Source: Candidatus Enterousia sp. (GTDB lineage Bacteria; Pseudomonadota; Alphaproteobacteria; Rs-D84). From it: DNA of 64,000 bases. Positions within the stretch are counted from its first letter, which is position 1. Every line of letters starts with the position of its first letter. This document shows, in pieces, positions 1-64,000 of the stretch. The notes beneath the pieces are model-generated. The model searched no databases, had not been told where the DNA came from, and saw nothing but the letters and a program-made list of their open reading frames with translations. Position numbers and translations under genes: made by a program. The stretch spans positions 11,635-75,634 of the forward strand of contig JAZTWM010000007.1 of the NCBI GenBank assembly GCA_045635825.1, read 5' to 3'.

Positions 1-1
1 A

Positions 2-1363
2 ATGCCTGGAATGTTACCAGTATTAAATAAATACTGTGTAGAGCAAGCGATTCGCATGGGACTGGGGTTAAACGCCGAAATTTCCAAGACCAGTCGTTTT
101 GCCCGTAAACAATATTTCTATCCTGACCTGCCCCAAGGGTATCAAATCTCACAACCTGCAGACGAACCACCGGTTGTCGGTCGTGGCTGGGTTGAAATCA
201 TGGGCGACGATGGAAATCCAAAAAAGATTTTGATTGAACGCGCACACTTGGAACAAGACGCAGGTAAATTAAAACACGATGTACACCCAACAAAATCTTT
301 TGCTGACTATAACCGTACCGGTGTAGCGTTGTTAGAAATTGTTACTTTCCTGGACACAAAAAATCCAGATAACAATTCTTATATCACATCCCCAGACGAA
401 GCCGAACGTTATCTGCGTGAAATTCGTGAAATCGCACGTGCCCTGGGCGTATCCAAGGCAAACATGGAAGAAGGCTCAATGCGTGCAGACGTAAATGTAT
501 CCGTCCGTCGTGTTGGCGAAACAACATTCCGTACACGCACAGAAACCAAAAACATGGTGTCATTCAAATTTATTAAAACCGCCATTGAATACGAAGCACG
601 CCGCCAAATCGAGGCATATGAAAACGGCGACACCGTCACCCAAGACACCATGCGATACAACCAAGGCGAAGGCACAACATCCGTAATGCGCAGCAAAGAA
701 GATGCCCTGGACTATCGTTATTTTCCAGATCCGGATTTATTACTGGTTCATATCACTGATGAACAAATTGAAAACATTCGCCGCACATTACCTGAACTGC
801 CATCTGCAACACGTGCCCGCTATACGCATGATTTCGGGCTTTCCGAATATGATGCTGCACGACTAACTGAAACAACCGACATATCTAAATGGTATGATAC
901 CGCTGTTGGTGGTGATGCAAAACGTGCAAAATCCGTTGCGAACTGGATGATAAGTGAACTGTTTGCCCACCCAGAAAATTGGGATGTAAAAAATCAAAAA
1001 TCTGGCACTGTTGATGAAATGCGTATTATTACACCAACAGATTTAGCAGAACTGGTCGATATGATTGCCGAAAACACAATCAACGGCAAACAGGCCAAAG
1101 AAATATTTATCAAAATGTTAGATAGCGAAGTTGGCACACCACGTGAAATTGCAGACAAATTCGGCATGAAACAAATGACCGACACTGGCGCAATCGAAGC
1201 AATTGTTGACGAAGTCATCAATGCAAACCCATCACAGGTCGAACAATATAAATCAGGCAAAGTCGGCTTACTTGGATTCTTTGTAGGCAATGTTATGAAG
1301 AAAACAGGTGGCACCGCCAACCCAGCCGTCGTAAACGAAATTTTAAGAAATAAATTAGCATAA
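2..1363 (+). CDS. gatB: Asp/Glu-tRNA amidotransferase subunit B (5' truncated by window)
   Basis: FARKQYFYPDLPQGYQISQ, HLEQDAGK, MEEGSMRADVNVS, DYRYFPDPDL and C-terminal GFFVGNVMK motifs. Confidence 0.97.
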   Translation: MPGMLPVLNKYCVEQAIRMGLGLNAEISKTSRFARKQYFYPDLPQGYQISQPADEPPVVGRGWVEIMGDDGNPKKILIERAHLEQDAGKLKHDVHPTKSFADYNRTGVALLEIVTFLDTKNPDNNSYITSPDEAERYLREIREIARALGVSKANMEEGSMRADVNVSVRRVGETTFRTRTETKNMVSFKFIKTAIEYEARRQIEAYENGDTVTQDTMRYNQGEGTTSVMRSKEDALDYRYFPDPDLLLVHITDEQIENIRRTLPELPSATRARYTHDFGLSEYDAARLTETTDISKWYDTAVGGDAKRAKSVANWMISELFAHPENWDVKNQKSGTVDEMRIITPTDLAELVDMIAENTINGKQAKEIFIKMLDSEVGTPREIADKFGMKQMTDTGAIEAIVDEVINANPSQVEQYKSGKVGLLGFFVGNVMKKTGGTANPAVVNEILRNKLA

Positions 1364-1382
1364 ATAACCAAAAGGAGCAAAT

Positions 1383-1553
1383 ATGGTAAAAGTAGTAGGT
1401 ATTGTTGAAAATGATTCCATCACAGGTGTAAAGTACGGCACAGTCGAAGTTCCAGAAACACCAATTGAAATCAAACGTGCACATGAACAATTCAAAAAAA
1501 CACGTGCTGCCCGTACTGCCAAAGTTCGTGGCGAACGCACAAAAAAGAAATAA
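1383..1553 (+). CDS. Small basic protein, 56 aa (not in ORF track)
   Basis: AAAGGAG RBS at 1371-1377; ATG 1383, TAA 1551-1553; MVKVVGIVENDSITGVKYGTVEVPETPIEIKRAHEQFKKTRAARTAKVRGERTKKK; fills the gap after gatB. Confidence 0.75.
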   Translation: MVKVVGIVENDSITGVKYGTVEVPETPIEIKRAHEQFKKTRAARTAKVRGERTKKK

Positions 1554-1555
1554 AC

Positions 1556-1771
1556 ATGGGACACTTTGTCGATTTTCTTGATTCGTTATTGGGTGACAAT
1601 GTCATGAACGACTATGAAAAAATAGTCCGTCAAATGTCACATGCTGAGGCACAATCAAAAATATTGAATCAAGATTATCGACATCGCATTCTCTATTATA
1701 ACCATGTCGCAAAACATATCCAATCACAACAAATGCGACACATAAAAAACATGCGAATCAAACATAAATAA
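1556..1771 (+). CDS. Hypothetical protein, 71 aa
   Basis: Tightly packed between the small ORF and miaB on the same strand. Confidence 0.6.
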   Translation: MGHFVDFLDSLLGDNVMNDYEKIVRQMSHAEAQSKILNQDYRHRILYYNHVAKHIQSQQMRHIKNMRIKHK

Positions 1772-1782
1772 GACATACGAAT

Positions 1783-3081
1783 ATGAAGAAATTCTTTATC
1801 CAAACCTTTGGCTGCCAAATGAATGTATATGATGGATGGCGTATCGCCGCGATGCTGTCGCATCATGGTCTGGAACAAACAAACAATGTTTCAGATGCCG
1901 ACATCATCATATTAAACACATGTGCTGTTCGTGCCAAGGCAACCGATAAAGTCTTTTCCGCATTGGGACGTATTCGTCGTGCAAAAAAAACAACCGCCCT
2001 ATTCGGAATTGTTGGATGTGTTGCACGTGAAGCGGGTGCAACCGCATTTCGCAGAATCCCAGACCTTAATTTTGTCCTGGGCCCACAATCATATCATAAA
2101 TTACCACAAATCTTAGAGAACCCAGATGCACGTCTATTAAATATTGATTTAGGTGGTCTAGAAAAGTTTGATGAACTGCCACAAATGGAACGCAGTCCAC
2201 GTGTCGCATATATACCAATCCAAGAAGGTTGCAACCATGTATGCACATACTGCATTGTTCCATATACACGTGGTCGTGAATTATCACGCTCTTTCGAATC
2301 GGTAATGACAGATACAATTCACGCAGCAAAAACTGGTGCAATTGAAATATGCTTCCTTGGGCAAAATGTAAACGGATATAAATACACAGACGAAAACGGT
2401 AAACTATACCGTCTGTCTGACCTGATTCGTGAAACCGCAAAAATCCCAGAAATCATGCGTATACGCTTTACATCCAGTTATCCAACCGAAATGACAGACG
2501 ACTTGATTGACATGTTCCGTACAGAACCAAAGTTGTTACCTTTCTTGAACATGCCAATCCAAAGCGGCTCACAAAATGTCTTAACACGCATGAATCGCCC
2601 ATACAGTTTGGAATTATACACAGACATTATTCGCAAACTAAAACTGGCACGTCCTGACATTCAAATTTCATCAGACTTTATCGTTGGATTTCCCGGCGAA
2701 ACAGATGAAGATTTTGAACAAACAATGCGAATCGCAGAACAAATCAAATATATCAATTCATATTCGTTCAAATATTCACCACGTCCACACACAGCTGCTG
2801 CCCTGATGCCAGATCAAATCCCAGAAAATATCAAGGCAGAACGTCTGGCAAAACTGGACACATACCTTAATGATGTTCAGCGTAATTTTAACGAATCGTG
2901 CATTGATACCACATTGGACTGCTTACTAGAAGGTCCAGATAAAACCGGCCGTCATCTGGTCTATCGCACACCATTTATGCAACAATGCATTGTTGAATTT
3001 TGTGACAACGCACCAGAATTGGCAAAGATAAAAATCACAGCCGCCAACAAGGCATCCCTGCGTGGAAAGTTTATTGATTAA
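1783..3081 (+). CDS. miaB: tRNA-2-methylthio-N6-dimethylallyladenosine synthase (radical SAM)
   Basis: TFGCQMNVYD, LNTCAVR, CNHVCTYC radical SAM motif, DFIVGFPGET, C-terminal TRAM-like region. Confidence 0.95.
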   Translation: MKKFFIQTFGCQMNVYDGWRIAAMLSHHGLEQTNNVSDADIIILNTCAVRAKATDKVFSALGRIRRAKKTTALFGIVGCVAREAGATAFRRIPDLNFVLGPQSYHKLPQILENPDARLLNIDLGGLEKFDELPQMERSPRVAYIPIQEGCNHVCTYCIVPYTRGRELSRSFESVMTDTIHAAKTGAIEICFLGQNVNGYKYTDENGKLYRLSDLIRETAKIPEIMRIRFTSSYPTEMTDDLIDMFRTEPKLLPFLNMPIQSGSQNVLTRMNRPYSLELYTDIIRKLKLARPDIQISSDFIVGFPGETDEDFEQTMRIAEQIKYINSYSFKYSPRPHTAAALMPDQIPENIKAERLAKLDTYLNDVQRNFNESCIDTTLDCLLEGPDKTGRHLVYRTPFMQQCIVEFCDNAPELAKIKITAANKASLRGKFID

Positions 3082-3085
3082 TCAA

Positions 3086-4612
3086 TCAAAAATAAATCCT
3101 GGCACCAACTGTCAATTCATACGTAGTTACATCCATGGCACGCAAAATAGATGCACCTATGTTGCCACCAGCATTATCATATACTGACCAAAAACTGGCA
3201 TCAAATTGCACACCTGATTCACCCAATGTATTTAATATAACATTCATTTTGTAATCATAATTGATTGCATGCATTTGATAGGCATACCCCACACCAATAC
3301 CAGTACGCACAACAAAATCAAAATCTTCAAAAGATTCCAATCTATACAGATTCACCCCACCACCAACAAATGGTGCAATGTTTATTTTATCATCAACCTG
3401 ATACTTTATCCCATAATCCAGCAACGCATGTAACGACAACACATTTGGATTATTTATACGATGACCATCATACAGAACTTCTCCAACATCAAACTCAAAG
3501 TTTTTAATTCCAAACAAACCACGCACAAATGTATTTCTAGCCATCGCATAATCAGCATATAACTTTATCCCATAATACAACCCATCAAATGCATCCACAT
3601 AAGACGAATAATATAATTCACCAACCTTGACACCCAACCCAATTTTCAGATCACCAACATCCCCCAATACTACGCTGGAAAAATTATAAGAAACAAAATC
3701 ACTTGTCGAAATTACAGATGCCCTTGCCAGTCCCCCAGACAACAGTGCAAAATCAAAACCATCCAACGCAGTTATAATACGTACTGGCTCTAACAATTTG
3801 TTTGGATTCAAACGCACCGAATCGTCTAATACATCATACAAAGCGGACATATCCGTCACAGTATCCAACATACCAAGCAATTTGTCACCTGAACCCTCAA
3901 CACGCACATCATTTAAATAATCCCCAATACCTGTCCCTAAAACCTTAATGTAATCCGTTTCCCGAACCCGCTTAACATACAGGGCCCCATCATCAATATA
4001 CGCTACATCTACAAACAAAGGATTCTTTATATCTGTAACCAAAACAATATCTGCATCACCTGTTACATTATGCAACACCGGGCCACTAAAAATATCCACC
4101 AAACCACCCTGGTATAAGACGATACTACCATCCAATTCCAACACATAATTCTCAGACGCATCTATTGCAGATAAATCAATAACAGAATCACGAATAATAA
4201 TTTTATCGGCCGTACCTGCCACACCATAAATATCATCCAATAATAAATGATTTACCCCTTGAACCAACAAAAAGTATTCACTAGCAATATCTATTGGATT
4301 CATATCATCTCTACCGACCACCAACTGATAAGCCCTGCCACCCCCGTTCATAGACGCAGTAAAATCCCCTTTATTTCGGATATATACATCACATCCATCA
4401 CACAAATAAATATCCGTATCAAATAAACCATTATTCAAGATATTAACACTATTTGATATATACAAGGCATCTGGCTTAAAAACCGCCCCTGCCCCAACAA
4501 CAAAATCAGAATCAATAAAAACATTCCCAGAATACACGTCATCAAATGCATAAAGTACACCACCATTAATGGCGCACAAAAACATAAGGAACAAACGGCA
4601 TATTCTTTTCAT
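3086..4612 (-). CDS. Secreted/outer-membrane protein, autotransporter-like
   Basis: Signal-like MKRICRLFLMFLCAING; beta-rich body; C-terminal barrel signature YELTVGARIYF. Confidence 0.6.
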   Translation of the reverse strand: MKRICRLFLMFLCAINGGVLYAFDDVYSGNVFIDSDFVVGAGAVFKPDALYISNSVNILNNGLFDTDIYLCDGCDVYIRNKGDFTASMNGGGRAYQLVVGRDDMNPIDIASEYFLLVQGVNHLLLDDIYGVAGTADKIIIRDSVIDLSAIDASENYVLELDGSIVLYQGGLVDIFSGPVLHNVTGDADIVLVTDIKNPLFVDVAYIDDGALYVKRVRETDYIKVLGTGIGDYLNDVRVEGSGDKLLGMLDTVTDMSALYDVLDDSVRLNPNKLLEPVRIITALDGFDFALLSGGLARASVISTSDFVSYNFSSVVLGDVGDLKIGLGVKVGELYYSSYVDAFDGLYYGIKLYADYAMARNTFVRGLFGIKNFEFDVGEVLYDGHRINNPNVLSLHALLDYGIKYQVDDKINIAPFVGGGVNLYRLESFEDFDFVVRTGIGVGYAYQMHAINYDYKMNVILNTLGESGVQFDASFWSVYDNAGGNIGASILRAMDVTTYELTVGARIYF

Positions 4613-4711
4613 TACGCTACACAACATAAATCATAACACCATCAAAATATATACAGCAACAAAAAATACCCTGATTGATATCAGGGTATTTATTTCAAAC
4701 ATAATGCACGT

Positions 4712-5266
4712 TTATTTATCTAATTTGCCCCAACCGGCTCTATATCCACCATCACGTTCCAAATACACATTTGCCCCATTCAGTTGCGCAGCACTAACCC
4801 CCTGAATCATATATGTTTGATTTATACGACCAGATTTCCCAGCCTGCAACATTGGGAACTTGATATTAAAACGCTTTGATGCATTACAACACTTAACATC
4901 ATTATGACATGATTCGCACTGATACAGCCTTAGATTATACTTAACACCTGGACGCATATCCTTCAAATCAACCATCATCTTCACACCATCATCTGTATCC
5001 TTGAATTTTATATGGCCCATCTTGGATTCGCCACCACGACTGCTGTGAGTATACATTTTAGCATACACACTATTAACATCTGTATTTTCATACACCTGAT
5101 AAACAACAATCGCATCTGTTTCCTCTATAACCTCTACAGGTTGCATACGGTCCATTTGTTTATGATGATGACGCTTGCCCGGACATTCCATCATGCACCC
5201 AGACAAGACAAAAACAGCACCCAACAAAGATGCCAGCAACAGTATTTTATTTGTTATGTTTTTCAT
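4712..5266 (-). CDS. Lipoprotein with degenerate Cu/Zn SOD-like fold
   Basis: AAGGAG RBS; lipobox LSGC; GHIKFKDTDDGVKMMVDLKDMRPG and GGYRAGWG resemble SodC, metal-binding His absent. Confidence 0.6.
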   Translation of the reverse strand: MKNITNKILLLASLLGAVFVLSGCMMECPGKRHHHKQMDRMQPVEVIEETDAIVVYQVYENTDVNSVYAKMYTHSSRGGESKMGHIKFKDTDDGVKMMVDLKDMRPGVKYNLRLYQCESCHNDVKCCNASKRFNIKFPMLQAGKSGRINQTYMIQGVSAAQLNGANVYLERDGGYRAGWGKLDK

Positions 5267-5457
5267 AGATTTCTCCTTTGTTTGATTGTGGTCACACTGC
5301 ATATTCTACAACATCAAAAAAACATTTTCCCCAGGTAAGAATACCCAAAAAAACTTAGGATTTCATGCGTATAGCACATTTTTTGACTTCAATCCTGTTT
5401 ATCACCAACATATGTTTTTGATAGCCTATTGCCATGTACAAACCAAAAGGATAAAAC

Positions 5458-5814
5458 ATGTACGAACTACTACAACACCTGATTGCATTCAAATATGCAT
5501 GCAAGATTAATCACTGGACCACAGAAAAATATTCACAACATCTGTTATTCGACAGATTAACCGAAGACATTGATACATGGGTTGATGAAATCGCCGAAAG
5601 TTATTTTATGGCAATGGATAAAACAGTTTTTTTCAAAGCCGACATACTAAACCCAAAAATGGTTAATCGTGACCTGGTAAAATCCTGTGAAAAAATTATT
5701 TCCCACCTAGAAGAACTGCAAAATGACAACGAAACTAACGAAGGCATGAATTCATTGCTTAGTGCAATCGAACAAGGATTCTTAAACAAATTAGCGTTGG
5801 CAAAATTAATATAA
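5458..5814 (+). CDS. Short Dps/ferritin-like protein
   Basis: NHW...QHLLFD...VDEIAE ferroxidase-centre pattern; AAAGGA RBS. Confidence 0.7.
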   Translation: MYELLQHLIAFKYACKINHWTTEKYSQHLLFDRLTEDIDTWVDEIAESYFMAMDKTVFFKADILNPKMVNRDLVKSCEKIISHLEELQNDNETNEGMNSLLSAIEQGFLNKLALAKLI

Positions 5815-5827
5815 AAAACTTGACCAT

Positions 5828-5854
5828 AAAAATCCCCCAAGATGGGGGATTTTT
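5828..5854. terminator. Bidirectional intrinsic terminator
   Basis: AAAAATCCCCCA-AGA-TGGGGGATTTTT between convergent genes. Confidence 0.85.
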
Positions 5855-5867
5855 ATTGCAATACGGA

Positions 5868-6479
5868 CTAGAACATAAATCTAATACCAACATCACCGCC
5901 AAAATTATGCAACCCTGACTGGACATCAACGTATGTATAACGTGCTGCGACATCAACCGCAAAACGTTCCATATCAAACGTCATACCCATTGTAAGATCG
6001 CCAGCAAATCGTGTTTTGCTTTCACTATGATGTGGGACCAAACTGCCATGACGTTTTATATCTGCAAATCCCATACCAACACCCATGCCAACAAATGGTC
6101 GAACCATTTTATATTCACCAAATTCCAAATAATTGTTCCACAACACTGTTTGCAACTTGGTTTCTACATCAACACTGCCTGCCACGCCAAAGTTTTCACG
6201 ATCAGACATCTTTCCATAATAAGACCATTCCAATTCTGAACGAACCGTATCACAAACCTCTAAACCCATTGCTGCACGACCTTGAAAAATAAAATCTGTC
6301 ATAGATTCTTTATTCTTGTCATATTTATAATTCAGGTTTGTATAGCTCATTCCACCCCTCAAACCGATATATGGATCCATACCCCACATTTGCCAACTGC
6401 TACCCTGGTCTGGATGATTAATTGCAAAGGCTGGACATGCGACCAGCACCGCCAATGCCGACATTGCTACTTTTTTCAT
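5868..6479 (-). CDS. Small outer-membrane beta-barrel (opacity/OmpA-barrel-like)
   Basis: Signal peptide, YIGLRGG, RSELEW, RPFVGMGVG, terminal GIRFMF; AAGGAG RBS. Confidence 0.85.
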   Translation of the reverse strand: MKKVAMSALAVLVACPAFAINHPDQGSSWQMWGMDPYIGLRGGMSYTNLNYKYDKNKESMTDFIFQGRAAMGLEVCDTVRSELEWSYYGKMSDRENFGVAGSVDVETKLQTVLWNNYLEFGEYKMVRPFVGMGVGMGFADIKRHGSLVPHHSESKTRFAGDLTMGMTFDMERFAVDVAARYTYVDVQSGLHNFGGDVGIRFMF

Positions 6480-6630
6480 GTGTTCTCCTTTTTGGTTATT
6501 AATTTTATTTGATGTTTCATGTCAACACCTTAATTCTACCAACAGCCGAGATACATTTATATAGGTATGATTCCCTGAAAACGAATCGATAAAATAATAA
6601 AAAACGGCCACAATCATGACCGTATATTTC

Positions 6631-6706
6631 TGGTGGACGCGCAGGGACTCGAACCCTGGACCCACTGATTAAGAGTCAGTTGCTCTACCAACTGAGCTAC
6701 GCATCC
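6631..6706 (-). tRNA. tRNA-Lys(CTT)
   Basis: GGATGCGTAGCTCAGTTGGTAGAGCAACTGACTCTTAATCAGTGGGTCCAGGGTTCGAGTCCCTGCGCGTCCACCA; 76 nt, CCA encoded. Confidence 0.97.
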
Positions 6707-6724
6707 AGAACCGTAACGGCCACT

Positions 6725-6753
6725 ATTATAGACATAATTTCTACAAAATGCAA
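6725..6753 (-). promoter_or_regulatory. Sigma70 promoter of tRNA-Lys
   Basis: TTGCAT-N17-TATAAT on the minus strand. Confidence 0.7.
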
Positions 6754-6760
6754 GTTTTTA

Positions 6761-6790
6761 TAATAAAACCGCCACATGGCGGTTTTATTA
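6761..6790. terminator. Intrinsic terminator
   Basis: TAATAAAACCGCCA-CA-TGGCGGTTTTATTA at the oxidase gene stop. Confidence 0.8.
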
Positions 6791-7990
6791 TTGTATCTGC
6801 ACACATCTAGGACGTAATTTTACTTGTTTTATATCTTCAATTGTTTGTGTTCCTGCCAACGTCATCACGCGTCTCAAATCATTTTTTAAATAATCCAGCA
6901 CAGACACAACACCACGCCATCCCCCCAATGCTAATCCATATATAATCGGCCGTCCAATTGCAACCACATCTGCCCCACTGGCAATTGCCTTGAATATATG
7001 CTGACCACGACGAATACCACCATCAAAAATTATGGGAACTCGTTTATTCACACGTCGTGCAATTTCTGGCAACACGTCAAATGATGCCGATGCACCATCC
7101 AATTGTCGCCCCCCATGATTAGAAACCCATATTGCATCTGCACCCGCCAATATCGCAATTTCTGCGTCATCTGGATGCATAATCCCTTTGACAATAACAG
7201 GCAAACGGGTTTCAGACTTTACCCACATAATATCATAAGGAATCATGTCATTTTTTGCCGCAGCAAATATATCACCTATTCCACGCCCTTTGGTCGGACC
7301 ACTTTTCTTTGGCACATTTGGCAAGTCTAATGGGAACTTGAACTTATTTCGCAAATCTCGCACCCTGTTTCCACCAACAGGTGCATCAACAGTCAATATA
7401 ACCGCACGATACCCCAAAGCCTCAGCCTGACGAATCAAGGTTCTGTTTGCTTGTTCATCCTTGCTCAAATACAACTGAAACCACTGTGGTGCCCCATGAC
7501 CTGCCAATGCGATATCTGCCATAGCAGAACTGGCATATGTACTAACACTCATTATAGTACCCGCAACCGCTGCCCCATGGGCACTGCCTGCCTCTGCGGA
7601 CACATGTGCCAACCCATGTGCCGCCGCCGGTGCCACAATTACAGGCATAGATATATCAATTCCCAAAATACTGGTTCTAATATTTGGGTTTTCAACACCT
7701 GTCAGCACACGTGGATAAATATCCACCGAATCGAACGCAAGCGTATTTCTACGCATTGTTTTCTCGGTCTCTGCACCACCACGCACATAATCAAAGCCGG
7801 CACTTGGCATAACCTGCCCTGCACGCTTTTCTAATTCACCCATATCATAGATTGTTATCTCGGTATCACTATTGGATGCCCGATACTCACCTGTTGGACT
7901 GGTCATCGTACGTCTGGACAACTGAATTATCAGCCAAACAATTATCAGTACAACCAAGATGATACACAAAACAAAAAATACTTTTTTCAT
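6788..7990 (-). CDS. FMN-dependent alpha-hydroxy-acid (lactate) oxidase with N-terminal hydrophobic anchor
   Basis: FDYVRGGA, WFQLY, LTVDAP, VKGI, SNHGGRQLD, DGGIRRG; AAAGGGA RBS before MKKVFF. Confidence 0.9.
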   Translation of the reverse strand: MKKVFFVLCIILVVLIIVWLIIQLSRRTMTSPTGEYRASNSDTEITIYDMGELEKRAGQVMPSAGFDYVRGGAETEKTMRRNTLAFDSVDIYPRVLTGVENPNIRTSILGIDISMPVIVAPAAAHGLAHVSAEAGSAHGAAVAGTIMSVSTYASSAMADIALAGHGAPQWFQLYLSKDEQANRTLIRQAEALGYRAVILTVDAPVGGNRVRDLRNKFKFPLDLPNVPKKSGPTKGRGIGDIFAAAKNDMIPYDIMWVKSETRLPVIVKGIMHPDDAEIAILAGADAIWVSNHGGRQLDGASASFDVLPEIARRVNKRVPIIFDGGIRRGQHIFKAIASGADVVAIGRPIIYGLALGGWRGVVSVLDYLKNDLRRVMTLAGTQTIEDIKQVKLRPRCVQIQ

Positions 7991-8082
7991 ATCAAATCCC
8001 TTTTGTTTAATATCCATGATATCAAAACAACAATAAAAACTTGATTTGATACTATTCATAAAAAACAGGCACATCGTGCCCA

Positions 8083-9306
8083 TTATTTTTTCAAATAAGA
8101 AACAGGATTATACGCTTTTGTTCCTTTTCTAATTTCAAAATGCAACTGTGGACTATCCACCTTGCCCGTCTCACCAACAGTGCCGATTTTTTTCCCAACG
8201 CTTACCTTGGCACCACGACGCACAGTCATAGAATCCATATGTGCGTAAACCGTCATCCAACCACCGTCATGTTGCATAATAACCAAGTTTCCCATCCCCT
8301 TAACCTCGTTACCGGCATATGCAACAACGCCATTTTCCGCCGCCACAACAGACGCACCACGTACTGCACCAATATTTATCCCATCATTAAACAATCCATT
8401 CATCTTTGCCCCATAATTTGACAATATTTTCCCACGCACTGGCCATGTAAACTTAGATGATGAACGTGCATTTATTACCGGCAACTTCTTAGACGGATCA
8501 GATGATATTTTCTTTTGTTTAACTGGCTCTGTAACAACATTTGTCTTTACAGTTGTCACATTTTTTGACACCTTATTATCCACTGCCACAGCGGTTTTAG
8601 TTTCCGTCTTGGTGGCTTCTGCTTTTTTCCCACCATTTGATGCCTGTTTTGGAACAACCGATACAGGAACCTTGGCCAAATTTGGAACACGAATCTTTTG
8701 ACCAACCACCAAATTAAATGGTGCCTGTAAATCATTCATAACTGCCAAATCATTAACCGGCACAGAATACTTACGCGACAAAGAATATAACGTATCCCCC
8801 GGTCCAACCGTAATGTTTGTCAATTCAACACGTGTCGCAGAACGAACACCATCAATTGGTTTATTAATTTCCAATGTATCTACAACCTGACCAGATGCCC
8901 GCTGCACCCCGGTTTCACCATACATTGGCACCAAAATATAATCATCCACCGTTGCAACAGTCTTATCTGTCACTTGCACGTCATTTTCTGTTTTCTCAAC
9001 CTGTACTTCACCCGAATCTGATATTTCATGAACCTGGGGTGGAATAATATAATCATCAACAGATGCATACACAACATAATCTTCTGCCACATCCGTTCCA
9101 TACAAATCTGGGGATGCATAAACACCATAGTCTGTTACCGCAGAATTATAGATTTCTGGGAACTTATCTGGATCTGCCAACATTGCTGGATAGCGCTCCG
9201 AAATAAAATCGCCAACAGAATCAGGCAACGACACAATACGTGGTTGCAAATCACACGCAGTTTGCGTTAACAACACAGCAACAAAAATCCAGATGATTTT
9301 TTTCAC
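8083..9306 (-). CDS. LysM + M23 lipoprotein (NlpD-like)
   Basis: Lipobox QTAC; LysM VGPGDTLYSLSRKY; M23 NDGINI, YAHM, LHFEIR. Confidence 0.9.
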   Translation of the reverse strand: MKKIIWIFVAVLLTQTACDLQPRIVSLPDSVGDFISERYPAMLADPDKFPEIYNSAVTDYGVYASPDLYGTDVAEDYVVYASVDDYIIPPQVHEISDSGEVQVEKTENDVQVTDKTVATVDDYILVPMYGETGVQRASGQVVDTLEINKPIDGVRSATRVELTNITVGPGDTLYSLSRKYSVPVNDLAVMNDLQAPFNLVVGQKIRVPNLAKVPVSVVPKQASNGGKKAEATKTETKTAVAVDNKVSKNVTTVKTNVVTEPVKQKKISSDPSKKLPVINARSSSKFTWPVRGKILSNYGAKMNGLFNDGINIGAVRGASVVAAENGVVAYAGNEVKGMGNLVIMQHDGGWMTVYAHMDSMTVRRGAKVSVGKKIGTVGETGKVDSPQLHFEIRKGTKAYNPVSYLKK

Positions 9307-9326
9307 ACAACCATTATAACATAAAA

Positions 9327-10034
9327 TCAGTCATGACGCATAAACAAAATACTAATTTCAAACAATCCCCACATCGGCACAGCCAACATAATTTGGGATA
9401 CAATATCCGGTGGTGTTAAAATCGCCGCCACTATAACAATTAAAACAATCGCGTATCTACGCATCGCAACGGCACGTGCACGTGATAAAACACCAATGCG
9501 ATTCAACAACACCAATAACAAAGGCAACTGAAATGCCACACCAAAAACCTTTAGCAACCCAATTGCAAAACCCAAGTAATCACGTACCGCCGGCAACAAC
9601 ACTGCTGGCACAGGTGCAGATTGATTCAATTCCACAAAGAACTTAAACACAACCGGCAACAAAAAGAAAAAAGCAAAACCCGCCCCCAATAAAAACAACA
9701 ATGGCGACATAATCAAAATTGGCCAAATAAATCTTTTCTCATTTTGTTTTAAGCCCGGTGCAACAAATGCCCAAACATGCCACAATACCACAGGCAAAAC
9801 AACCAATAACGCAAACAATCCCGCCAAAGAAAACTGTATCATCAATCCATCCGTTAACCCAGAATAAATCAACGCTCCGTCTGGCCAAACCGACAACAAT
9901 GGCCCTGTTAAAAATTGCTGAATCATTGGCGACAACACCCACCCCATGATAAAAGCACCCAGAAACCACAACGCAATCCACAAAATCCTACGTCGCAATT
10001 CTGTAAAATGCTGTAACAATGTCATTTTTTTCAT
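9327..10034 (-). CDS. tatC: Twin-arginine translocase TatC
   Basis: LLQHFTELRRR, FVAPGL, FQLP, AAILTPPD. Confidence 0.95.
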   Translation of the reverse strand: MKKMTLLQHFTELRRRILWIALWFLGAFIMGWVLSPMIQQFLTGPLLSVWPDGALIYSGLTDGLMIQFSLAGLFALLVVLPVVLWHVWAFVAPGLKQNEKRFIWPILIMSPLLFLLGAGFAFFFLLPVVFKFFVELNQSAPVPAVLLPAVRDYLGFAIGLLKVFGVAFQLPLLLVLLNRIGVLSRARAVAMRRYAIVLIVIVAAILTPPDIVSQIMLAVPMWGLFEISILFMRHD

Positions 10035-10330
10035 TTGGCATCACCTTTCTTACGTTTAGACATTGATGCCTTTTTATTTCTGGGTAATACCGTAGATATA
10101 GTATCCAGCACATCATCTGTAGTCGTTTGAATAATTTCATCAATTGGCTGTTCTAACTCAATTTGCTGTCTCAGGTTTTCAGACGCATCCGTTACTTTCC
10201 AAATAACCCCACGAACGAATCGGACTATACGTGCCAAAACCCGTGCAACATCTGGCCACATGCGTGCAGGCACGACCAAAATCGCAACCAACAAGACAAC
10301 TAAAAACTCTGCCCAACTTATCCCAAACAT
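10031..10330 (-). CDS. tatB: TatB
   Basis: MFGISWAEFLVVLLVAILVVPARMWP, directly upstream of tatC. Confidence 0.8.
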   Translation of the reverse strand: MFGISWAEFLVVLLVAILVVPARMWPDVARVLARIVRFVRGVIWKVTDASENLRQQIELEQPIDEIIQTTTDDVLDTISTVLPRNKKASMSKRKKGDAK

Positions 10331-10336
10331 AGTATT

Positions 10337-10951
10337 TTAATCATAATAATCGTCACCACCACTGGTACTGATGGTTTTATGACGTTGAATTTGAAAATAA
10401 TTCTTTCCAAAGTTTGTTTTTTCTTTTAATCCTTTGAATACAACATCTGTTTTGGCCCCTGTTGCATCAACCACAGACCAAGATGCCAACCGTACAGGAT
10501 TTTTATCAAAAACAACCGTCATATTGCCCAACCCTTCTTGACCACGCAAGTTCATCTTTAATGCAAACGCGGTTTTAAAATCAGTTGTTTCAACAACATT
10601 AATATCCGCATTGGTCAAATTAATATTTTTTCGAATCAAGATTCCAGCAGGCGTACTGGTAATTGGCACAGTCGTAATTTGATCCAAAGACCTATCAAAA
10701 AAATACAAATCCTGACCATCTGCAATCAACTGAATTGGCATATTGTCATAATCCAAGCGAACACGCCCCGGACGCAACATAGAAAATTCACCAGACTGTT
10801 GCTTGCCATTTGCAGTCTGTACAAAATCCCCCGTCAATCCGGTCACAGAATTCAAATATTCTTCTGCCTTGGCTACCAGTTTGTTATCAACATCCGCATA
10901 TACAGATAGCGACACCAACATAAACAAACATGCACACAAAAACTTTTTCAT
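10337..10951 (-). CDS. lolA: Lipoprotein carrier LolA
   Basis: GDFVQ, RPGRVRLDY, IADG, TPAGIL. Confidence 0.88.
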   Translation of the reverse strand: MKKFLCACLFMLVSLSVYADVDNKLVAKAEEYLNSVTGLTGDFVQTANGKQQSGEFSMLRPGRVRLDYDNMPIQLIADGQDLYFFDRSLDQITTVPITSTPAGILIRKNINLTNADINVVETTDFKTAFALKMNLRGQEGLGNMTVVFDKNPVRLASWSVVDATGAKTDVVFKGLKEKTNFGKNYFQIQRHKTISTSGGDDYYD

Positions 10952-10956
10952 CTCTC

Positions 10957-11907
10957 TTATTCCTCCTTGAATAATTCTAGAACACGTGCACGCACATTTT
11001 CCAAACTATCACGCACGATTGCACCGGCGGCACGTTCATGTCCACCGCCGCCAAACGCCTCTGCAATATGATTAATTGATTTTTTACGACTGCGAATCGA
11101 CAAACCAATCTGCTCAGCCTTTTGTTCCTTCATCAGCACAATATAATCTACACCTTGAATTTGTCCCAACAAATTCAACACCATCTCGCCCCTACCGTCC
11201 AAATATTTATAATCTTTTCTTGGAATTGTCGCCAATGCCAAACGACCATGATAAAAGAACTCTGCATTTGTGGCGGCACGTGCCTCTACCTGAACAGACT
11301 TACGTGGTTTATTATTCATCAATTCAATTAAATCACGAATATTAACGCCACTATCTACCAAATCCGCCATAATACGTAAAACTTCGCCATTGCGAACAAA
11401 CTTGAAATTACCCGTATCAGTCAAAATCCCCAAAGCCAACAAATCCGCCGTATACGAATCCATATTCCAATCCGCATATTGCATAATATTATATACAATT
11501 ACCGCAACCGCAGGCACCGTTTCATCATTAATACACAAATCACCAATTGTGTTATCGTTTTTATGATGATCAATTTCAACAACAAATCCTGCCTTGTCAA
11601 CTGCAGGTCGGCCACCGCCAATATGCACTGGATTTCCATAATCCATAACAATCGCCATATCAAATGGCTGGGTCATATCAACACGTTCAAAATATTTAAT
11701 ACGGGAACGCAATGGCACATTATCCAATGAGTCTGGCAAGTTTCCATCATACAAACAGACCGGCACAATGCCAAAGTTCTGCTCAATTAAGTTCGCCAAT
11801 GCCAACACACTGCACAACGAATCACCATCTGGATTCTTGTGCCCCATAATCACAACAGATTTGGCTTTACCAAGACGTTCCAAAAAAACTTGTATCTTCT
11901 GTTCCAT
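10957..11907 (-). CDS. DHH/DHHA1 phosphoesterase (NrnA-like)
   Basis: HKNPDGDSL, IDHH, GILTDTGNF, GGGGHERAAG. Confidence 0.9.
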   Translation of the reverse strand: MEQKIQVFLERLGKAKSVVIMGHKNPDGDSLCSVLALANLIEQNFGIVPVCLYDGNLPDSLDNVPLRSRIKYFERVDMTQPFDMAIVMDYGNPVHIGGGRPAVDKAGFVVEIDHHKNDNTIGDLCINDETVPAVAVIVYNIMQYADWNMDSYTADLLALGILTDTGNFKFVRNGEVLRIMADLVDSGVNIRDLIELMNNKPRKSVQVEARAATNAEFFYHGRLALATIPRKDYKYLDGRGEMVLNLLGQIQGVDYIVLMKEQKAEQIGLSIRSRKKSINHIAEAFGGGGHERAAGAIVRDSLENVRARVLELFKEE

Positions 11908-11918
11908 AACATTCCATT

Positions 11919-13652
11919 TTATATTGCAATATCTTCCAAGAAAAATTGCGCACTAACCCTGCCGTTATACTCATTTTCTTTTAACTTACCTAACAACATT
12001 ATTTTAGTATTTGTATTCGCATCGTCTAGTAAAAAGTTACCAACAGGTGTTCCAACCATATTAAATCCGACGAACTGCAAATATTTTCCTGTACTGGTCG
12101 CAACCGAACCACGCAAATGTGCCCCCGACCCCATAACCGTTACATGCGACAAACGCGCCCCATATAACACCAGTGTTGGTTCTGGATTTCCCTGTCCCAA
12201 CGGCTCTAAACTTTTTAATTTATTCACCAATCGCATCGTTGCACCACCTGCATCCATTTCTGCATCCACAACGATTTCAGGTGCCGGCATTTCACCATTC
12301 AATTGTTCCAACACTGCATTTTCCAAGAAACGACAAAACTCTTCTTCTTTATCTTCGTCCAAAGAAAAACCTGCCGCCGCCGCATGTCCACCACCTTCAC
12401 TGACAATACCATTGGCCAATGCGTCATGTATAATCTTACCTAAATCAACCCCTGCAATTGAACGACCTGAACCATTAATAACACCATCAGCCTTGGTCGC
12501 AACACAGGACGGCAAATTATATTTATCTTTTAGCCTGCCCGCAATAATCCCCATAACACCGCCATGCCAATTTTCACCACAAACAAATAAACTGCAACGT
12601 CCGGACGCACAACATCTTTCCGCCATTTCTGTCGCACGCAACATAATCGCATTTTGAATATCGATTCGTTCTTGATTCATAACATGCAATTTATTCGCCA
12701 AATCATGCGCAATCAAAGGATTATCTGTCAGCAACAATTCCAGCGCAGGTGTCGCAGAATCTAATCTACCTGCGGCATTTAATCGTGGGCCCAAGGCAAA
12801 TCCAACCGCATACACAGATGTTTTTTTAATCCCCGCCACATCCATCAAAATCCGCAACCCCAGATTTTGCCGCAAATCCAAGACCTTTACCCCCGTTGAA
12901 ACAAACGCACGATTTAATCCAACCAATGACATTGTGTCACATATAGTCCCCAATGCGACCAAATCCAACAAATCCATCAACGCAGAATTATCAACACCCG
13001 CACCGCGTAATTTCAGTTCACGATTAACCGCCACCAACGTCAAAAACGCAACCCCAACACCCGCTAAATATGTCAGTCCCGATGTATCATCCGCACGTTT
13101 TGGATTTACAACCGCATCCGCATTCGGCAAAATATTATCTGGGGAATGGTGATCCGTTACAACAACCTGCAAACCACGTTCCTTGGCAAACGCAACCTCA
13201 TCAACACCACTAATCCCACAGTCAACTGTTATCAGCAAACGCACGCCATCATTGACAATATCTTCAATGGCCTCATTATTCAAACCATAACCTTCGCCTT
13301 CACGTGTTGGCAGATGCCAAACCACATCAACACCAAGCATACGCAAGTATTTAACAAATACCGCCGTTGATGTAATCCCATCCACGTCATAATCACCATA
13401 GATTGCAATTTTATGCCCTGCCTGTATCGCATCTGCGATAATACCGGCCGCCCGATCCATATCCTGCAAAACAGACGGATTTGGCATATACTCTTTTATA
13501 CTAGGATTCAAAAACTTTCTGGTGTCTTCTGCTGTATGTATACCACGCCCTGCTAATATTGTTGTTAACAAGTCGCCCGAATTATTTTCCACACCATCAT
13601 CAGCCACCACCCATGCCTTACCCAGCATGGATTTCTCAACTATCTTTCTCAC
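11919..13652 (-). CDS. recJ: ssDNA exonuclease RecJ
   Basis: YGDYDVDG, EGYGL, TVDCG, TDHH, GPRLNAAGR, GSGRS, GGGHAAAAG. Confidence 0.96.
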   Translation of the reverse strand: MRKIVEKSMLGKAWVVADDGVENNSGDLLTTILAGRGIHTAEDTRKFLNPSIKEYMPNPSVLQDMDRAAGIIADAIQAGHKIAIYGDYDVDGITSTAVFVKYLRMLGVDVVWHLPTREGEGYGLNNEAIEDIVNDGVRLLITVDCGISGVDEVAFAKERGLQVVVTDHHSPDNILPNADAVVNPKRADDTSGLTYLAGVGVAFLTLVAVNRELKLRGAGVDNSALMDLLDLVALGTICDTMSLVGLNRAFVSTGVKVLDLRQNLGLRILMDVAGIKKTSVYAVGFALGPRLNAAGRLDSATPALELLLTDNPLIAHDLANKLHVMNQERIDIQNAIMLRATEMAERCCASGRCSLFVCGENWHGGVMGIIAGRLKDKYNLPSCVATKADGVINGSGRSIAGVDLGKIIHDALANGIVSEGGGHAAAAGFSLDEDKEEEFCRFLENAVLEQLNGEMPAPEIVVDAEMDAGGATMRLVNKLKSLEPLGQGNPEPTLVLYGARLSHVTVMGSGAHLRGSVATSTGKYLQFVGFNMVGTPVGNFLLDDANTNTKIMLLGKLKENEYNGRVSAQFFLEDIAI

Positions 13653-13695
13653 ACTTGACTCTTTTTTTTATTATCAAGTGCATTATAATCAAAAA

Positions 13696-15333
13696 TTATT
13701 CAAATAGCAACGGCAGTATACTGTTTAAAATCTTACCCGTTGTCGGCACCGCATTCCATGCCGCCGTACGCCACCCCCAAGATTCCTTGGTACCATGCGG
13801 TTCATCTAACACAATCAAAATTGTATATTGTGGTGCATGTGCTGGGAACACCCCAACAAAGGCCGTAACATTGCGATTATGGTCAATTCGACCATTTGTA
13901 TATTTTTCCGCGGTTGATGTTTTTCCACCAATTTGGATACCCGCAACACGTGCCTGCTTACCACTAGTCTCTTCTGCGACACGCAACATAATTGGACGTA
14001 ATTTTGCAGAAATCTCATCCGCCAACACACGTTCACCACGAACAACCCCAACACTACGCTTTTGCAATGTCGGATAAATATAAATACCACCATTTGTCAC
14101 CGCATTAACAGCCAACATCAAATGCATCGGTGTTACCGCATACCCCTGACCATATGCAACCGTTGCACGTTCAACCGGCCCCCATTTGCGTTGTGGAATA
14201 CTGTTCTCTGTACGCCCAAATTCCAAGGTCAAAGCCTTGTCCATATGCAACCGCTCAAAAAACTCTTTCTGTGCCCCATCAGGCAATTCCAAGGCAATTT
14301 GTGCACTACCCACATTACAAGAATGCATCATAATTTCTTCTACATTTATACTGGGGCGTGGGGGCTTAAAACTACGAATATCGGTAATATTCTTGGCCAA
14401 CCTGCCATTCTTGTCATAAATCGGGAACGGTTTTGCCACATAATATTCTTTTGTTGGCTCAATACCATTTTCCAACGCCAACGCCGTATTAAATATCTTA
14501 AAGATAGACCCCAATTCAAAAACGCTACGCATTGGCTTAAAGGCCCGATTTGCAACCGGATCTGCTCGCAAGTTTTCTGGATCATAATCTGGCAAAGACA
14601 CCATCGCAATAATTTCACCTGTACGCGAATTCATCAACATGCCCATCGCAGCCTTGGTTTGATATTTTTGCATTGCATATGACAACTGGTCATAGAAAAC
14701 AGACTGTATACGTGAATCAACCGACAATCTTAACGGATCTTTGTTTTCGGTTAAATAATCATTATATACCCGTTCTGCCCCCTCTAACCCATTACCTTCG
14801 GCACCGACAAATCCAACAACATGTGAAAACAGTCTGCGTTTTGGATATTTTCTGGTTTGAATCTTTTCAATTTCCAAACCTTCCAACTTAGCCTTTGCAA
14901 TAATTTCACGTTGGGCATCACTGGCATACTTTTTCAATCTAATAAAACGCCTATCTGAATTAACCAATTCTATTGCTTGGGCCAAAGAATATTCGTACGG
15001 CAACGCACGATGGATCGTTTGTGCAACCGCCTCTCTATCCTTTTCACGTACTGCACGATTACGCAAGATAATGTGTCCCGATTCGACATTCTTGGCCAAT
15101 ATATCACCATTTCTATCAACAATATCTGCACGCTGAACATCCCATTGTTCATCAACACCCGCCAATCTTGACCTTTCTGTTCCCTGAAATCCCAATTGCA
15201 ATGTTCTACCAATAAACACACAAAACATACACAGAAATGCAAAATTCATGAACCACAAACGACGACTACCAACAATATCGCCACGCACACCTGCAAAACC
15301 ATGCTTTAAAATATCCTTTCCAATTTCAAACAT
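13696..15333 (-). CDS. ftsI: Class B penicillin-binding protein (FtsI/PBP3)
   Basis: RADIVDRNG, SIFK (SxxK), SCN (SxN), KTS; follows an FtsL-like gene. Confidence 0.85.
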   Translation of the reverse strand: MFEIGKDILKHGFAGVRGDIVGSRRLWFMNFAFLCMFCVFIGRTLQLGFQGTERSRLAGVDEQWDVQRADIVDRNGDILAKNVESGHIILRNRAVREKDREAVAQTIHRALPYEYSLAQAIELVNSDRRFIRLKKYASDAQREIIAKAKLEGLEIEKIQTRKYPKRRLFSHVVGFVGAEGNGLEGAERVYNDYLTENKDPLRLSVDSRIQSVFYDQLSYAMQKYQTKAAMGMLMNSRTGEIIAMVSLPDYDPENLRADPVANRAFKPMRSVFELGSIFKIFNTALALENGIEPTKEYYVAKPFPIYDKNGRLAKNITDIRSFKPPRPSINVEEIMMHSCNVGSAQIALELPDGAQKEFFERLHMDKALTLEFGRTENSIPQRKWGPVERATVAYGQGYAVTPMHLMLAVNAVTNGGIYIYPTLQKRSVGVVRGERVLADEISAKLRPIMLRVAEETSGKQARVAGIQIGGKTSTAEKYTNGRIDHNRNVTAFVGVFPAHAPQYTILIVLDEPHGTKESWGWRTAAWNAVPTTGKILNSILPLLFE

Positions 15334-15626
15334 TACAAACTTTCTTTTATTGGTAATTCATTAACTGATACAGACTTATTAAAACTGATTGGTTCAACCT
15401 TTGGGGAAATACTAACCACCATATTTCGTAACACCTCTGGACGTACCAACGATGCAAACCCTGCTTCTGCCACAGCAATTTGTTGCTGAGTTTCAACAAT
15501 TTGACGTCGCACACGATTTATTTGACGATTTTGGGTACGAAACGCAACCTGCAAAACTACGGTTGCCAATAAAACACAACCAATTGCCCATACACCAAAC
15601 TGCAACATTTTTTCATCATCTTGCAT
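15333..15626 (-). CDS. ftsL: FtsL-like cell division protein
   Basis: Single TM plus coiled coil, AEAGFASLVRPEVL, immediately upstream of ftsI. Confidence 0.7.
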   Translation of the reverse strand: MQDDEKMLQFGVWAIGCVLLATVVLQVAFRTQNRQINRVRRQIVETQQQIAVAEAGFASLVRPEVLRNMVVSISPKVEPISFNKSVSVNELPIKESL

Positions 15627-15660
15627 ATTCTCTACCCCCGGTCCCTGACAATGCATTTTA

Positions 15661-16023
15661 TCATAAATTATGTAAAAAACGAATCATTGAATTCAGGCCA
15701 TTTAAACGTCCTGCCCCCAGATTCAAGTTCAATTTATCAAATTCGTTCGCAATGTCCAGATTTTTAATCTGTTCCGGCGTTTTACCATCAACCATTGAAA
15801 TAATAATCGCAACAATACCACGTACAATCGCCGAATCAGCACGTCCATAAAACCGATTTCCATCACGACAAATCTGCACAAAAGATGAACACCCCACAAT
15901 TTCAGTACACTCTGCTGTATCCGGCACCACATCTAAACGTGCACCAAAATCCATCAACATTTCCAACCTATCCACAGGATTATCCAGCATCGATAGAACA
16001 GATTTTATTTCTTCCCAGTGCAT
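15661..16023 (-). CDS. sufE: SufE family sulfur acceptor
   Basis: IVGCSSFV, ADSAIVRG, RLNGL. Confidence 0.88.
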   Translation of the reverse strand: MHWEEIKSVLSMLDNPVDRLEMLMDFGARLDVVPDTAECTEIVGCSSFVQICRDGNRFYGRADSAIVRGIVAIIISMVDGKTPEQIKNLDIANEFDKLNLNLGAGRLNGLNSMIRFLHNL

Positions 16024-16028
16024 AACTA

Positions 16029-16343
16029 CTACCACCCCTCATTGGTCAAATCTAATTCAATCCTTGCTTGGTCTGACATACGTGTCAAATCCCATGGCGG
16101 ATCCCAAACCAAATCCACACGCACTGGAACATCACCGGTTACATTTTGGGCAACCTGACGCACCTGTTCTAACAATTCTTCCATCATGGGACACGTTGGA
16201 CTGGTAAAAGTCATCTGTAACACCACCTGCACATCTTGAATATCAATATCATATATCAAGCCCAAATCCCAAATATTAACAGGGATTTCAGGATCAAACA
16301 CCGTTTTCAATGCTGCAACAATATCATCTTTTGAAAATGTCAT
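16029..16343 (-). CDS. Fe-S assembly protein, DUF59/SufT family
   Basis: DPEIPVNIWDLGLIY, TFTSPTCP, VWDPPW. Confidence 0.92.
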   Translation of the reverse strand: MTFSKDDIVAALKTVFDPEIPVNIWDLGLIYDIDIQDVQVVLQMTFTSPTCPMMEELLEQVRQVAQNVTGDVPVRVDLVWDPPWDLTRMSDQARIELDLTNEGW

Positions 16344-17428
16344 TTTACAATATCTCTTATTATCTCGACAAAACGCACCACATCCTGCATCGTATTATAC
16401 CCACCAACAGATACACGTACAGAGCCCGCAATCCCTAACCTTTCATGAATCCATGTGGCACACATGTTACCGGCACGCACACAAACGCCATTCGCACCAA
16501 TCAACATCCCTAAATCCAACGGATGCATACCTTCAACAACAAAAGTCAATATCGCCGATTCGTTTTTGGACAACAAACGTACACCTGGAATCTGGGCCAA
16601 TTCACCATACATATACCTTATCAAATCCATATTTGGACGGTTATTCACCAACGCATCAATCGCCACACCTAAACCCGCAATCTGGGTCAAAGGTAAAGTA
16701 CCTGCCTCAAACTTTTCTGGTCCACTCACCAAATCCACCACATCACCAATCACACGATTAACCATCCCCCCACCGAAATTCACAGGCATATACAAGTCTG
16801 GATTTCTTATATACATAACCCCTAATCCTGTATCCGCACCAATCTTGTGACCAGACCAGCAAATAAAGTCTGCCCCCCATGCGTCCGCATCAATTTTTTC
16901 GTGAACAACATATTGTGCACAATCAACCACCACAACAACACTTGGATTTTTCTCACGTGCTATACGCACGATTTCTGGGATTTTTTGTGCAACACCAATA
17001 ACATTAGACATCGCACTAAGAATCAAAATATCCGCATACGGAACCTTATCTAAATCATAATTCAAATTATTATCCAGCGGACACATGCAAACCCTGCCCC
17101 CTGACATAACAAATGGCAATCGTGCACTATGATGATCTAAATCTGACACCGCAACCATGGTATCTGGCGTAATATCCAACATATGCACAATCATGTTCAT
17201 TGATGCGGTTGTTCCAGATGTAAAAACAATACTGTCAGGACGCGTATTCATGAAATCCGCCACATGCCGGCGAACACGTCCAACCATTTCATCAACTGCA
17301 ACTGCAACGGCACAAACCCCACGTCCCGCATTTGCATAGTGATTTTCCAAAAAATCCACTTGTGCATCTATAACCGACTGTGGTTTTTGATATGTCGCAG
17401 ATGCATCCAAATATATGAATTCATTCAT
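16340..17428 (-). CDS. sufS: Cysteine desulfurase, SufS-type
   Basis: YLDASATYQKP, WSGHKIG (PLP Lys), FEAGT, RAGNMCA (catalytic Cys). Confidence 0.9.
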   Translation of the reverse strand: MNEFIYLDASATYQKPQSVIDAQVDFLENHYANAGRGVCAVAVAVDEMVGRVRRHVADFMNTRPDSIVFTSGTTASMNMIVHMLDITPDTMVAVSDLDHHSARLPFVMSGGRVCMCPLDNNLNYDLDKVPYADILILSAMSNVIGVAQKIPEIVRIAREKNPSVVVVVDCAQYVVHEKIDADAWGADFICWSGHKIGADTGLGVMYIRNPDLYMPVNFGGGMVNRVIGDVVDLVSGPEKFEAGTLPLTQIAGLGVAIDALVNNRPNMDLIRYMYGELAQIPGVRLLSKNESAILTFVVEGMHPLDLGMLIGANGVCVRAGNMCATWIHERLGIAGSVRVSVGGYNTMQDVVRFVEIIRDIVK

Positions 17429-17505
17429 GTATGATTTCTCTTGCATTTTAGGCTGATTATAATACACTTTTGCCAAATATCAATCATAGAAGAAAGGAGA
17501 ATCAT

Positions 17506-17823
17506 ATGGCGGTATTACATGCAAACGACACAACTTTTGACAGCACAATCGGCACAGGTATCACATTGGTCGACTTTTGGGCATCATGGTGCGGTCCATG
17601 TCGTATGTTTGGCCCAATTTTTGAAAATGCATCCGACAAAACCACAGATGCGAAATTTGTAAAATTTGAAATTGATGAAACAAATCGTCGCACACCCGCT
17701 AAATACGGCATTCGCAGCATTCCATCTATTCTGGCATTCAAAGACGGCGAATTGATCGAAGCACGCACAGGTGTCATGGACGAAGAAACAGTACTGGCAT
17801 GGGTACAAGAATTAAAGGGCTAA
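17506..17823 (+). CDS. trxA: Thioredoxin
   Basis: DFWASWCGPC, IRSIP; AAGGAG RBS. Confidence 0.95.
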   Translation: MAVLHANDTTFDSTIGTGITLVDFWASWCGPCRMFGPIFENASDKTTDAKFVKFEIDETNRRTPAKYGIRSIPSILAFKDGELIEARTGVMDEETVLAWVQELKG

Positions 17824-17826
17824 ACA

Positions 17827-18261
17827 ATGGCAAAACAAGCAGATTACAAAACACTAGAATTACCATCTAACTATAAACCAAAAAAGACAGAACCATACAT
17901 GTGTCCAAACCAGTTAGCATACTTCTATCGTATCCTAACTGCACAACGTGAAGAATTAATGCACGAACGTGACTCTGTATTAAACGCTGTCCGTCTGGCT
18001 GATAAAACCGAGGCAGTCGGTGTTGGCGACGAAACAGACAACGCAACATACAACCAAGATATTACAATGGATTTGCGTATGTCAGACCGCAACAACAAAT
18101 TACTGCAAAAGGTAAACGCAGCAATTGATCGAATCGCCAACGGCTCATATGGATTCAGTGTTGTATCTGGCGATGAAATCGGGATTCAACGCATGATGGC
18201 ACGTCCACTGGCCACAATGACAGTTGAAGAACAAGAAGAATACGAAGCCCGTAAAAACTAA
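17827..18261 (+). CDS. dksA: DksA/TraR family RNA polymerase-binding protein, Cys-free finger
   Basis: YKPKKTEPYM, DETDNA tip, AAIDRIANGSYG, EIGIQRMMARP. Confidence 0.85.
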   Translation: MAKQADYKTLELPSNYKPKKTEPYMCPNQLAYFYRILTAQREELMHERDSVLNAVRLADKTEAVGVGDETDNATYNQDITMDLRMSDRNNKLLQKVNAAIDRIANGSYGFSVVSGDEIGIQRMMARPLATMTVEEQEEYEARKN

Positions 18262-18264
18262 AAC

Positions 18265-18290
18265 AAAATCCCACCTTTCGGTGGGATTTT
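18265..18290. terminator. Bidirectional intrinsic terminator
   Basis: AAAATCCCACC-TTTC-GGTGGGATTTT. Confidence 0.85.
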
Positions 18291-18344
18291 TATTTATTTT
18301 ATACTCTATACAATCTGCTGTATACGCATGTTTTCTGCATAAAA

Positions 18345-19082
18345 TTATAAATCCAAGATACACCCAAACAGTACTGCAAAAAAGAAGCACACACTACCAG
18401 CAATTACGAATAAATGCCATACCGCATGTGAAAACTTCATACGACGCCATAAATAGAATATAACACCAATCGTATAAGACAAACCACCCGCCAAAATAAA
18501 CCACAACCCACGTTCCGGGATACTGCGTATCATCGCCGGCAATATGAACAATAACGTCCACCCCATCGCAACATATAATGCCACCATCCATTTTGGTTGC
18601 TGTTTTGGATTACGAATCTTCATATACGAGCCAAACAAAACAATCCCCCACAAGATTCCAAACACAATCCAACCAATAAGCCCACGCAGATTCACCAACA
18701 AAAATGGTGTATACGTACCCGCAATCAAAGCATAAATCGCGACACTATCCCACACCTCAAAAAAGCACTCGCCCTTTTTACCGATTGTTGCATGACACAT
18801 TGTTGACCCAAAATACAAGGTTATCATTGTCACACCAAAAATCGCACATGACACAATCGCCCATGCATCACCCTTAATTCCAGCGAACACAACCAACAAT
18901 GTCAGGGCTGCGACAGCCAAACCAATCCCAATCCCATGCGTTAAAATATTAACTACTTCTTCTGCATGCGTGCTTGGCTTTTCCCAACGAAACAAGCCTG
19001 TTGCACGCAAAACCTTCAACAACTTTGAGGCATGCTCATCTTTTTTTACCGCCTTAATTCTGTCTCGCTTTGAAACAATCAT
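18345..19082 (-). CDS. Hemolysin III/PAQR family membrane protein
   Basis: EEVVNILTHG, IAGTYTPF, YVAMGW, HAVWHLFV. Confidence 0.92.
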   Translation of the reverse strand: MIVSKRDRIKAVKKDEHASKLLKVLRATGLFRWEKPSTHAEEVVNILTHGIGIGLAVAALTLLVVFAGIKGDAWAIVSCAIFGVTMITLYFGSTMCHATIGKKGECFFEVWDSVAIYALIAGTYTPFLLVNLRGLIGWIVFGILWGIVLFGSYMKIRNPKQQPKWMVALYVAMGWTLLFILPAMIRSIPERGLWFILAGGLSYTIGVIFYLWRRMKFSHAVWHLFVIAGSVCFFFAVLFGCILDL

Positions 19083-20656
19083 TTTAACACCCCCTCAATT
19101 CGTGACTTAACACGTTCGCCACCCATTACAACCATAATAGAATACAAATCTGGTGTATTTGTACGACCCGACAAAGCGACACGCAGATTCATTGCAACAT
19201 CACCGTTTTTAACACCTGTATTTTCTGCAACTGCAACAATTTTCGCCCACCAGGCATCTTTATCATCCGATTCGTTATACGTTTCCAAGAATGCTTTTAA
19301 TACATCCTTGTTAAATTCATATTCCGTACTTGGAACAAATAATTCATCCCAGAAGAACGCAACACTTTCCAATGTCTGTGACCATGTTACAAAGTCCTTG
19401 CGTACACGTTTTGGATTATCACGTTCAATTCCCAAAACACCTGTCAAATATTGCGCATCTGCAACCTGCATTTTATTGACATCCGTTCCATATTCATTTG
19501 CCCATTGGGCGACACGACTAACCAATTCTGGCACAGGCAACGACCCAATAAACTCTTTCGCCCACCATTCCAATTTCTTCATATCAAATAATGCACCCGA
19601 CATTGGAATCTTTTTTGCACGCATTTCATAATCCCAGAAAGACTTCACCTGCCCCTTCATCTTGGCTTCTTCATACCCAGACGCAGCGATATTACCCAGA
19701 TATTCAATCACAGCCTCAACCGGCCAGCCTGCCTCTAAGAAAAATGCAACATTTGCCTCTGGATCTTTGCGTTTTGACAACTTGCGTTGCTTACCCGTTT
19801 CTTCATCAATCTTATCAATCGTGGACGTATGAATATATAATGGTGCATTCCACCCCATCATACGAAACATCTGTACATGCAATGGCAATGACGGCAACCA
19901 TTCTTCACCACGAATAACATGTGTTGTACGCATAAAATGATCATCGCATAAATGTGCAAAATGATATGTTGGCAACCCATCATTTGATTTAATTAAGACA
20001 ATATCTTCATTGTTTTCTGGGAACCCAATTGAACCACGAACTGCATCTTTACAGAATATACGTTGTTCTGGATTTCCCCCAGAATACATGCGTATAGACG
20101 GTATTTCACCATTATCCAAATGGGCAATTATTTCTTCTTCACTTAAGTTTCTATCACGTGCAAATTCACCATAAATCCCTGTTGGGAATCCAGCAGATTT
20201 TTGATTCTCGCGAATCTGTTCCATATCGCTTGCACTTAAAAAGCATGGATACGCCAAACCATTTTCTAACAAATACGCCACAACAGAATGATAAACATCT
20301 TTACGTTGTGATTGATAATATGGACCATACTTTTCATCATTATTATAAGCCAAACCAAATCGGTTCATCGATTCGTTAATAATACGAACCGCATCTGCAA
20401 CTTCACGCTTGGTATCAGTATCTTCGATACGCAACATAAACACACCACCCGACTGCGATGCCAGTTTACAATCAATCAACGCACCATACAAACCACCAAT
20501 ATGCATATACCCTGTTGGACTGGGGGCAAAGCGAGTCACAAATGCACCATCCGGCAAGTTGCGTGCAGGAAACTTCTCTTCCAGTTCTGCAATTGTATAT
20601 TTTGGTGCTGCACCCAACACGCGCGCAATTAAATCTTTTGATAAACCATTTCTCAT
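19079..20656 (-). CDS. gltX: Glutamate-tRNA ligase
   Basis: RFAPSPTGYMHIGG, RIEDTD, THVIRGEEW, KLSKR. Confidence 0.95.
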   Translation of the reverse strand: MRNGLSKDLIARVLGAAPKYTIAELEEKFPARNLPDGAFVTRFAPSPTGYMHIGGLYGALIDCKLASQSGGVFMLRIEDTDTKREVADAVRIINESMNRFGLAYNNDEKYGPYYQSQRKDVYHSVVAYLLENGLAYPCFLSASDMEQIRENQKSAGFPTGIYGEFARDRNLSEEEIIAHLDNGEIPSIRMYSGGNPEQRIFCKDAVRGSIGFPENNEDIVLIKSNDGLPTYHFAHLCDDHFMRTTHVIRGEEWLPSLPLHVQMFRMMGWNAPLYIHTSTIDKIDEETGKQRKLSKRKDPEANVAFFLEAGWPVEAVIEYLGNIAASGYEEAKMKGQVKSFWDYEMRAKKIPMSGALFDMKKLEWWAKEFIGSLPVPELVSRVAQWANEYGTDVNKMQVADAQYLTGVLGIERDNPKRVRKDFVTWSQTLESVAFFWDELFVPSTEYEFNKDVLKAFLETYNESDDKDAWWAKIVAVAENTGVKNGDVAMNLRVALSGRTNTPDLYSIMVVMGGERVKSRIEGVLK

Positions 20657-20657
20657 T

Positions 20658-21218
20658 TTACTTTCCCTTTTGCCATTCTTGTCTCAATTTCGAATAAACT
20701 GCAATATCATGCACAATACCACCAGGTAACACTTCTGCCCGACGCAAAATACCATCCAAATTAAAGTTCAATCTTTCTGGAATTGCACGTGACGCCCTAT
20801 TTTCTGTGGCACATCGAATCTCTATGCGGTCCGCACCACCGACTTCAAACGCTAAATCCTGAACCCGTTCTACTGCACGTGTCATAATACCACGCCCATT
20901 GGCATTTTTGTCCAACCAATAACCAATTTCAACCGTACGGTTTGCCTTATCTTCACGCACAGTACCAACCATCCCACGCAAACGCATATTTTCATACAAC
21001 AAATACTTGTTCGTATCTGCACGCGCCAACATCTTAGCCACTTCAAATTCATCCTCTGGCGAACGAACAAAATCAACCCATCCCAACCAAGGACGAAAAA
21101 AATCACGATTCTTATTCACAACATCATATAAATCACGTGCAACATCAAAAGATGCCGATGGCTTGTACATATCAAATTCAAAATCAAAATCTGCAATCCG
21201 CTTTGGATAATCCGGCAT
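20658..21218 (-). CDS. GNAT acetyltransferase (RimL-like)
   Basis: EIGYWL, GRGIMT, NRASRAIPERL; AAGGA RBS before MPDYP. Confidence 0.88.
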   Translation of the reverse strand: MPDYPKRIADFDFEFDMYKPSASFDVARDLYDVVNKNRDFFRPWLGWVDFVRSPEDEFEVAKMLARADTNKYLLYENMRLRGMVGTVREDKANRTVEIGYWLDKNANGRGIMTRAVERVQDLAFEVGGADRIEIRCATENRASRAIPERLNFNLDGILRRAEVLPGGIVHDIAVYSKLRQEWQKGK

Positions 21219-21231
21219 ATCTATATATTCC

Positions 21232-21260
21232 TTGTATTTTATAAAACACAATTCTATACT
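21232..21260 (+). promoter_or_regulatory. Sigma70 promoter of trmB, probably leaderless
   Basis: TTGTAT-N17-TATACT-N6-ATG with no SD. Confidence 0.6.
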
Positions 21261-21266
21261 AAAACT

Positions 21267-21890
21267 ATGGAAAAACAAGAAATAAGAACATTTGGCCGTC
21301 GACACGGCAAAAAATTATCAATTCGCCAACAAACATTGATTGACGAATTGTTGCCAACACTAAAACCAACCACAGGACATATATTAGAAATCGGCTTTGG
21401 GGCGGGCGAACACGTACGTGATTTGGCACGAAACAATCCCGACAAAATCATTATTGGTGCCGAACCATTTATGAACGGCGTGGCATCCTTGCTATCTGCA
21501 ATAACAGACGAAAAAACGAATCGGGTTCTGGATGAATATAATGGCATTCGCATTTGGGCAGATGACGTACGTGATTTTTTACGTCAAACCGATTCGAAAT
21601 TTGAACAAATCTGGGTATTGCATCCCGACCCATGGCCCAAGGCCAGACATGAAAAACGCCGTTTATTATCTGCTGATTTTTTAAAAACATTATCAAAAAA
21701 CTTATCCACCGATGGCGAAATAATAATCGGCACAGATCATTGGGAATATTTTGACTGGATTTTAGAACAAGTACGGTCCACAAATCTTATAGCCACAATT
21801 CCAAATATGGAAATTATCCAAACACGATACCAACATAAAAACAAAGCCGGAACAACAGAACCAAAATATCTTGTTCTTAGAAACTCATAA
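21267..21890 (+). CDS. trmB: tRNA (guanine-N7)-methyltransferase
   Basis: RTFGRR, LEIGFGAGEH, HPDPWPKARHEKRRL. Confidence 0.93.
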   Translation: MEKQEIRTFGRRHGKKLSIRQQTLIDELLPTLKPTTGHILEIGFGAGEHVRDLARNNPDKIIIGAEPFMNGVASLLSAITDEKTNRVLDEYNGIRIWADDVRDFLRQTDSKFEQIWVLHPDPWPKARHEKRRLLSADFLKTLSKNLSTDGEIIIGTDHWEYFDWILEQVRSTNLIATIPNMEIIQTRYQHKNKAGTTEPKYLVLRNS

Positions 21891-22551
21891 AAACCCTTGT
21901 GCGTTCTACTAATTCAGGACGCATATTTTTTATCATACGTAAAACTTGCTCTATACGCATGAAATTCTGGCCAAAAACCAAATGAACATCAAAGTTATTT
22001 GACGCATCCCACGCATTCAACATCGCAAAAACTTGCCCCACAATCATAGAATCCTTGCCCGTATCTTGTGGCAATACGAACGCAACCGCAGACGCATTTA
22101 TCTTACGTAAGTTCGCATACAATTTTTCCCAATCAAATGGTCCAACACCTAAAATATCCAATCCAATAACCAAGTCTTTATTAAAGAATAAATCGTCACG
22201 AACAACATATGTTTGTTCAACTAACTCTGTCAGTGATTCCACATCTACAAACACCTGGGCCCCATGTGCCCCACGTCGCAACGCATCATTAATACGCATT
22301 GTCAAATCTGACAGCTGTTTCTCAACTATTTGTTTATCCTCCATATAAAAACGTGCCAGAATCTTTACATCATGTTGTTCCAGCCATGGCCATATAACAG
22401 GTACCGCAGAAGGCACCACAGATACAATACTTAATCCCTGCCCTATAAGATTTTCTGTCGCCCGTGCCAAATCACCCGCCTCTAAATCAGCAGGACACCA
22501 CATGGCTGCAACCTCTGCAAAAGAATCAAAAATAACACTTTCATCCATCAT
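21877..22551 (-). CDS. Hypothetical protein with degenerate DeoC-like aldolase barrel
   Basis: IVSVVPSAVP...LEQHDVKIL...DALRRGAHGAQVFV parallels the DeoC N-terminal half. Confidence 0.55.
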   Translation of the reverse strand: MMDESVIFDSFAEVAAMWCPADLEAGDLARATENLIGQGLSIVSVVPSAVPVIWPWLEQHDVKILARFYMEDKQIVEKQLSDLTMRINDALRRGAHGAQVFVDVESLTELVEQTYVVRDDLFFNKDLVIGLDILGVGPFDWEKLYANLRKINASAVAFVLPQDTGKDSMIVGQVFAMLNAWDASNNFDVHLVFGQNFMRIEQVLRMIKNMRPELVERTRVFMSF

Positions 22552-22595
22552 AACGCTTTATACTTTATCACAAATATGGTACAATTATAATCACA

Positions 22596-23522
22596 ATGAG
22601 AGATAAATTAGACAATATTTTACTATCCACATTATGGGTGGTTGTTGCAACCCTGGGCACATGCTTCTGGTTCAACATTCGATTCGGCTTTAATCTATTT
22701 TCTGGGGCACATTGGCGTCACCTGGCGTATATGCAGGCCACACAGGCACCGGTACAAACATCATTCTATTTATCCCTGGTATTGGCCGTTATTGTTACAA
22801 TCGGCGGACTTTATGTATTAAACAAACCACGTGCCACCACAAACAAGACAGAAAACAAGCAAAACGCCACTACACCATTGGCCACACAAAACACACCAAC
22901 ACAACATCTGGAAACCAACACCGCTCAAACAGAACAGCCAACACCGCCACAACCACAAAACACACAACAAAACGACGACCAATTAACACCACCCACAACC
23001 CCCACACAAATTATACCAGAATCCATGTTATCACGCCCTGCACGCCTGAACCTGCCAACAAATACGACATGGAAACTGCCATCTGAACAGGCAGGCGCCC
23101 CCATCCAACAAAACTGGCCTGAATTACGTGATATTTTTGAATCTGCAGATTACACAACCAAGGAAACACCCAGAATTGGGAATGTTAAAATTGCATTATT
23201 GGCCATTGGCGCCAATGAAACACTGTGGCTTGGCGCTGTTGGCATTTCTACAGAAGCAATGCAAAACGCTGTCACGACAATACACGACATCTTCCTGGAC
23301 ACACTAGAAGATATCGAAATCGACATCCATGCATTTGTCGTTTCTGCCACAGACGCATCTGCACCAAAGGTTCCAGGAATATTAACATTTGACACACCGG
23401 ACGCCCTGCGTCAATATATGAACGAACACAAAAATCCACAATTGGACGAAGATGAACGTGAAAACTTCGAAGCATTTTCGGCCTATATATCAACTGTTGT
23501 TGATTACCTAGGGAAAAATTAA
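22596..23522 (+). CDS. Membrane protein with 2 TMs, Q/T/P linker and C-terminal alpha/beta domain
   Basis: Two N-terminal hydrophobic helices, low-complexity linker; first gene of an operon. Confidence 0.75.
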   Translation: MRDKLDNILLSTLWVVVATLGTCFWFNIRFGFNLFSGAHWRHLAYMQATQAPVQTSFYLSLVLAVIVTIGGLYVLNKPRATTNKTENKQNATTPLATQNTPTQHLETNTAQTEQPTPPQPQNTQQNDDQLTPPTTPTQIIPESMLSRPARLNLPTNTTWKLPSEQAGAPIQQNWPELRDIFESADYTTKETPRIGNVKIALLAIGANETLWLGAVGISTEAMQNAVTTIHDIFLDTLEDIEIDIHAFVVSATDASAPKVPGILTFDTPDALRQYMNEHKNPQLDEDERENFEAFSAYISTVVDYLGKN

Positions 23523-24025
23523 TGCAACTGAACCAAGGCACCGCAGAAAAAAAAATAGCAGATTTGGGCATGTCTGATTTGCCATTGATTGAATTTACCC
23601 CACGCCCACATAAAATCGCACCAGATTGGTTCGCACGCTATAAAGACCTGTGCAAACAATTCATGTTATCTTTGACCGATTCAGTTGAAACATTGGCTTT
23701 TATGAACCTGACCCAGGACGAATTTATGAATATTATTATGGGCCATGCCTTGCCACAAAACATATCCATTCGTTTTCGCATTCCACTTGCATGGGGGGGG
23801 GAACTGGACATCAATAATATGTTCATGTGTTGGACATTCCCACACGCATATAACATGGACCGATTTATAATCAGCCAATCAGGCAACAAAACAGTATGGC
23901 TACCCAACCCATCAAAAAAAATATATCTACCTGCACATACCGCTGGTGGTGGTGACGGTGGAAACGCAACCGAAGACAGATTGGCACAAATGGGTGCACA
24001 ATTGGCTGGCGGACGCGATATGTAA
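23522..24025 (+). CDS. Degenerate HNH-toxin-like protein
   Basis: GHALPQNISIRFRIPLAWGGELDINNMFMC..PH parallels G.P.GYQVHH..PL..GG.N...NL; TAATG coupling to the upstream gene. Confidence 0.6.
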   Translation: MQLNQGTAEKKIADLGMSDLPLIEFTPRPHKIAPDWFARYKDLCKQFMLSLTDSVETLAFMNLTQDEFMNIIMGHALPQNISIRFRIPLAWGGELDINNMFMCWTFPHAYNMDRFIISQSGNKTVWLPNPSKKIYLPAHTAGGGDGGNATEDRLAQMGAQLAGGRDM

Positions 24026-24048
24026 CAGATACCAAGGACCCGTCTATT

Positions 24049-24483
24049 ATGACAGCAAGTGAGTTTATATCTGCAATGAAATCTCGTGGGGCGATAACTT
24101 TCGCACCCATCACACAAAATCAAATTGCATTAACCAGTACGGCACTGCAACAAAGACGTCGTGCAATGTTACCCGCATTTTTGAACGAAATATACAGCAT
24201 AACTGGTGCAATAAATCTGGGCAATGGATATATTTTTGGTCCAAACGAAATCCCCCAAGGCATCCGTTACCCTGTACCAACAATTCTGCAAATCAATGAT
24301 GACATGTCGTCAATACCACAAATAATGGGCAAAACCATATTTGGTCGCAATGACTTGTTTTGGTTTGCATTCGACGCATTTGGCATATGTTATATGCTAG
24401 ACAATTTAACATTAACCCCATTACGCAAATACGATGATCCATATCGGGCAATGACAGATTGTTTAATCGCAGGGAAATTTTAA
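24049..24483 (+). CDS. SUKH/SMI1-KNR4-like protein
   Basis: LPAFLNEIYSITGAI...YIFG...IFGRNDLFWFAFD pattern. Confidence 0.55.
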   Translation: MTASEFISAMKSRGAITFAPITQNQIALTSTALQQRRRAMLPAFLNEIYSITGAINLGNGYIFGPNEIPQGIRYPVPTILQINDDMSSIPQIMGKTIFGRNDLFWFAFDAFGICYMLDNLTLTPLRKYDDPYRAMTDCLIAGKF

Positions 24484-24485
24484 AT

Positions 24486-24704
24486 ATGAAAAAAATATCT
24501 GTATCTTTATCAGGGCATCAAACCAGCATAACATTAGAGCCAGAGTTTATTGACGCATTACACGCCCTATCTATTCGTGCAGGCAAACCTGTCGCAACAA
24601 TAATCAATGAAATTGACCAAACACGCCCCCAGGGAACCAATCTGTCATCTGCGATACGTGTTTGGATATTAAATCAAATGATTTTACGCATTGCCGAAAA
24701 ATAA
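24486..24704 (+). CDS. Ribbon-helix-helix protein (RHH_4-like)
   Basis: KKISVSLSGHQTSITLEPEF...NLSSAIRVWIL. Confidence 0.88.
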   Translation: MKKISVSLSGHQTSITLEPEFIDALHALSIRAGKPVATIINEIDQTRPQGTNLSSAIRVWILNQMILRIAEK

Positions 24705-24708
24705 AACA

Positions 24709-26706
24709 TTATTTTTCCTTGCCAAACGCAACCAATCCCACAATTGAAACCAACAAAATGATTATCATCCAATAATTTAAGCCAATAACACGATATGGTG
24801 TCATATGGGCACCAAATACCATGCCATCTAATACACCACTTTCACCAACAGGCAAACTGGACATAATAGAACCATCTGGCGATACAAACGCACTTATACC
24901 CGAATAATTCGCCCTTATAACAGGCAAACCTGATTCTATGGCATATCTACGCACCATATCTAAATGCTGATACACACCTGGCGTATTTCCAAACCACGTA
25001 TCATTTGTAATATTTACTATTGCGAACAATCCACCCGCATCATCTGGCACCAATGAATCCGAGAAAACAACCTCATAACAAATCGCAGGTGCAAATACAA
25101 AGCCTTCTACATCAATAATTTCTGCACCATTACCAGGTGTCAAATCAATAGACGCCGGTAAAAACCCAAGTGGTCTATACTCACCAAATGGCACCAAATG
25201 CGACTTGCTATAAATCTGCTGAATTTCACCATTTGCCCTGGCTATAACCATTGAATTAAAAATATTTCCTGCATCAATCGTGTTCGCACCAGCAATCACA
25301 GGACGCCCCAACATTTGTGCAATATCTAACCTATCACCTGGCCTTAAGGCAAATGGATATGCGGTCTCTGGAAAAATTACAATATCTGGATCACCAGGTG
25401 ACATTGCCAATGCCATCATATGCCGAACATTACGTTCTGCATTTTCTAATACCTGTGCACGACTGTGTGTTGCCTTTTGTGATTGGGAAACCGCCGGCTG
25501 AACAATACGCACAATTGGCATTTCGCCTTCTACACCCGTATCCGCATATTTCATATTTACATACCCCACCGCAGCACTTGCACACAACAGCAAGAAAGCA
25601 AACACAAACGCGCCCCATGCCCCAACAGATTTTCGATTTCTTAACACCTCAACCACACTGGAAATAATCGCAACAATAATAAAACTCAATCCCAACGCCC
25701 CACACAAAGCCATTGAGTTTGCAATCACAGGCATTGGCATTGTGATATTAGCAATTGGATTCCATGGGAATCCCGTAAACATCCATTCACGAGCCCATAA
25801 GACCAATGTCCAAACACATGCGAACAAAATAACACGCCCAAAAGGATTTAATCGCTTTTGCGAAATCGCAACAAATGGCCAAGAAAAAATAACTGCACCT
25901 GCTATCGCCAACCCCAGTACACCTGGTACGGTCCAAACTGCAAACTGGGCTGTTAATTCTGGAACAACATATATAGAATGCAAAACCCACCAAAACATTG
26001 CCACAGAATATGCCGCCCCAAATGGTGCAACACGTAACAACGACCGCCAGAAACCACCAATATTTTTATTACGCACTGTCAACCAATATGCCCCGCCAAC
26101 ACCCAACAATGTCCACCACCATTGATAGAACGGTGCAAAACCAAAACTCGCAACCCCACCAAACACAGCGTATAGCACATATTGCAACCACGAGTTTTCA
26201 CGAACCCTAAACCCAGACAACAAGGATATAATACGTCCCCCCGGACAACATTGTCCCCCAGAACAGGCATCACACACCACATCATCATATGGATTTTTTA
26301 TCCCCATCTTTTTCAAGATTTTTATTTCCTTCATTTCCATAACAATAGCCTGTTCATCATCAATATGGTCATATCCCAACAAATGCAACACACCATGTAC
26401 AACCATATGTGCGATATGATCTGATACAGATATGTTTGCATCACGTGCCTCACGCAATACTGTATCCAACGATATATAAATATCCCCCAACAAAACATCA
26501 TCACCCAATTCAAACGACAAAACATTTGTTGGCTTATCCATACCACGATAAGTCTTATTGATTTCATGAATTTCGGTATCATCAACTAATACTATAGACA
26601 CTTCGGCATTTTTATATTTTGCACCGACAACCGCATTTACGATTTTTTTAAAATCTATCTTATATTTACCCCAACGTCTGTCATGTATATCAACATAAAC
26701 TTTCAT
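24709..26706 (-). CDS. YbeY endoribonuclease - apolipoprotein N-acyltransferase (Lnt) fusion
   Basis: N-term DKPTNVLSF and HMVVHGVLHLLGYDH; C-term GFPWN, FPETA, KSHLVPFGE, ICYE, TNDTWFG in one ORF. Confidence 0.9.
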   Translation of the reverse strand: MKVYVDIHDRRWGKYKIDFKKIVNAVVGAKYKNAEVSIVLVDDTEIHEINKTYRGMDKPTNVLSFELGDDVLLGDIYISLDTVLREARDANISVSDHIAHMVVHGVLHLLGYDHIDDEQAIVMEMKEIKILKKMGIKNPYDDVVCDACSGGQCCPGGRIISLLSGFRVRENSWLQYVLYAVFGGVASFGFAPFYQWWWTLLGVGGAYWLTVRNKNIGGFWRSLLRVAPFGAAYSVAMFWWVLHSIYVVPELTAQFAVWTVPGVLGLAIAGAVIFSWPFVAISQKRLNPFGRVILFACVWTLVLWAREWMFTGFPWNPIANITMPMPVIANSMALCGALGLSFIIVAIISSVVEVLRNRKSVGAWGAFVFAFLLLCASAAVGYVNMKYADTGVEGEMPIVRIVQPAVSQSQKATHSRAQVLENAERNVRHMMALAMSPGDPDIVIFPETAYPFALRPGDRLDIAQMLGRPVIAGANTIDAGNIFNSMVIARANGEIQQIYSKSHLVPFGEYRPLGFLPASIDLTPGNGAEIIDVEGFVFAPAICYEVVFSDSLVPDDAGGLFAIVNITNDTWFGNTPGVYQHLDMVRRYAIESGLPVIRANYSGISAFVSPDGSIMSSLPVGESGVLDGMVFGAHMTPYRVIGLNYWMIIILLVSIVGLVAFGKEK

Positions 26707-26736
26707 ATCCTGTATCGCCTTTTGTTATTTTTACTC

Positions 26737-28746
26737 TTATGCCATATTTCCCTTATATTCTTGCCCATACAGCAATAAATCCTTTCTGGCATTTTTCTGT
26801 CGAATCTGTCTGGTTCCAGAATTAAAAGCAACTTTTTTATTACCACGTCCCTGCATTTTTTCTGTCACGCGTGTAACATCTTTCTGTACACGTCGATTTC
26901 CATTTGCCAAAGCCAACTTATAATTCGCCAACGCCTTTTCCAAGTTACCCAATTGTTCATAAGCAAAACCTGCATTATATAACGCTGCCCCATACTGCGA
27001 TTTATCACCAATTCGTCTGACAATTTCGCGTGCTTGAACAATCGCCTCTTCATACATCCCCAACTTATTGTATGTGGCCGCCAAATCATTACGTAACAAA
27101 GCATTATCAGGATATTCTTTTATCATATCTTGATATTTCTGGGCGGCTGCCTCGTAATCACCTGCTTTATAACTACCAATTGCATCGGCATACAACTGCT
27201 CATACCCAATAACATAGGTCTTAATTGCAGGCTGTCCTATATCTTGATTTTCAACGACCCCCTGCAACGCATTAAACGAAATAACAGGTTTACCAATTTC
27301 ACATTTTCCCTCAAAACATTGTCTTGCTATATCATCTGGCAAATAATCGGACACAGGTTTCCATTTTGCCCCAACAAGCGGATTGCCTTTCTTATCAACT
27401 GGATTTTCCAACCATTGATTAAACTTATTTAACGTTTCATCGTTTGCTACACGTTTGCCATCCTTATCAATGAACCAGTTTTCACGCTCTTCACCAACAA
27501 TCTTATAAAACTCATACAATCCACCAACAGGCACTTTCAAGAAAACCTCTGGTTTAATATTCCCCTTCATAACCTGTGCTTCCAACCAACGTCGCCATCT
27601 CAGCCCATTTCCACCCTTTAAAAAGTTCCCCAGCGAATCAGCAACATCTGCGTTACTACCACCATTCAGCCACGCCTTACCAACCGAAGTTAAATGCTCT
27701 ACTGGATACTTTGCAAACACCGCACGAACCTGATCTGCTGTAATTGCATTACCATACTGCTGACGTAGCCTGTCCAATTCAGCAAAACGTTCTTGATAAT
27801 TTCGATTCCGTTTTCCATTAACAAACGGCATTTCTATTAAATCAGTCCCCAGATTATATGTCGAAGCCGACAAAGCAATTAACTCGTTAGCACGGTCAAT
27901 ATCTACATCATTATACATCACATCATAGCACCACAATCTAAACAAGGTTTCATGTTCCATGATATGCCAACACGATAATTCATATGCCTCTCTGTCTGTA
28001 ATCGCTGGTGTTTTAGCAGTAACTCTGTTTTCACCACCTTTCAAAACTGTTGACCCAAACCCAATCGTCCAAACACCCTGTCCATCTCGATACGGCACAT
28101 GCTTTCCCTGTTCATTAACTCGCACCCCTTCTTTTGCGATTAAATCTGCCACCAAATATGGCATCGCCCCCTGCATTCTATCTAAGTATTCTGCAAATGT
28201 TTTTGCCTCTGCCATTTTAGGTTCTACATTTTCTATTTTTTTTCTTTTGTCTTTTTTTTCATCAACAAAACCATCAATCGCAGTTGTTCCACCAAACGTT
28301 ACCCCAAACAGCAATAAATAATACAGCAAATACGATGCTAAAACAGGATGATTCTTAGCAGACTTTTTCGCCGCAGTATTTACCTTTGAATACCATTTAT
28401 CTTTTGGCTTTTTTATCTCTTGATTTCTAAAAGTATTTTCCAAACCACGCAACGCAGTGTTATCCAAAAACAAGGCATTTAACAATCGTGTCAGCATTTC
28501 TGCCATCCACAGTGTCACAACACCCGACCACTTGACACCAGTCAAACTATTTTCCTTCAACCACGTTCTAACCTTCTTGGCATCAAACTTGCCATCTGTC
28601 CGCAATTCTCGCCAATGTGCAGTATCCGCAATTTCCCAATCTGAAATCTTTTCACGTCCCTTATGCATGACCTTGACCAACTTTCTAGGCCCCTGACCAA
28701 TTTTTTCAGCGAATGTCTTATCTGTATTATTTTTCTTTGCTGGCAT
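26737..28746 (-). CDS. Membrane-anchored GH24 lysozyme with C-terminal TPRs
   Basis: KEG...YRDGQGVWTIGFG, GLRWRRWLE; TM LASYLLYYLLLFGV; TPR repeats; GGAGG RBS. Confidence 0.75.
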   Translation of the reverse strand: MPAKKNNTDKTFAEKIGQGPRKLVKVMHKGREKISDWEIADTAHWRELRTDGKFDAKKVRTWLKENSLTGVKWSGVVTLWMAEMLTRLLNALFLDNTALRGLENTFRNQEIKKPKDKWYSKVNTAAKKSAKNHPVLASYLLYYLLLFGVTFGGTTAIDGFVDEKKDKRKKIENVEPKMAEAKTFAEYLDRMQGAMPYLVADLIAKEGVRVNEQGKHVPYRDGQGVWTIGFGSTVLKGGENRVTAKTPAITDREAYELSCWHIMEHETLFRLWCYDVMYNDVDIDRANELIALSASTYNLGTDLIEMPFVNGKRNRNYQERFAELDRLRQQYGNAITADQVRAVFAKYPVEHLTSVGKAWLNGGSNADVADSLGNFLKGGNGLRWRRWLEAQVMKGNIKPEVFLKVPVGGLYEFYKIVGEERENWFIDKDGKRVANDETLNKFNQWLENPVDKKGNPLVGAKWKPVSDYLPDDIARQCFEGKCEIGKPVISFNALQGVVENQDIGQPAIKTYVIGYEQLYADAIGSYKAGDYEAAAQKYQDMIKEYPDNALLRNDLAATYNKLGMYEEAIVQAREIVRRIGDKSQYGAALYNAGFAYEQLGNLEKALANYKLALANGNRRVQKDVTRVTEKMQGRGNKKVAFNSGTRQIRQKNARKDLLLYGQEYKGNMA

Positions 28747-28747
28747 T

Positions 28748-29104
28748 TTACTTCCTCCCCAAACCAGATTTCTTGGCAATCTTTGACCGTTTTCGTGCGT
28801 ATGCAGGTGCAACAAACGGATAATCATCTGGCAGTCCCCACTTTTCACGATATTGCTGTGGCGTTAAATTAAAACGCCTTTTTATATATCTACGTAACAT
28901 AACATGCCACGTACCATCTTCCAAGCATTGGATTTTATCTGGCATAACCGAATCTTCAATCTGTTGCGGGGTAACCGATGTCCCACGCAAAATCTCACGT
29001 GCACGTGCAACCGCATCTTCCATACTTAATGCTGGATTTGCAGATATAGCCGCCGCCGCTAGGTTTGCCACTGCCAATGTAAAATCAGAATTTTTATTTA
29101 CCAA
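28748..29104 (-). CDS. mucR: MucR/Ros family regulator (probable TTG start)
   Basis: IQCLEDG...LTPQQYREKWGLPDDYPFVAPAYARKRS; AAAGGA upstream of TTG at 29104. Confidence 0.85.
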   Translation of the reverse strand: MVNKNSDFTLAVANLAAAAISANPALSMEDAVARAREILRGTSVTPQQIEDSVMPDKIQCLEDGTWHVMLRRYIKRRFNLTPQQYREKWGLPDDYPFVAPAYARKRSKIAKKSGLGRK

Positions 29105-29174
29105 CTTGCCAATTCCTTTATAATCTAATACAATAATTATATCACAAATAAAGACTAAATAAAAGCCAAGTAAA

Positions 29175-30446
29175 ATGACACGACCACTTGCCGATTTAAT
29201 GCGTCCAAATACCATCGAAGATGTTGTCGGGCAAACCACATTGTTGGGGGAAAACGGCCTGGTCCGCCGTATGGTTGACAATCAAAAACTATCTAATCTA
29301 ATTTTATGGGGGCCACCTGGATGCGGAAAAACAACAATTGCACGTGCATTGGCCAATTCTGTCGACATGGATTTTGTTCCAATGTCTGCTGTTTTTTCTG
29401 GTACTGCTGATATAAAAAAGGCAATGGATACAGCACGTATGGTACGTGACATCGGTCGCAGCACCCTGCTCTTTATCGACGAAATTCATCGTTTTAATAA
29501 AACACAACAAGATACATTATTACCATACCTAGAAGACGGTACTGTTGTATTTATTGGTGCAACCACTGAAAACCCCAGTTTTAATTTGAACAACGCATTA
29601 TTATCACGTTGCCATATCGGTGTATTACAACCATTATCAACCGAAAACCTGATTACATTGATAACACGTGCAGAAGAATATACAAACAAAAAATTACCAC
29701 TGGATGAAAATGCACGTATACATTTGGCACAAATGGCAGACGGTGACGCACGCTTTTTATTAAACACAGTTGAATATTTATTTAATGCAAACTTTACAGA
29801 ACTTTTAACACCGGACACCTTGGTTTCTGCCGTACACAAGCGACCACCATTATCTGACAAAGGCGGTGACGAACATTATAATTTAATATCTGCCGTACAC
29901 AAATCACTACGTGCCAGTGATACAGATGCCGCATTATATTGGACGGCCCGTATGATGACATCCGGCCAGGACCCTGCCTATATATTTCGCCGTCTAACCA
30001 GATTTGCTGTCGAAGATGTTGGACTTGCCGACCCGAACGCATTACAAATCGCAATCGCCGCCTGGCAGGCATATGAAAGACTGGGCAGTCCAGAGGGGGA
30101 TTTAGCCCTGACCCAACTGGTAATATATCTAGGAACCGCCCCAAAAAGTGTTGGCAATTACAAGGCACAAAAATCTGCATACGCTTTGGCCCGACAAACA
30201 GGCAGCATTCCACCACCTAAAAACATTTTGAATGCCCCAACAAAAATGATGAAGGACCTGGGATATAATGCGGGCTATATCTATGACCCAGATACTGCAA
30301 ATGGTTTTTCTGGACAAAACTGTTTCCCAGAATCCATGGGGCGTCAAAAGTTTTATTATCCCATTGAGCGTGGTTTTGAACGTGAAATAAAAAAACGTTT
30401 AGAATATTGGGATTCATTACGTGATAAAATAAATAAGAAAGATTAA
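29175..30446 (+). CDS. rarA: Replication-associated recombination protein A
   Basis: PLADLMRP, GPPGCGKT, FIDEIHRFNK, GATTENP, SAVHKSLR, EDVGLAD. Confidence 0.95.
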   Translation: MTRPLADLMRPNTIEDVVGQTTLLGENGLVRRMVDNQKLSNLILWGPPGCGKTTIARALANSVDMDFVPMSAVFSGTADIKKAMDTARMVRDIGRSTLLFIDEIHRFNKTQQDTLLPYLEDGTVVFIGATTENPSFNLNNALLSRCHIGVLQPLSTENLITLITRAEEYTNKKLPLDENARIHLAQMADGDARFLLNTVEYLFNANFTELLTPDTLVSAVHKRPPLSDKGGDEHYNLISAVHKSLRASDTDAALYWTARMMTSGQDPAYIFRRLTRFAVEDVGLADPNALQIAIAAWQAYERLGSPEGDLALTQLVIYLGTAPKSVGNYKAQKSAYALARQTGSIPPPKNILNAPTKMMKDLGYNAGYIYDPDTANGFSGQNCFPESMGRQKFYYPIERGFEREIKKRLEYWDSLRDKINKKD

Positions 30447-30513
30447 AAAATACCATCTCAACAACATATTTTGTATATTGAGATGGCATCACCAAACATT
30501 TTCTTGCAAAGAT

Positions 30514-31251
30514 TTAGAACAAGATATTTACCTTTGCACCAACCCTTGCATCATCTGATTCAAATTCATAATCCACATGACCAATATACTGTGTACGTCC
30601 ATACTGACGCACCAGCTTCAAATGCAACCATTCTTGGTCATAATCCTTATTGTTTTCTGGATCATCACTTGTTGCCTTGCGAACTGTAAAACCAATACCA
30701 AAACGCCAATCTGGCGCCATTCTAAAATATGCCTCTGGGGTCAAATCTAAGAATGCAATACCCCGTTCATCATCAAAAACCCATGTTGACTTTAATGTTG
30801 CCGCCAATGTAACACCGGCCCATTGACGCCCCATACGCACACCTAAATAATACGTAGAATCTGCATAATCAGGCGTACGAACACGTGAACTGCCACCAAA
30901 TTTAAAACCAAACAAAACATCCGTGATCATATGTGCATCATTATCATCTGCATTTCCAACACGATATGTTGCCCCTAAATCAATGGCAGAAAAACCATCC
31001 TCGTCACCATTAAAGTCATGTTGATAATGCACATTCGCACCAATACTTAAACGATTATTTAATCCATAAGATACACCCTGACCAACACGCAAGACATGAT
31101 CCCAATATGATACAGACGACTGAGACAATATTTCTTCTATTGATTGTAAATACAACGGATCAGACGTATCATGTGCAACGTCATTCGCATGTGCCAATGG
31201 CGAATACAATACTGTCCCCATTACCATCAAACCATATAAAATCTTTCTCAT
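30514..31251 (-). CDS. Putative outer-membrane beta-barrel protein
   Basis: Signal peptide ending AHA, amphipathic strands, terminal VNILF. Confidence 0.7.
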   Translation of the reverse strand: MRKILYGLMVMGTVLYSPLAHANDVAHDTSDPLYLQSIEEILSQSSVSYWDHVLRVGQGVSYGLNNRLSIGANVHYQHDFNGDEDGFSAIDLGATYRVGNADDNDAHMITDVLFGFKFGGSSRVRTPDYADSTYYLGVRMGRQWAGVTLAATLKSTWVFDDERGIAFLDLTPEAYFRMAPDWRFGIGFTVRKATSDDPENNKDYDQEWLHLKLVRQYGRTQYIGHVDYEFESDDARVGAKVNILF

Positions 31252-31282
31252 AAATCCCCCCCACATTTATATTTCAAGATTT

Positions 31283-31309
31283 TTTGCCCCCAGTACATCC
31301 GGGGGCAAA
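31283..31309. terminator. Intergenic hairpin
   Basis: TTTGCCCCC...GGGGGCAAA between the two barrel genes. Confidence 0.5.
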
Positions 31310-31327
31310 TAAAACAATTACAAATAA

Positions 31328-32608
31328 TTAAAACTGGAATATTACCTGCAAACCAACAGATGTTTCCGCATAATTATCCACTTTTGTTGTACCAATATAT
31401 TGCAATTCAGTTGCAGGTGTATCTAACATACCACCGACATATAATTGATCACGCCAATAATATGTATCCAACTCTTTTCCATCGGCACTATCAAAGAAAA
31501 CAGTTCTTAGATACAAATTGATTGCAAAGTTGTCATTTGGTTGCCAACCAATTGCCCCTTTAATAGATCCTTGATTATGCCAATCATAATTTCCCAACAA
31601 GGCTTCTATATTTAATGTCCAATCTTCATTTAATACACTAAATACACCTAAGCCACCTTCTACATAAGAAACGCTATCGGTATCACCCTGAACCAATATC
31701 AAAGATGAATCATATCCATTTGCATCCTTACCAGATACACCATGTCCATAAATATCACCATCAATATCAACATACCAACCACGCAGCACACCATAGATTG
31801 TTGAACGTGCAACCTTGTAACCTGCCCTTAAATCTAAGACATAGTTGTTTGCGATATCTTTTTGATGTTGGAAATACGCAGACACTGTTGCAATCCATTC
31901 ATTTGTATCAGCAAACCGCCACTGTCCCCCCAGACCAAAAACATTTACACCGCTTTCATCCATTTTGTCACTTGGCGACCCATCATCCCATTCAAATTCA
32001 TATTCAGATGAATCATACTGCAACATCCCCATCAAAGCGATTTGATCGGTAATACCATAACTAAAATCTTCCTTAACAGTAAAGGCAGATGCCCCCCATT
32101 TTCCAGTTAAACCATTAAAACTTAATTCATCACCATATTCGTCAAACAAACCTGATGGCACAGAAGGCAAAATCAAATCATAACCAACATTATCAAATGA
32201 CAAATCAGTTATAGAACCAAACATACCTTCCAATGGCTGATAAAAAGGATGTGCCAAATAATACTTACGCTTTAACTTGTTAACAACCTTTTCACTGCGT
32301 GATGTACGTACAGTCCTTTTTGACGCCAATGCCATAGAAGAGTCTGCACCTTCATACTGTTTATACAATGCGGTACGATTCGCAGGCTTTGTATAATATA
32401 AATCACCTGCATCTTTGGTTTCATATGTACGCTTCAAAGTACGTGTTTGATATTTTTCATAGTTAACATTTTCACGTGTACGTGTTGCTGGCATACCATA
32501 CAAACTAACCACTGATCCAGAACGACTGCCCCAGTTTGTATCCGCATTAACCGCAGTTGCGCCAAATGCCACTAATGCACCAACGATAAATGATAAAGAT
32601 TTTTTCAT
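31328..32608 (-). CDS. Putative outer-membrane beta-barrel protein
   Basis: AGGAG RBS, signal peptide, aromatic-rich strands, terminal VIFQF. Confidence 0.75.
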   Translation of the reverse strand: MKKSLSFIVGALVAFGATAVNADTNWGSRSGSVVSLYGMPATRTRENVNYEKYQTRTLKRTYETKDAGDLYYTKPANRTALYKQYEGADSSMALASKRTVRTSRSEKVVNKLKRKYYLAHPFYQPLEGMFGSITDLSFDNVGYDLILPSVPSGLFDEYGDELSFNGLTGKWGASAFTVKEDFSYGITDQIALMGMLQYDSSEYEFEWDDGSPSDKMDESGVNVFGLGGQWRFADTNEWIATVSAYFQHQKDIANNYVLDLRAGYKVARSTIYGVLRGWYVDIDGDIYGHGVSGKDANGYDSSLILVQGDTDSVSYVEGGLGVFSVLNEDWTLNIEALLGNYDWHNQGSIKGAIGWQPNDNFAINLYLRTVFFDSADGKELDTYYWRDQLYVGGMLDTPATELQYIGTTKVDNYAETSVGLQVIFQF

Positions 32609-32704
32609 AATATTACGACTCCTTTTAGATGAATTATAGCATAATTCTGCCGTATATAAAAGGAAAAACAACCATGAACCCTTGATAAATCCAACCCATA
32701 GATT

Positions 32705-34996
32705 TTACAGGATATGACGCTTGTTATTGGCATCTGGCGCAGAAATAATACCGTCTTCTTCCATACGTTCTATCAATCCGGCCGCCTTGTTATAACCAAT
32801 CTCTAAACGTCGCTGAATATATGAAATTGTTGGCTTTTTATCACGCAAAACAATTTCCTTGGCACGTTCATACAAATCACCATTCTTATCACCACCACCA
32901 GCACCCGGTATCGCACCTGGAATACCCGCCACTTCACCTGCTGCTTCACCTTCGGCATCGGTCACACCATCAACATATTCTGGTGCCCCCTGTGAACGCA
33001 GGAAATTACCAATCTTGGTCAATTCAGAATCGTCAATAAATGCACCATGGATACGCACTGGCACACGCCCTGCTTCACTAAATAGCATATCACCACACGC
33101 CAACAACTGTTCTGCACCACCTTCACCCAAACAGGTCACACTATCAATACGACTGCGTGCCTGGAAAGATACACGTGTTGGGAAATTCGCCTTAATCACA
33201 CCTGTAATTGTTGTCGCATCTGGTCTTTGTGTTGCCATAACCAAATGGATACCTGCCGCACGTGCCTTTTGTGCAATACGTTGAACACAGGCTTCTACAT
33301 CTTTGCGTGCCAAACTCATCAGATCTGCCACCTCGTCAATAACAATTACTATATATGGAATATCAGACAAATCTATTTCTTGGGTTTCAAATAATAATTC
33401 ACCTGTTTCTTCATCCGTACCAACCGCAACCTGTTTGGTTAATCTTTCACCCTTGGCACGTTTTTCAGCCGCAATTTCATTATAACTTTCAATATTTCGT
33501 GCATTCAATACCTGCAGTTGTTTATAGCGTTCTTCCATTTCACGCACCGCCCATTTCAGTGCATTTACCGCCGCAGCCGGATCCAATTTTACAATCGGCG
33601 TAATCAGGTGTGGGATATCATCCCAGAACCCAAAATCAACACCCTTTGGATCAATAATCATCAACTTGCACTTATCTGGTGTAAAGTGATACACAATCGA
33701 TGTAATAATAGACTGAACAAATACAGATTTACCAGAACCTGTACGCCCCGCAATCAACATGTGTGGCATTTTTGCCAAATCAAAATACATTGGATTTCCA
33801 CCGATATTTACCCCCAATGCCAATGGAATCTTATACTTGGTATAAACAAATGCATCATCTTCCATCAAACCACGATAACGTACCGTCTGACGTGTTACAT
33901 TAACCATTTCAACACCGATATAACTGGTACTGGGGATATGTGCAATACGAATATTTTCAGTCGCCATTGCACGTGTCATATCTTTAACCGTCTTGGTAAT
34001 ATCAGCAATTCGCATACCAGTATCTGGTTCAAATTCATACAAGGTAACAATTGGCCCCGGCTTAATCCCAACAACCTTGCCATATACACCATACTCAGCA
34101 AAATGCACTTCCATATTTCTGGCATTTTGTTTTAATTCAGGCGTTACTGTACATTTACTGAAATTGGATCTTTCCAATATCTTTGGATCTGGCAATTGAT
34201 ATTCCCCACCTGCACGAACTTGCTTTGGCACCGCCACAGGCGCTGTTGCAACCGCACGTTTGGCCACACGACGTGACAACAAACCACGTTTTTCTTTTTG
34301 TGGTGCTTGCTCTATGGTTGAATCTGGAACATCATTTGCATCATCCCCAAGATCACCACCCTCTTCTACATCATCAACATAAGAATCATCTGCGGCATAC
34401 CCAGCACGTGTCAAATGGAACGCACCTGCAATCCAGCGTACCCATCGCACAAACATACGTAACGCACCACGCACATGTGCCAGTTTAACATGCAACAATA
34501 CACCCGCCATCCAAAAGAAACCAACCAGACAGAAGATCCCAACGATAACAGAAATCCCACCAATCAACACATGCAAATCATGTGCAACAATTGCACCAAA
34601 CAATCCACCTAAAACAGACGACTGGGACATCAGTCCAAATCCAGCTGTCCCCAAACACACTGTAATAAAACCACGCAAGAAATTATATTCTGGTGCATCA
34701 CCTGTATTCAAACCAATAAAACGTGATGCACCCCAACGTGCAACACACAATAAAACGAAACACCCTGGCACCGTACCAATCAAATATTTAATTAAACCAA
34801 CAACATGGCCCATAATGGACTGATTACCAAAATTACTGGCGACCGCCATTCCATCCAAATAAGGATTATAGAAAACCAAAGCCAAAGTCGCCCAAACACC
34901 TAACAACATAACCAGCGCACCAAACATCCGCACCATTAAACTTTTTAGTGCGTTTGTAATGCTTCCTGGTAAAAACCTTGAATTATTTCCTGCCAT
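32705..34996 (-). CDS. ftsK: DNA translocase FtsK
   Basis: N-terminal TMs, MPHMLIAGRTGSGKS, IDEVADLM, ATQRP, gamma domain ISYIQRRL. Confidence 0.96.
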   Translation of the reverse strand: MAGNNSRFLPGSITNALKSLMVRMFGALVMLLGVWATLALVFYNPYLDGMAVASNFGNQSIMGHVVGLIKYLIGTVPGCFVLLCVARWGASRFIGLNTGDAPEYNFLRGFITVCLGTAGFGLMSQSSVLGGLFGAIVAHDLHVLIGGISVIVGIFCLVGFFWMAGVLLHVKLAHVRGALRMFVRWVRWIAGAFHLTRAGYAADDSYVDDVEEGGDLGDDANDVPDSTIEQAPQKEKRGLLSRRVAKRAVATAPVAVPKQVRAGGEYQLPDPKILERSNFSKCTVTPELKQNARNMEVHFAEYGVYGKVVGIKPGPIVTLYEFEPDTGMRIADITKTVKDMTRAMATENIRIAHIPSTSYIGVEMVNVTRQTVRYRGLMEDDAFVYTKYKIPLALGVNIGGNPMYFDLAKMPHMLIAGRTGSGKSVFVQSIITSIVYHFTPDKCKLMIIDPKGVDFGFWDDIPHLITPIVKLDPAAAVNALKWAVREMEERYKQLQVLNARNIESYNEIAAEKRAKGERLTKQVAVGTDEETGELLFETQEIDLSDIPYIVIVIDEVADLMSLARKDVEACVQRIAQKARAAGIHLVMATQRPDATTITGVIKANFPTRVSFQARSRIDSVTCLGEGGAEQLLACGDMLFSEAGRVPVRIHGAFIDDSELTKIGNFLRSQGAPEYVDGVTDAEGEAAGEVAGIPGAIPGAGGGDKNGDLYERAKEIVLRDKKPTISYIQRRLEIGYNKAAGLIERMEEDGIISAPDANNKRHIL

Positions 34997-35081
34997 AATG
35001 CTTGCATTTTATCACAAAAAAGTAAAAAAACAAAATCTAACCAAGAAAATTATGAAACAAAAATAATACAACACAATAAAT

Positions 35082-35168
35082 AAAAGATAATGGTATAAAT
35101 ACAAGATAAACCCGTAACCATAGTGTACAGAAGTTACATGAGGTTACGGGTTCGCTTGTAGATATGCC
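35082..35168. repeat. Palindromic repeat copy 1 (RPE-like)
   Basis: AAAAGATAATGGTATA...AACCCGTAACC-ATAG-TGTA-CAGAAGT-TACA-TGA-GGTTACGGGTT...GATATGCC. Confidence 0.85.
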
Positions 35169-35186
35169 AGAGGCATAATTAAAAAT

Positions 35187-35274
35187 AAAAGATAATGGTA
35201 TAGATACGAGATTTGTGGGGGCATCGCAGTGTACAAACGCTACATAAGATGCCACCACAATCCGTAGATATGCC
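35187..35274. repeat. Palindromic repeat copy 2
   Basis: AAAAGATAATGGTATA...GCATC-GCAG-TGTA-CAAACGC-TACA-TAA-GATGC...GATATGCC; same ends, different stem sequence. Confidence 0.8.
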
Positions 35275-35275
35275 A

Positions 35276-36175
35276 TTAGATTTTATTTAGGTATGCAACG
35301 GCATCCATGGCTGCACTACACCCTGTTCCAACCGCCGTTGCAATCTGCATCTTCAACCCTGAATAAACATCACCTGCAACAAAGATACCTGATGGCATCG
35401 CATCTGGTGCTAAGCGTCCCATGGCATCACGCTTTATATCTTCGGACAAATAGTCTGTATTAGCCTCGTGCCCAATGGCGACAAAAATGCCATCCACAAC
35501 CAACTGCTCACCATCTGTTGTGGTCACAATCAATTCACCTTCATTTGAATCTGGCTTTGCTTCTATCTTGGCCAAATCTGTATTAAACAAGCATTCTATA
35601 TTAGGGGTATTTTCAACACGTTCACGCAACACCGCCTCGGCCCGGGTAAAGGCAGACTTTCTGTATACAATCTTGACTGTCTTTGCTAAATCCGCCAAAT
35701 ACAAGGCATCATTTAATGCACTATTACCACCACCTAAAACAATGACTGTCTTGCCACTATAAAAGAACCCATCACATGTTGCACAGTATGAAACGCCACG
35801 TCCCATAAACTCACGCGCCCCATCTATTTCTAATTTACGTGGACTGGCCCCTGTTGCAACAATAACAACACGTCCTTGATATTCCACCCCATTATCACAT
35901 GTCACAACATATCCACCATTTGCATCGGCCGAAACATTCTTGGCAGAAACAAATTCAACCGTTGCCCCATATGTCTCACATTGTTTTTGCATAAAGATTG
36001 CCAAATCCATCCCAGAACCGGCCCATCCCGGATAGTTTTCCAATGTTGCAATACCCGCCATTTGACCACCCAAGCGGTCACCACCCAAAACAATGGTCTT
36101 TTTATTTGCACGTGCTGTATACAAAGCCGCCGTCAAACCTGCAGGGCCAGAACCCAAAATAATTACATCATACAT
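35276..36175 (-). CDS. trxB: Thioredoxin reductase
   Basis: GSGPAGLTAA, GRGVSYCATCDG, GGGNSA, FVAIGH, FVAGD. Confidence 0.95.
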   Translation of the reverse strand: MYDVIILGSGPAGLTAALYTARANKKTIVLGGDRLGGQMAGIATLENYPGWAGSGMDLAIFMQKQCETYGATVEFVSAKNVSADANGGYVVTCDNGVEYQGRVVIVATGASPRKLEIDGAREFMGRGVSYCATCDGFFYSGKTVIVLGGGNSALNDALYLADLAKTVKIVYRKSAFTRAEAVLRERVENTPNIECLFNTDLAKIEAKPDSNEGELIVTTTDGEQLVVDGIFVAIGHEANTDYLSEDIKRDAMGRLAPDAMPSGIFVAGDVYSGLKMQIATAVGTGCSAAMDAVAYLNKI

Positions 36176-36245
36176 AATCAGTAAACCTTTCCTTGTTATA
36201 TCTTCGGCATGCAGGTTAACATATATAATCCTAGGGTGCAAATCA

Positions 36246-36272
36246 AAAAACACCCGTAAAACGGGTGATTTT
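36246..36272. terminator. Intrinsic terminator
   Basis: CACCCGT-AAA-ACGGGTG flanked by A/T runs. Confidence 0.7.
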
Positions 36273-36279
36273 ATAAATA

Positions 36280-37077
36280 TTAGTTTTGTTGCCCTGACAA
36301 CATCTGCCATGGATTAAGTTGCAACTTACGTTCATCATCCTGCAATTTATTAAACTTCTTACGTAAACTAGACCTGAAAGAATCTAAACAAGCTTCAAAC
36401 TTTTTTCGATTCCCCATATTTCTACCATCACTTTCACCACAAACCCTGAAATCTACACCACCACTAAACTCTAACCCTTCCCCTGTAACAGTTGCTTTCA
36501 ACACATTAAAATCATTTGCCAATTGTTTACGTGCCTCTGGCGATGCATTAGACCCATTACCCGAAATTTCATATATAATCGACAAATTCGATTGCAAACA
36601 TTCCAGCACCTTGGCATTTGTCATCTCTTGATTACAATCTCTGGCACCTTCTACCTTGATATTGCGATTGGTGCTACTATAACTTGCTGAACCACCACTG
36701 GCACTTGAGCTATCCTCTGTTGTTGCTTTGGCACCTGCCGCCTGCATACCCGTTGTCAAAACCGCCTTTTCCAACTGAGTCTTTAATCTGCGTAACATAG
36801 ATTCCATCTGTGCATATTGCTGATACAACTGTTGCGTAATCAGGGTCGTTTTCATCGCAATAACATCTTGCATCAATTCACGATCTGAACCATCTGGGTT
36901 TGTGGTGTCGCCAATATTATAAGCATGCGTTGAACACAATGCTAATTCAGCAACAATCGCATCATTTGAATCATCTTCGCAACCATTTGCCGCATATGAA
37001 GCATTTGGCATACACAGCACCGCCAGACACATCAGTCGGCATAACCACATCAACAAAGAACATTTTATGTTCCACAT
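36280..37077 (-). CDS. Secreted helical Cys-containing hypothetical protein
   Basis: Signal peptide, coiled-coil segment, paired Cys. Confidence 0.75.
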   Translation of the reverse strand: MWNIKCSLLMWLCRLMCLAVLCMPNASYAANGCEDDSNDAIVAELALCSTHAYNIGDTTNPDGSDRELMQDVIAMKTTLITQQLYQQYAQMESMLRRLKTQLEKAVLTTGMQAAGAKATTEDSSSASGGSASYSSTNRNIKVEGARDCNQEMTNAKVLECLQSNLSIIYEISGNGSNASPEARKQLANDFNVLKATVTGEGLEFSGGVDFRVCGESDGRNMGNRKKFEACLDSFRSSLRKKFNKLQDDERKLQLNPWQMLSGQQN

Positions 37078-37087
37078 TTTTTATCCA

Positions 37088-39178
37088 TCAATACTTACAA
37101 TTATTATTATTATCCAACCCAGTTGCATCCTTGTCGCTTTGCTTGTCACAGGTCTTACAGTCACCCGAACTCGTCAACCAAACCGTCTTACCCGCCTCTT
37201 CAGCACAATATACACACTCATCCTGCTTTGGACCCGATGTCTGCAAACCAAAGTTTTTCTTTTGATTAACATTTGGACAATTACACGTCCCCTCTAAACC
37301 TGTTCTACCACGCGATGAATACGACCATTTACCACCAGTATTCTGACATTTTACCAATTTGTTCTGCCATTCAACCCTGTCATCTTCAACCGCCTCAAAG
37401 ACACCATATTTATAAACACACTTATTAGTATCAACCACACAACGCCCTGAATTAGTGTCCCAACGAATTCCACATGCCGTATGTAGGCTAGCAATATAGT
37501 CACATGTACCTTGATCTGCAGCACCCGTAACAATTCCGGTTTCCAACAACCCAGTGCCACTACCAATAGAAGTGACCGCACCATGTGTTCTATAGTTTAC
37601 CGCCAAAGAATCATGTGGCACACAAATCTTGGCTGGCAACTTATTGCTCTGCACTGCGGTCAACAATGTTTGATAACCACGTGATGTCAACGCACAATAC
37701 TTTACACGATCCACCGTTGCATCTACTGAACCACTTGTATACTTATTTGAACCAACATGATCTGGTGCATCTTGTAAAATAATGCGTTCCAACGTTTCCA
37801 AATCTAACGCATTACCACTGCGACTGGAACGGCGACCAAATATAGAAATCGTCTCTAATGCAGATGTTGCACACCCAACACGAACCATTCTGTCACCTTC
37901 ATACGCTGCATCCATCCATTCGCGCTGAATATCGGCTGTACCGCCTTCTATCAAACTGGTCAAAGTACAACGTGTATCATCCTGTGGTGGAATTGCCATA
38001 CCAATTGAACACTCCATACCACCCTTGACTGCACCGCCATTACGAATTGCCGCCCCCTTCAAAGAACGACCATTCTTACAATTTAATTCATTATAATACC
38101 CAACCTCGTGCCCACTGTCTAAACCCGTACTACGCATAGCCTCTGACTCAGTGCTGACGCACATAAACTTACCCCATTGATTACATGCACCACTTAACAT
38201 CATAATTACATCCGACACATCGACACCAACCGCCAATGCCATTTCTAACGCCTCGTACGCATTATCAACAATTTCATCATATGGTTCAAAGAACTGCTGT
38301 GCCTTTTGCTTAAAAATCTTGACACGCTTTGGCCCTGTACAATTATTTCCACGTGTATCACACCCCGCATATGTAAACACATTTTGCATTGTCGCATTCA
38401 AAGACTTTAATGCCAGCTCTGCCTGCTCTATCTTGGTTAAAATCTGATTAGAAATCTGTTTACGTGCCAATATATCAGCCCCAACCCCACGATCAATCGC
38501 CTCCATCTCGGCATTAGTTAGCCCATATTCATTCTTTGACGCTTCTGCCTCTGCTGCGGCACGTGCCGCCGCCTGCTGTTGGATTGCACTATTTGCCTCA
38601 TTCATTGCAGATTCTGTCACACGTCTTTGCTCATCCAAGGCCGCCTGCATCTGTTGCATTTGTTGGGCCGACTGCTCTTGCATCTGTTGCTGCATCATCT
38701 GCATCTGCTGTTGCATCTGCATCATCTGTGCGTTTGTCTGTGCCGCGGCCGCCTCTGCCGCTGCCTGTTGTGATGCCATTTGCTGTTGCTGAACCTTGGC
38801 GGATGTATTAGACACAATCTGTGCCGCAATAAACTGAATCAAATCATCACCATGTTTTTTACAAGATGAATTACTGTTCACACACCCCTGAACAATGGGC
38901 CACGCAACATCAATTGTTGTACACCCCGCACACTTTGGTTGTGCACAACGTAAAATCACAGAATTACAATTTCCAAAATCCGCAGTTGGTGCACCACCTG
39001 CCCCACCAGTTGCCTGGGTACGGCTGTTCATCATCTGATTCCAATTATTATTATTGGTTGCCCCAGAGGTACCATTCCATGCCGTCAAATTACTGCCTGC
39101 TGTTGTTGCAACATTAGCAGACACAACGCCCGGCATTGTGCACAATACCATCAATAAAAATCGTGCAAATAACTTCAT
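37088..39178 (-). CDS. Secreted Cys-rich, Gln-rich coiled-coil protein
   Basis: GAGAGAG RBS, signal peptide, Q/M-rich helix, numerous Cys. Confidence 0.8.
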   Translation of the reverse strand: MKLFARFLLMVLCTMPGVVSANVATTAGSNLTAWNGTSGATNNNNWNQMMNSRTQATGGAGGAPTADFGNCNSVILRCAQPKCAGCTTIDVAWPIVQGCVNSNSSCKKHGDDLIQFIAAQIVSNTSAKVQQQQMASQQAAAEAAAAQTNAQMMQMQQQMQMMQQQMQEQSAQQMQQMQAALDEQRRVTESAMNEANSAIQQQAAARAAAEAEASKNEYGLTNAEMEAIDRGVGADILARKQISNQILTKIEQAELALKSLNATMQNVFTYAGCDTRGNNCTGPKRVKIFKQKAQQFFEPYDEIVDNAYEALEMALAVGVDVSDVIMMLSGACNQWGKFMCVSTESEAMRSTGLDSGHEVGYYNELNCKNGRSLKGAAIRNGGAVKGGMECSIGMAIPPQDDTRCTLTSLIEGGTADIQREWMDAAYEGDRMVRVGCATSALETISIFGRRSSRSGNALDLETLERIILQDAPDHVGSNKYTSGSVDATVDRVKYCALTSRGYQTLLTAVQSNKLPAKICVPHDSLAVNYRTHGAVTSIGSGTGLLETGIVTGAADQGTCDYIASLHTACGIRWDTNSGRCVVDTNKCVYKYGVFEAVEDDRVEWQNKLVKCQNTGGKWSYSSRGRTGLEGTCNCPNVNQKKNFGLQTSGPKQDECVYCAEEAGKTVWLTSSGDCKTCDKQSDKDATGLDNNNNCKY

Positions 39179-39344
39179 ACTCTCTCTAACAAGTCAATTT
39201 TAACACAAAAAGAGATTATATAAAAGCAAAAAAATATCCCCCACCACACCCCAGGCAACATCGGCAAAATCTATTTATTTTTATTGCGATTTAACCTTTC
39301 TGGTAATATATTATATGAAAACATTAATAAATACGGGGGCAATT

Positions 39345-40622
39345 ATGCTGGATATTAAATTTATTCGTGAAAATCCGGACATTGTAAAAAACGCATGTCA
39401 GGTCAAAGGCTTTGATGATAACACTGATAAAATATTAGAATTAGATGCACGTGTACGTGAATTAAAAACAATTACCCAGTCAAAAACTGCAGAAAAAAAT
39501 AAAATTACACGCGAAATACCAACTGCAACAGATCGTGCACCACTAATTGCCGCATCTAAACGAATCGCCGAAGAAATTGCAAACGACATGACCGAACTTG
39601 CCACACGCGAAGCAGAACTTGCCGACCTGTTGCATCGTGTACCACAAATACCATCCGCCGATGCACCAATTGGTCGTGACGACACCGAAAACGTAGAAGT
39701 TCGTCGTATTGGCACACCACGTAATTTTGATTTTACACCACGTCCACAATGGGAACTGTTGGAAATGAACGGCTGGTGGAAACCTGAAAAAATCGCATCC
39801 GTTTGCGGATCACGAACATACGCCCTGTTCGGCGAAGCCGCCGAATTAGAATTGGCAATCCAAACATACGTTTTACAAAAATTGATATCCAAAGGATTTA
39901 CTTTTGTAAATTGCCCATCTATCACAAAACCCCAAACAATCTTTAATGCTGGCCACTTTATGGGGACCGACCAATCTGTTATGTCAAACGACGTATTTAT
40001 GCTAACAGATACAGATCGGTGTTTGGCTGGAACGGCTGAAATTATATTAAACAGTCTGCACAGTGACGAAGTCCTAAGCGAAAAAGACCTACCAATCAAA
40101 TACGCCGGATATTCCCCATGCTTTCGCAAAGAAGCAGGTGCCGCCGGACGTGACACCCGCGGAATCGTGCGTATACACCAATTTAACAAGGTTGAACAAT
40201 ATATCTATTGCACACCAGAACAATCAGACGAAATGCACGAACACCTATTAAACAATCTGTGCGAAGTAATGGCAGATTTAGAACTACCATATCGGGTTAT
40301 TGCGGCATGTACTGGCGACATGGGATTTAACAAGGTTAAAATGCACGATGTCGAAGCCTGGTTCCCCAGCGAAGGCACATATCGTGAACTGGGATCATGT
40401 TCATCAATCGGCCAATTCCAAGCCCGCCGTACAAATACACGTTATCGTGACAAAGACGGCAACATGCAATTCTGTGCCACATTAAACAACACCGGCATTG
40501 CATTGCCACGTGCAATCGTACCTGTGATTGAAAACCACCAAAACCCAGACGGTTCTGTAAACATCCCAAAATGCCTGCAACCATTAATGGGCGGCCGCAC
40601 AAAAATTGGTGGCAAACATTAA
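39345..40622 (+). CDS. serS: Serine-tRNA ligase
   Basis: MLDIKFIREN, GTAE, CFRKEAG, RIHQFNKVE, TLNNTG; GGGGG RBS. Confidence 0.96.
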   Translation: MLDIKFIRENPDIVKNACQVKGFDDNTDKILELDARVRELKTITQSKTAEKNKITREIPTATDRAPLIAASKRIAEEIANDMTELATREAELADLLHRVPQIPSADAPIGRDDTENVEVRRIGTPRNFDFTPRPQWELLEMNGWWKPEKIASVCGSRTYALFGEAAELELAIQTYVLQKLISKGFTFVNCPSITKPQTIFNAGHFMGTDQSVMSNDVFMLTDTDRCLAGTAEIILNSLHSDEVLSEKDLPIKYAGYSPCFRKEAGAAGRDTRGIVRIHQFNKVEQYIYCTPEQSDEMHEHLLNNLCEVMADLELPYRVIAACTGDMGFNKVKMHDVEAWFPSEGTYRELGSCSSIGQFQARRTNTRYRDKDGNMQFCATLNNTGIALPRAIVPVIENHQNPDGSVNIPKCLQPLMGGRTKIGGKH

Positions 40623-40648
40623 AAAAATCCCCAAACGGGGATTTTTTT
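40621..40648. terminator. Bidirectional intrinsic terminator
   Basis: AAAAAAATCCCC-AAAC-GGGGATTTTTTT. Confidence 0.88.
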
Positions 40649-41087
40649 ATTTCTGTTTTTGCACTTGCTGAATTGCAAATCTTGTCGCAGACACAAATGG
40701 AAAATAGAAATCCTTGAACACACTAGGATCATTCTTATACTTAATTTGCTTCAGCATATCCAACAAGACTTTTTGTGCTTCCGTTCTTTCCCATTCATAT
40801 GGACTATTTAACTTGCCCATAGAGTTCAATACACGCTGATAAATCATAAAGGCCGAATTATCACTTGAATTTGGCATGAATGCACGCGCATCCTCAACCA
40901 ATTTATCAGCAACACGCATATTATAATCTGCATATTTACCAGGATTCTTGGCAACTGCACGCACAATATCTGCTGTATTCATAATACACATCACATCATG
41001 CTTGTCCTTGGCACGTTCCATTCTCTTGTTCAAGAACAACAAGATTTCCTGAAAAAACTTTTGCAATGTTGCGTCATAATCTATCAT
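40647..41087 (-). CDS. Hypothetical helical protein
   Basis: AAGGAG RBS; VAKNPGKY motif shared with neighbour. Confidence 0.75.
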   Translation of the reverse strand: MIDYDATLQKFFQEILLFLNKRMERAKDKHDVMCIMNTADIVRAVAKNPGKYADYNMRVADKLVEDARAFMPNSSDNSAFMIYQRVLNSMGKLNSPYEWERTEAQKVLLDMLKQIKYKNDPSVFKDFYFPFVSATRFAIQQVQKQK

Positions 41088-41099
41088 TTCTCACTCCTT

Positions 41100-41660
41100 T
41101 TATCTTTGAATCTGTTGACGAAAACCGTACACAACCTGTCTAAATGGTTTCAAGACCGGATGCGATTGCACAATCTTGGCCTGTGCAGCAAAGCGTTTTG
41201 CAGTCGCAACAATTGCATCCGCATCACGTGGTGCAATATAACGCAATGACGCATCTGGTGATGTACGATTGTATTCCCAGTTTTGAATTGCATCAAACAA
41301 ATGATATGCATCTTGACGCAAATCATAGGTCTTTAACGCATCTGCCATACCAGACATCGCCAAATCTTTTGGTGATTGCACAATATAAAATGCATCTGCA
41401 ACCCTTTCCAGCCCCTTGGCCTGTGCAAATCCATTGGCACGCTGCTTCCATGCCTGCTCTGTCTTGGCACGTGCAAAATACTTTGCAGGATCCTTGGCAA
41501 CACCATCGATAAACGCCAAACCACGCCCCGCTGCAAACTGCTCTTCACGTGACAATGAACGCCAATACTTCTTTACATCCGCACGTGCCAATACTTTCAA
41601 ACTGGCCAACGCTTCTTGAATTGCCTGTACAACTTCTTGTTCTTTATAATCTCTTGTCAT
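41100..41660 (-). CDS. Hypothetical helical protein
   Basis: AAGGAGG RBS; VAKDPAKY motif. Confidence 0.78.
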   Translation of the reverse strand: MTRDYKEQEVVQAIQEALASLKVLARADVKKYWRSLSREEQFAAGRGLAFIDGVAKDPAKYFARAKTEQAWKQRANGFAQAKGLERVADAFYIVQSPKDLAMSGMADALKTYDLRQDAYHLFDAIQNWEYNRTSPDASLRYIAPRDADAIVATAKRFAAQAKIVQSHPVLKPFRQVVYGFRQQIQR

Positions 41661-41813
41661 GTTTAACCTCCTTTGGTTCCATAATACCTAACTCACACTT
41701 ATAAATATAGACAAAACAAACGAAATGTCAATGCTAATGCATAAAAAAGTTGAAAAGTCCTATTTTTAAGTATACCCTATATCCGATTAAACTAAACCAA
41801 AACGGGGCAAGAC

Positions 41814-43646
41814 ATGAAAATTCGCAATATTGCAATTATTGCACACGTTGACCACGGTAAAACAACCTTGGTTGACAATATGCTAAAACAGGCCGGAACA
41901 TTCCGCGAAAACGAACGTATTGATGAACGTGTTATGGACAGCGGTGATATCGAACGTGAACGCGGTATTACCATTTCCGCCAAACCAACATCCATTCAAT
42001 GGGGCGAATACAAAATCAATATTGTTGATACACCTGGACACGCTGACTTTGGTGGCGAAGTTGAACGAATTCTATCTATGGTTGATGGTGTTGTACTGCT
42101 GGTTGATAGTTCCGAAGGTCCCCTGCCACAAACCAAGTTTGTATTGTCCAAGGCACTAAAACTGGGGCTGCGACCAATCGTTTGTATAAATAAAATTGAC
42201 CGCAGTGATGCACGCCCTGACGAAGTTTTAACTGAAACATTCGACCTGTTTGACAAGTTGGGTGCAACAGATTCCCAGTTGGATTTCCCATACTTATATT
42301 CCGTTGGTCGTGACGGTTGGGCAATACGCAACCTTGATGACGAAAGAAAAGATTTAACACCTTTATTTCAATTGATTGTCGATCATGTCCCTGCCCCTGA
42401 TTGCAATGGTACACGCTGTCAACTGGATGCCCCATTTACAATGTTGGCCACAACATTAGAGGCCGATCCCTACGTTGGCCGAATCCTGACTGGTAAAATT
42501 GAATCTGGTACAGTTCGTGTTGGCCAATCGGTCAAGGCAATAAATCGCAACGGCGAGTTTATTGAAAACGCAAAAATTACAAAAATCATCGAACATCGTG
42601 GCGTTGAAAAGGTCTCACGCGAAACCGCATCTGCCGGCGACATTGTTGTTGTGGCTGGCTTTTCCAAGGCAACTGTGGCCGACACATTGTGTGACCCATC
42701 TGTCACAGAACCAATCCCCGCGATGCCAATTGACCCACCAACCCTGACCATGACATTCTTTGTTAACACATCACCATTGGCCGGTAAAAGTGGCAAAAAA
42801 TTAACATCCCGCATGATCGGCGAAAGACTATTCAAAGAAGCAGAAACAAACATCGCACTGCGTGTTGAACAAAGCGAAAATAACGAAGCGTTTGAAGTAT
42901 CTGGTCGTGGCGAATTACAATTGGGCATTTTGATTGAGACAATGCGTCGTGAAGGATTCGAATTATCAGTTTCACGCCCACGTGTTGTTATGCAGACAAA
43001 TGAAAATGGTGAAAAACTGGAACCAATCGAAGATGTTGTTATTGACGTAGATGACGAGTTTTCTGGTGTTGTTATTGAAAAAATGACCAAACGCAAAGCA
43101 ACAATTACAGAAATGAAAGCATCTGGTGCCGGCAAAACACGTATCGTATTTTCTGCACCATCACGTGGATTAATCGGTTACCTGTCAGAGTTTCGCACAG
43201 ACACACGTGGCACAGGTATCATGAACCGTGTATTTGATAAATACGACCAATATCGTGGTGCTATCCAACAATATCGCCCAGGGGTTTTAGTATCTATGGA
43301 AAAAGGTTCTGCTGCAACATACGCACTGTTTAACCTGCAACCACGTGGCACATTGTTCATCGATCCACAAACCGAAGTTTATTCAGGCATGATTATCGGT
43401 GAACACAGCAAGGAAAACGATTTAGAGGTAAACCCAATCAAAGGCAAGGAATTAACAAACATGCGTTCTGTTACCGCAGACGAAAAATTATTCTTAGCCC
43501 CACCACGTCGTATTTCCCTAGAAGAAGCACTGTCCTATATTATGGATGACGAATTGGTCGAAGTCACACCTGACACAATCCGTCTGCGAAAAAAAGAACT
43601 GGACAGCAATACACGTAAAAAATTAAAAAAACACGCAGAAGAATAA
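41814..43646 (+). CDS. typA: Translational GTPase TypA/BipA
   Basis: RNIAIIAHVDHGKTT, ERERGITI, DTPGHADFG, GRGELQL, VEVTP. Confidence 0.97.
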   Translation: MKIRNIAIIAHVDHGKTTLVDNMLKQAGTFRENERIDERVMDSGDIERERGITISAKPTSIQWGEYKINIVDTPGHADFGGEVERILSMVDGVVLLVDSSEGPLPQTKFVLSKALKLGLRPIVCINKIDRSDARPDEVLTETFDLFDKLGATDSQLDFPYLYSVGRDGWAIRNLDDERKDLTPLFQLIVDHVPAPDCNGTRCQLDAPFTMLATTLEADPYVGRILTGKIESGTVRVGQSVKAINRNGEFIENAKITKIIEHRGVEKVSRETASAGDIVVVAGFSKATVADTLCDPSVTEPIPAMPIDPPTLTMTFFVNTSPLAGKSGKKLTSRMIGERLFKEAETNIALRVEQSENNEAFEVSGRGELQLGILIETMRREGFELSVSRPRVVMQTNENGEKLEPIEDVVIDVDDEFSGVVIEKMTKRKATITEMKASGAGKTRIVFSAPSRGLIGYLSEFRTDTRGTGIMNRVFDKYDQYRGAIQQYRPGVLVSMEKGSAATYALFNLQPRGTLFIDPQTEVYSGMIIGEHSKENDLEVNPIKGKELTNMRSVTADEKLFLAPPRRISLEEALSYIMDDELVEVTPDTIRLRKKELDSNTRKKLKKHAEE

Positions 43647-43650
43647 AACC

Positions 43651-43682
43651 GACACGCCACTATTTTGTGGCGTGTTATTTTT
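43651..43682 (+). terminator. Intrinsic terminator after typA
   Basis: GACACGCCAC-TATTTT-GTGGCGTGTT followed by ATTTTT. Confidence 0.75.
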
Positions 43683-43697
43683 GATACAACACAATGG

Positions 43698-43726
43698 TTG
43701 CAAAACACCAACAAAACATGTACATT
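43698..43726 (+). promoter_or_regulatory. Sigma70 promoter, probably leaderless
   Basis: TTGCAA-N17-TACATT-N7-ATG(43734). Confidence 0.55.
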
Positions 43727-43733
43727 ATATAAC

Positions 43734-44582
43734 ATGAAACCAAAAAGATTATTTTTATTTGCAGGCTATAATGCCAAAGGTGTTATAGATGACGCATTGG
43801 TACATTATATTGAATCACTATCAAAACATGGCGACATCGTACTGGTTATGGATTCCAACTGCCCAAAGGTTGAATTAAAAAAAATCCAAAAACACTGCGT
43901 ATACACAAACGCAACCCGACATGGCGAATACGATTTTGGTTCATACAAACGTGCATATATTTGGGCAACAGAAAACTTAAAATTGGCCGACTATGATTTT
44001 GTATATATGGTCAACGATTCTGTCTATGGACCATTCTTTGATTTGGGGCCTTATTTAACAGAACTGGAATCATACAACGTTGACGCATTTGGCCTGGTTC
44101 AAAAACCACACGAACACAAAGCCCACATTCAATCATGGTTTATCGGCATGCACCCATCTGTATTTTTGACACCATGGTATGATGATTTTATGCGTACAAT
44201 CACAAAATTAAAGGACAAAGGCGCAATTACCAGATTGTATGAAATCGGTTTTTCTAAAATGATATCCGCACACAATCTCAAATGGAAATGCATGTATTCT
44301 GTTCACAATCGTGGCGTATATAACAAGGTCAAACACCTTTACAAGGCACGCATGCCATTTATGAAAAAGGTCGCTTTTGACCGACATTTTGGTGCATTGG
44401 GACGACAAATATTATATGTATTGAATGAATTATCGCCCGACCTGCATACCAAGATTTTAACGTCCGCATACGATCAATATGGTGAAAAGCATGTAAAACA
44501 TGTACTAACAAAAAATCCAATCCGGATACTATCCAGACATGTTCGCTATGCACTTTATAAGTTCTTTATCAAGGGGATCTAG
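43734..44582 (+). CDS. Rhamnan synthesis F (RgpF)-like protein
   Basis: LFLFAGY, YDFGSYK, NDSVYGP, HIQSWF, YEIGFS, MPFMKK. Confidence 0.8.
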   Translation: MKPKRLFLFAGYNAKGVIDDALVHYIESLSKHGDIVLVMDSNCPKVELKKIQKHCVYTNATRHGEYDFGSYKRAYIWATENLKLADYDFVYMVNDSVYGPFFDLGPYLTELESYNVDAFGLVQKPHEHKAHIQSWFIGMHPSVFLTPWYDDFMRTITKLKDKGAITRLYEIGFSKMISAHNLKWKCMYSVHNRGVYNKVKHLYKARMPFMKKVAFDRHFGALGRQILYVLNELSPDLHTKILTSAYDQYGEKHVKHVLTKNPIRILSRHVRYALYKFFIKGI

Positions 44583-44584
44583 TC

Positions 44585-45415
44585 ATGAAAAAACGTATCG
44601 CAGTAATAACAATGGCACGCAACGATGAATTCTTTCTATCACGTTGGATACAATACTATGGCAATCAAGTTGGCACAGAAAACCTGTATATATATCTAGA
44701 TGGCACCGACCAAGAAACCCCTGAAAACGCAGGCGAAGCACACATAACCAAATTACCACATACCGATATGTCACGCAGTGCCGGCGACAAATATCGCATT
44801 GGATTAATGTCTGATTTGGCAAAAAAATTATTTGATGAATACGATATTGTAATTGGTTGTGACTGTGACGAATTTTTAATAGTTGACCCTGCCCTGAACA
44901 CAAATCTGGCAAATTATTTATCACAATTAAAAATCAAGACCACCGTTTCTGGCCTTGGATTGGATGTCGGTCAACACCTAAAAATTGAAAAGACTCTGGA
45001 TACATCCAAACCATTTTTAACCCAACGTCAATACGCATTACTATCCACACGTTATACTAAACCAGTTGTATTAAACCGCCCCGCCCCATGGGGCAGCGGC
45101 TTTCACAGTGTAAACGGTCACAATTTCCACATTGATCCAAATCTGTACCTACTACACTTTGGTGCGGTTGATATGGACATGTTGGTTGCCAAGGCCGCAA
45201 ATCGTGGCCCAGATTGGGTAAATCATCTGCGTCGTCGTGGAAATGGAACAATTAACGATGTCACCAAACGCAAAGCGCATGGCGAAAGATGGCTAAAAAT
45301 TGCACGCATTATGCAACGCATTTTCCGCCCAATATATGCATGGGACAAACCTGGTATGTTGGGAATAAAGCGTATTGTTAAAATCCCAACACGATTTGCA
45401 AAATCCGGTATTTAA
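44585..45415 (+). CDS. Glycosyltransferase, GT2-like
   Basis: TMARNDEFFLSRW, YLDGTD, CDCDEFL, GFH. Confidence 0.8.
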   Translation: MKKRIAVITMARNDEFFLSRWIQYYGNQVGTENLYIYLDGTDQETPENAGEAHITKLPHTDMSRSAGDKYRIGLMSDLAKKLFDEYDIVIGCDCDEFLIVDPALNTNLANYLSQLKIKTTVSGLGLDVGQHLKIEKTLDTSKPFLTQRQYALLSTRYTKPVVLNRPAPWGSGFHSVNGHNFHIDPNLYLLHFGAVDMDMLVAKAANRGPDWVNHLRRRGNGTINDVTKRKAHGERWLKIARIMQRIFRPIYAWDKPGMLGIKRIVKIPTRFAKSGI

Positions 45416-45418
45416 AAT

Positions 45419-46429
45419 ATGAAAGACATGAAAATAGATTTAGTATATCTTTGGGTTGACGGTGGCGACAAAGCATGGCGCGCCCAAAAAGATAAATGGC
45501 TGGAAATTATCAAAGGGGAAAAACCCGTTTATAACGATGCCGCGATTGAGGCACGCTGGCGTGACAATGGCGAATTATTATATTCCCTGCGCAGTGTTGA
45601 TATGTTTGCCCCATGGGTCAACCATATTTATATCATCACAGGGTTTGGGCAAATCCCCAAATGGTTAAACACAGACCATCCAAAGATTACAATTGTTCCA
45701 CATGAACAAATCATACCGCATGATGCCCTGCCAACCTTTAACGCCACAGCAATTGAAATGTGTATTCCAAATATCCCTGGATTATCGGAACACTTTCTGT
45801 TAATGAATGACGATTTATTTTTCAATCGCCCATTAAAACCCAGTTTCTTTTATGACCGATATGGACGTGCAAAAATATTATACAGCAACCATTCAAAACG
45901 TTGCAAAAATATTGCCACATGGAAGTCACGTGTCGATGAATACAATCAAACATTAATATTATCTGCAGAGTTTATTGAACAGATTTATGACAAACATGTT
46001 TATAAATACCGCCCATCACATGGAATTGACCCATATCTAAAATCAACATGGATTGAATGTCGCAATCACCCTGTAATTGCCAAGCAAATAGATGAACAAA
46101 TAAGAAATAAGTTTCGCACAAATAACGAAGTCCAAAGATGGATATTTAATCTGTACGATTTAATCACTGGTAACGCAAAGTTCATCCATTCACGTGCCAG
46201 AAAACATTCACGCCACAAGATTATTAACGCAATCTATAACATCATATTTATGCCATGGATTCGCAAATCACCTGTCGTATGCTCTAACACCCATGCTGCA
46301 CGCAAAGCTTTACTGGGGGCACCAATATTTTGCATAAACGATTCAGGTAACAACGATAAAACAATATTGGAACAGAACGCAAAGTTTATGGCTGACAGAT
46401 TTCCAAACAAATCTCAATTTGAAAAATAA
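45419..46429 (+). CDS. Stealth family hexose-1-phosphate transferase
   Basis: DLVYLWVDG (CR1), ELLYSLRSV...APWV, LPTFN, MNDD (CR2), FCIND...FPNKSQFE (CR4). Confidence 0.93.
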   Translation: MKDMKIDLVYLWVDGGDKAWRAQKDKWLEIIKGEKPVYNDAAIEARWRDNGELLYSLRSVDMFAPWVNHIYIITGFGQIPKWLNTDHPKITIVPHEQIIPHDALPTFNATAIEMCIPNIPGLSEHFLLMNDDLFFNRPLKPSFFYDRYGRAKILYSNHSKRCKNIATWKSRVDEYNQTLILSAEFIEQIYDKHVYKYRPSHGIDPYLKSTWIECRNHPVIAKQIDEQIRNKFRTNNEVQRWIFNLYDLITGNAKFIHSRARKHSRHKIINAIYNIIFMPWIRKSPVVCSNTHAARKALLGAPIFCINDSGNNDKTILEQNAKFMADRFPNKSQFEK

Positions 46430-46449
46430 ACCCCAAGGAAACATACATA

Positions 46450-46812
46450 ATGATTACTATTACAAACACAGTAAAATCAATCATTCGTGAAATAATGCCC
46501 CAAAATATCGAATGCGCATTACATCCATCACATAAATTAAGCGACCTTGACATGCACGACGTTGACAAGGTAACCCTTGCCATGGAACTGGAACGTGCAT
46601 TTAGAATAAACATCCCAGACAATACCGCAAAAAGTTGGATAACCATACAACACGTCATACAACATGTACGACGTGAAAAACTGCGTCAGGCATCATACAG
46701 CCCCAAAGAATCCGAACGCCGCAGAAAACAAAACCCAAAGCCCAAAACACAAAAACCCAGAAGCATTATCAATATATTTGAATCATTTATATCACGAAAC
46801 TGCAAATCATAA
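46450..46812 (+). CDS. Acyl-carrier-protein-like protein lacking the Ppant Ser, with basic C-terminal tail
   Basis: DLDMHDVDKVTLAMELERAFRINIPD...ITIQHVI aligns by eye to ACP; AAGGA RBS. Confidence 0.7.
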   Translation: MITITNTVKSIIREIMPQNIECALHPSHKLSDLDMHDVDKVTLAMELERAFRINIPDNTAKSWITIQHVIQHVRREKLRQASYSPKESERRRKQNPKPKTQKPRSIINIFESFISRNCKS

Positions 46813-46841
46813 AACCGGCATTGCCGGTCTTTTTTCACAAC

Positions 46842-46868
46842 AAAAATCCCCGCTTTGCGGGGACTTTT
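46842..46868. terminator. Bidirectional intrinsic terminator
   Basis: AAAAATCCCCGC-TTT-GCGGGGACTTTT. Confidence 0.8.
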
Positions 46869-46869
46869 A

Positions 46870-49035
46870 TTATTCTGCTGCAACATCTTTTTTCCAATCT
46901 CTAATGTTCCATGTATCACCTGTCACACTACCATCCAATGGGATCCCCATCGCATTACGCAAACAATATTCACGAACCTTGGCAGAACTTTCCTTCTTAT
47001 CTGCCCCCCATGCTGGCGTATAATCCTTCATGTCACCAACAAAAGCACCATTCAAGATTTCATTCAATGTTACGACATTACGACATGTGTTCGTTGTATA
47101 ATCCTGTGTATTCGCACAATCTTCCTTATCTTCTTTATCAATAATTGCACTAAACTGGGCCCCTGATGGCATACAAATCATGTCTTCATAACAATGCGGT
47201 ATGTTGGCAATCTGCGCACAATATGTCTTGATACGTGACGTTGTCCAATTTCTTTCACTGGCCTCGGTCTCTACATAACATTCATATATCTCGCTTAAAC
47301 ATTCATTAAAGTTTGACATCGCAGTCTGTGCAGAAGACAGTATTGTTTCTTCTTCTTCACGTGCAAACTCTAAACGTTTTTGTTGCAATGCCTGCTGGGC
47401 TGCGACCTTTTGATATCCAATATTCTGTGCTGTTGCACGCAACTGTTCACCATACGCATCACAATCCGCATTTGCATCCAATGCATACTTTTGCATAATG
47501 CTGCGTCTGGCATCTGCAACCGGTGCACGCAGGTTCACATAAGGATCACCAGATGCTGTTGCATAACCAAAACATGTTGCGGAATTGGATGTTGTATAAC
47601 CACTGCTAGGCTGCACAAAGTTCAACTCATACGCACCAGAATTATTTACTGTAATCTTACTGTTATAGTTATATGGACATTGTGATGCACCATTACCACA
47701 TTTTGTACCTGATGGTGGGGTTCCACATGCCTCATAAATACCATTAAAGCAAGAATCTAATACACGTGCACAAACATTGTTATGTGCATATTCAAACAAT
47801 TCATACCCCCATGTTTCTGCCAAGGAGTCCTTTAAATCATCAGAAGAATCTAATGCACCACCAAATCCACCCAGATCACTGACCACACCTGACAAGTTTG
47901 CAAACGCACCCAACAAACCATCTTCATCCTTGTCCAAAATTGTTATGGTTTGTTCCTTGGCATCCGCCCATGACTTTAGTGACGCCAAAATATCACTGCC
48001 ATTACCATCCAAATTATCTACGTTAAACCCAAAATCATTTCCACTGGCCGAACAATACGATGGCTGTGAACATGTTGTCAGGCTTGCACCATTTGTGCCA
48101 TAGAATCCATGGTTATTACACCATTCAATAGCCTCTTCCGAACTGGTTCCATATTGACTGGTAACATCCTTCCATGAGACACAATTCATAACCTGTTCTG
48201 CTTCTGTCAACTGGAACGCTTGTGACACGTCCTTACCCTTGTTGGCAATCAACAACGCCAATTCACCTGACACCTTAATCAATTCTTCATTTGCTGTCTC
48301 TAACGCTGTTTCCGCCTCTGCAAATGCACGAACACGCCCCGCACACGCACATCTACGTTGTGCTGCATTTCTTGCAGTACAGATTTCATCCATACAGGTA
48401 TAGTATGATTCCAAACAGTTGTTAAATGCATCTGTAGAAATCAAACCTGTCGTAGAATCAATAATATTTGAATAATTACCTGTATACAACTTACTGGTCA
48501 AATAAGAATATTTAGTGGAATTATTTGTTTTCGACCCACGAATTGCACTGCCCTGCAAAGACACACGTGCATTATTAACCGCATCCGTTGTTGCCGTACG
48601 TGCACGAACCGCACGATTTTTCGCATTATTTGCACGTGCTGTCACCGCATTTGCACGTGACACAACATTACGTGTTGGGGTTGCACTTGTCGAGTTCACA
48701 CGTCTAGCATTTGCACGTGCTGCAACTGCACGCGACTGAACTGTGCTGCGTGACTTCTGTGCATCTTTCACATTTGACTGAACAGTACCACGTGCAACGG
48801 TTGCTCGTGATGATGCATTTGCCCGATTACGTGGACTGGCACGACCAGATCGTGGATTTGCCCCTGTACGTCCGTTCACGTTTTCCGTACCAAAGACCGC
48901 ATCAATCGGCGCCACAGGATCCGCCATCACAGAACGAATAGACAACAAAGTCGAACAAACAAAAAACGCACCAGCCAACAAAAAGACTGTGCCTATGGCA
49001 TTCTTAATGGAATTTGCGATTTTTCTACTTCTCAT
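46870..49035 (-). CDS. Secreted/anchored Cys-rich protein with Arg/Ala-rich N-terminal region
   Basis: AAGGAG RBS, hydrophobic N-terminus, RA-rich repeats, CxxxYxxCMDxxC...RCAC. Confidence 0.8.
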   Translation of the reverse strand: MRSRKIANSIKNAIGTVFLLAGAFFVCSTLLSIRSVMADPVAPIDAVFGTENVNGRTGANPRSGRASPRNRANASSRATVARGTVQSNVKDAQKSRSTVQSRAVAARANARRVNSTSATPTRNVVSRANAVTARANNAKNRAVRARTATTDAVNNARVSLQGSAIRGSKTNNSTKYSYLTSKLYTGNYSNIIDSTTGLISTDAFNNCLESYYTCMDEICTARNAAQRRCACAGRVRAFAEAETALETANEELIKVSGELALLIANKGKDVSQAFQLTEAEQVMNCVSWKDVTSQYGTSSEEAIEWCNNHGFYGTNGASLTTCSQPSYCSASGNDFGFNVDNLDGNGSDILASLKSWADAKEQTITILDKDEDGLLGAFANLSGVVSDLGGFGGALDSSDDLKDSLAETWGYELFEYAHNNVCARVLDSCFNGIYEACGTPPSGTKCGNGASQCPYNYNSKITVNNSGAYELNFVQPSSGYTTSNSATCFGYATASGDPYVNLRAPVADARRSIMQKYALDANADCDAYGEQLRATAQNIGYQKVAAQQALQQKRLEFAREEEETILSSAQTAMSNFNECLSEIYECYVETEASERNWTTSRIKTYCAQIANIPHCYEDMICMPSGAQFSAIIDKEDKEDCANTQDYTTNTCRNVVTLNEILNGAFVGDMKDYTPAWGADKKESSAKVREYCLRNAMGIPLDGSVTGDTWNIRDWKKDVAAE

Positions 49036-49179
49036 AAAAACTCTCCTTGTGCCCTGGAATCGCCCAGAAACCCAACCTTTCTATGAACATACACCATGCA
49101 TGTTGCATGTTCATTCCCCTTAATTATATCAATTTTTTACACGCCTGTAAACAGTTTAGTCGCAACAACCAATGTTTTT

Positions 49180-49860
49180 TCATATTTTTTTGCGTAACAA
49201 CAAACTCTTTACAACATCTGCCATTACCATACCGACAAAGGCCCCAAACAAGACATCCGATGGCCAATGTGCACCAATCGCAACACGTGACACCCCGATA
49301 ACAATCGCCAACGTCCATGTTAACGGCTTGTATTTTGGTGCCAACATACCAATCATAACCAATCCTGCAAAACTGATTGCAGTATGTCCCGATGGCATAG
49401 AATTAAACGCCCAATCCAATGATAGCGGATAAAATCCTGTCATATCTAATGCCTCAAAAAAGATTGGTCTTGCACGTCCAATACAGGTCTTTAATATCTT
49501 TACAACAATCCCCGCCCCCAACACACTGCAAAAAATCAAAAACGCATTATTGGTTCGAATATTGTCAAATAAATCACAGATAAAAACAAACGGATTCTTT
49601 TTTATGCTCAAAAATCTGCAATCTGTTTTTGCACACTTGTTCGCACAAAACACCAAAACCGCAATGCCCGACACAATAATCCAAACCTTGCCTGCAAAAA
49701 CAACATCTAATACCCCCCAGGCACCACAATTCAATTTACGCAACAACAAAAACAACGGCACATCAAAAACAAATATTCCTGCAAAAATCAACATCACAGT
49801 TATCAAAGCACCCCATAACACATGCCCCCATTTCATATGATTGTCTTCTGTCAAAAACAT
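49180..49860 (-). CDS. PAP2 family phosphatase
   Basis: KTCIGRARP, SMPSGH, SRVAIGAHWPSDV. Confidence 0.92.
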   Translation of the reverse strand: MFLTEDNHMKWGHVLWGALITVMLIFAGIFVFDVPLFLLLRKLNCGAWGVLDVVFAGKVWIIVSGIAVLVFCANKCAKTDCRFLSIKKNPFVFICDLFDNIRTNNAFLIFCSVLGAGIVVKILKTCIGRARPIFFEALDMTGFYPLSLDWAFNSMPSGHTAISFAGLVMIGMLAPKYKPLTWTLAIVIGVSRVAIGAHWPSDVLFGAFVGMVMADVVKSLLLRKKI

Positions 49861-49878
49861 AACATACCCCCATAACAA

Positions 49879-51387
49879 TTATTCCGCTATCAAGCGATTA
49901 TAAACCTTTTTATCCGTCAAAATCTTTGCAGATACTGCCGCTGCAACCGCATCCTCATCTGCCCCACTAGTAATTGTCGGACAACCACGCCTAATATCAT
50001 CAACATTCACATTTTTTTCGCGATTAAAATCACGTGCATGAAAATCATTATTTACAACATTTAAAAAGAATGCATTACGTTGTTGTGTTGTACGAATATT
50101 AGACAAACACACAATGGGGAAAATCCCACGCCCATCAATAATCTGTCCCTTGCCTGTTTTAATTGATTTATTCAACAACTCTAACGCACCACCATTATCC
50201 AAATCAATTCTTGATGCAATACGTGCACTGCCGGCCGTTGGCGTTCCAACTAAAACACCACGCCCATTCTCATAAAATGCACCAACCAACGCTTCGGCGG
50301 TACCACGTGTCATATTTGACATTAAAACAACAACTGGTACATCCGTAACTGCTTTGCCACCTGGAACAACTTCAACCTCTTCCTGTGCAGTCTGTGCAAT
50401 ACGCATAACTGGCACATCCCCCAAGAACAACCCTGCCATTTTTGCCACAGCCCTTTCATCATCACCTGTTGTTGAACGCAAATCTAAAATAACACCTGTT
50501 ACATCTGGATATCGGGCCAAAGCCTCGTTAACAATCGCCACCGCCCCATCTGATATTTTATGAACGACAAACTCTAACACACCACCTGTCCTTGGGTCTG
50601 TTCGATGAACCACATCTGCATCTGCTAACACAATTGTTGCACGTCGCAAGACAACATCTTTATCCCCATACGGCGTCAACAAATGAATCTTGGATGTCCC
50701 AGAATTAAAGCCCGACATAACCGATGCTAATTCCGCATCAGACATATCGGCCACATCACGCCCATTTATCTGTGCAATCAAATCCCCTGCACTAATCCCT
50801 GCTGTATCTGCAGGCGATCCTTTATACACCCCCGTCACACGCCATTCCCCACGAATATCACGTACGCCTTCGATACCGACACTGGTCAACAAACGTCCAT
50901 CTTCTGCAATTTCTGCATCCTTGGAAAAAATATAGCGACCATTTTCATCAATACCACGCATCAAACTATCTACCACAACTTGATACATCTCACTTTCGCT
51001 TAATTCATGCAGACCTGGATCTTGGGCCCTCATTTTCAAAATCAAAGCAGTTGTTATTTCAGCAAAACCATCCCAATCACGTGCCGCAGGCCTTGGGAAA
51101 TTACCAACAATATCATCCCCCCAAACCAGAACAACACGTTCATCAGTTGCAGCAATATGTGCCTTTGGGTTTAATTTTTCTAGACTTTCAATCGCAACAT
51201 TCAGGCTTTTACCTGCCCAATTAACCGCATCTAATTTACTATAGATTTCCGCAAAGGTCTTGGACACTTCAAATACCGGCAACCCATCTTGCACCGGTTC
51301 ATCTTCAAAGAACAAATCACTGGCCAAGCATGGCGATACCGTCCCCAGGACAATTGTTAACAATGTCAAAAGATTTTTGATTCTCAT
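49879..51387 (-). CDS. S41/CtpA-like PDZ protease homolog, catalytic dyad absent
   Basis: PDZ GSPADTAGI, ILDLR, VVVLMSNMTRGTAE, LVGTPTAGS, GRGIFP. Confidence 0.8.
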   Translation of the reverse strand: MRIKNLLTLLTIVLGTVSPCLASDLFFEDEPVQDGLPVFEVSKTFAEIYSKLDAVNWAGKSLNVAIESLEKLNPKAHIAATDERVVLVWGDDIVGNFPRPAARDWDGFAEITTALILKMRAQDPGLHELSESEMYQVVVDSLMRGIDENGRYIFSKDAEIAEDGRLLTSVGIEGVRDIRGEWRVTGVYKGSPADTAGISAGDLIAQINGRDVADMSDAELASVMSGFNSGTSKIHLLTPYGDKDVVLRRATIVLADADVVHRTDPRTGGVLEFVVHKISDGAVAIVNEALARYPDVTGVILDLRSTTGDDERAVAKMAGLFLGDVPVMRIAQTAQEEVEVVPGGKAVTDVPVVVLMSNMTRGTAEALVGAFYENGRGVLVGTPTAGSARIASRIDLDNGGALELLNKSIKTGKGQIIDGRGIFPIVCLSNIRTTQQRNAFFLNVVNNDFHARDFNREKNVNVDDIRRGCPTITSGADEDAVAAAVSAKILTDKKVYNRLIAE

Positions 51388-51419
51388 ATTTCCAATCCCC
51401 CCAGAAACGGTCACCCTAT

Positions 51420-52286
51420 TTATTTTTCGTCACTATCACGCAAATTAAAGTGATACAACATAATATTAGAAATATAGATACTTGTGAACGTACCCATAAT
51501 AACCGAGAAGCCCATCGCATACGCAAACTCACGCAACAATTGCCCACCGAATATAGACAAACCAATCATTGCCAATAATGTTGAAACACTGGTCAACATG
51601 GTTCGACGCAACATTTCATTTACCGACAAATCAATCAGATCACCCATTGGCATCTTGTGATATTTTTTTACATTCTCATCAATTCGGTCATAGTTAACAA
51701 TCTTGTCATTAATTGAATAACCAATACCGGTCAAGATAACCGCAATTGCTGTTTGATTGAATTCCAACCCTGTAATTGAGAAGAAACCAAACATCAATAC
51801 AAAGTCCAAGAACAGCGAACAAAACGCACCAACTGCATACCCCCCCTTGTATCGAATCCAAACATAGATTGCCATCATAATAAATGCGAACAATATGGCC
51901 AAAATACCACCACGAACCAATTCGCCCCCAATTTTAGGTCCAACAATTTGCACCTGTTCATACTGAACGTTATCACCCAAAATATTTTTTATTTGACCAA
52001 CACGTTCATTTTGCTGGGCATCTGTTGCCCCTTTTGGCAAACCAAAGCGAATCAAAATCGCATCACCATCAACGGTCTGCAATTCTGGCTTAAAATCAGC
52101 CAACGCTTCACGCATCTGTTCAATACCATAATCTTGAACTATTGGTTTGACCTCCATTGCAATACCACCCGAAAAGTCAATACCATAATTCAACCCACGT
52201 ACCAGTAACGACAACACTGACAACAAAATCAATGCACCCGATACAATATACGACAATTTGCGAAACTTCATAACCTGCAATTTCAT
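51420..52286 (-). CDS. secF: Protein translocase SecF
   Basis: GLNYGIDFSGG, VGPKIG, IGYSINDKIV.YDRI. Confidence 0.94.
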   Translation of the reverse strand: MKLQVMKFRKLSYIVSGALILLSVLSLLVRGLNYGIDFSGGIAMEVKPIVQDYGIEQMREALADFKPELQTVDGDAILIRFGLPKGATDAQQNERVGQIKNILGDNVQYEQVQIVGPKIGGELVRGGILAILFAFIMMAIYVWIRYKGGYAVGAFCSLFLDFVLMFGFFSITGLEFNQTAIAVILTGIGYSINDKIVNYDRIDENVKKYHKMPMGDLIDLSVNEMLRRTMLTSVSTLLAMIGLSIFGGQLLREFAYAMGFSVIMGTFTSIYISNIMLYHFNLRDSDEK

Positions 52287-52308
52287 AATACTTCCCCTTT
52301 GCACTTCT

Positions 52309-53871
52309 TTATTTCTTACCACCAGCAAAGCCAATTTTCTTATTCTTGCCATTCATGTACCAATCCACCAAAACCTTGGTCAGACAGACACATGTAAACA
52401 ATGTGGTCAAGATACCAATCGACAATGTAACCGCAAATCCACGAATTGGACCGGCACCAAACTGGAACAACACCAAACCACAAATCAAAGTAGTCAAGTT
52501 ACCGTCCAAAACCGCCTTGGTCGCACGATCAAACCCCGTACTAACTGCACGCAATGGCTGAACACCGGAACGCACCTCATCACGAATTCGTTCAAACGGC
52601 AATACATTTGCGTCAACCGCCATACCCAATGTCAACACGATACCTGCAATACCTGGCAATGTTAATGTTGCACCGAACAAAGCAGTCAAACCAACAATCA
52701 TCCCCAAATTCACCATCAAGGATATACCCGCAATAACACCAAATCCACGATATACCGTAAACAAGAATATAAAGATGAACAATACACCTGCAATCGCCCC
52801 AATTTTACCACCGGCAATCGTATCGGCCCCCAATCCTGCACCAACAGTACGTTCTTCAATCACCTGTAATGGTGCAGGCAAAGCCCCCGAACGCAACAGT
52901 ACCGCCAAATCTTTTGCCCCCTGTAACGAGAAACCACCAGATATCTGTCCACGCCCACCTGGAATTGGTTCACGAATAACTGGCGCAGACAAAACCTTGC
53001 CATCCAGAACAATTGCAAATCTTTCATTTACGTGTTCTGTGGTCAGTTTTGCAAAACGACGGGCCCCAGATGCATCAAACACAGTTGATACAACCGGCAT
53101 ATTATTCTGGTCAAAATCTGCCTGTGAATCCTTCAAAGAATCACCTGACACCTCTACACGTGAATAAACTGGCAAAACCTGCCCCGGCATATCCATATAT
53201 GGCAACAATTCTGTCCCTGATGGTGCACGACCATTCTGCAACTGTTCCATTGTAACAGATTCATTTACCAAATGAAAACTCATCTTTGCTGTCTGACCGA
53301 TAAGTTCCTTGATTCTTTCTGGATTATCTACACCTGGCAATTGAACCAAGATATACTTACCACCCTGACTTTGAATTGATGGTTCTTTGGTCCCCAGCGC
53401 ATCAATACGACGACGCACAATTTCAATACTGCGTGCCAAAGCGTCTTTAATCATTTCTTCTTTTTGTTTATCCGTATAGGACAACTTTATCATCTTACCA
53501 TCACTGGTAATATCAACCGTTCCTGCAAACGCACTCTTTAAGCGTCCTTTGGCATCATTAACTTCATCCTCGTTACGAACAACCAAAGACACAACACCAT
53601 CATGACTACGCAAATTAGAAAAACGAATAACCCCCTTGCTTCTATCAATCAAGGACGAACGTGTTTCCTCGTACAACTGTTGTGTTTTTTCCTGGAACAT
53701 TGTTGCAGTATCAACCTCTAACAACAATTGCGCCCCACCCTTCAAGTCCAACCCCAAAGACACTGGACTAATCCAAGATGGAAAATAAGGCGCCAGTTTT
53801 GGCGACATTGTTGGCACCGCCAACAACACACAAAAAACCGCTGTAAAAATAATCGCCAATTTCTTAAACAT
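52309..53871 (-). CDS. secD: Protein translocase SecD
   Basis: LGLDLKGG, RRIDALG..EP, LRSGALPA, GMAVDANV. Confidence 0.96.
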   Translation of the reverse strand: MFKKLAIIFTAVFCVLLAVPTMSPKLAPYFPSWISPVSLGLDLKGGAQLLLEVDTATMFQEKTQQLYEETRSSLIDRSKGVIRFSNLRSHDGVVSLVVRNEDEVNDAKGRLKSAFAGTVDITSDGKMIKLSYTDKQKEEMIKDALARSIEIVRRRIDALGTKEPSIQSQGGKYILVQLPGVDNPERIKELIGQTAKMSFHLVNESVTMEQLQNGRAPSGTELLPYMDMPGQVLPVYSRVEVSGDSLKDSQADFDQNNMPVVSTVFDASGARRFAKLTTEHVNERFAIVLDGKVLSAPVIREPIPGGRGQISGGFSLQGAKDLAVLLRSGALPAPLQVIEERTVGAGLGADTIAGGKIGAIAGVLFIFIFLFTVYRGFGVIAGISLMVNLGMIVGLTALFGATLTLPGIAGIVLTLGMAVDANVLPFERIRDEVRSGVQPLRAVSTGFDRATKAVLDGNLTTLICGLVLFQFGAGPIRGFAVTLSIGILTTLFTCVCLTKVLVDWYMNGKNKKIGFAGGKK

Positions 53872-53890
53872 AACCCAAACCCCTTACCTT

Positions 53891-54202
53891 TTACTCAACA
53901 GATGCTACGGCATTTTTGTTTACTTCTATAACAACGCCTTTGGCAACTTCTAACTCTATCGTTTTTTCATTGATTTTTTTAATTGTGCCGTAAATACCAG
54001 CCGCCATCACACGATTTCCAACCTGTAATGAATCCAGCATTTTTTGATATTCTGCCATTCTTTTTTTATTTGGACGCACCATAAACAGGTAAATAATTCC
54101 AAACACAACAACACAATACAACACCATGCCCCAGAACCCATTTTGTTGGGCAACCGGTGCAGTTTGCAATGCATTATCAACAACTACTTCGGCTTGTTCC
54201 AT
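53891..54202 (-). CDS. yajC: YajC
   Basis: YLFMVRPNKKR...LQVGNRV..AGIYG upstream of secD; AAGGAG RBS. Confidence 0.9.
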   Translation of the reverse strand: MEQAEVVVDNALQTAPVAQQNGFWGMVLYCVVVFGIIYLFMVRPNKKRMAEYQKMLDSLQVGNRVMAAGIYGTIKKINEKTIELEVAKGVVIEVNKNAVASVE

Positions 54203-54332
54203 ATGTTTTCTCCTTGCTTTAATACCTGCACAATAGTAGAAAAACCCAGAAAAGTAAAGAAAAAATAAAGCCAATCACATACCCATTCAACAGCACATAT
54301 AGCAACGCATAAAATTATTCAAAAACTGTTTT

Positions 54333-56102
54333 TTATCTCTCAAACCAAGTGTCAATTTCTGCCATTGGAATTATTTTATAAACAGGTCGCCCATGATTAC
54401 ATTGACCGGCCCGCTCTGTTCTTTCTATATCTCGCAACAAGGCGTCCATCTGCAACACATCTAACTTTTGCCCTGCACGAACAGAATGATGACATGCATA
54501 ATTTGCCAACTTTAAATGCAGTCTTTCATTCAACTGTGACGAATGCCCATTTGCACGAACCTCTTCTGCTATACTACGCAAGACATCTACCCAATTCAAA
54601 TCCCAATCTGCCGGCTTTTCAAAAATCGCAATCGCATCATCACCAAAACTATCAACCATCAAACCAGATTTTTTCAATTCATCCACAATTGACACAATCG
54701 CCACCACATCCTCTTCACGTAACTGAACCACAATCGGGGTCAACAATGGCTGTGTCTTTATTTTATTTGCACGTAATTTCTCATATGTAATACGTTCATG
54801 TGCAGCATGCTGATCAACAATAACCATGTCATCGCCTTTTTGTGCAATGATGTATTTGTTTCCAACCTGCCCCACAACACGCCCCAAAGGCAAATCAATC
54901 TCACCCACACCAACCGAGCCATCCACCACATCATTTATCACCGGCCGCACATTATCATACGAACGCACAACTGGTTCTGTCACACCAAACATGGACGGCA
55001 TTCTAGCCCCCAAATCATCACACACCTGAAAACGTTCCGCCCGAATACCAAAATCAAATCTTGGCATCGGCACAACTGGTGCTGTGTCACCATCTTTTTC
55101 CTGCACCGCAACAGTTTCCTGAACCATTGTCTTCGCCAATCTGTCACGCAACGTCTTAATAATAAAGGACCGCACATGATTAGGCTCTAAAAAATGCACC
55201 TCTGTCTTGGCAGGCGACACATTCACATCAACTGCATTTGTTGGCAATGTTAAATACAACGCACACAATGGAAACTCACGCGCATGCATTACATCCATAT
55301 ATGCCGCCCGCAACGCACCAACCAAAACCTTGTCTTTTACAGGACGGCCATTCACAAATAAATATTGATCAACACTAGATGCACGTCGTAATGTCGGCTC
55401 TGAAATAAATCCATGCAATCGCATCCCCGCAGTAGACCCCGACACTGCATCCACTTCTAGCATACGACCAACAACATCCGCCCCCATAACAGATGCAATA
55501 CGCGCCTGCATATCTTCATCTTTAACGAAACGCCATTTGTCATTCAAAACAAATCCAACATCTGGTCGTGCCATGGCCAATCGTTTTACCACATCCAACA
55601 CAGACATCATTTCTGCCCTGTCACCACGCAAAAACTTCAAACGTGCCGGCGTTTTGGAAAACAGGTTTTGCACCCGCATACGGGTACCAACTTGCCAATC
55701 AGACGGACGTATTTCATGTGTATTACAATCAATTTGCCAGCCATTGTCATCCACACCATTACACGTATCTATCAGCATATCAGACACAGACGCAATCGAC
55801 GGCAAGGCTTCACCACGAAAGCCCATAAAGTTAATATTCAACAAATCATCATCTGGCAATTTTGATGTTGCATGTCGGGTAATCGCACGTGCCAAGTCAT
55901 CACGTCCCATCCCACCACCGTTATCTATAATAGATATCAATGTACGGCCACCATCAACAACATCTATAACAATTTGATCCGCCCCCGCATCCAAAGAGTT
56001 CTCCACCAATTCTTTCACAACACTGGCGGGTCGTTCCACCACCTCGCCGGCTGCAATTTGATTAATTAAAAACTCTGGCAGAACACGAACAGCCACAACC
56101 AC
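54333..56102 (-). CDS. mutL: Mismatch repair protein MutL
   Basis: NQIAAGEVVERP, GFRGEAL, DVNVSP.K, DQHAAHER, CNHGRP. Confidence 0.96.
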   Translation of the reverse strand: MVVAVRVLPEFLINQIAAGEVVERPASVVKELVENSLDAGADQIVIDVVDGGRTLISIIDNGGGMGRDDLARAITRHATSKLPDDDLLNINFMGFRGEALPSIASVSDMLIDTCNGVDDNGWQIDCNTHEIRPSDWQVGTRMRVQNLFSKTPARLKFLRGDRAEMMSVLDVVKRLAMARPDVGFVLNDKWRFVKDEDMQARIASVMGADVVGRMLEVDAVSGSTAGMRLHGFISEPTLRRASSVDQYLFVNGRPVKDKVLVGALRAAYMDVMHAREFPLCALYLTLPTNAVDVNVSPAKTEVHFLEPNHVRSFIIKTLRDRLAKTMVQETVAVQEKDGDTAPVVPMPRFDFGIRAERFQVCDDLGARMPSMFGVTEPVVRSYDNVRPVINDVVDGSVGVGEIDLPLGRVVGQVGNKYIIAQKGDDMVIVDQHAAHERITYEKLRANKIKTQPLLTPIVVQLREEDVVAIVSIVDELKKSGLMVDSFGDDAIAIFEKPADWDLNWVDVLRSIAEEVRANGHSSQLNERLHLKLANYACHHSVRAGQKLDVLQMDALLRDIERTERAGQCNHGRPVYKIIPMAEIDTWFER

Positions 56103-56113
56103 TCTCCCTCGCT

Positions 56114-56584
56114 CTATTCCTTGAACGTCACTTCCAAGATTTCATATTCCTTTTCACCACCCGGCAATTTTACGATACATGTATCACCAACACAACGCCC
56201 TATCATCGCACGTCCAACCGGTGACGTACATGAAATAACCGTACGCCCATCAGATTCAATATCAGACAAGATTCTGCACTGCATTTTATTACCATCTTCA
56301 TCTTCTGCGACAACACGTGCACCAAAAACAACGCGATTACCCGTCAAAGAATCAATATCAATCACATGCGCGTTTTCAATCACGCCTTCAATAAAGCGAA
56401 TACGATTATCAATTTGACGCTGTTTTTCACGTGCCGCACTATAATCCGCATTTTCAGACAAATCGCCCAGCGATCTGGCCCATTGAACTGTCTTCAATAT
56501 CTCTGGTCTTTGATTTTCCTTCAAATCCTTTAATTCTTTTAACAGACCATCAAAGCCTGCACGTGAAATTGGCTTTTTTTCCAT
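56114..56584 (-). CDS. greA: Transcription elongation factor GreA
   Basis: ARSLGDLSENADY, FGARV, ISCTSPVGRA. Confidence 0.9.
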   Translation of the reverse strand: MEKKPISRAGFDGLLKELKDLKENQRPEILKTVQWARSLGDLSENADYSAAREKQRQIDNRIRFIEGVIENAHVIDIDSLTGNRVVFGARVVAEDEDGNKMQCRILSDIESDGRTVISCTSPVGRAMIGRCVGDTCIVKLPGGEKEYEILEVTFKE

Positions 56585-56674
56585 AACAAATCCTTATACT
56601 AATATTATCTGGCAAATTATAAGCATTCATTTTAATTTTGCAATTATGAAATTTAGCGGTATACTATACATAAT

Positions 56675-57733
56675 ATGTTTAGGCTTAATATCTTAACTCG
56701 TTTCTTGATGCGGCGGTTTTTTTCCGGCGTTGGTCTTGTTATGCTGGTTGTGTGCGGCATTATTTTTGCGGTCACATTTGTTGAACGCCTGCCATCAAAC
56801 CCAACGGCATTTGACGCCCTGTATGAATCATGGGTTCGCCTTTTGGAATATGTACCAATGTTCCTGCCGTTGGCGGTATTTATGGGAACATTATTAACAT
56901 CATATAACCTTACAAAATCCAGCGAAAGCATCATTGTTTCCAGTGCAGGCCTGTCACCATATCAATCTGCCCGCCCATTCTTGGTTGGTGCATTCTTGAT
57001 TGGTGTATTTGCAACCACTGTTATCAACCCCTATTCTGTCGGTATCAGTGTGCAAAACATAACACCCGATCACCTGCAACTGATTGATAATACCATTTGG
57101 TTACGTGAAGAATCAGAAAATGGCTTTATTACAATGAATGCAAAAAACATGCACAAGGCTGGCAACATTCTAATCTTTGAAACCGCAACCGTATACACCC
57201 AAACACCTAACTTCAAATTAACCAGTCGCATTCACGCCGACACAATCACATTATCAGATACCGGCCTATCCGCACACAAGGCAACCATCTGGAATGCAGA
57301 CGGCACAACAAAAACACAAGATTGGTCCGCAACAACGATTTTAACACCACAAACCGTACTGGACAGATACCTACAACCAGACCAAATATCATTCTGGCAA
57401 TTACCTGAATTTATCCACAGAATGGAATCAATTGGCGTGCCTGTTCGTGGTCATCGTGTACAATTATGGACATTGTTGTTCTTGCCACTAACAATGATTT
57501 CAATGGCAACATTAGGGGTCGCATTTTCCCAAACAAAACAACGCCGTAATTACAGTTTTGGTATCAAGTTCAGCCTGGGAATCATAACATGTTTTGCGGT
57601 ATACTTTCTGATAAATATGTTTAATGCCTTGGGTGCCACAGGCACACTGCCCCCTGTATTATCTATTATTGCACCACCACTTATCATTATTGCAGGTGCA
57701 GGTATATTTATAACCAGTTTTGATACAATTTAA
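56675..57733 (+). CDS. LptF/LptG family permease
   Basis: LPLAVFMG...SESIIVSSAGLSP, six TMs with periplasmic beta domain. Confidence 0.88.
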   Translation: MFRLNILTRFLMRRFFSGVGLVMLVVCGIIFAVTFVERLPSNPTAFDALYESWVRLLEYVPMFLPLAVFMGTLLTSYNLTKSSESIIVSSAGLSPYQSARPFLVGAFLIGVFATTVINPYSVGISVQNITPDHLQLIDNTIWLREESENGFITMNAKNMHKAGNILIFETATVYTQTPNFKLTSRIHADTITLSDTGLSAHKATIWNADGTTKTQDWSATTILTPQTVLDRYLQPDQISFWQLPEFIHRMESIGVPVRGHRVQLWTLLFLPLTMISMATLGVAFSQTKQRRNYSFGIKFSLGIITCFAVYFLINMFNALGATGTLPPVLSIIAPPLIIIAGAGIFITSFDTI

Positions 57734-57751
57734 CCCCAAGGGACAACACAA

Positions 57752-57886
57752 ATGCCTATCAAGAAAAAAAAGAAATCTAGATTCAGCAAGATTTTAATAT
57801 GGCTACTTATCGCCACATTGATTGCATTGATGATAATATCATTTTCAACACCACAACACATGATGGAAATTGTTGTATATCCATGA
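57752..57886 (+). CDS. Small single-TM protein, 44 aa (not in ORF track)
   Basis: AAGGGA RBS; MPIKKKKKSRFSKILIWLLIATLIALMIISFSTPQHMMEIVVYP; ATGA overlap with xerD. Confidence 0.65.
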   Translation: MPIKKKKKSRFSKILIWLLIATLIALMIISFSTPQHMMEIVVYP

Positions 57887-58734
57887 ACTATATTGACATA
57901 TTTTTAGAAGCATTATCAGCAGAAAAAGGACGCAGCACAAAAACATTAATCAGTTATGAATCAGATCTGCGTCTGGCTGACACATCTATCCCAGGCGGAC
58001 TGATGGGGGCCGATGATATTGCAATACAAAACTATCTATCCACCCTGCCAGACAAGCCATCTTCTATTGCACGCAAGGCATCCGCCCTGCGTGGATTTTA
58101 CAAATTTTTAATGCTTGAAAAAATTATATCAAAAAACCCAACAACCAACCTAGAATTACCACGTCGCACACGTACCCTGCCAAAGTTTTTATCAATCGAT
58201 GAAATCGAATTGTTAATATCCAGTGCCGGCGACATAAAAAACTCAACCCGCCTGCGTGCAATGATTGAATTATTATACGCATCGGGCTTACGTGTATCTG
58301 AATTATGCGAACTGCCAATGACTGGTATTCTGGGTGACAAACTATTAATCCATGGCAAAGGTGCCAAAGAAAGATTGGTACCCATGCATGAAACCGCCAT
58401 CAACGCATTAAACAAATGGTTAAACATTCGCGGCGAATGCGATTCAAAATACGTATTTCCATCAGGTGGCAAATCTGGACATATAACACGCGATGGATTT
58501 TTTAAAATACTAAAAAAATGTGCTGTACTTTCTGGCATTGACCCAGATCGTGTCAGTCCACATGTCCTGCGTCATTCCTTTGCATCACACCTGCTGGCGG
58601 GGGGTGCAAACCTGCGTGCCATACAAACAATGTTGGGACACGAAGACATATCAACAACCCAAATCTATACACACGTTATGCCAAATAAATTACGTGAAAC
58701 ATTACAAGAACACCATCCCCTGGCAAATAAATAA
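57883..58734 (+). CDS. xerD: Tyrosine recombinase XerD
   Basis: LYASGLRVSEL, GKGAKERLVP, SPHVLRHSFASHLL, MLGHEDISTTQIYTHV. Confidence 0.9.
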   Translation: MNYIDIFLEALSAEKGRSTKTLISYESDLRLADTSIPGGLMGADDIAIQNYLSTLPDKPSSIARKASALRGFYKFLMLEKIISKNPTTNLELPRRTRTLPKFLSIDEIELLISSAGDIKNSTRLRAMIELLYASGLRVSELCELPMTGILGDKLLIHGKGAKERLVPMHETAINALNKWLNIRGECDSKYVFPSGGKSGHITRDGFFKILKKCAVLSGIDPDRVSPHVLRHSFASHLLAGGANLRAIQTMLGHEDISTTQIYTHVMPNKLRETLQEHHPLANK

Positions 58735-58747
58735 AAAAGGTAACTAT

Positions 58748-59251
58748 ATGATAAAAAAATGTGACAAACCAGGTTGCACCAAGGCCGGAACATGTCGTGC
58801 CCCCAAGAATCGTGATTTGCGAGAATATTGGTTTTTTTGCCAAGAACATGCGGCAGAATACAATAAAAACTGGAACTTTTATGCCAACATGACCCCCGAA
58901 GAAATCGAAGAAGACTGGGAAAAACAAACATTTGGCACAACACTAAAAGATAAAAAAACAGCCAACGAAGATGCAAAAAATTACGAAAAGTTTATAAACG
59001 ATTTTATCACAGGTCGTCACAACTTTGATAAAATGCCCGCAAAAAGCAAACTGCCAACAAACGTGGTCAGTGCATTAAAGGTCTTTGGGCTGGGCATATC
59101 CGCCACATGGCGTGAAGTCGGTGTAAAATATCGTGCCCTGGCAAAACAGTACCACCCTGACACCGCAACAGATAAAAAAAATGCGGCCACAGAATTTGCC
59201 CGCATATCAACGGCATACGATTTATTAAAAAAGCATTACGGCAAAAAATAA
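58748..59251 (+). CDS. J-domain protein of alphaproteobacterial type
   Basis: CDKPGC...RAPK...FCQEHAAEYNKNWNFY; C-terminal YHPD J-domain. Confidence 0.88.
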   Translation: MIKKCDKPGCTKAGTCRAPKNRDLREYWFFCQEHAAEYNKNWNFYANMTPEEIEEDWEKQTFGTTLKDKKTANEDAKNYEKFINDFITGRHNFDKMPAKSKLPTNVVSALKVFGLGISATWREVGVKYRALAKQYHPDTATDKKNAATEFARISTAYDLLKKHYGKK

Positions 59252-59276
59252 TAATCCCCCAAACGGGGGATTTTTT
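59252..59276. terminator. Bidirectional intrinsic terminator
   Basis: TAATCCCCC-AAAC-GGGGGATTTTTT. Confidence 0.85.
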
Positions 59277-59469
59277 ATTTCGTCTTTTTAATTGCTTTCT
59301 TCTTTGCAACTGGCTTTTTTTCTTGTGCCTTCGCTGGCTTTTTTACCTCTTTCTTAAAGACGTTCAAACCTTCGGCCAAGTTTTTCATCATGCCTGGGAA
59401 CTTATTATGCCCAAACAGGATAACAACCAACAAAACAATCAGTGCAATTTCCATCCATCCCAATCTCAT
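59275..59469 (-). CDS. tatA: TatA/E
   Basis: LGWMEIALIVLLVVILFG..KFP.MMKNLAEGLNVFKK. Confidence 0.9.
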   Translation of the reverse strand: MRLGWMEIALIVLLVVILFGHNKFPGMMKNLAEGLNVFKKEVKKPAKAQEKKPVAKKKAIKKTK

Positions 59470-59484
59470 ACTGTCCCCCTATTC

Positions 59485-60246
59485 TTATTTTGCAACATAG
59501 CAATCCAAGCCATCGGACTTTGCATTACGACAGAAACCATTTGCATCTGATGCCGTCTTGAACGCAACACGCAAACGATATGTCGTCTTGCCATCTTTCA
59601 ACTGTGCCGCCAAGATAACAAACTGATGTCCATCAAACAAACTCTTGTGTGCATTCGCAATTTGACGTTGTGCACTTTCTGCCAATGCACGACTGCTGTA
59701 CGAACCAAACTGAACATACCATGCACCCGCTACAGGTTTTGAAATCTTTGGCTTTGCTGCTGACTTTGGTTTAGTTTCCGTTTTCTTAGCAACAGTCTTA
59801 ACAGGTTTTGCCACAGGTTGTTCAACAACCACCTTTGGTTGTGCAACAGGTTTTACAGGTGCAGATTCTGGCTCAAAAACAACTTCTTTTCGTTCCTCCA
59901 CAACACGTACTGGCACCCCAGCTGTTGCCTGAACAGGCTTTGCAACAGGCTGTGGTTGCACCTGAACTGGTTCAACAGGCGGCATAACATTCATATCAAC
60001 AGGCGCCCCTGCTTCATCAACAATTGCAACAGGTGCATCTAAATCCACCTCTATTGACGAAGAATCTTCATCACCAATTGCACGAATAATAACATATGTT
60101 GCCAACACAATTACCGCTAAACCAACACCTAACAACAACCATGGTTTTTTTGGTCGTGGACTGGCAAACGGTGTCACATCTGGCAATGTATCCATAGAAC
60201 CATTATCATCTAAATCCAGTAAATCCAAGTTATTATCATCATTCAT
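59485..60246 (-). CDS. SPOR-domain membrane protein (FtsN-like architecture)
   Basis: Single TM, P/K/V linker, WYVQFGSY...YRLRV...C...C. Confidence 0.85.
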   Translation of the reverse strand: MNDDNNLDLLDLDDNGSMDTLPDVTPFASPRPKKPWLLLGVGLAVIVLATYVIIRAIGDEDSSSIEVDLDAPVAIVDEAGAPVDMNVMPPVEPVQVQPQPVAKPVQATAGVPVRVVEERKEVVFEPESAPVKPVAQPKVVVEQPVAKPVKTVAKKTETKPKSAAKPKISKPVAGAWYVQFGSYSSRALAESAQRQIANAHKSLFDGHQFVILAAQLKDGKTTYRLRVAFKTASDANGFCRNAKSDGLDCYVAK

Positions 60247-60338
60247 GATAAAATCCCCCCTTATTCGTTATGGATATTATATCATAAAAAAAGCAAGAAA
60301 AAAACGACAATTGTCGTTTTTTCTACATTATATACACC

Positions 60339-60482
60339 CTACTTTGGCATATTACCAAAATTTGGTGGCACAATCAGTTTATGATTTTGTTCAACAATTG
60401 GTTCAACCTCGCACTTTTTGGCGCAACCCACCAAAACCACCGGCACACACATAAACATTAACAACAAAAAAAACTTCTTCAT
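60339..60482 (-). CDS. Small lipoprotein, 47 aa (not in ORF track)
   Basis: GGGGGA RBS; MKKFFLLLMFMCVPVVLVGCAKKCEVEPIVEQNHKLIVPPNFGNMPK with lipobox LVGC. Confidence 0.7.
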   Translation of the reverse strand: MKKFFLLLMFMCVPVVLVGCAKKCEVEPIVEQNHKLIVPPNFGNMPK

Positions 60483-60533
60483 AACGTTCCCCCTGGTCTA
60501 ACAATTGGGTGCGAAAAACGCACCCAATATAAA

Positions 60534-62267
60534 TTACAATGGCATCTTTACGCTTTCTTGCATCATTTCAACAAATGCATCCAGTGACATAGATTCCTGC
60601 TGTTCAACACCTAATCTACGCAATGTAACATTTTTGTCCGCCATTTCCTTTTCACCAACAACTGCGATAATTGGCGTTTTTGCCAACGACAATTCACGGA
60701 TTTTATAGTTCACCTTTTCATCACGCAAATCCGCACGTGCATTTACACCTGCGTCTCTCAATGCATTCACAGCCTCCATTGCATATTCTGCATGCTTTTG
60801 TGAAATTGGGGTAACAACCACAGGCTCTGGCGAGAACCACAAAGGCAAATTACCACCCGTTGATTCCAACAAGATTCCCATAAAACGTTCAATTGAACCC
60901 AACATTGCACGATGCAACATAATTGGACGATGTTTTTCACCATCTTCACCAACATAGGATAAATCGAATCGTTCTGGCAAATTCATATCCAACTGAACCG
61001 TACCGCACTGCCATACACGCCCCATAGAATCACGCAGATAATTGTCAATCTTTGGACCATAGAACGCCGCATCCCCTTCGGCAATTTCGTATTCAATACC
61101 ATTGGCATCCAAAGCATGTTTCAATGCACCTTCGGCCTTGTCCCAGATTTCATCTGACCCGATACGGAATTCAGATTCTTTTCTGGTTGCCAATTTCATG
61201 GTAATTTTATCAAAGCCAAACTTACCATAAATATCCTTAATAAAACGCAAGATTTTAACAACCTCTTCTTCCAACTGTTCTTCAGTACAGAAGATATGTG
61301 CGTCATCTTGTGTAAACTCACGCACACGCATCAAGCCTGACAAACCACCCGCTGCTTCATAACGATGCACCTTACCAAACTCTGCCATATACAGTGGTAA
61401 ATCCTTATAAGAACGCAGACCATGTCCAAACACCAACATACCACCTGGACATGACATAGGCTTAATACAGAACACTTTACCATCTTGGGTTTTACCAGAA
61501 TAGTTATGTTCACCATATTTTGCCCAGTGCCCTGATCTTTCCCACAAACATCTATCCATAACTGCAGGCGTTGAAATTTCTTGATAACCTGCTTTTTCCT
61601 GACGGGCACGAACATATTCAATCAAACGACGATACATTTTGTACCCTTTGTCATGCCAGAACACCGCACCTGGGGCATACTCTGGTTCAAAGTGGAACAA
61701 GTCCATATCTTTACCCAATTTACGATTATCACGCGCAGCCGCTTCTTCTTGCATTTTCAAGAACTCATCCAGTTCTTCTTTTGTTGCGAACGCATCAACA
61801 TAAATACGTTGCAACATTTTATTTTTTGAATCACCTTTCCAATATGCACCTGCAACGCTGCGGATTTTAAATCCATCACGTGGCAAATCTTTTGAACTTT
61901 CAACGTGTGGTCCACGGCACAAATCCGTAAAGTCACGGAAAGTATAGATAGATAAGGCTTCGCCTGCCGCATCATATTCATTCAACCATTCCATTTTATA
62001 TGGCTGGTCTGCAAAGATTTCTTTGGCTTCGTCCAGCGATACATTACGTTGTTCAAAGCGCCCATTTGATTTAATCAAATCACGCATTTCTTTTTCGATT
62101 TGTGCAAAATCTTCTTCAGAAAAACGATATTCTGTATCAAAGTCATAATAGAAACCGTTTTCAATTGCTGGACCACCCGCAAATTTAACCTCTGGGTGTA
62201 ATTTTTTAACTGCCGCTGCCATAACATGTGCCAGCGAATGACGCATCAATTCGATATCATATGCCAT
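60534..62267 (-). CDS. thrS: Threonine-tRNA ligase (lacks N-terminal TGS domain)
   Basis: RHSLAH, DLCRGPH, KPMSCP, GLMRVREFTQDDAH, AAFYGPK, HRA. Confidence 0.97.
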   Translation of the reverse strand: MAYDIELMRHSLAHVMAAAVKKLHPEVKFAGGPAIENGFYYDFDTEYRFSEEDFAQIEKEMRDLIKSNGRFEQRNVSLDEAKEIFADQPYKMEWLNEYDAAGEALSIYTFRDFTDLCRGPHVESSKDLPRDGFKIRSVAGAYWKGDSKNKMLQRIYVDAFATKEELDEFLKMQEEAAARDNRKLGKDMDLFHFEPEYAPGAVFWHDKGYKMYRRLIEYVRARQEKAGYQEISTPAVMDRCLWERSGHWAKYGEHNYSGKTQDGKVFCIKPMSCPGGMLVFGHGLRSYKDLPLYMAEFGKVHRYEAAGGLSGLMRVREFTQDDAHIFCTEEQLEEEVVKILRFIKDIYGKFGFDKITMKLATRKESEFRIGSDEIWDKAEGALKHALDANGIEYEIAEGDAAFYGPKIDNYLRDSMGRVWQCGTVQLDMNLPERFDLSYVGEDGEKHRPIMLHRAMLGSIERFMGILLESTGGNLPLWFSPEPVVVTPISQKHAEYAMEAVNALRDAGVNARADLRDEKVNYKIRELSLAKTPIIAVVGEKEMADKNVTLRRLGVEQQESMSLDAFVEMMQESVKMPL

Positions 62268-62354
62268 AATAAATACCTTCTTTGTTTTATATTAAAGTTT
62301 ATGTTTTTTGCTGTTTGATTATAAGATAGAAACGCGATTTATCGCAAATAGAAA

Positions 62355-62411
62355 TTACACCCCCAACGGGGTTGTAGTTGTTGTTGTAAAGATAATCTTA
62401 AACAAATCCAT
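62355..62411 (-). CDS. Putative thrS leader peptide MDLFKIIFTTTTTTPLGV
   Basis: ATG at 62411; ACA ACA ACA ACT ACA ACC run; TAA at 62355-62357, 87 nt upstream of thrS. Confidence 0.75.
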   Translation of the reverse strand: MDLFKIIFTTTTTTPLGV

Positions 62412-62418
62412 GAATACT

Positions 62419-62447
62419 ATGGTATTACTATCTTAATAAAAAATCAA
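62419..62447 (-). promoter_or_regulatory. Sigma70 promoter for the leader transcript, apparently leaderless
   Basis: TTGATT-N17-TACCAT-N7-ATG. Confidence 0.55.
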
Positions 62448-62473
62448 GCTATCTTTTTCCAAATTAAAAAAAT

Positions 62474-62545
62474 AAAAGATAATGGCACAGAATACGGGCG
62501 GGGGCGACAACGTAGTGTACAGAAGTTACATGAGGTTACCTACCC
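62474..62545. repeat. Palindromic repeat copy 3 (degenerate)
   Basis: AAAAGATAATGGCACAG...CGTAGTGTACAGAAGTTACATGAGGTT core; outer stem eroded. Confidence 0.75.
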
Positions 62546-62569
62546 AAAAACTTCATCAGGGGTAAAAAC

Positions 62570-62655
62570 AAAAGATAACTGCACAGATGCAAGTAAACCC
62601 GCAACCGTAGTGTACAGAAGTTACATGAGGTTGCGGGTTTGCTTGCAGATATGCC
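62570..62655. repeat. Palindromic repeat copy 4
   Basis: AAAAGATAA...TGCAAG..AAACCCGCAACC-GTAG-TGTA-CAGAAGT-TACA-TGA-GGTTGCGGGTTT.CTTGCA-GATATGCC. Confidence 0.88.
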
Positions 62656-62673
62656 TTTAGATTTTGTTTTTAT

Positions 62674-63390
62674 TTATGCTGCGGCTGTGAAAACCTTCTG
62701 CACATCATCATTTGCATCCAGTGCATCAACCAATTTTTCTAGTTTTGCATATGCTTCATCATCTAAATCCATCGGCATATTTGGAATCCATGTCAATTCT
62801 GCCTGTTCTGGTTCACCCAATTTATCTGCCAAATACTTCTGTGCAGTAATAAAATCTTCTGGTTTTGTTGTGATGATAAAGCCTTCCTCGGACGTTTCCA
62901 AATTGTCCGCATTTGCTTCCATAATAATTTCCATCATTTCATCTTCGGTCTTACCGATTGATGCTGGGTACATAATTTGACCGGCACGTGTAAACATAAA
63001 GACAACACTGCCCTCTTCGCCCATATTACCACCATTCTTGCCAAAGATATTACGAATTTCTGGCACTGTACGACGTGGATTATCAGTCAAAGCCTCTACG
63101 ATAACTGGCACCGCACCTGGACCATAACCTTCATAGCGTACCGCTTCGTAATTTTCTGTATTTGCACCTGATGCTTTTTCAATTGCACGTTTAATATTGT
63201 CATTTGGCATTGAATTTTTACGTGCTGTCAAAATTGCCAAACGCAGACGTGGGTTATTATCTGGATTTTTATCACCCAACTTTGCCGCCATTGTAATTTC
63301 ACGTGCTAATTTTGTAAACAAACCACTACGGGCTGCGTCTGCTGCACCCTTTTTGTGTTGAATGTTATGCCATTTACTGTGTCCACTCAT
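62674..63390 (-). CDS. yebC: YebC/PmpR family protein
   Basis: MSGHSKWHNIQHKKG, NPRLR, YEGYGPG, TDNPRRT, DDVQKV. Confidence 0.95.
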   Translation of the reverse strand: MSGHSKWHNIQHKKGAADAARSGLFTKLAREITMAAKLGDKNPDNNPRLRLAILTARKNSMPNDNIKRAIEKASGANTENYEAVRYEGYGPGAVPVIVEALTDNPRRTVPEIRNIFGKNGGNMGEEGSVVFMFTRAGQIMYPASIGKTEDEMMEIIMEANADNLETSEEGFIITTKPEDFITAQKYLADKLGEPEQAELTWIPNMPMDLDDEAYAKLEKLVDALDANDDVQKVFTAAA

Positions 63391-63440
63391 ATTTGACCTT
63401 TTTATTTATTTAGATTAAAATTACCCCAAAAGGATAACAA

Positions 63441-64000
63441 ATGATTGGAAAATTGCAAGGCATAGTTAACTATATTGGTGATGGCTATGTTATTTTAATG
63501 GTGAACGGTGTCGGATACAAGGTTCATACTGCCGAATACCTGACCCACAAATCAACGGTTGAACTGTGGATTGAAACCGTTGTCCGCGAAGATTCCATCC
63601 GCCTATTTGGCTTTACAACCCTGAACGGTCAAAACCTATTTAATATGTTAACAGGCGTGTCGGGTGTTGGTCCCAAGGTTGCCCTGGCTATACTTGGTAC
63701 AATCAGCACAGACACCCTGATGTCTGCAATCGCAACAGGTGATGCCAAAACAATCGCCACCGCACCTGGGGTTGGTAAAAAAATGGCTGAAAAAATCATT
63801 GTTGAATTAAAGAACAAAATTGGTGGTGTATCGGCAACGTTATTTACCCCTGACACAACTACAGGGGGTGCCGGCTCTGCCCTGCCTGATTTGCTAATGG
63901 CATTGGAATCCTTGGGCTATCGCCGACTGGACATCATAGAAATGGCACAAAAATTGGTAAACCAAAACCCATCAGCCGATGTATCAAAACTGGTCCCAAT
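63441..64000 (+). CDS. ruvA: Holliday junction branch migration protein RuvA (3' truncated)
   Basis: AAGGA RBS; MIGKLQG...NGVGYKV...VREDSIRLFGF...GVSGVGPKVAL...PGVGKKMAEKIIVELK. Confidence 0.93.
   Translation, partial: MIGKLQGIVNYIGDGYVILMVNGVGYKVHTAEYLTHKSTVELWIETVVREDSIRLFGFTTLNGQNLFNMLTGVSGVGPKVALAILGTISTDTLMSAIATGDAKTIATAPGVGKKMAEKIIVELKNKIGGVSATLFTPDTTTGGAGSALPDLLMALESLGYRRLDIIEMAQKLVNQNPSADVSKLVP

Follow-up and report, generated by a model that had tools for sequence, protein, structure and literature searches.

The thrS locus and its upstream elements

The DNA analysed here, a stretch of 64,000 nucleotides that we call the window, belongs to a 0.95 Mb MAG of Candidatus Enterousia (Alphaproteobacteria, order Rs-D84). 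A genome-wide check showed that thrS is single-copy, and the gene is preceded on its own strand by a short uORF, two promoter-like elements (P1 and P2) and two hairpins (A and B). A preliminary description of the region, made from the letters alone, had named the uORF, its Thr codons, P1, the hairpins and a second promoter, and all of these are present in the sequence at the positions listed in Table 1.

Table 1. Features upstream of and including thrS, in window coordinates
Feature	Position	Strand	Basis
Promoter P1: TTGATT (62447..62442), 17-nt spacer, TACCAT (62424..62419)	62419..62447	-	sequence, conservation
Leader uORF, 18 codons + TAA, MDLFKIIFTTTTTTPLGV*	62355..62411	-	sequence, conservation
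Six consecutive Thr codons, ACA ACA ACA ACT ACA ACC (codons 9-14)	62370..62387	-	sequence
Hairpin A, UACA-A-CCCC GUUG GGGG-UGUA, 8 pairs, one bulged A	62356..62376	-	folding, conservation
Interrupted U tract UUUCUAUUU, 3′ of hairpin A	62346..62354	-	sequence
Promoter-like P2: TTGCGA (62347..62342), 18-nt spacer, TATAAT (62323..62318)	62318..62347	-	consensus scan 10/12, conservation
Hairpin B, GCGA UAAA UCGC, -4.2 kcal/mol	62334..62345	-	folding, covariation
thrS Shine-Dalgarno, AAGG	62279..62276	-	sequence
thrS, threonine--tRNA ligase, 577 aa	60534..62267	-	TIGR00418, 682 bits

The encoded ThrRS contains the Pfam domains tRNA_SAD, tRNA-synt_2b and HGTP_anticodon, and the Pfam search found no TGS domain, as had been noted before. 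Genomes of family f6 encode a ThrRS with about 63 additional N-terminal residues and still carry the leader, so the absence of TGS is not tied to it.

The uORF reads ATG GAT TTG TTT AAG ATT ATC TTT ACA ACA ACA ACT ACA ACC CCG TTG GGG GTG TAA and ends 87 nt before the thrS ATG (62267). A genome-wide scan gave 62 intergenic ATG uORFs upstream of genes with a run of at least three identical residues; only in the thrS uORF does the run exceed four. Only 7 nt separate its ATG from the -10 box of P1, so its mRNA would be leaderless or nearly so. The consensus promoter scan of the window did not list P1, which matches 8 of 12 positions (hand count) where the threshold was 9, and we call it a putative promoter on conservation rather than on that scan. 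The -35 TTGAYT, the -10 TAnnAT and the ATG stand in fixed register in an alignment of 23 same-genus loci. By eye, TTG(A/C)-N16-17-TAnnnT lies 7-8 nt ahead of the ATG at three loci of other families (L027-L029), and comparable arrangements lie 6 and 9 nt ahead of it at L224 and L273, respectively.

The 5′ arm of hairpin A consists of the last Thr codons and the CC of the Pro codon, and its 3′ arm, GGG GUG UA, extends into the stop codon. Folded alone, the hairpin has an energy of -11.2 kcal/mol and its core (ACCCC/GGGGU) of -8.4. It is followed by AAUUUCUAUUU, and hairpin B by UUUCUAUCUU. The consensus scan listed hairpin A with UUUCUAUUU as terminator-like, with an interrupted U tract; it lists hairpin B as terminator-like too, with three sites found in all against 0.4 expected. 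Other terminators of the genome have clean U5-U8 tracts, stronger than the one behind hairpin A. A folding energy of -15.4 kcal/mol (z = -2.57) was obtained for the 73-nt stretch with both hairpins, and one of 200 shuffled sequences was as stable. The G of the -35 hexamer of P2 is also the first base of the 5′ arm of hairpin B, and P2 lies about 50 nt ahead of the thrS ATG.

Conservation of the leader and of its RNA structures

The preliminary description had proposed a search for conserved poly-Thr uORFs with synonymous variation in orthologous thrS leaders, and these leaders do carry them. At all 23 same-genus loci with upstream DNA we found a Thr-run uORF and a CCCC/GGGG hairpin ahead of thrS, and codon variation could be followed in 70 unique leaders. 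Among 54 further loci with upstream DNA, the uORF (at least three consecutive Thr) was present in 50, and the hairpin was kept in three of the other four. The leader was also found at 18 of 25 loci from other genera or families of the order with enough upstream DNA; a 26th locus was left out, its upstream DNA being only 36 nt long. The motif ACNACNACCCCN{3,5}GGGG has a single site in the source genome and essentially one site per genome in 157 of the 201 genomes of the order, of which the reversed-pattern control matches 11 (counted by hand from the result rows). It is also present in three other alphaproteobacterial lineages, and the linkage to thrS is preserved across the order and in three other lineages. 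The leader is missing in g15 (3/3), f4, f2 g2 and three f3 g3 loci of the order, and is therefore dispensable. At two loci without it (L207 and L208), a P2-like TTGCAA-N-TAAAAT was seen by eye directly after the terminator of the upstream gene.

In the 70 unique genus-level leaders, the two residues before Pro (-1 and -2) are always Thr (70/70 each). Thr also occupies position -3 in 65/70, -4 in 59/70, and -5 and -6 in 54/70 each. The codons ACA, ACT, ACC and ACG are all in use at positions -3 to -6, and synonymously varying Thr codons were also met in leaders of other families and lineages. This synonymous change, together with the fixed Thr at -1 and -2, points to coding selection on the uORF, which is presumably translated. 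Across the compared loci the peptide shows no conservation in its N-terminal half, the residue encoded in the hairpin loop varies (L, A, V, K, F, T, W, S, C, P or M), and the peptide terminates at Pro where the stop codon sits in the loop.

The comparison also bears on the RNA. CCCC and GGGG are invariant and the loop, mostly 4 nt long, is variable in the 23 sequences. The last Thr codon is ACC in 70/70 leaders compared with 22% genomic usage, and the Gly codon is GGG in 70/70 compared with 16% of Gly codons genome-wide. The hairpin is kept even where the stop lies in the loop and GGGG is untranslated (L027, L028, L209, L223, L224 and L273). The conclusion that hairpin A is constrained at the RNA level holds on this comparative evidence. 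RNAalifold detected no covariation in hairpin A among the 23 leaders because the stem never varies, and the predicted structure is supported by indirect arguments. The 16 nt past the first four G of the 3′ arm contain 7-10 T (mean 8.6) in the 70 leaders, and hairpin A may act in termination.

Doubts raised earlier about an antiterminator proved justified: RNAalifold on the 23 leaders predicts the hairpin A core alone, and ribosome-masked or constrained folds gave no conserved alternative, just a weak AU helix. A weak pairing of UGUAA (stop codon) with UUAUA (P2 -10) around hairpin B in several leaders was dismissed as a by-product of two AT-rich motifs. When the RNA was masked to 12 nt beyond the A site, the hairpin core survived with the ribosome at Thr codons 1-2 and was lost at codons 3-6.

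A hairpin starting at the G of the P2 -35 folds in 61 of 65 genus leaders. Its second pair is CG in 59 and UA in 2, its third GC in 52, AU in 8 and GU in 1, and its fourth GC in 28, CG in 21, AU in 6, UA in 3, UG in 3 and GU in 1. The loop is 3-9 nt long and variable in sequence, and the median share of equally stable shuffles is 0.02. Hairpin B had been described as weak; its covariation in the genus leaders argues against a chance fold, while a conserved U tract is indeed lacking. As a second terminator in general it was rejected, the U-rich tail of the window and its closest relatives being missing in many others, for example GCGCGCUAUAAUCAAAAAAC. Since hairpin B covaries, RNA from P1 must extend past hairpin A.

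The possible second promoter, mentioned earlier as a caveat, proved to be strongly conserved, both in its hexamers and in the distance between them. Of 65 genus leaders, 63 have a -35 of the form TTGCNN and 2 have TTGTGC; the -10 is TATAAT in 47, AATAAT in 15 and TAAAAT in 3, and the spacer is 17 nt in 52, 16 nt in 10 and 18 nt in 3. With P2 so conserved, thrS is probably not transcribed through the leader alone: the predicted P2 probably gives basal thrS expression, and thrS may be expressed mainly without the leader. The earlier reading of the region as a threonine attenuator thus gains from the conservation of the uORF and the RNA constraint on the hairpin, but not as the only route of transcription into thrS.

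Expression data consisted of assembled Logan metatranscriptome contigs, which are uninformative on starts, ends and levels and may include DNA carry-over. One 510-nt contig of run X2, 98% identical to the window (10 differences), spans 61858..62367 and runs from the 5′ part of thrS to the 3′ arm of hairpin A, with the 5′ UTR, P2, hairpin B and the U tract in between, reaching 56 nt beyond the expected P2 start (about 62311). It is a weak hint of RNA spanning P2. A 309-nt contig of run X3 (61980..62288) ends downstream of P2, and no contig of the assemblies checked covers 62368..62682.

Cognate-codon uORFs at other aaRS genes

Ahead of six further aaRS genes of the genome (ileS, hisS, trpS, cysS, lysS and metG) lie uORFs with many codons for the cognate amino acid, so that at seven genes the amino-acid run always matches the downstream aaRS. 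The ileS leader, MKQTTIIIIK*, was found at 18/18 Enterousia loci and has a strong GC hairpin with U5. For hisS, a uORF with HH occurs at 13/15 loci (HHA in 12), and its His codons lie within a hairpin arm. The trpS leaders contain W-R-x-A-A or W-R-V-V-A-D at 5/15 loci, with WW at one more. We also found CC to CCCCC uORFs ahead of cysS (13/17 loci), K-(K/R) uORFs ahead of lysS (15/15) and MRMxx* ahead of metG (7/15). Strong terminators close the ileS, lysS and metG leaders of the source genome, and at hisS and cysS a promoter-like element was seen by eye directly after the first hairpin, as at thrS. No cognate-codon uORF was seen in the source genome before valS, leuS, proS, glyS, aspS, tyrS, argS, alaS, gluS, pheS and serS, genes that were named by Pfam family, length and N-terminal motifs. 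The upstream region of aspS appears structured.

The six parallel leaders would be independent support for an attenuator that reads Thr codons. Enterousia and its relatives lack amino-acid biosynthesis (PMC12306168). It is possible, though we put this forward tentatively, that these bacteria run their aaRS genes through a family of minimal leader-peptide switches, with at least seven cognate uORFs, of which those of thrS, hisS and trpS are leaderless with the sensed codons in the 5′ arm of the first hairpin, and those of thrS, hisS and cysS have a second promoter after the hairpin. If so, each would be a compact sensor without an antiterminator, perhaps switching between two promoters, a sensing one upstream and a basal one downstream, with a sign and kinetics unlike those of the textbook attenuator.

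Possible mechanism, alternative readings and known systems

The reading that we favour, and hold to be reasonably probable, is that thrS is controlled in cis by a leaderless, ribosome-sensed attenuator, in which a leader peptide serves to sense charged tRNA-Thr. The mRNA made from P1 would be leaderless, and ribosomes would translate its first 18 codons. Hairpin A, with the last Thr and Pro codons as its 5′ arm, and the U-rich tail would be a site of intrinsic termination or of pausing, about 10 nt past the stop codon. Under a shortage of charged tRNA-Thr, a ribosome held up in the Thr run with its A site on Thr codons 3-6 would cover the 5′ arm, hairpin A would be blocked, and RNA polymerase would continue through hairpin B into thrS. 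With the arm uncovered, hairpin A would form and P1 transcripts would stop just before P2, from which basal transcription of thrS would proceed. Direct occlusion of the 5′ arm by the ribosome would thus take the place of an antiterminator. Both the direction of the response, with stalling raising thrS expression, and the regulatory step are what we infer from the arrangement of these elements.

This scheme meets a problem of timing. The uORF stops right at the stem, and about 10 nt separate its stop codon from the end of the U tract. Structures of coupled ribosome and polymerase suggest that the ribosome would not get past the hairpin before the polymerase has left the U tract. Hairpin A would therefore also be blocked by a fast, close-following ribosome. 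A stall at Thr codons 1-2 would not block it. The simple model thus leaves termination under sufficient Thr unexplained. A response of the opposite sign is physically possible. In such a coupling sensor of the pyrBI type, possibly combined with a promoter switch, a pacing ribosome would cover hairpin A and allow read-through, whereas delay at the first Thr codons would let the hairpin form, stop P1 transcription at the P2 -35 and, under Thr shortage, free P2 to make thrS. That the uORF spans the whole of hairpin A and stops at its 3′ foot fits this well, as do the persistence of the hairpin core in masked folds for stalls at Thr codons 1-2, the coincidence of the expected termination point with the P2 -35, and the recurrence of a promoter-like element after the first hairpin at hisS and cysS (by eye). 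Positive feedback on an aaRS, however, makes little physiological sense unless P2 overcompensates; read-through RNA from P1 carries an intact thrS ribosome-binding site and would be productive too; the covariation of hairpin B speaks for a role of read-through RNA; and the cognate-codon specificity at seven aaRS genes favours homeostatic sensing. We regard this alternative as rather improbable. A sigma-dependent pause at the P2-like element was considered and discarded, as it would follow the decision at hairpin A.

The timing problem would be avoided if control were post-transcriptional. Stabilisation of mRNA by a stalled ribosome has a precedent in ermC, and a ribosome stalled on the Thr run could likewise shield the leaderless P1 transcript from 5′-end-dependent decay, hairpin A being no regulated terminator and hairpin B a stabilising stem after processing. 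The stall site lies within about 40 nt of the 5′ end in the leaderless arrangement, the U tract after hairpin A is weak, and hairpin B covaries although it has no conserved U tract. No sequence feature demands such shielding, however; an invariant GC hairpin with a U-rich tail better suits a terminator, and the strong terminators at the ileS, lysS and metG leaders also speak against it, so that we consider it unlikely. Still less probable is that P1, the uORF and hairpin A form a transcription unit of their own for an 18-residue peptide, with the Thr run a property of that peptide and thrS expressed from P2 alone. The uORF is certainly bracketed by P1 and a terminator-like hairpin, with P2 beyond, and L207 and L208, which lack the leader, appear by eye to drive thrS from the P2-like element after the upstream terminator. 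The unconserved N-terminal half of the peptide argues against this, as do C-terminal residues that track hairpin nucleotides rather than a peptide motif, the persistent linkage to thrS in the order and three further lineages, and the match between run and downstream aaRS at all seven genes.

The known controls of thrS are autorepression by ThrRS in E. coli and T-boxes in Firmicutes. The E. coli-type operator is a stem-loop beside the ribosome-binding site whose loop mimics the anticodon loop of tRNA-Thr. On these precedents the RNA here could be sensed by ThrRS or, as a T-box, by uncharged tRNA-Thr, which we find very hard to credit. A cmscan of 61800..63000 with E up to 10 returned only noise, the best hit being a microRNA model at E = 0.32, so that no Rfam family reaches even E = 0.3 there; Thr_leader, T-box and the other Rfam cis-regulatory families gave no match. 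Neither of the variable hairpin loops contains a conserved anticodon-like or specifier loop, and the leader is too short for a T-box. A mimic of the ThrRS operator was rejected because both loops are short and variable and both hairpins are more than 50 nt from the thrS Shine-Dalgarno. In several relatives GGUUGUU stands ahead of the thrS AUG, after the Shine-Dalgarno. Base pairing between the Thr run and the ribosome-binding site of thrS was considered by eye and also set aside, since AAGGUAUUUAUUAUG, the corresponding site in the window, is at odds with it. Autoregulation of E. coli ThrRS is mentioned in passing in PMC2965389.

If the attenuator reading is right, an uncultured, genome-reduced gut lineage would use a predicted Thr leader peptide for thrS instead of autorepression or a T-box, offering a possible view of amino-acid sensing through tRNA charging in auxotrophic bacteria. 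The compact layout would be a clean test case for whether occlusion by a stalled ribosome alone can control termination. Automatic annotation of such MAGs may miss ORFs this short or call them hypothetical.

In the pyrBI operon of E. coli, translation of the leader ORF proceeds through the terminator hairpin, and a close ribosome blocks the hairpin directly, with no antiterminator. The Enterousia uORF similarly covers the whole of hairpin A, its stop overlapping the 3′ foot, and has no antiterminator; pyrBI, in contrast, senses UTP via polymerase pausing, and its leader has no cognate-codon run. Classical leaders have a uORF led by a Shine-Dalgarno, and beside the pause hairpin they contain both an antiterminator and a terminator, the latter with a clean U run. 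The Enterousia thrS leader shares with E. coli pheST and thrLABC the short uORF with a cognate-codon run upstream of the regulated gene, but differs in its single hairpin over the codons, the lack of an antiterminator, the leaderless uORF and the internal promoter. Among these, pheST is the precedent for leader-peptide attenuation with an aaRS target (cited in PMC1262725). The same source describes actinobacterial ilvB leaders in which the regulatory codons overlap a candidate terminator hairpin and poly-U with no obvious antiterminator, as here, whereas their targets are biosynthetic operons. Replacement of the candidate codons in S. coelicolor left ilvB unaffected according to that source (PMC1262725), which is a warning for the Enterousia leader.

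Among alphaproteobacteria, ribosome profiling in Caulobacter crescentus revealed small leader CDSs on the trpS and ileS mRNAs (PMC4117421), again ahead of aaRS genes. The available part of that study gives neither a mechanism nor the codon content of these CDSs, and thrS has 0 occurrences in its main text. No description of a proteobacterial Thr leader peptide for thrS was found in the literature searched, a search that most subscription journals lie outside. The closest counterpart is the leaderless thrL found before thrS by RNA-seq in one strain of S. lividans (PMC8079986), also an 18-codon uORF, in which Thr codons precede Pro and Gly (MKRVRPFLETTPGFVPAR), with one hairpin and no clear U-rich terminator, in a genome with further leaders at leuS, trpS and alaS. 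Unlike the Enterousia-type run of 4-7 Thr, the thrL of this actinobacterium has two Thr codons only, the available part of the report (PMC8079986) gives neither a comparative or functional test nor a second promoter, and it is in the Enterousia leader that the Thr codons are part of a hairpin conserved across many species. With pheST, thrL-thrS of S. lividans and trpS and ileS of Caulobacter as precedents, the Enterousia thrS leader would appear to add to a known kind.

The thrS leader and its threonine codons

All the elements that the preliminary description combined into a threonine-sensing attenuator are present in the window, and the Thr leader and hairpins before thrS are confirmed as observed. 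Codons 9-14 of the leader uORF read ACA ACA ACA ACT ACA ACC, and its end lies 87 nt from the thrS start. The uORF is without a Shine-Dalgarno sequence, and 7-10 nt separate the -10 box of its promoter (P1) from its start in 23 same-genus loci (by eye); translation would begin on a leaderless mRNA.

Features of the thrS leader and of the leaders of other synthetase genes (G000, this genome; C1, C6 and C7, its contigs; L113-L118, its loci; asterisk, stop codon)
Feature	Position	Strand	Basis and details
P1, TTGATT-N17-TACCAT	62447..62442 (TTGATT), 62424..62419 (TACCAT)	minus	sequence; 7 nt to uORF
thrS leader uORF, 18 codons, MDLFKIIFTTTTTTPLGV*	62411..62355	minus	sequence
Hairpin A	62376..62356	minus	ViennaRNA; 8 pairs, bulged A, loop GUUG, -11.2 kcal/mol
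Hairpin B	62345..62334	minus	ViennaRNA; -4.2 kcal/mol
P2, TTGCGA-N18-TATAAT	62347..62318	minus	consensus scan; promoter-like, 10/12 matches
thrS, 577 aa	62267..60534	minus	TIGR00418, 682 bits
ileS leader MKQTTIIIIK*	L113:3101-3133 = G000:C7:153221-153253, outside window	minus	76 nt before ileS (1007 aa, TIGR00392)
hisS leader MINKDFIFVILHHAHAGEY*	L114:265-324 = G000:C6, upstream of hisS	plus	sequence and genus loci
trpS leader MMNKTFIFSANHCWRIAA*	L115:1090-1146 = G000:C1, upstream of trpS	minus	sequence and genus loci
cysS leader MTVRFINFYCCR*	L116:274-312 = G000:C1, upstream of cysS	plus	sequence and genus loci
lysS leader MKRWIKRLK*, candidate	L117:284-313 = G000:C1, before lysS	plus	sequence and genus loci
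metG mini-leader MRMHK*, candidate	L118:2067-2084 = G000:C7, before metG	minus	sequence and genus loci

Thr-rich uORFs with synonymous variation, anticipated for orthologous leaders, were indeed found in all 23 same-genus loci having upstream DNA (one additional locus ends at the gene start) and in 50/54 further such loci, using a filter of an ATG start and at least three consecutive Thr. Of the four failing loci, three retain the hairpin, immediately preceded by a pair of Thr codons; the fourth, L087 (52% identical), has neither the hairpin nor the Thr pair. Among 70 unique genus-level leaders, positions -1 to -6 before the Pro codon encode Thr in 70, 70, 65, 59, 54 and 54 cases, and ACA, ACT, ACC and ACG are each used at positions -3 to -6. 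In its N-terminal half the peptide shows no conservation beyond a tendency to Phe. Such a pattern is expected of codons read by the ribosome rather than of a conserved peptide.

The assembly (15 contigs, 950,188 bases, 41% G+C, 98% completeness) holds one thrS copy and three tRNA-Thr genes (anticodons CGU, GGU and UGU), and the closest thrS loci come from Candidatus Enterousia or uncultured Alphaproteobacteria of animal guts. According to PMC12306168, Enterousia belongs to GTDB order Rs-D84, and its genomes are below about 1 Mb and without amino-acid biosynthesis pathways. There would thus be no thr operon to regulate, making thrS the natural target for a Thr sensor. Pfam models bore out the statement that this ThrRS is without a TGS domain. 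Within the order, 63-66 extra N-terminal residues are found in family f3 genus g3 (2/3 loci read), f6 and f2 g2, and the N-terminus of two f3 loci reads like a TGS fold; no such extension is seen in f1, f5, f2 g7, f2 g10, f3 g22 and one f3 g3 locus.

In the spacer between yebC and P1, the 27-nt repeat AACCTCATGTAACTTCTGTACACTACG occurs twice (62512-62538 and 62606-62632, minus strand). A 22-nt seed from it has five matches in the genome, and four copies lie within a longer palindrome, AACCCGCAACC...GGTTGCGGGTT, that resembles an element of REP or MITE type; it probably also serves as the yebC terminator.

The two hairpins and the second promoter

Both hairpins were terminator-like in a consensus scan, and the 73-nt stretch holding them folds with z = -2.57 against shuffles (ViennaRNA). 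The CCCC and GGGG of hairpin A are invariant around a variable loop. Its last Thr codon is ACC and its Gly codon GGG in all 70 genus-level leaders; genome-wide, these make up 22% of Thr and 16% of Gly codons. At six loci (L027, L028, L209, L223, L224 and L273) the stop codon falls inside the loop (e.g., ACC CCU UAA GGGG), so that the 3' arm is untranslated yet retained. These observations indicate constraint on hairpin A as RNA, a support that is indirect because an invariant stem offers no covariation. The tail AAUUUCUAUUU is U-rich (7-10 of the 16 nt past the opening four G of the 3' arm are T) but interrupted, whereas other terminators of this genome have clean U5-U8 tracts.

The covariation proposed as a check was instead seen in hairpin B: four canonical pair types at stem position 4 (GC 28, CG 21, AU 6, UA 3) and compensatory changes at both position 2 and position 3. 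Hairpin B, initially described as weak, starts at the same G in 61/65 genus leaders, and a median share of 0.02 of shuffles folds equally stably; the hairpin itself thus proved real, but a conserved U tract after it did not. It sits within P2, the promoter-like element between hairpin A and thrS; P2 keeps its geometry even though the hairpin loop ranges between 3 and 9 nt in length. In the 65 genus leaders, the P2 -35 box is TTGCNN (63) or TTGTGC (2), the spacer 17 (52), 16 (10) or 18 nt (3), and the -10 box TATAAT (47), AATAAT (15) or TAAAAT (3). From this conservation we conclude that P2, put forward earlier as a possible second promoter, should be a genuine one. We likewise conclude that P1 RNA must often run beyond hairpin A, since hairpin B would otherwise not be selectable as RNA. 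A 510-nt contig (98% identical) from one bovine-gut metatranscriptome, reaching from inside thrS to 62367 and spanning P2, hairpin B and the U tract, is compatible with such read-through, though an assembled contig shows no transcript ends and could be of DNA origin.

Occurrence across genomes and synthetase genes

The motif ACNACNACCCCN{3,5}GGGG has essentially one site per genome in 157/201 genomes of the order (own included), compared with 11/201 for a reversed-pattern control. By group, it was found in 140/151 genomes of the genus and in 149/171 of f1, 1/4 of f2, 1/19 of f3, 0/1 of f4, 2/2 of f5 and 3/3 of f6. We read 26 loci of other genera and families, among them one f6 locus with too little upstream DNA to judge, and saw uORF and hairpin in 18: 13 in f1 (g11, g12, g13, g14, g16, g17, g18, g19 and g20), the others in f2 g10, f3 g22, f6 g6 and f6 g9. 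Family f6 carries the leader despite about 63 extra N-terminal ThrRS residues. Among these 26, the pair was unseen in g15 (three loci), two g12 loci, one g16 locus, f2 g2 and f4.

Outside the order, a stricter motif matched 7/397 sampled Alphaproteobacteria (reversed control, ~29 genomes); two matches precede thrS (L223, L224) and five lie within long ORFs. Of the 28 best non-order thrS loci in a 150-genome sample, two (L274, L273) have a Thr-run uORF, L274 and L224 being from the same genome; the unpublished genome G248 is a single row in two out-of-order tallies. No Thr-run uORF was found in Pelagibacteraceae and other thrS loci compared. ThrRS N-terminal extensions are short in all three outside lineages with the leader. 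This distribution indicates that the Thr leader is old in Rs-D84 and extends to at least three further lineages with small genomes; in most of the sampled class it was not found.

We located the synthetase genes by Pfam models and read their upstream regions. Upstream of six more such genes in this genome lie uORFs rich in the cognate amino acid. The ileS leader has a run of three to five Ile in 18/18 Enterousia loci, own included (IIII in 16), a leaderless-type promoter 5' and then GGGCGCAUAUGCGCCC (GGGCGC..GCGCCC) with U5; in some species it lies directly 3' of a tRNA gene, and no Ile-run uORF turned up among 10 loci from other families. For hisS, 13/15 genus loci have an HH-containing uORF (HHA in 12), and the hairpin CGCCC AUGC GGGCG (CACGCCC..GGGCG) carries the His codons in its 5' arm; a conserved TTAGCA-N18-TATAAT follows (TAGCR-N17-TATAAT, about N17, in relatives), with an additional U5-tailed hairpin 3' of it. 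The trpS leader ends W-R-x-A-A* in 4/15 genus loci and W-R-V-V-A-D* in one, plus one WW form; its single UGG lies within a hairpin arm (GGCGG AUUG CCGCC), upstream of alternative hairpins and GGGCUUUUAUUU. Two to five consecutive Cys (CC to CCCCC) are found before cysS in 13/17 genus loci; here the leader is leaderless and is followed by a hairpin, GCAAAC..GUUUGC, whose 3' arm also provides the -35 (TTGCAT) for another promoter-like element. K-(K/R) uORFs precede lysS in 15/15 loci, with a conserved alternative-hairpin attenuator (GUGCGACC / CGGACGCAC / GCGUCCG-U6). Finally, 7/15 metG loci have an MRMxx* mini-leader plus a strong terminator; in four, including that of this genome, the mini-leader lies between a tRNA gene and the terminator, with 25 nt from the latter to the metG ribosome-binding site. 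The match of codon run to downstream synthetase at seven genes is our strongest argument that the uORFs may sense charged tRNA.

The ~200 nt before aspS (G000:C7:94592-94800, minus strand, outside the window) are GC-rich and look structured; they could form several hairpins and include a U6 tract, but no Asp-rich uORF was found there.

Models of control and known leaders

No antiterminator was found in the thrS leader by folding, including folds with RNA masked to 12 nt beyond the ribosomal A site. In the masked folds, the core of hairpin A stays with the ribosome on Thr codons 1-2 and the whole hairpin is lost with it on codons 3-6, making direct occlusion the simplest model. A ribosome dwelling on the Thr run would block the terminator-like hairpin A and polymerase would continue into thrS, a route that would require no antiterminator.

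Timing complicates direct occlusion. The uORF stop codon abuts the hairpin A stem, and the U tract ends ~10 nt further. When ribosome and polymerase are coupled, the P site of the former lies at least about 22 nt behind the active site of the latter, so a ribosome could not clear hairpin A while polymerase is on the U tract. A fast, close-following ribosome would therefore block hairpin A too, and one held on the first Thr codons would leave it unblocked; the sign of the response is thus not fixed by sequence alone. Rival readings replace termination by interference of P1 with P2 or by mRNA stability. That the thrS leader is regulatory appears well supported by the genome comparisons.

E. coli pheST is an established case of a synthetase gene under leader-peptide control. 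Earlier reports cite this case and predict classical attenuators upstream of Streptomyces trpS and leuS (PMC1262725), place histidine leader peptides upstream of two hisS paralogues of bacilli (PMC2965389), and find leader CDSs on the Caulobacter trpS and ileS mRNAs by ribosome profiling (PMC4117421). No report of a proteobacterial thrS with a Thr leader turned up in the literature searched, which left out most subscription journals. Upstream of thrS, an RNA-seq annotation of S. lividans gives a leaderless thrL (MKRVRPFLETTPGFVPAR) that has one hairpin but lacks a U run; it also quotes a trpL2 peptide, which the W-R-x-A-A ending of the trpS leaders resembles (PMC8079986). The compact architecture of the Enterousia thrS leader is paralleled in Actinobacteria, and more notable than this architecture is the use of such leaders at seven synthetase genes of an auxotrophic, reduced genome.
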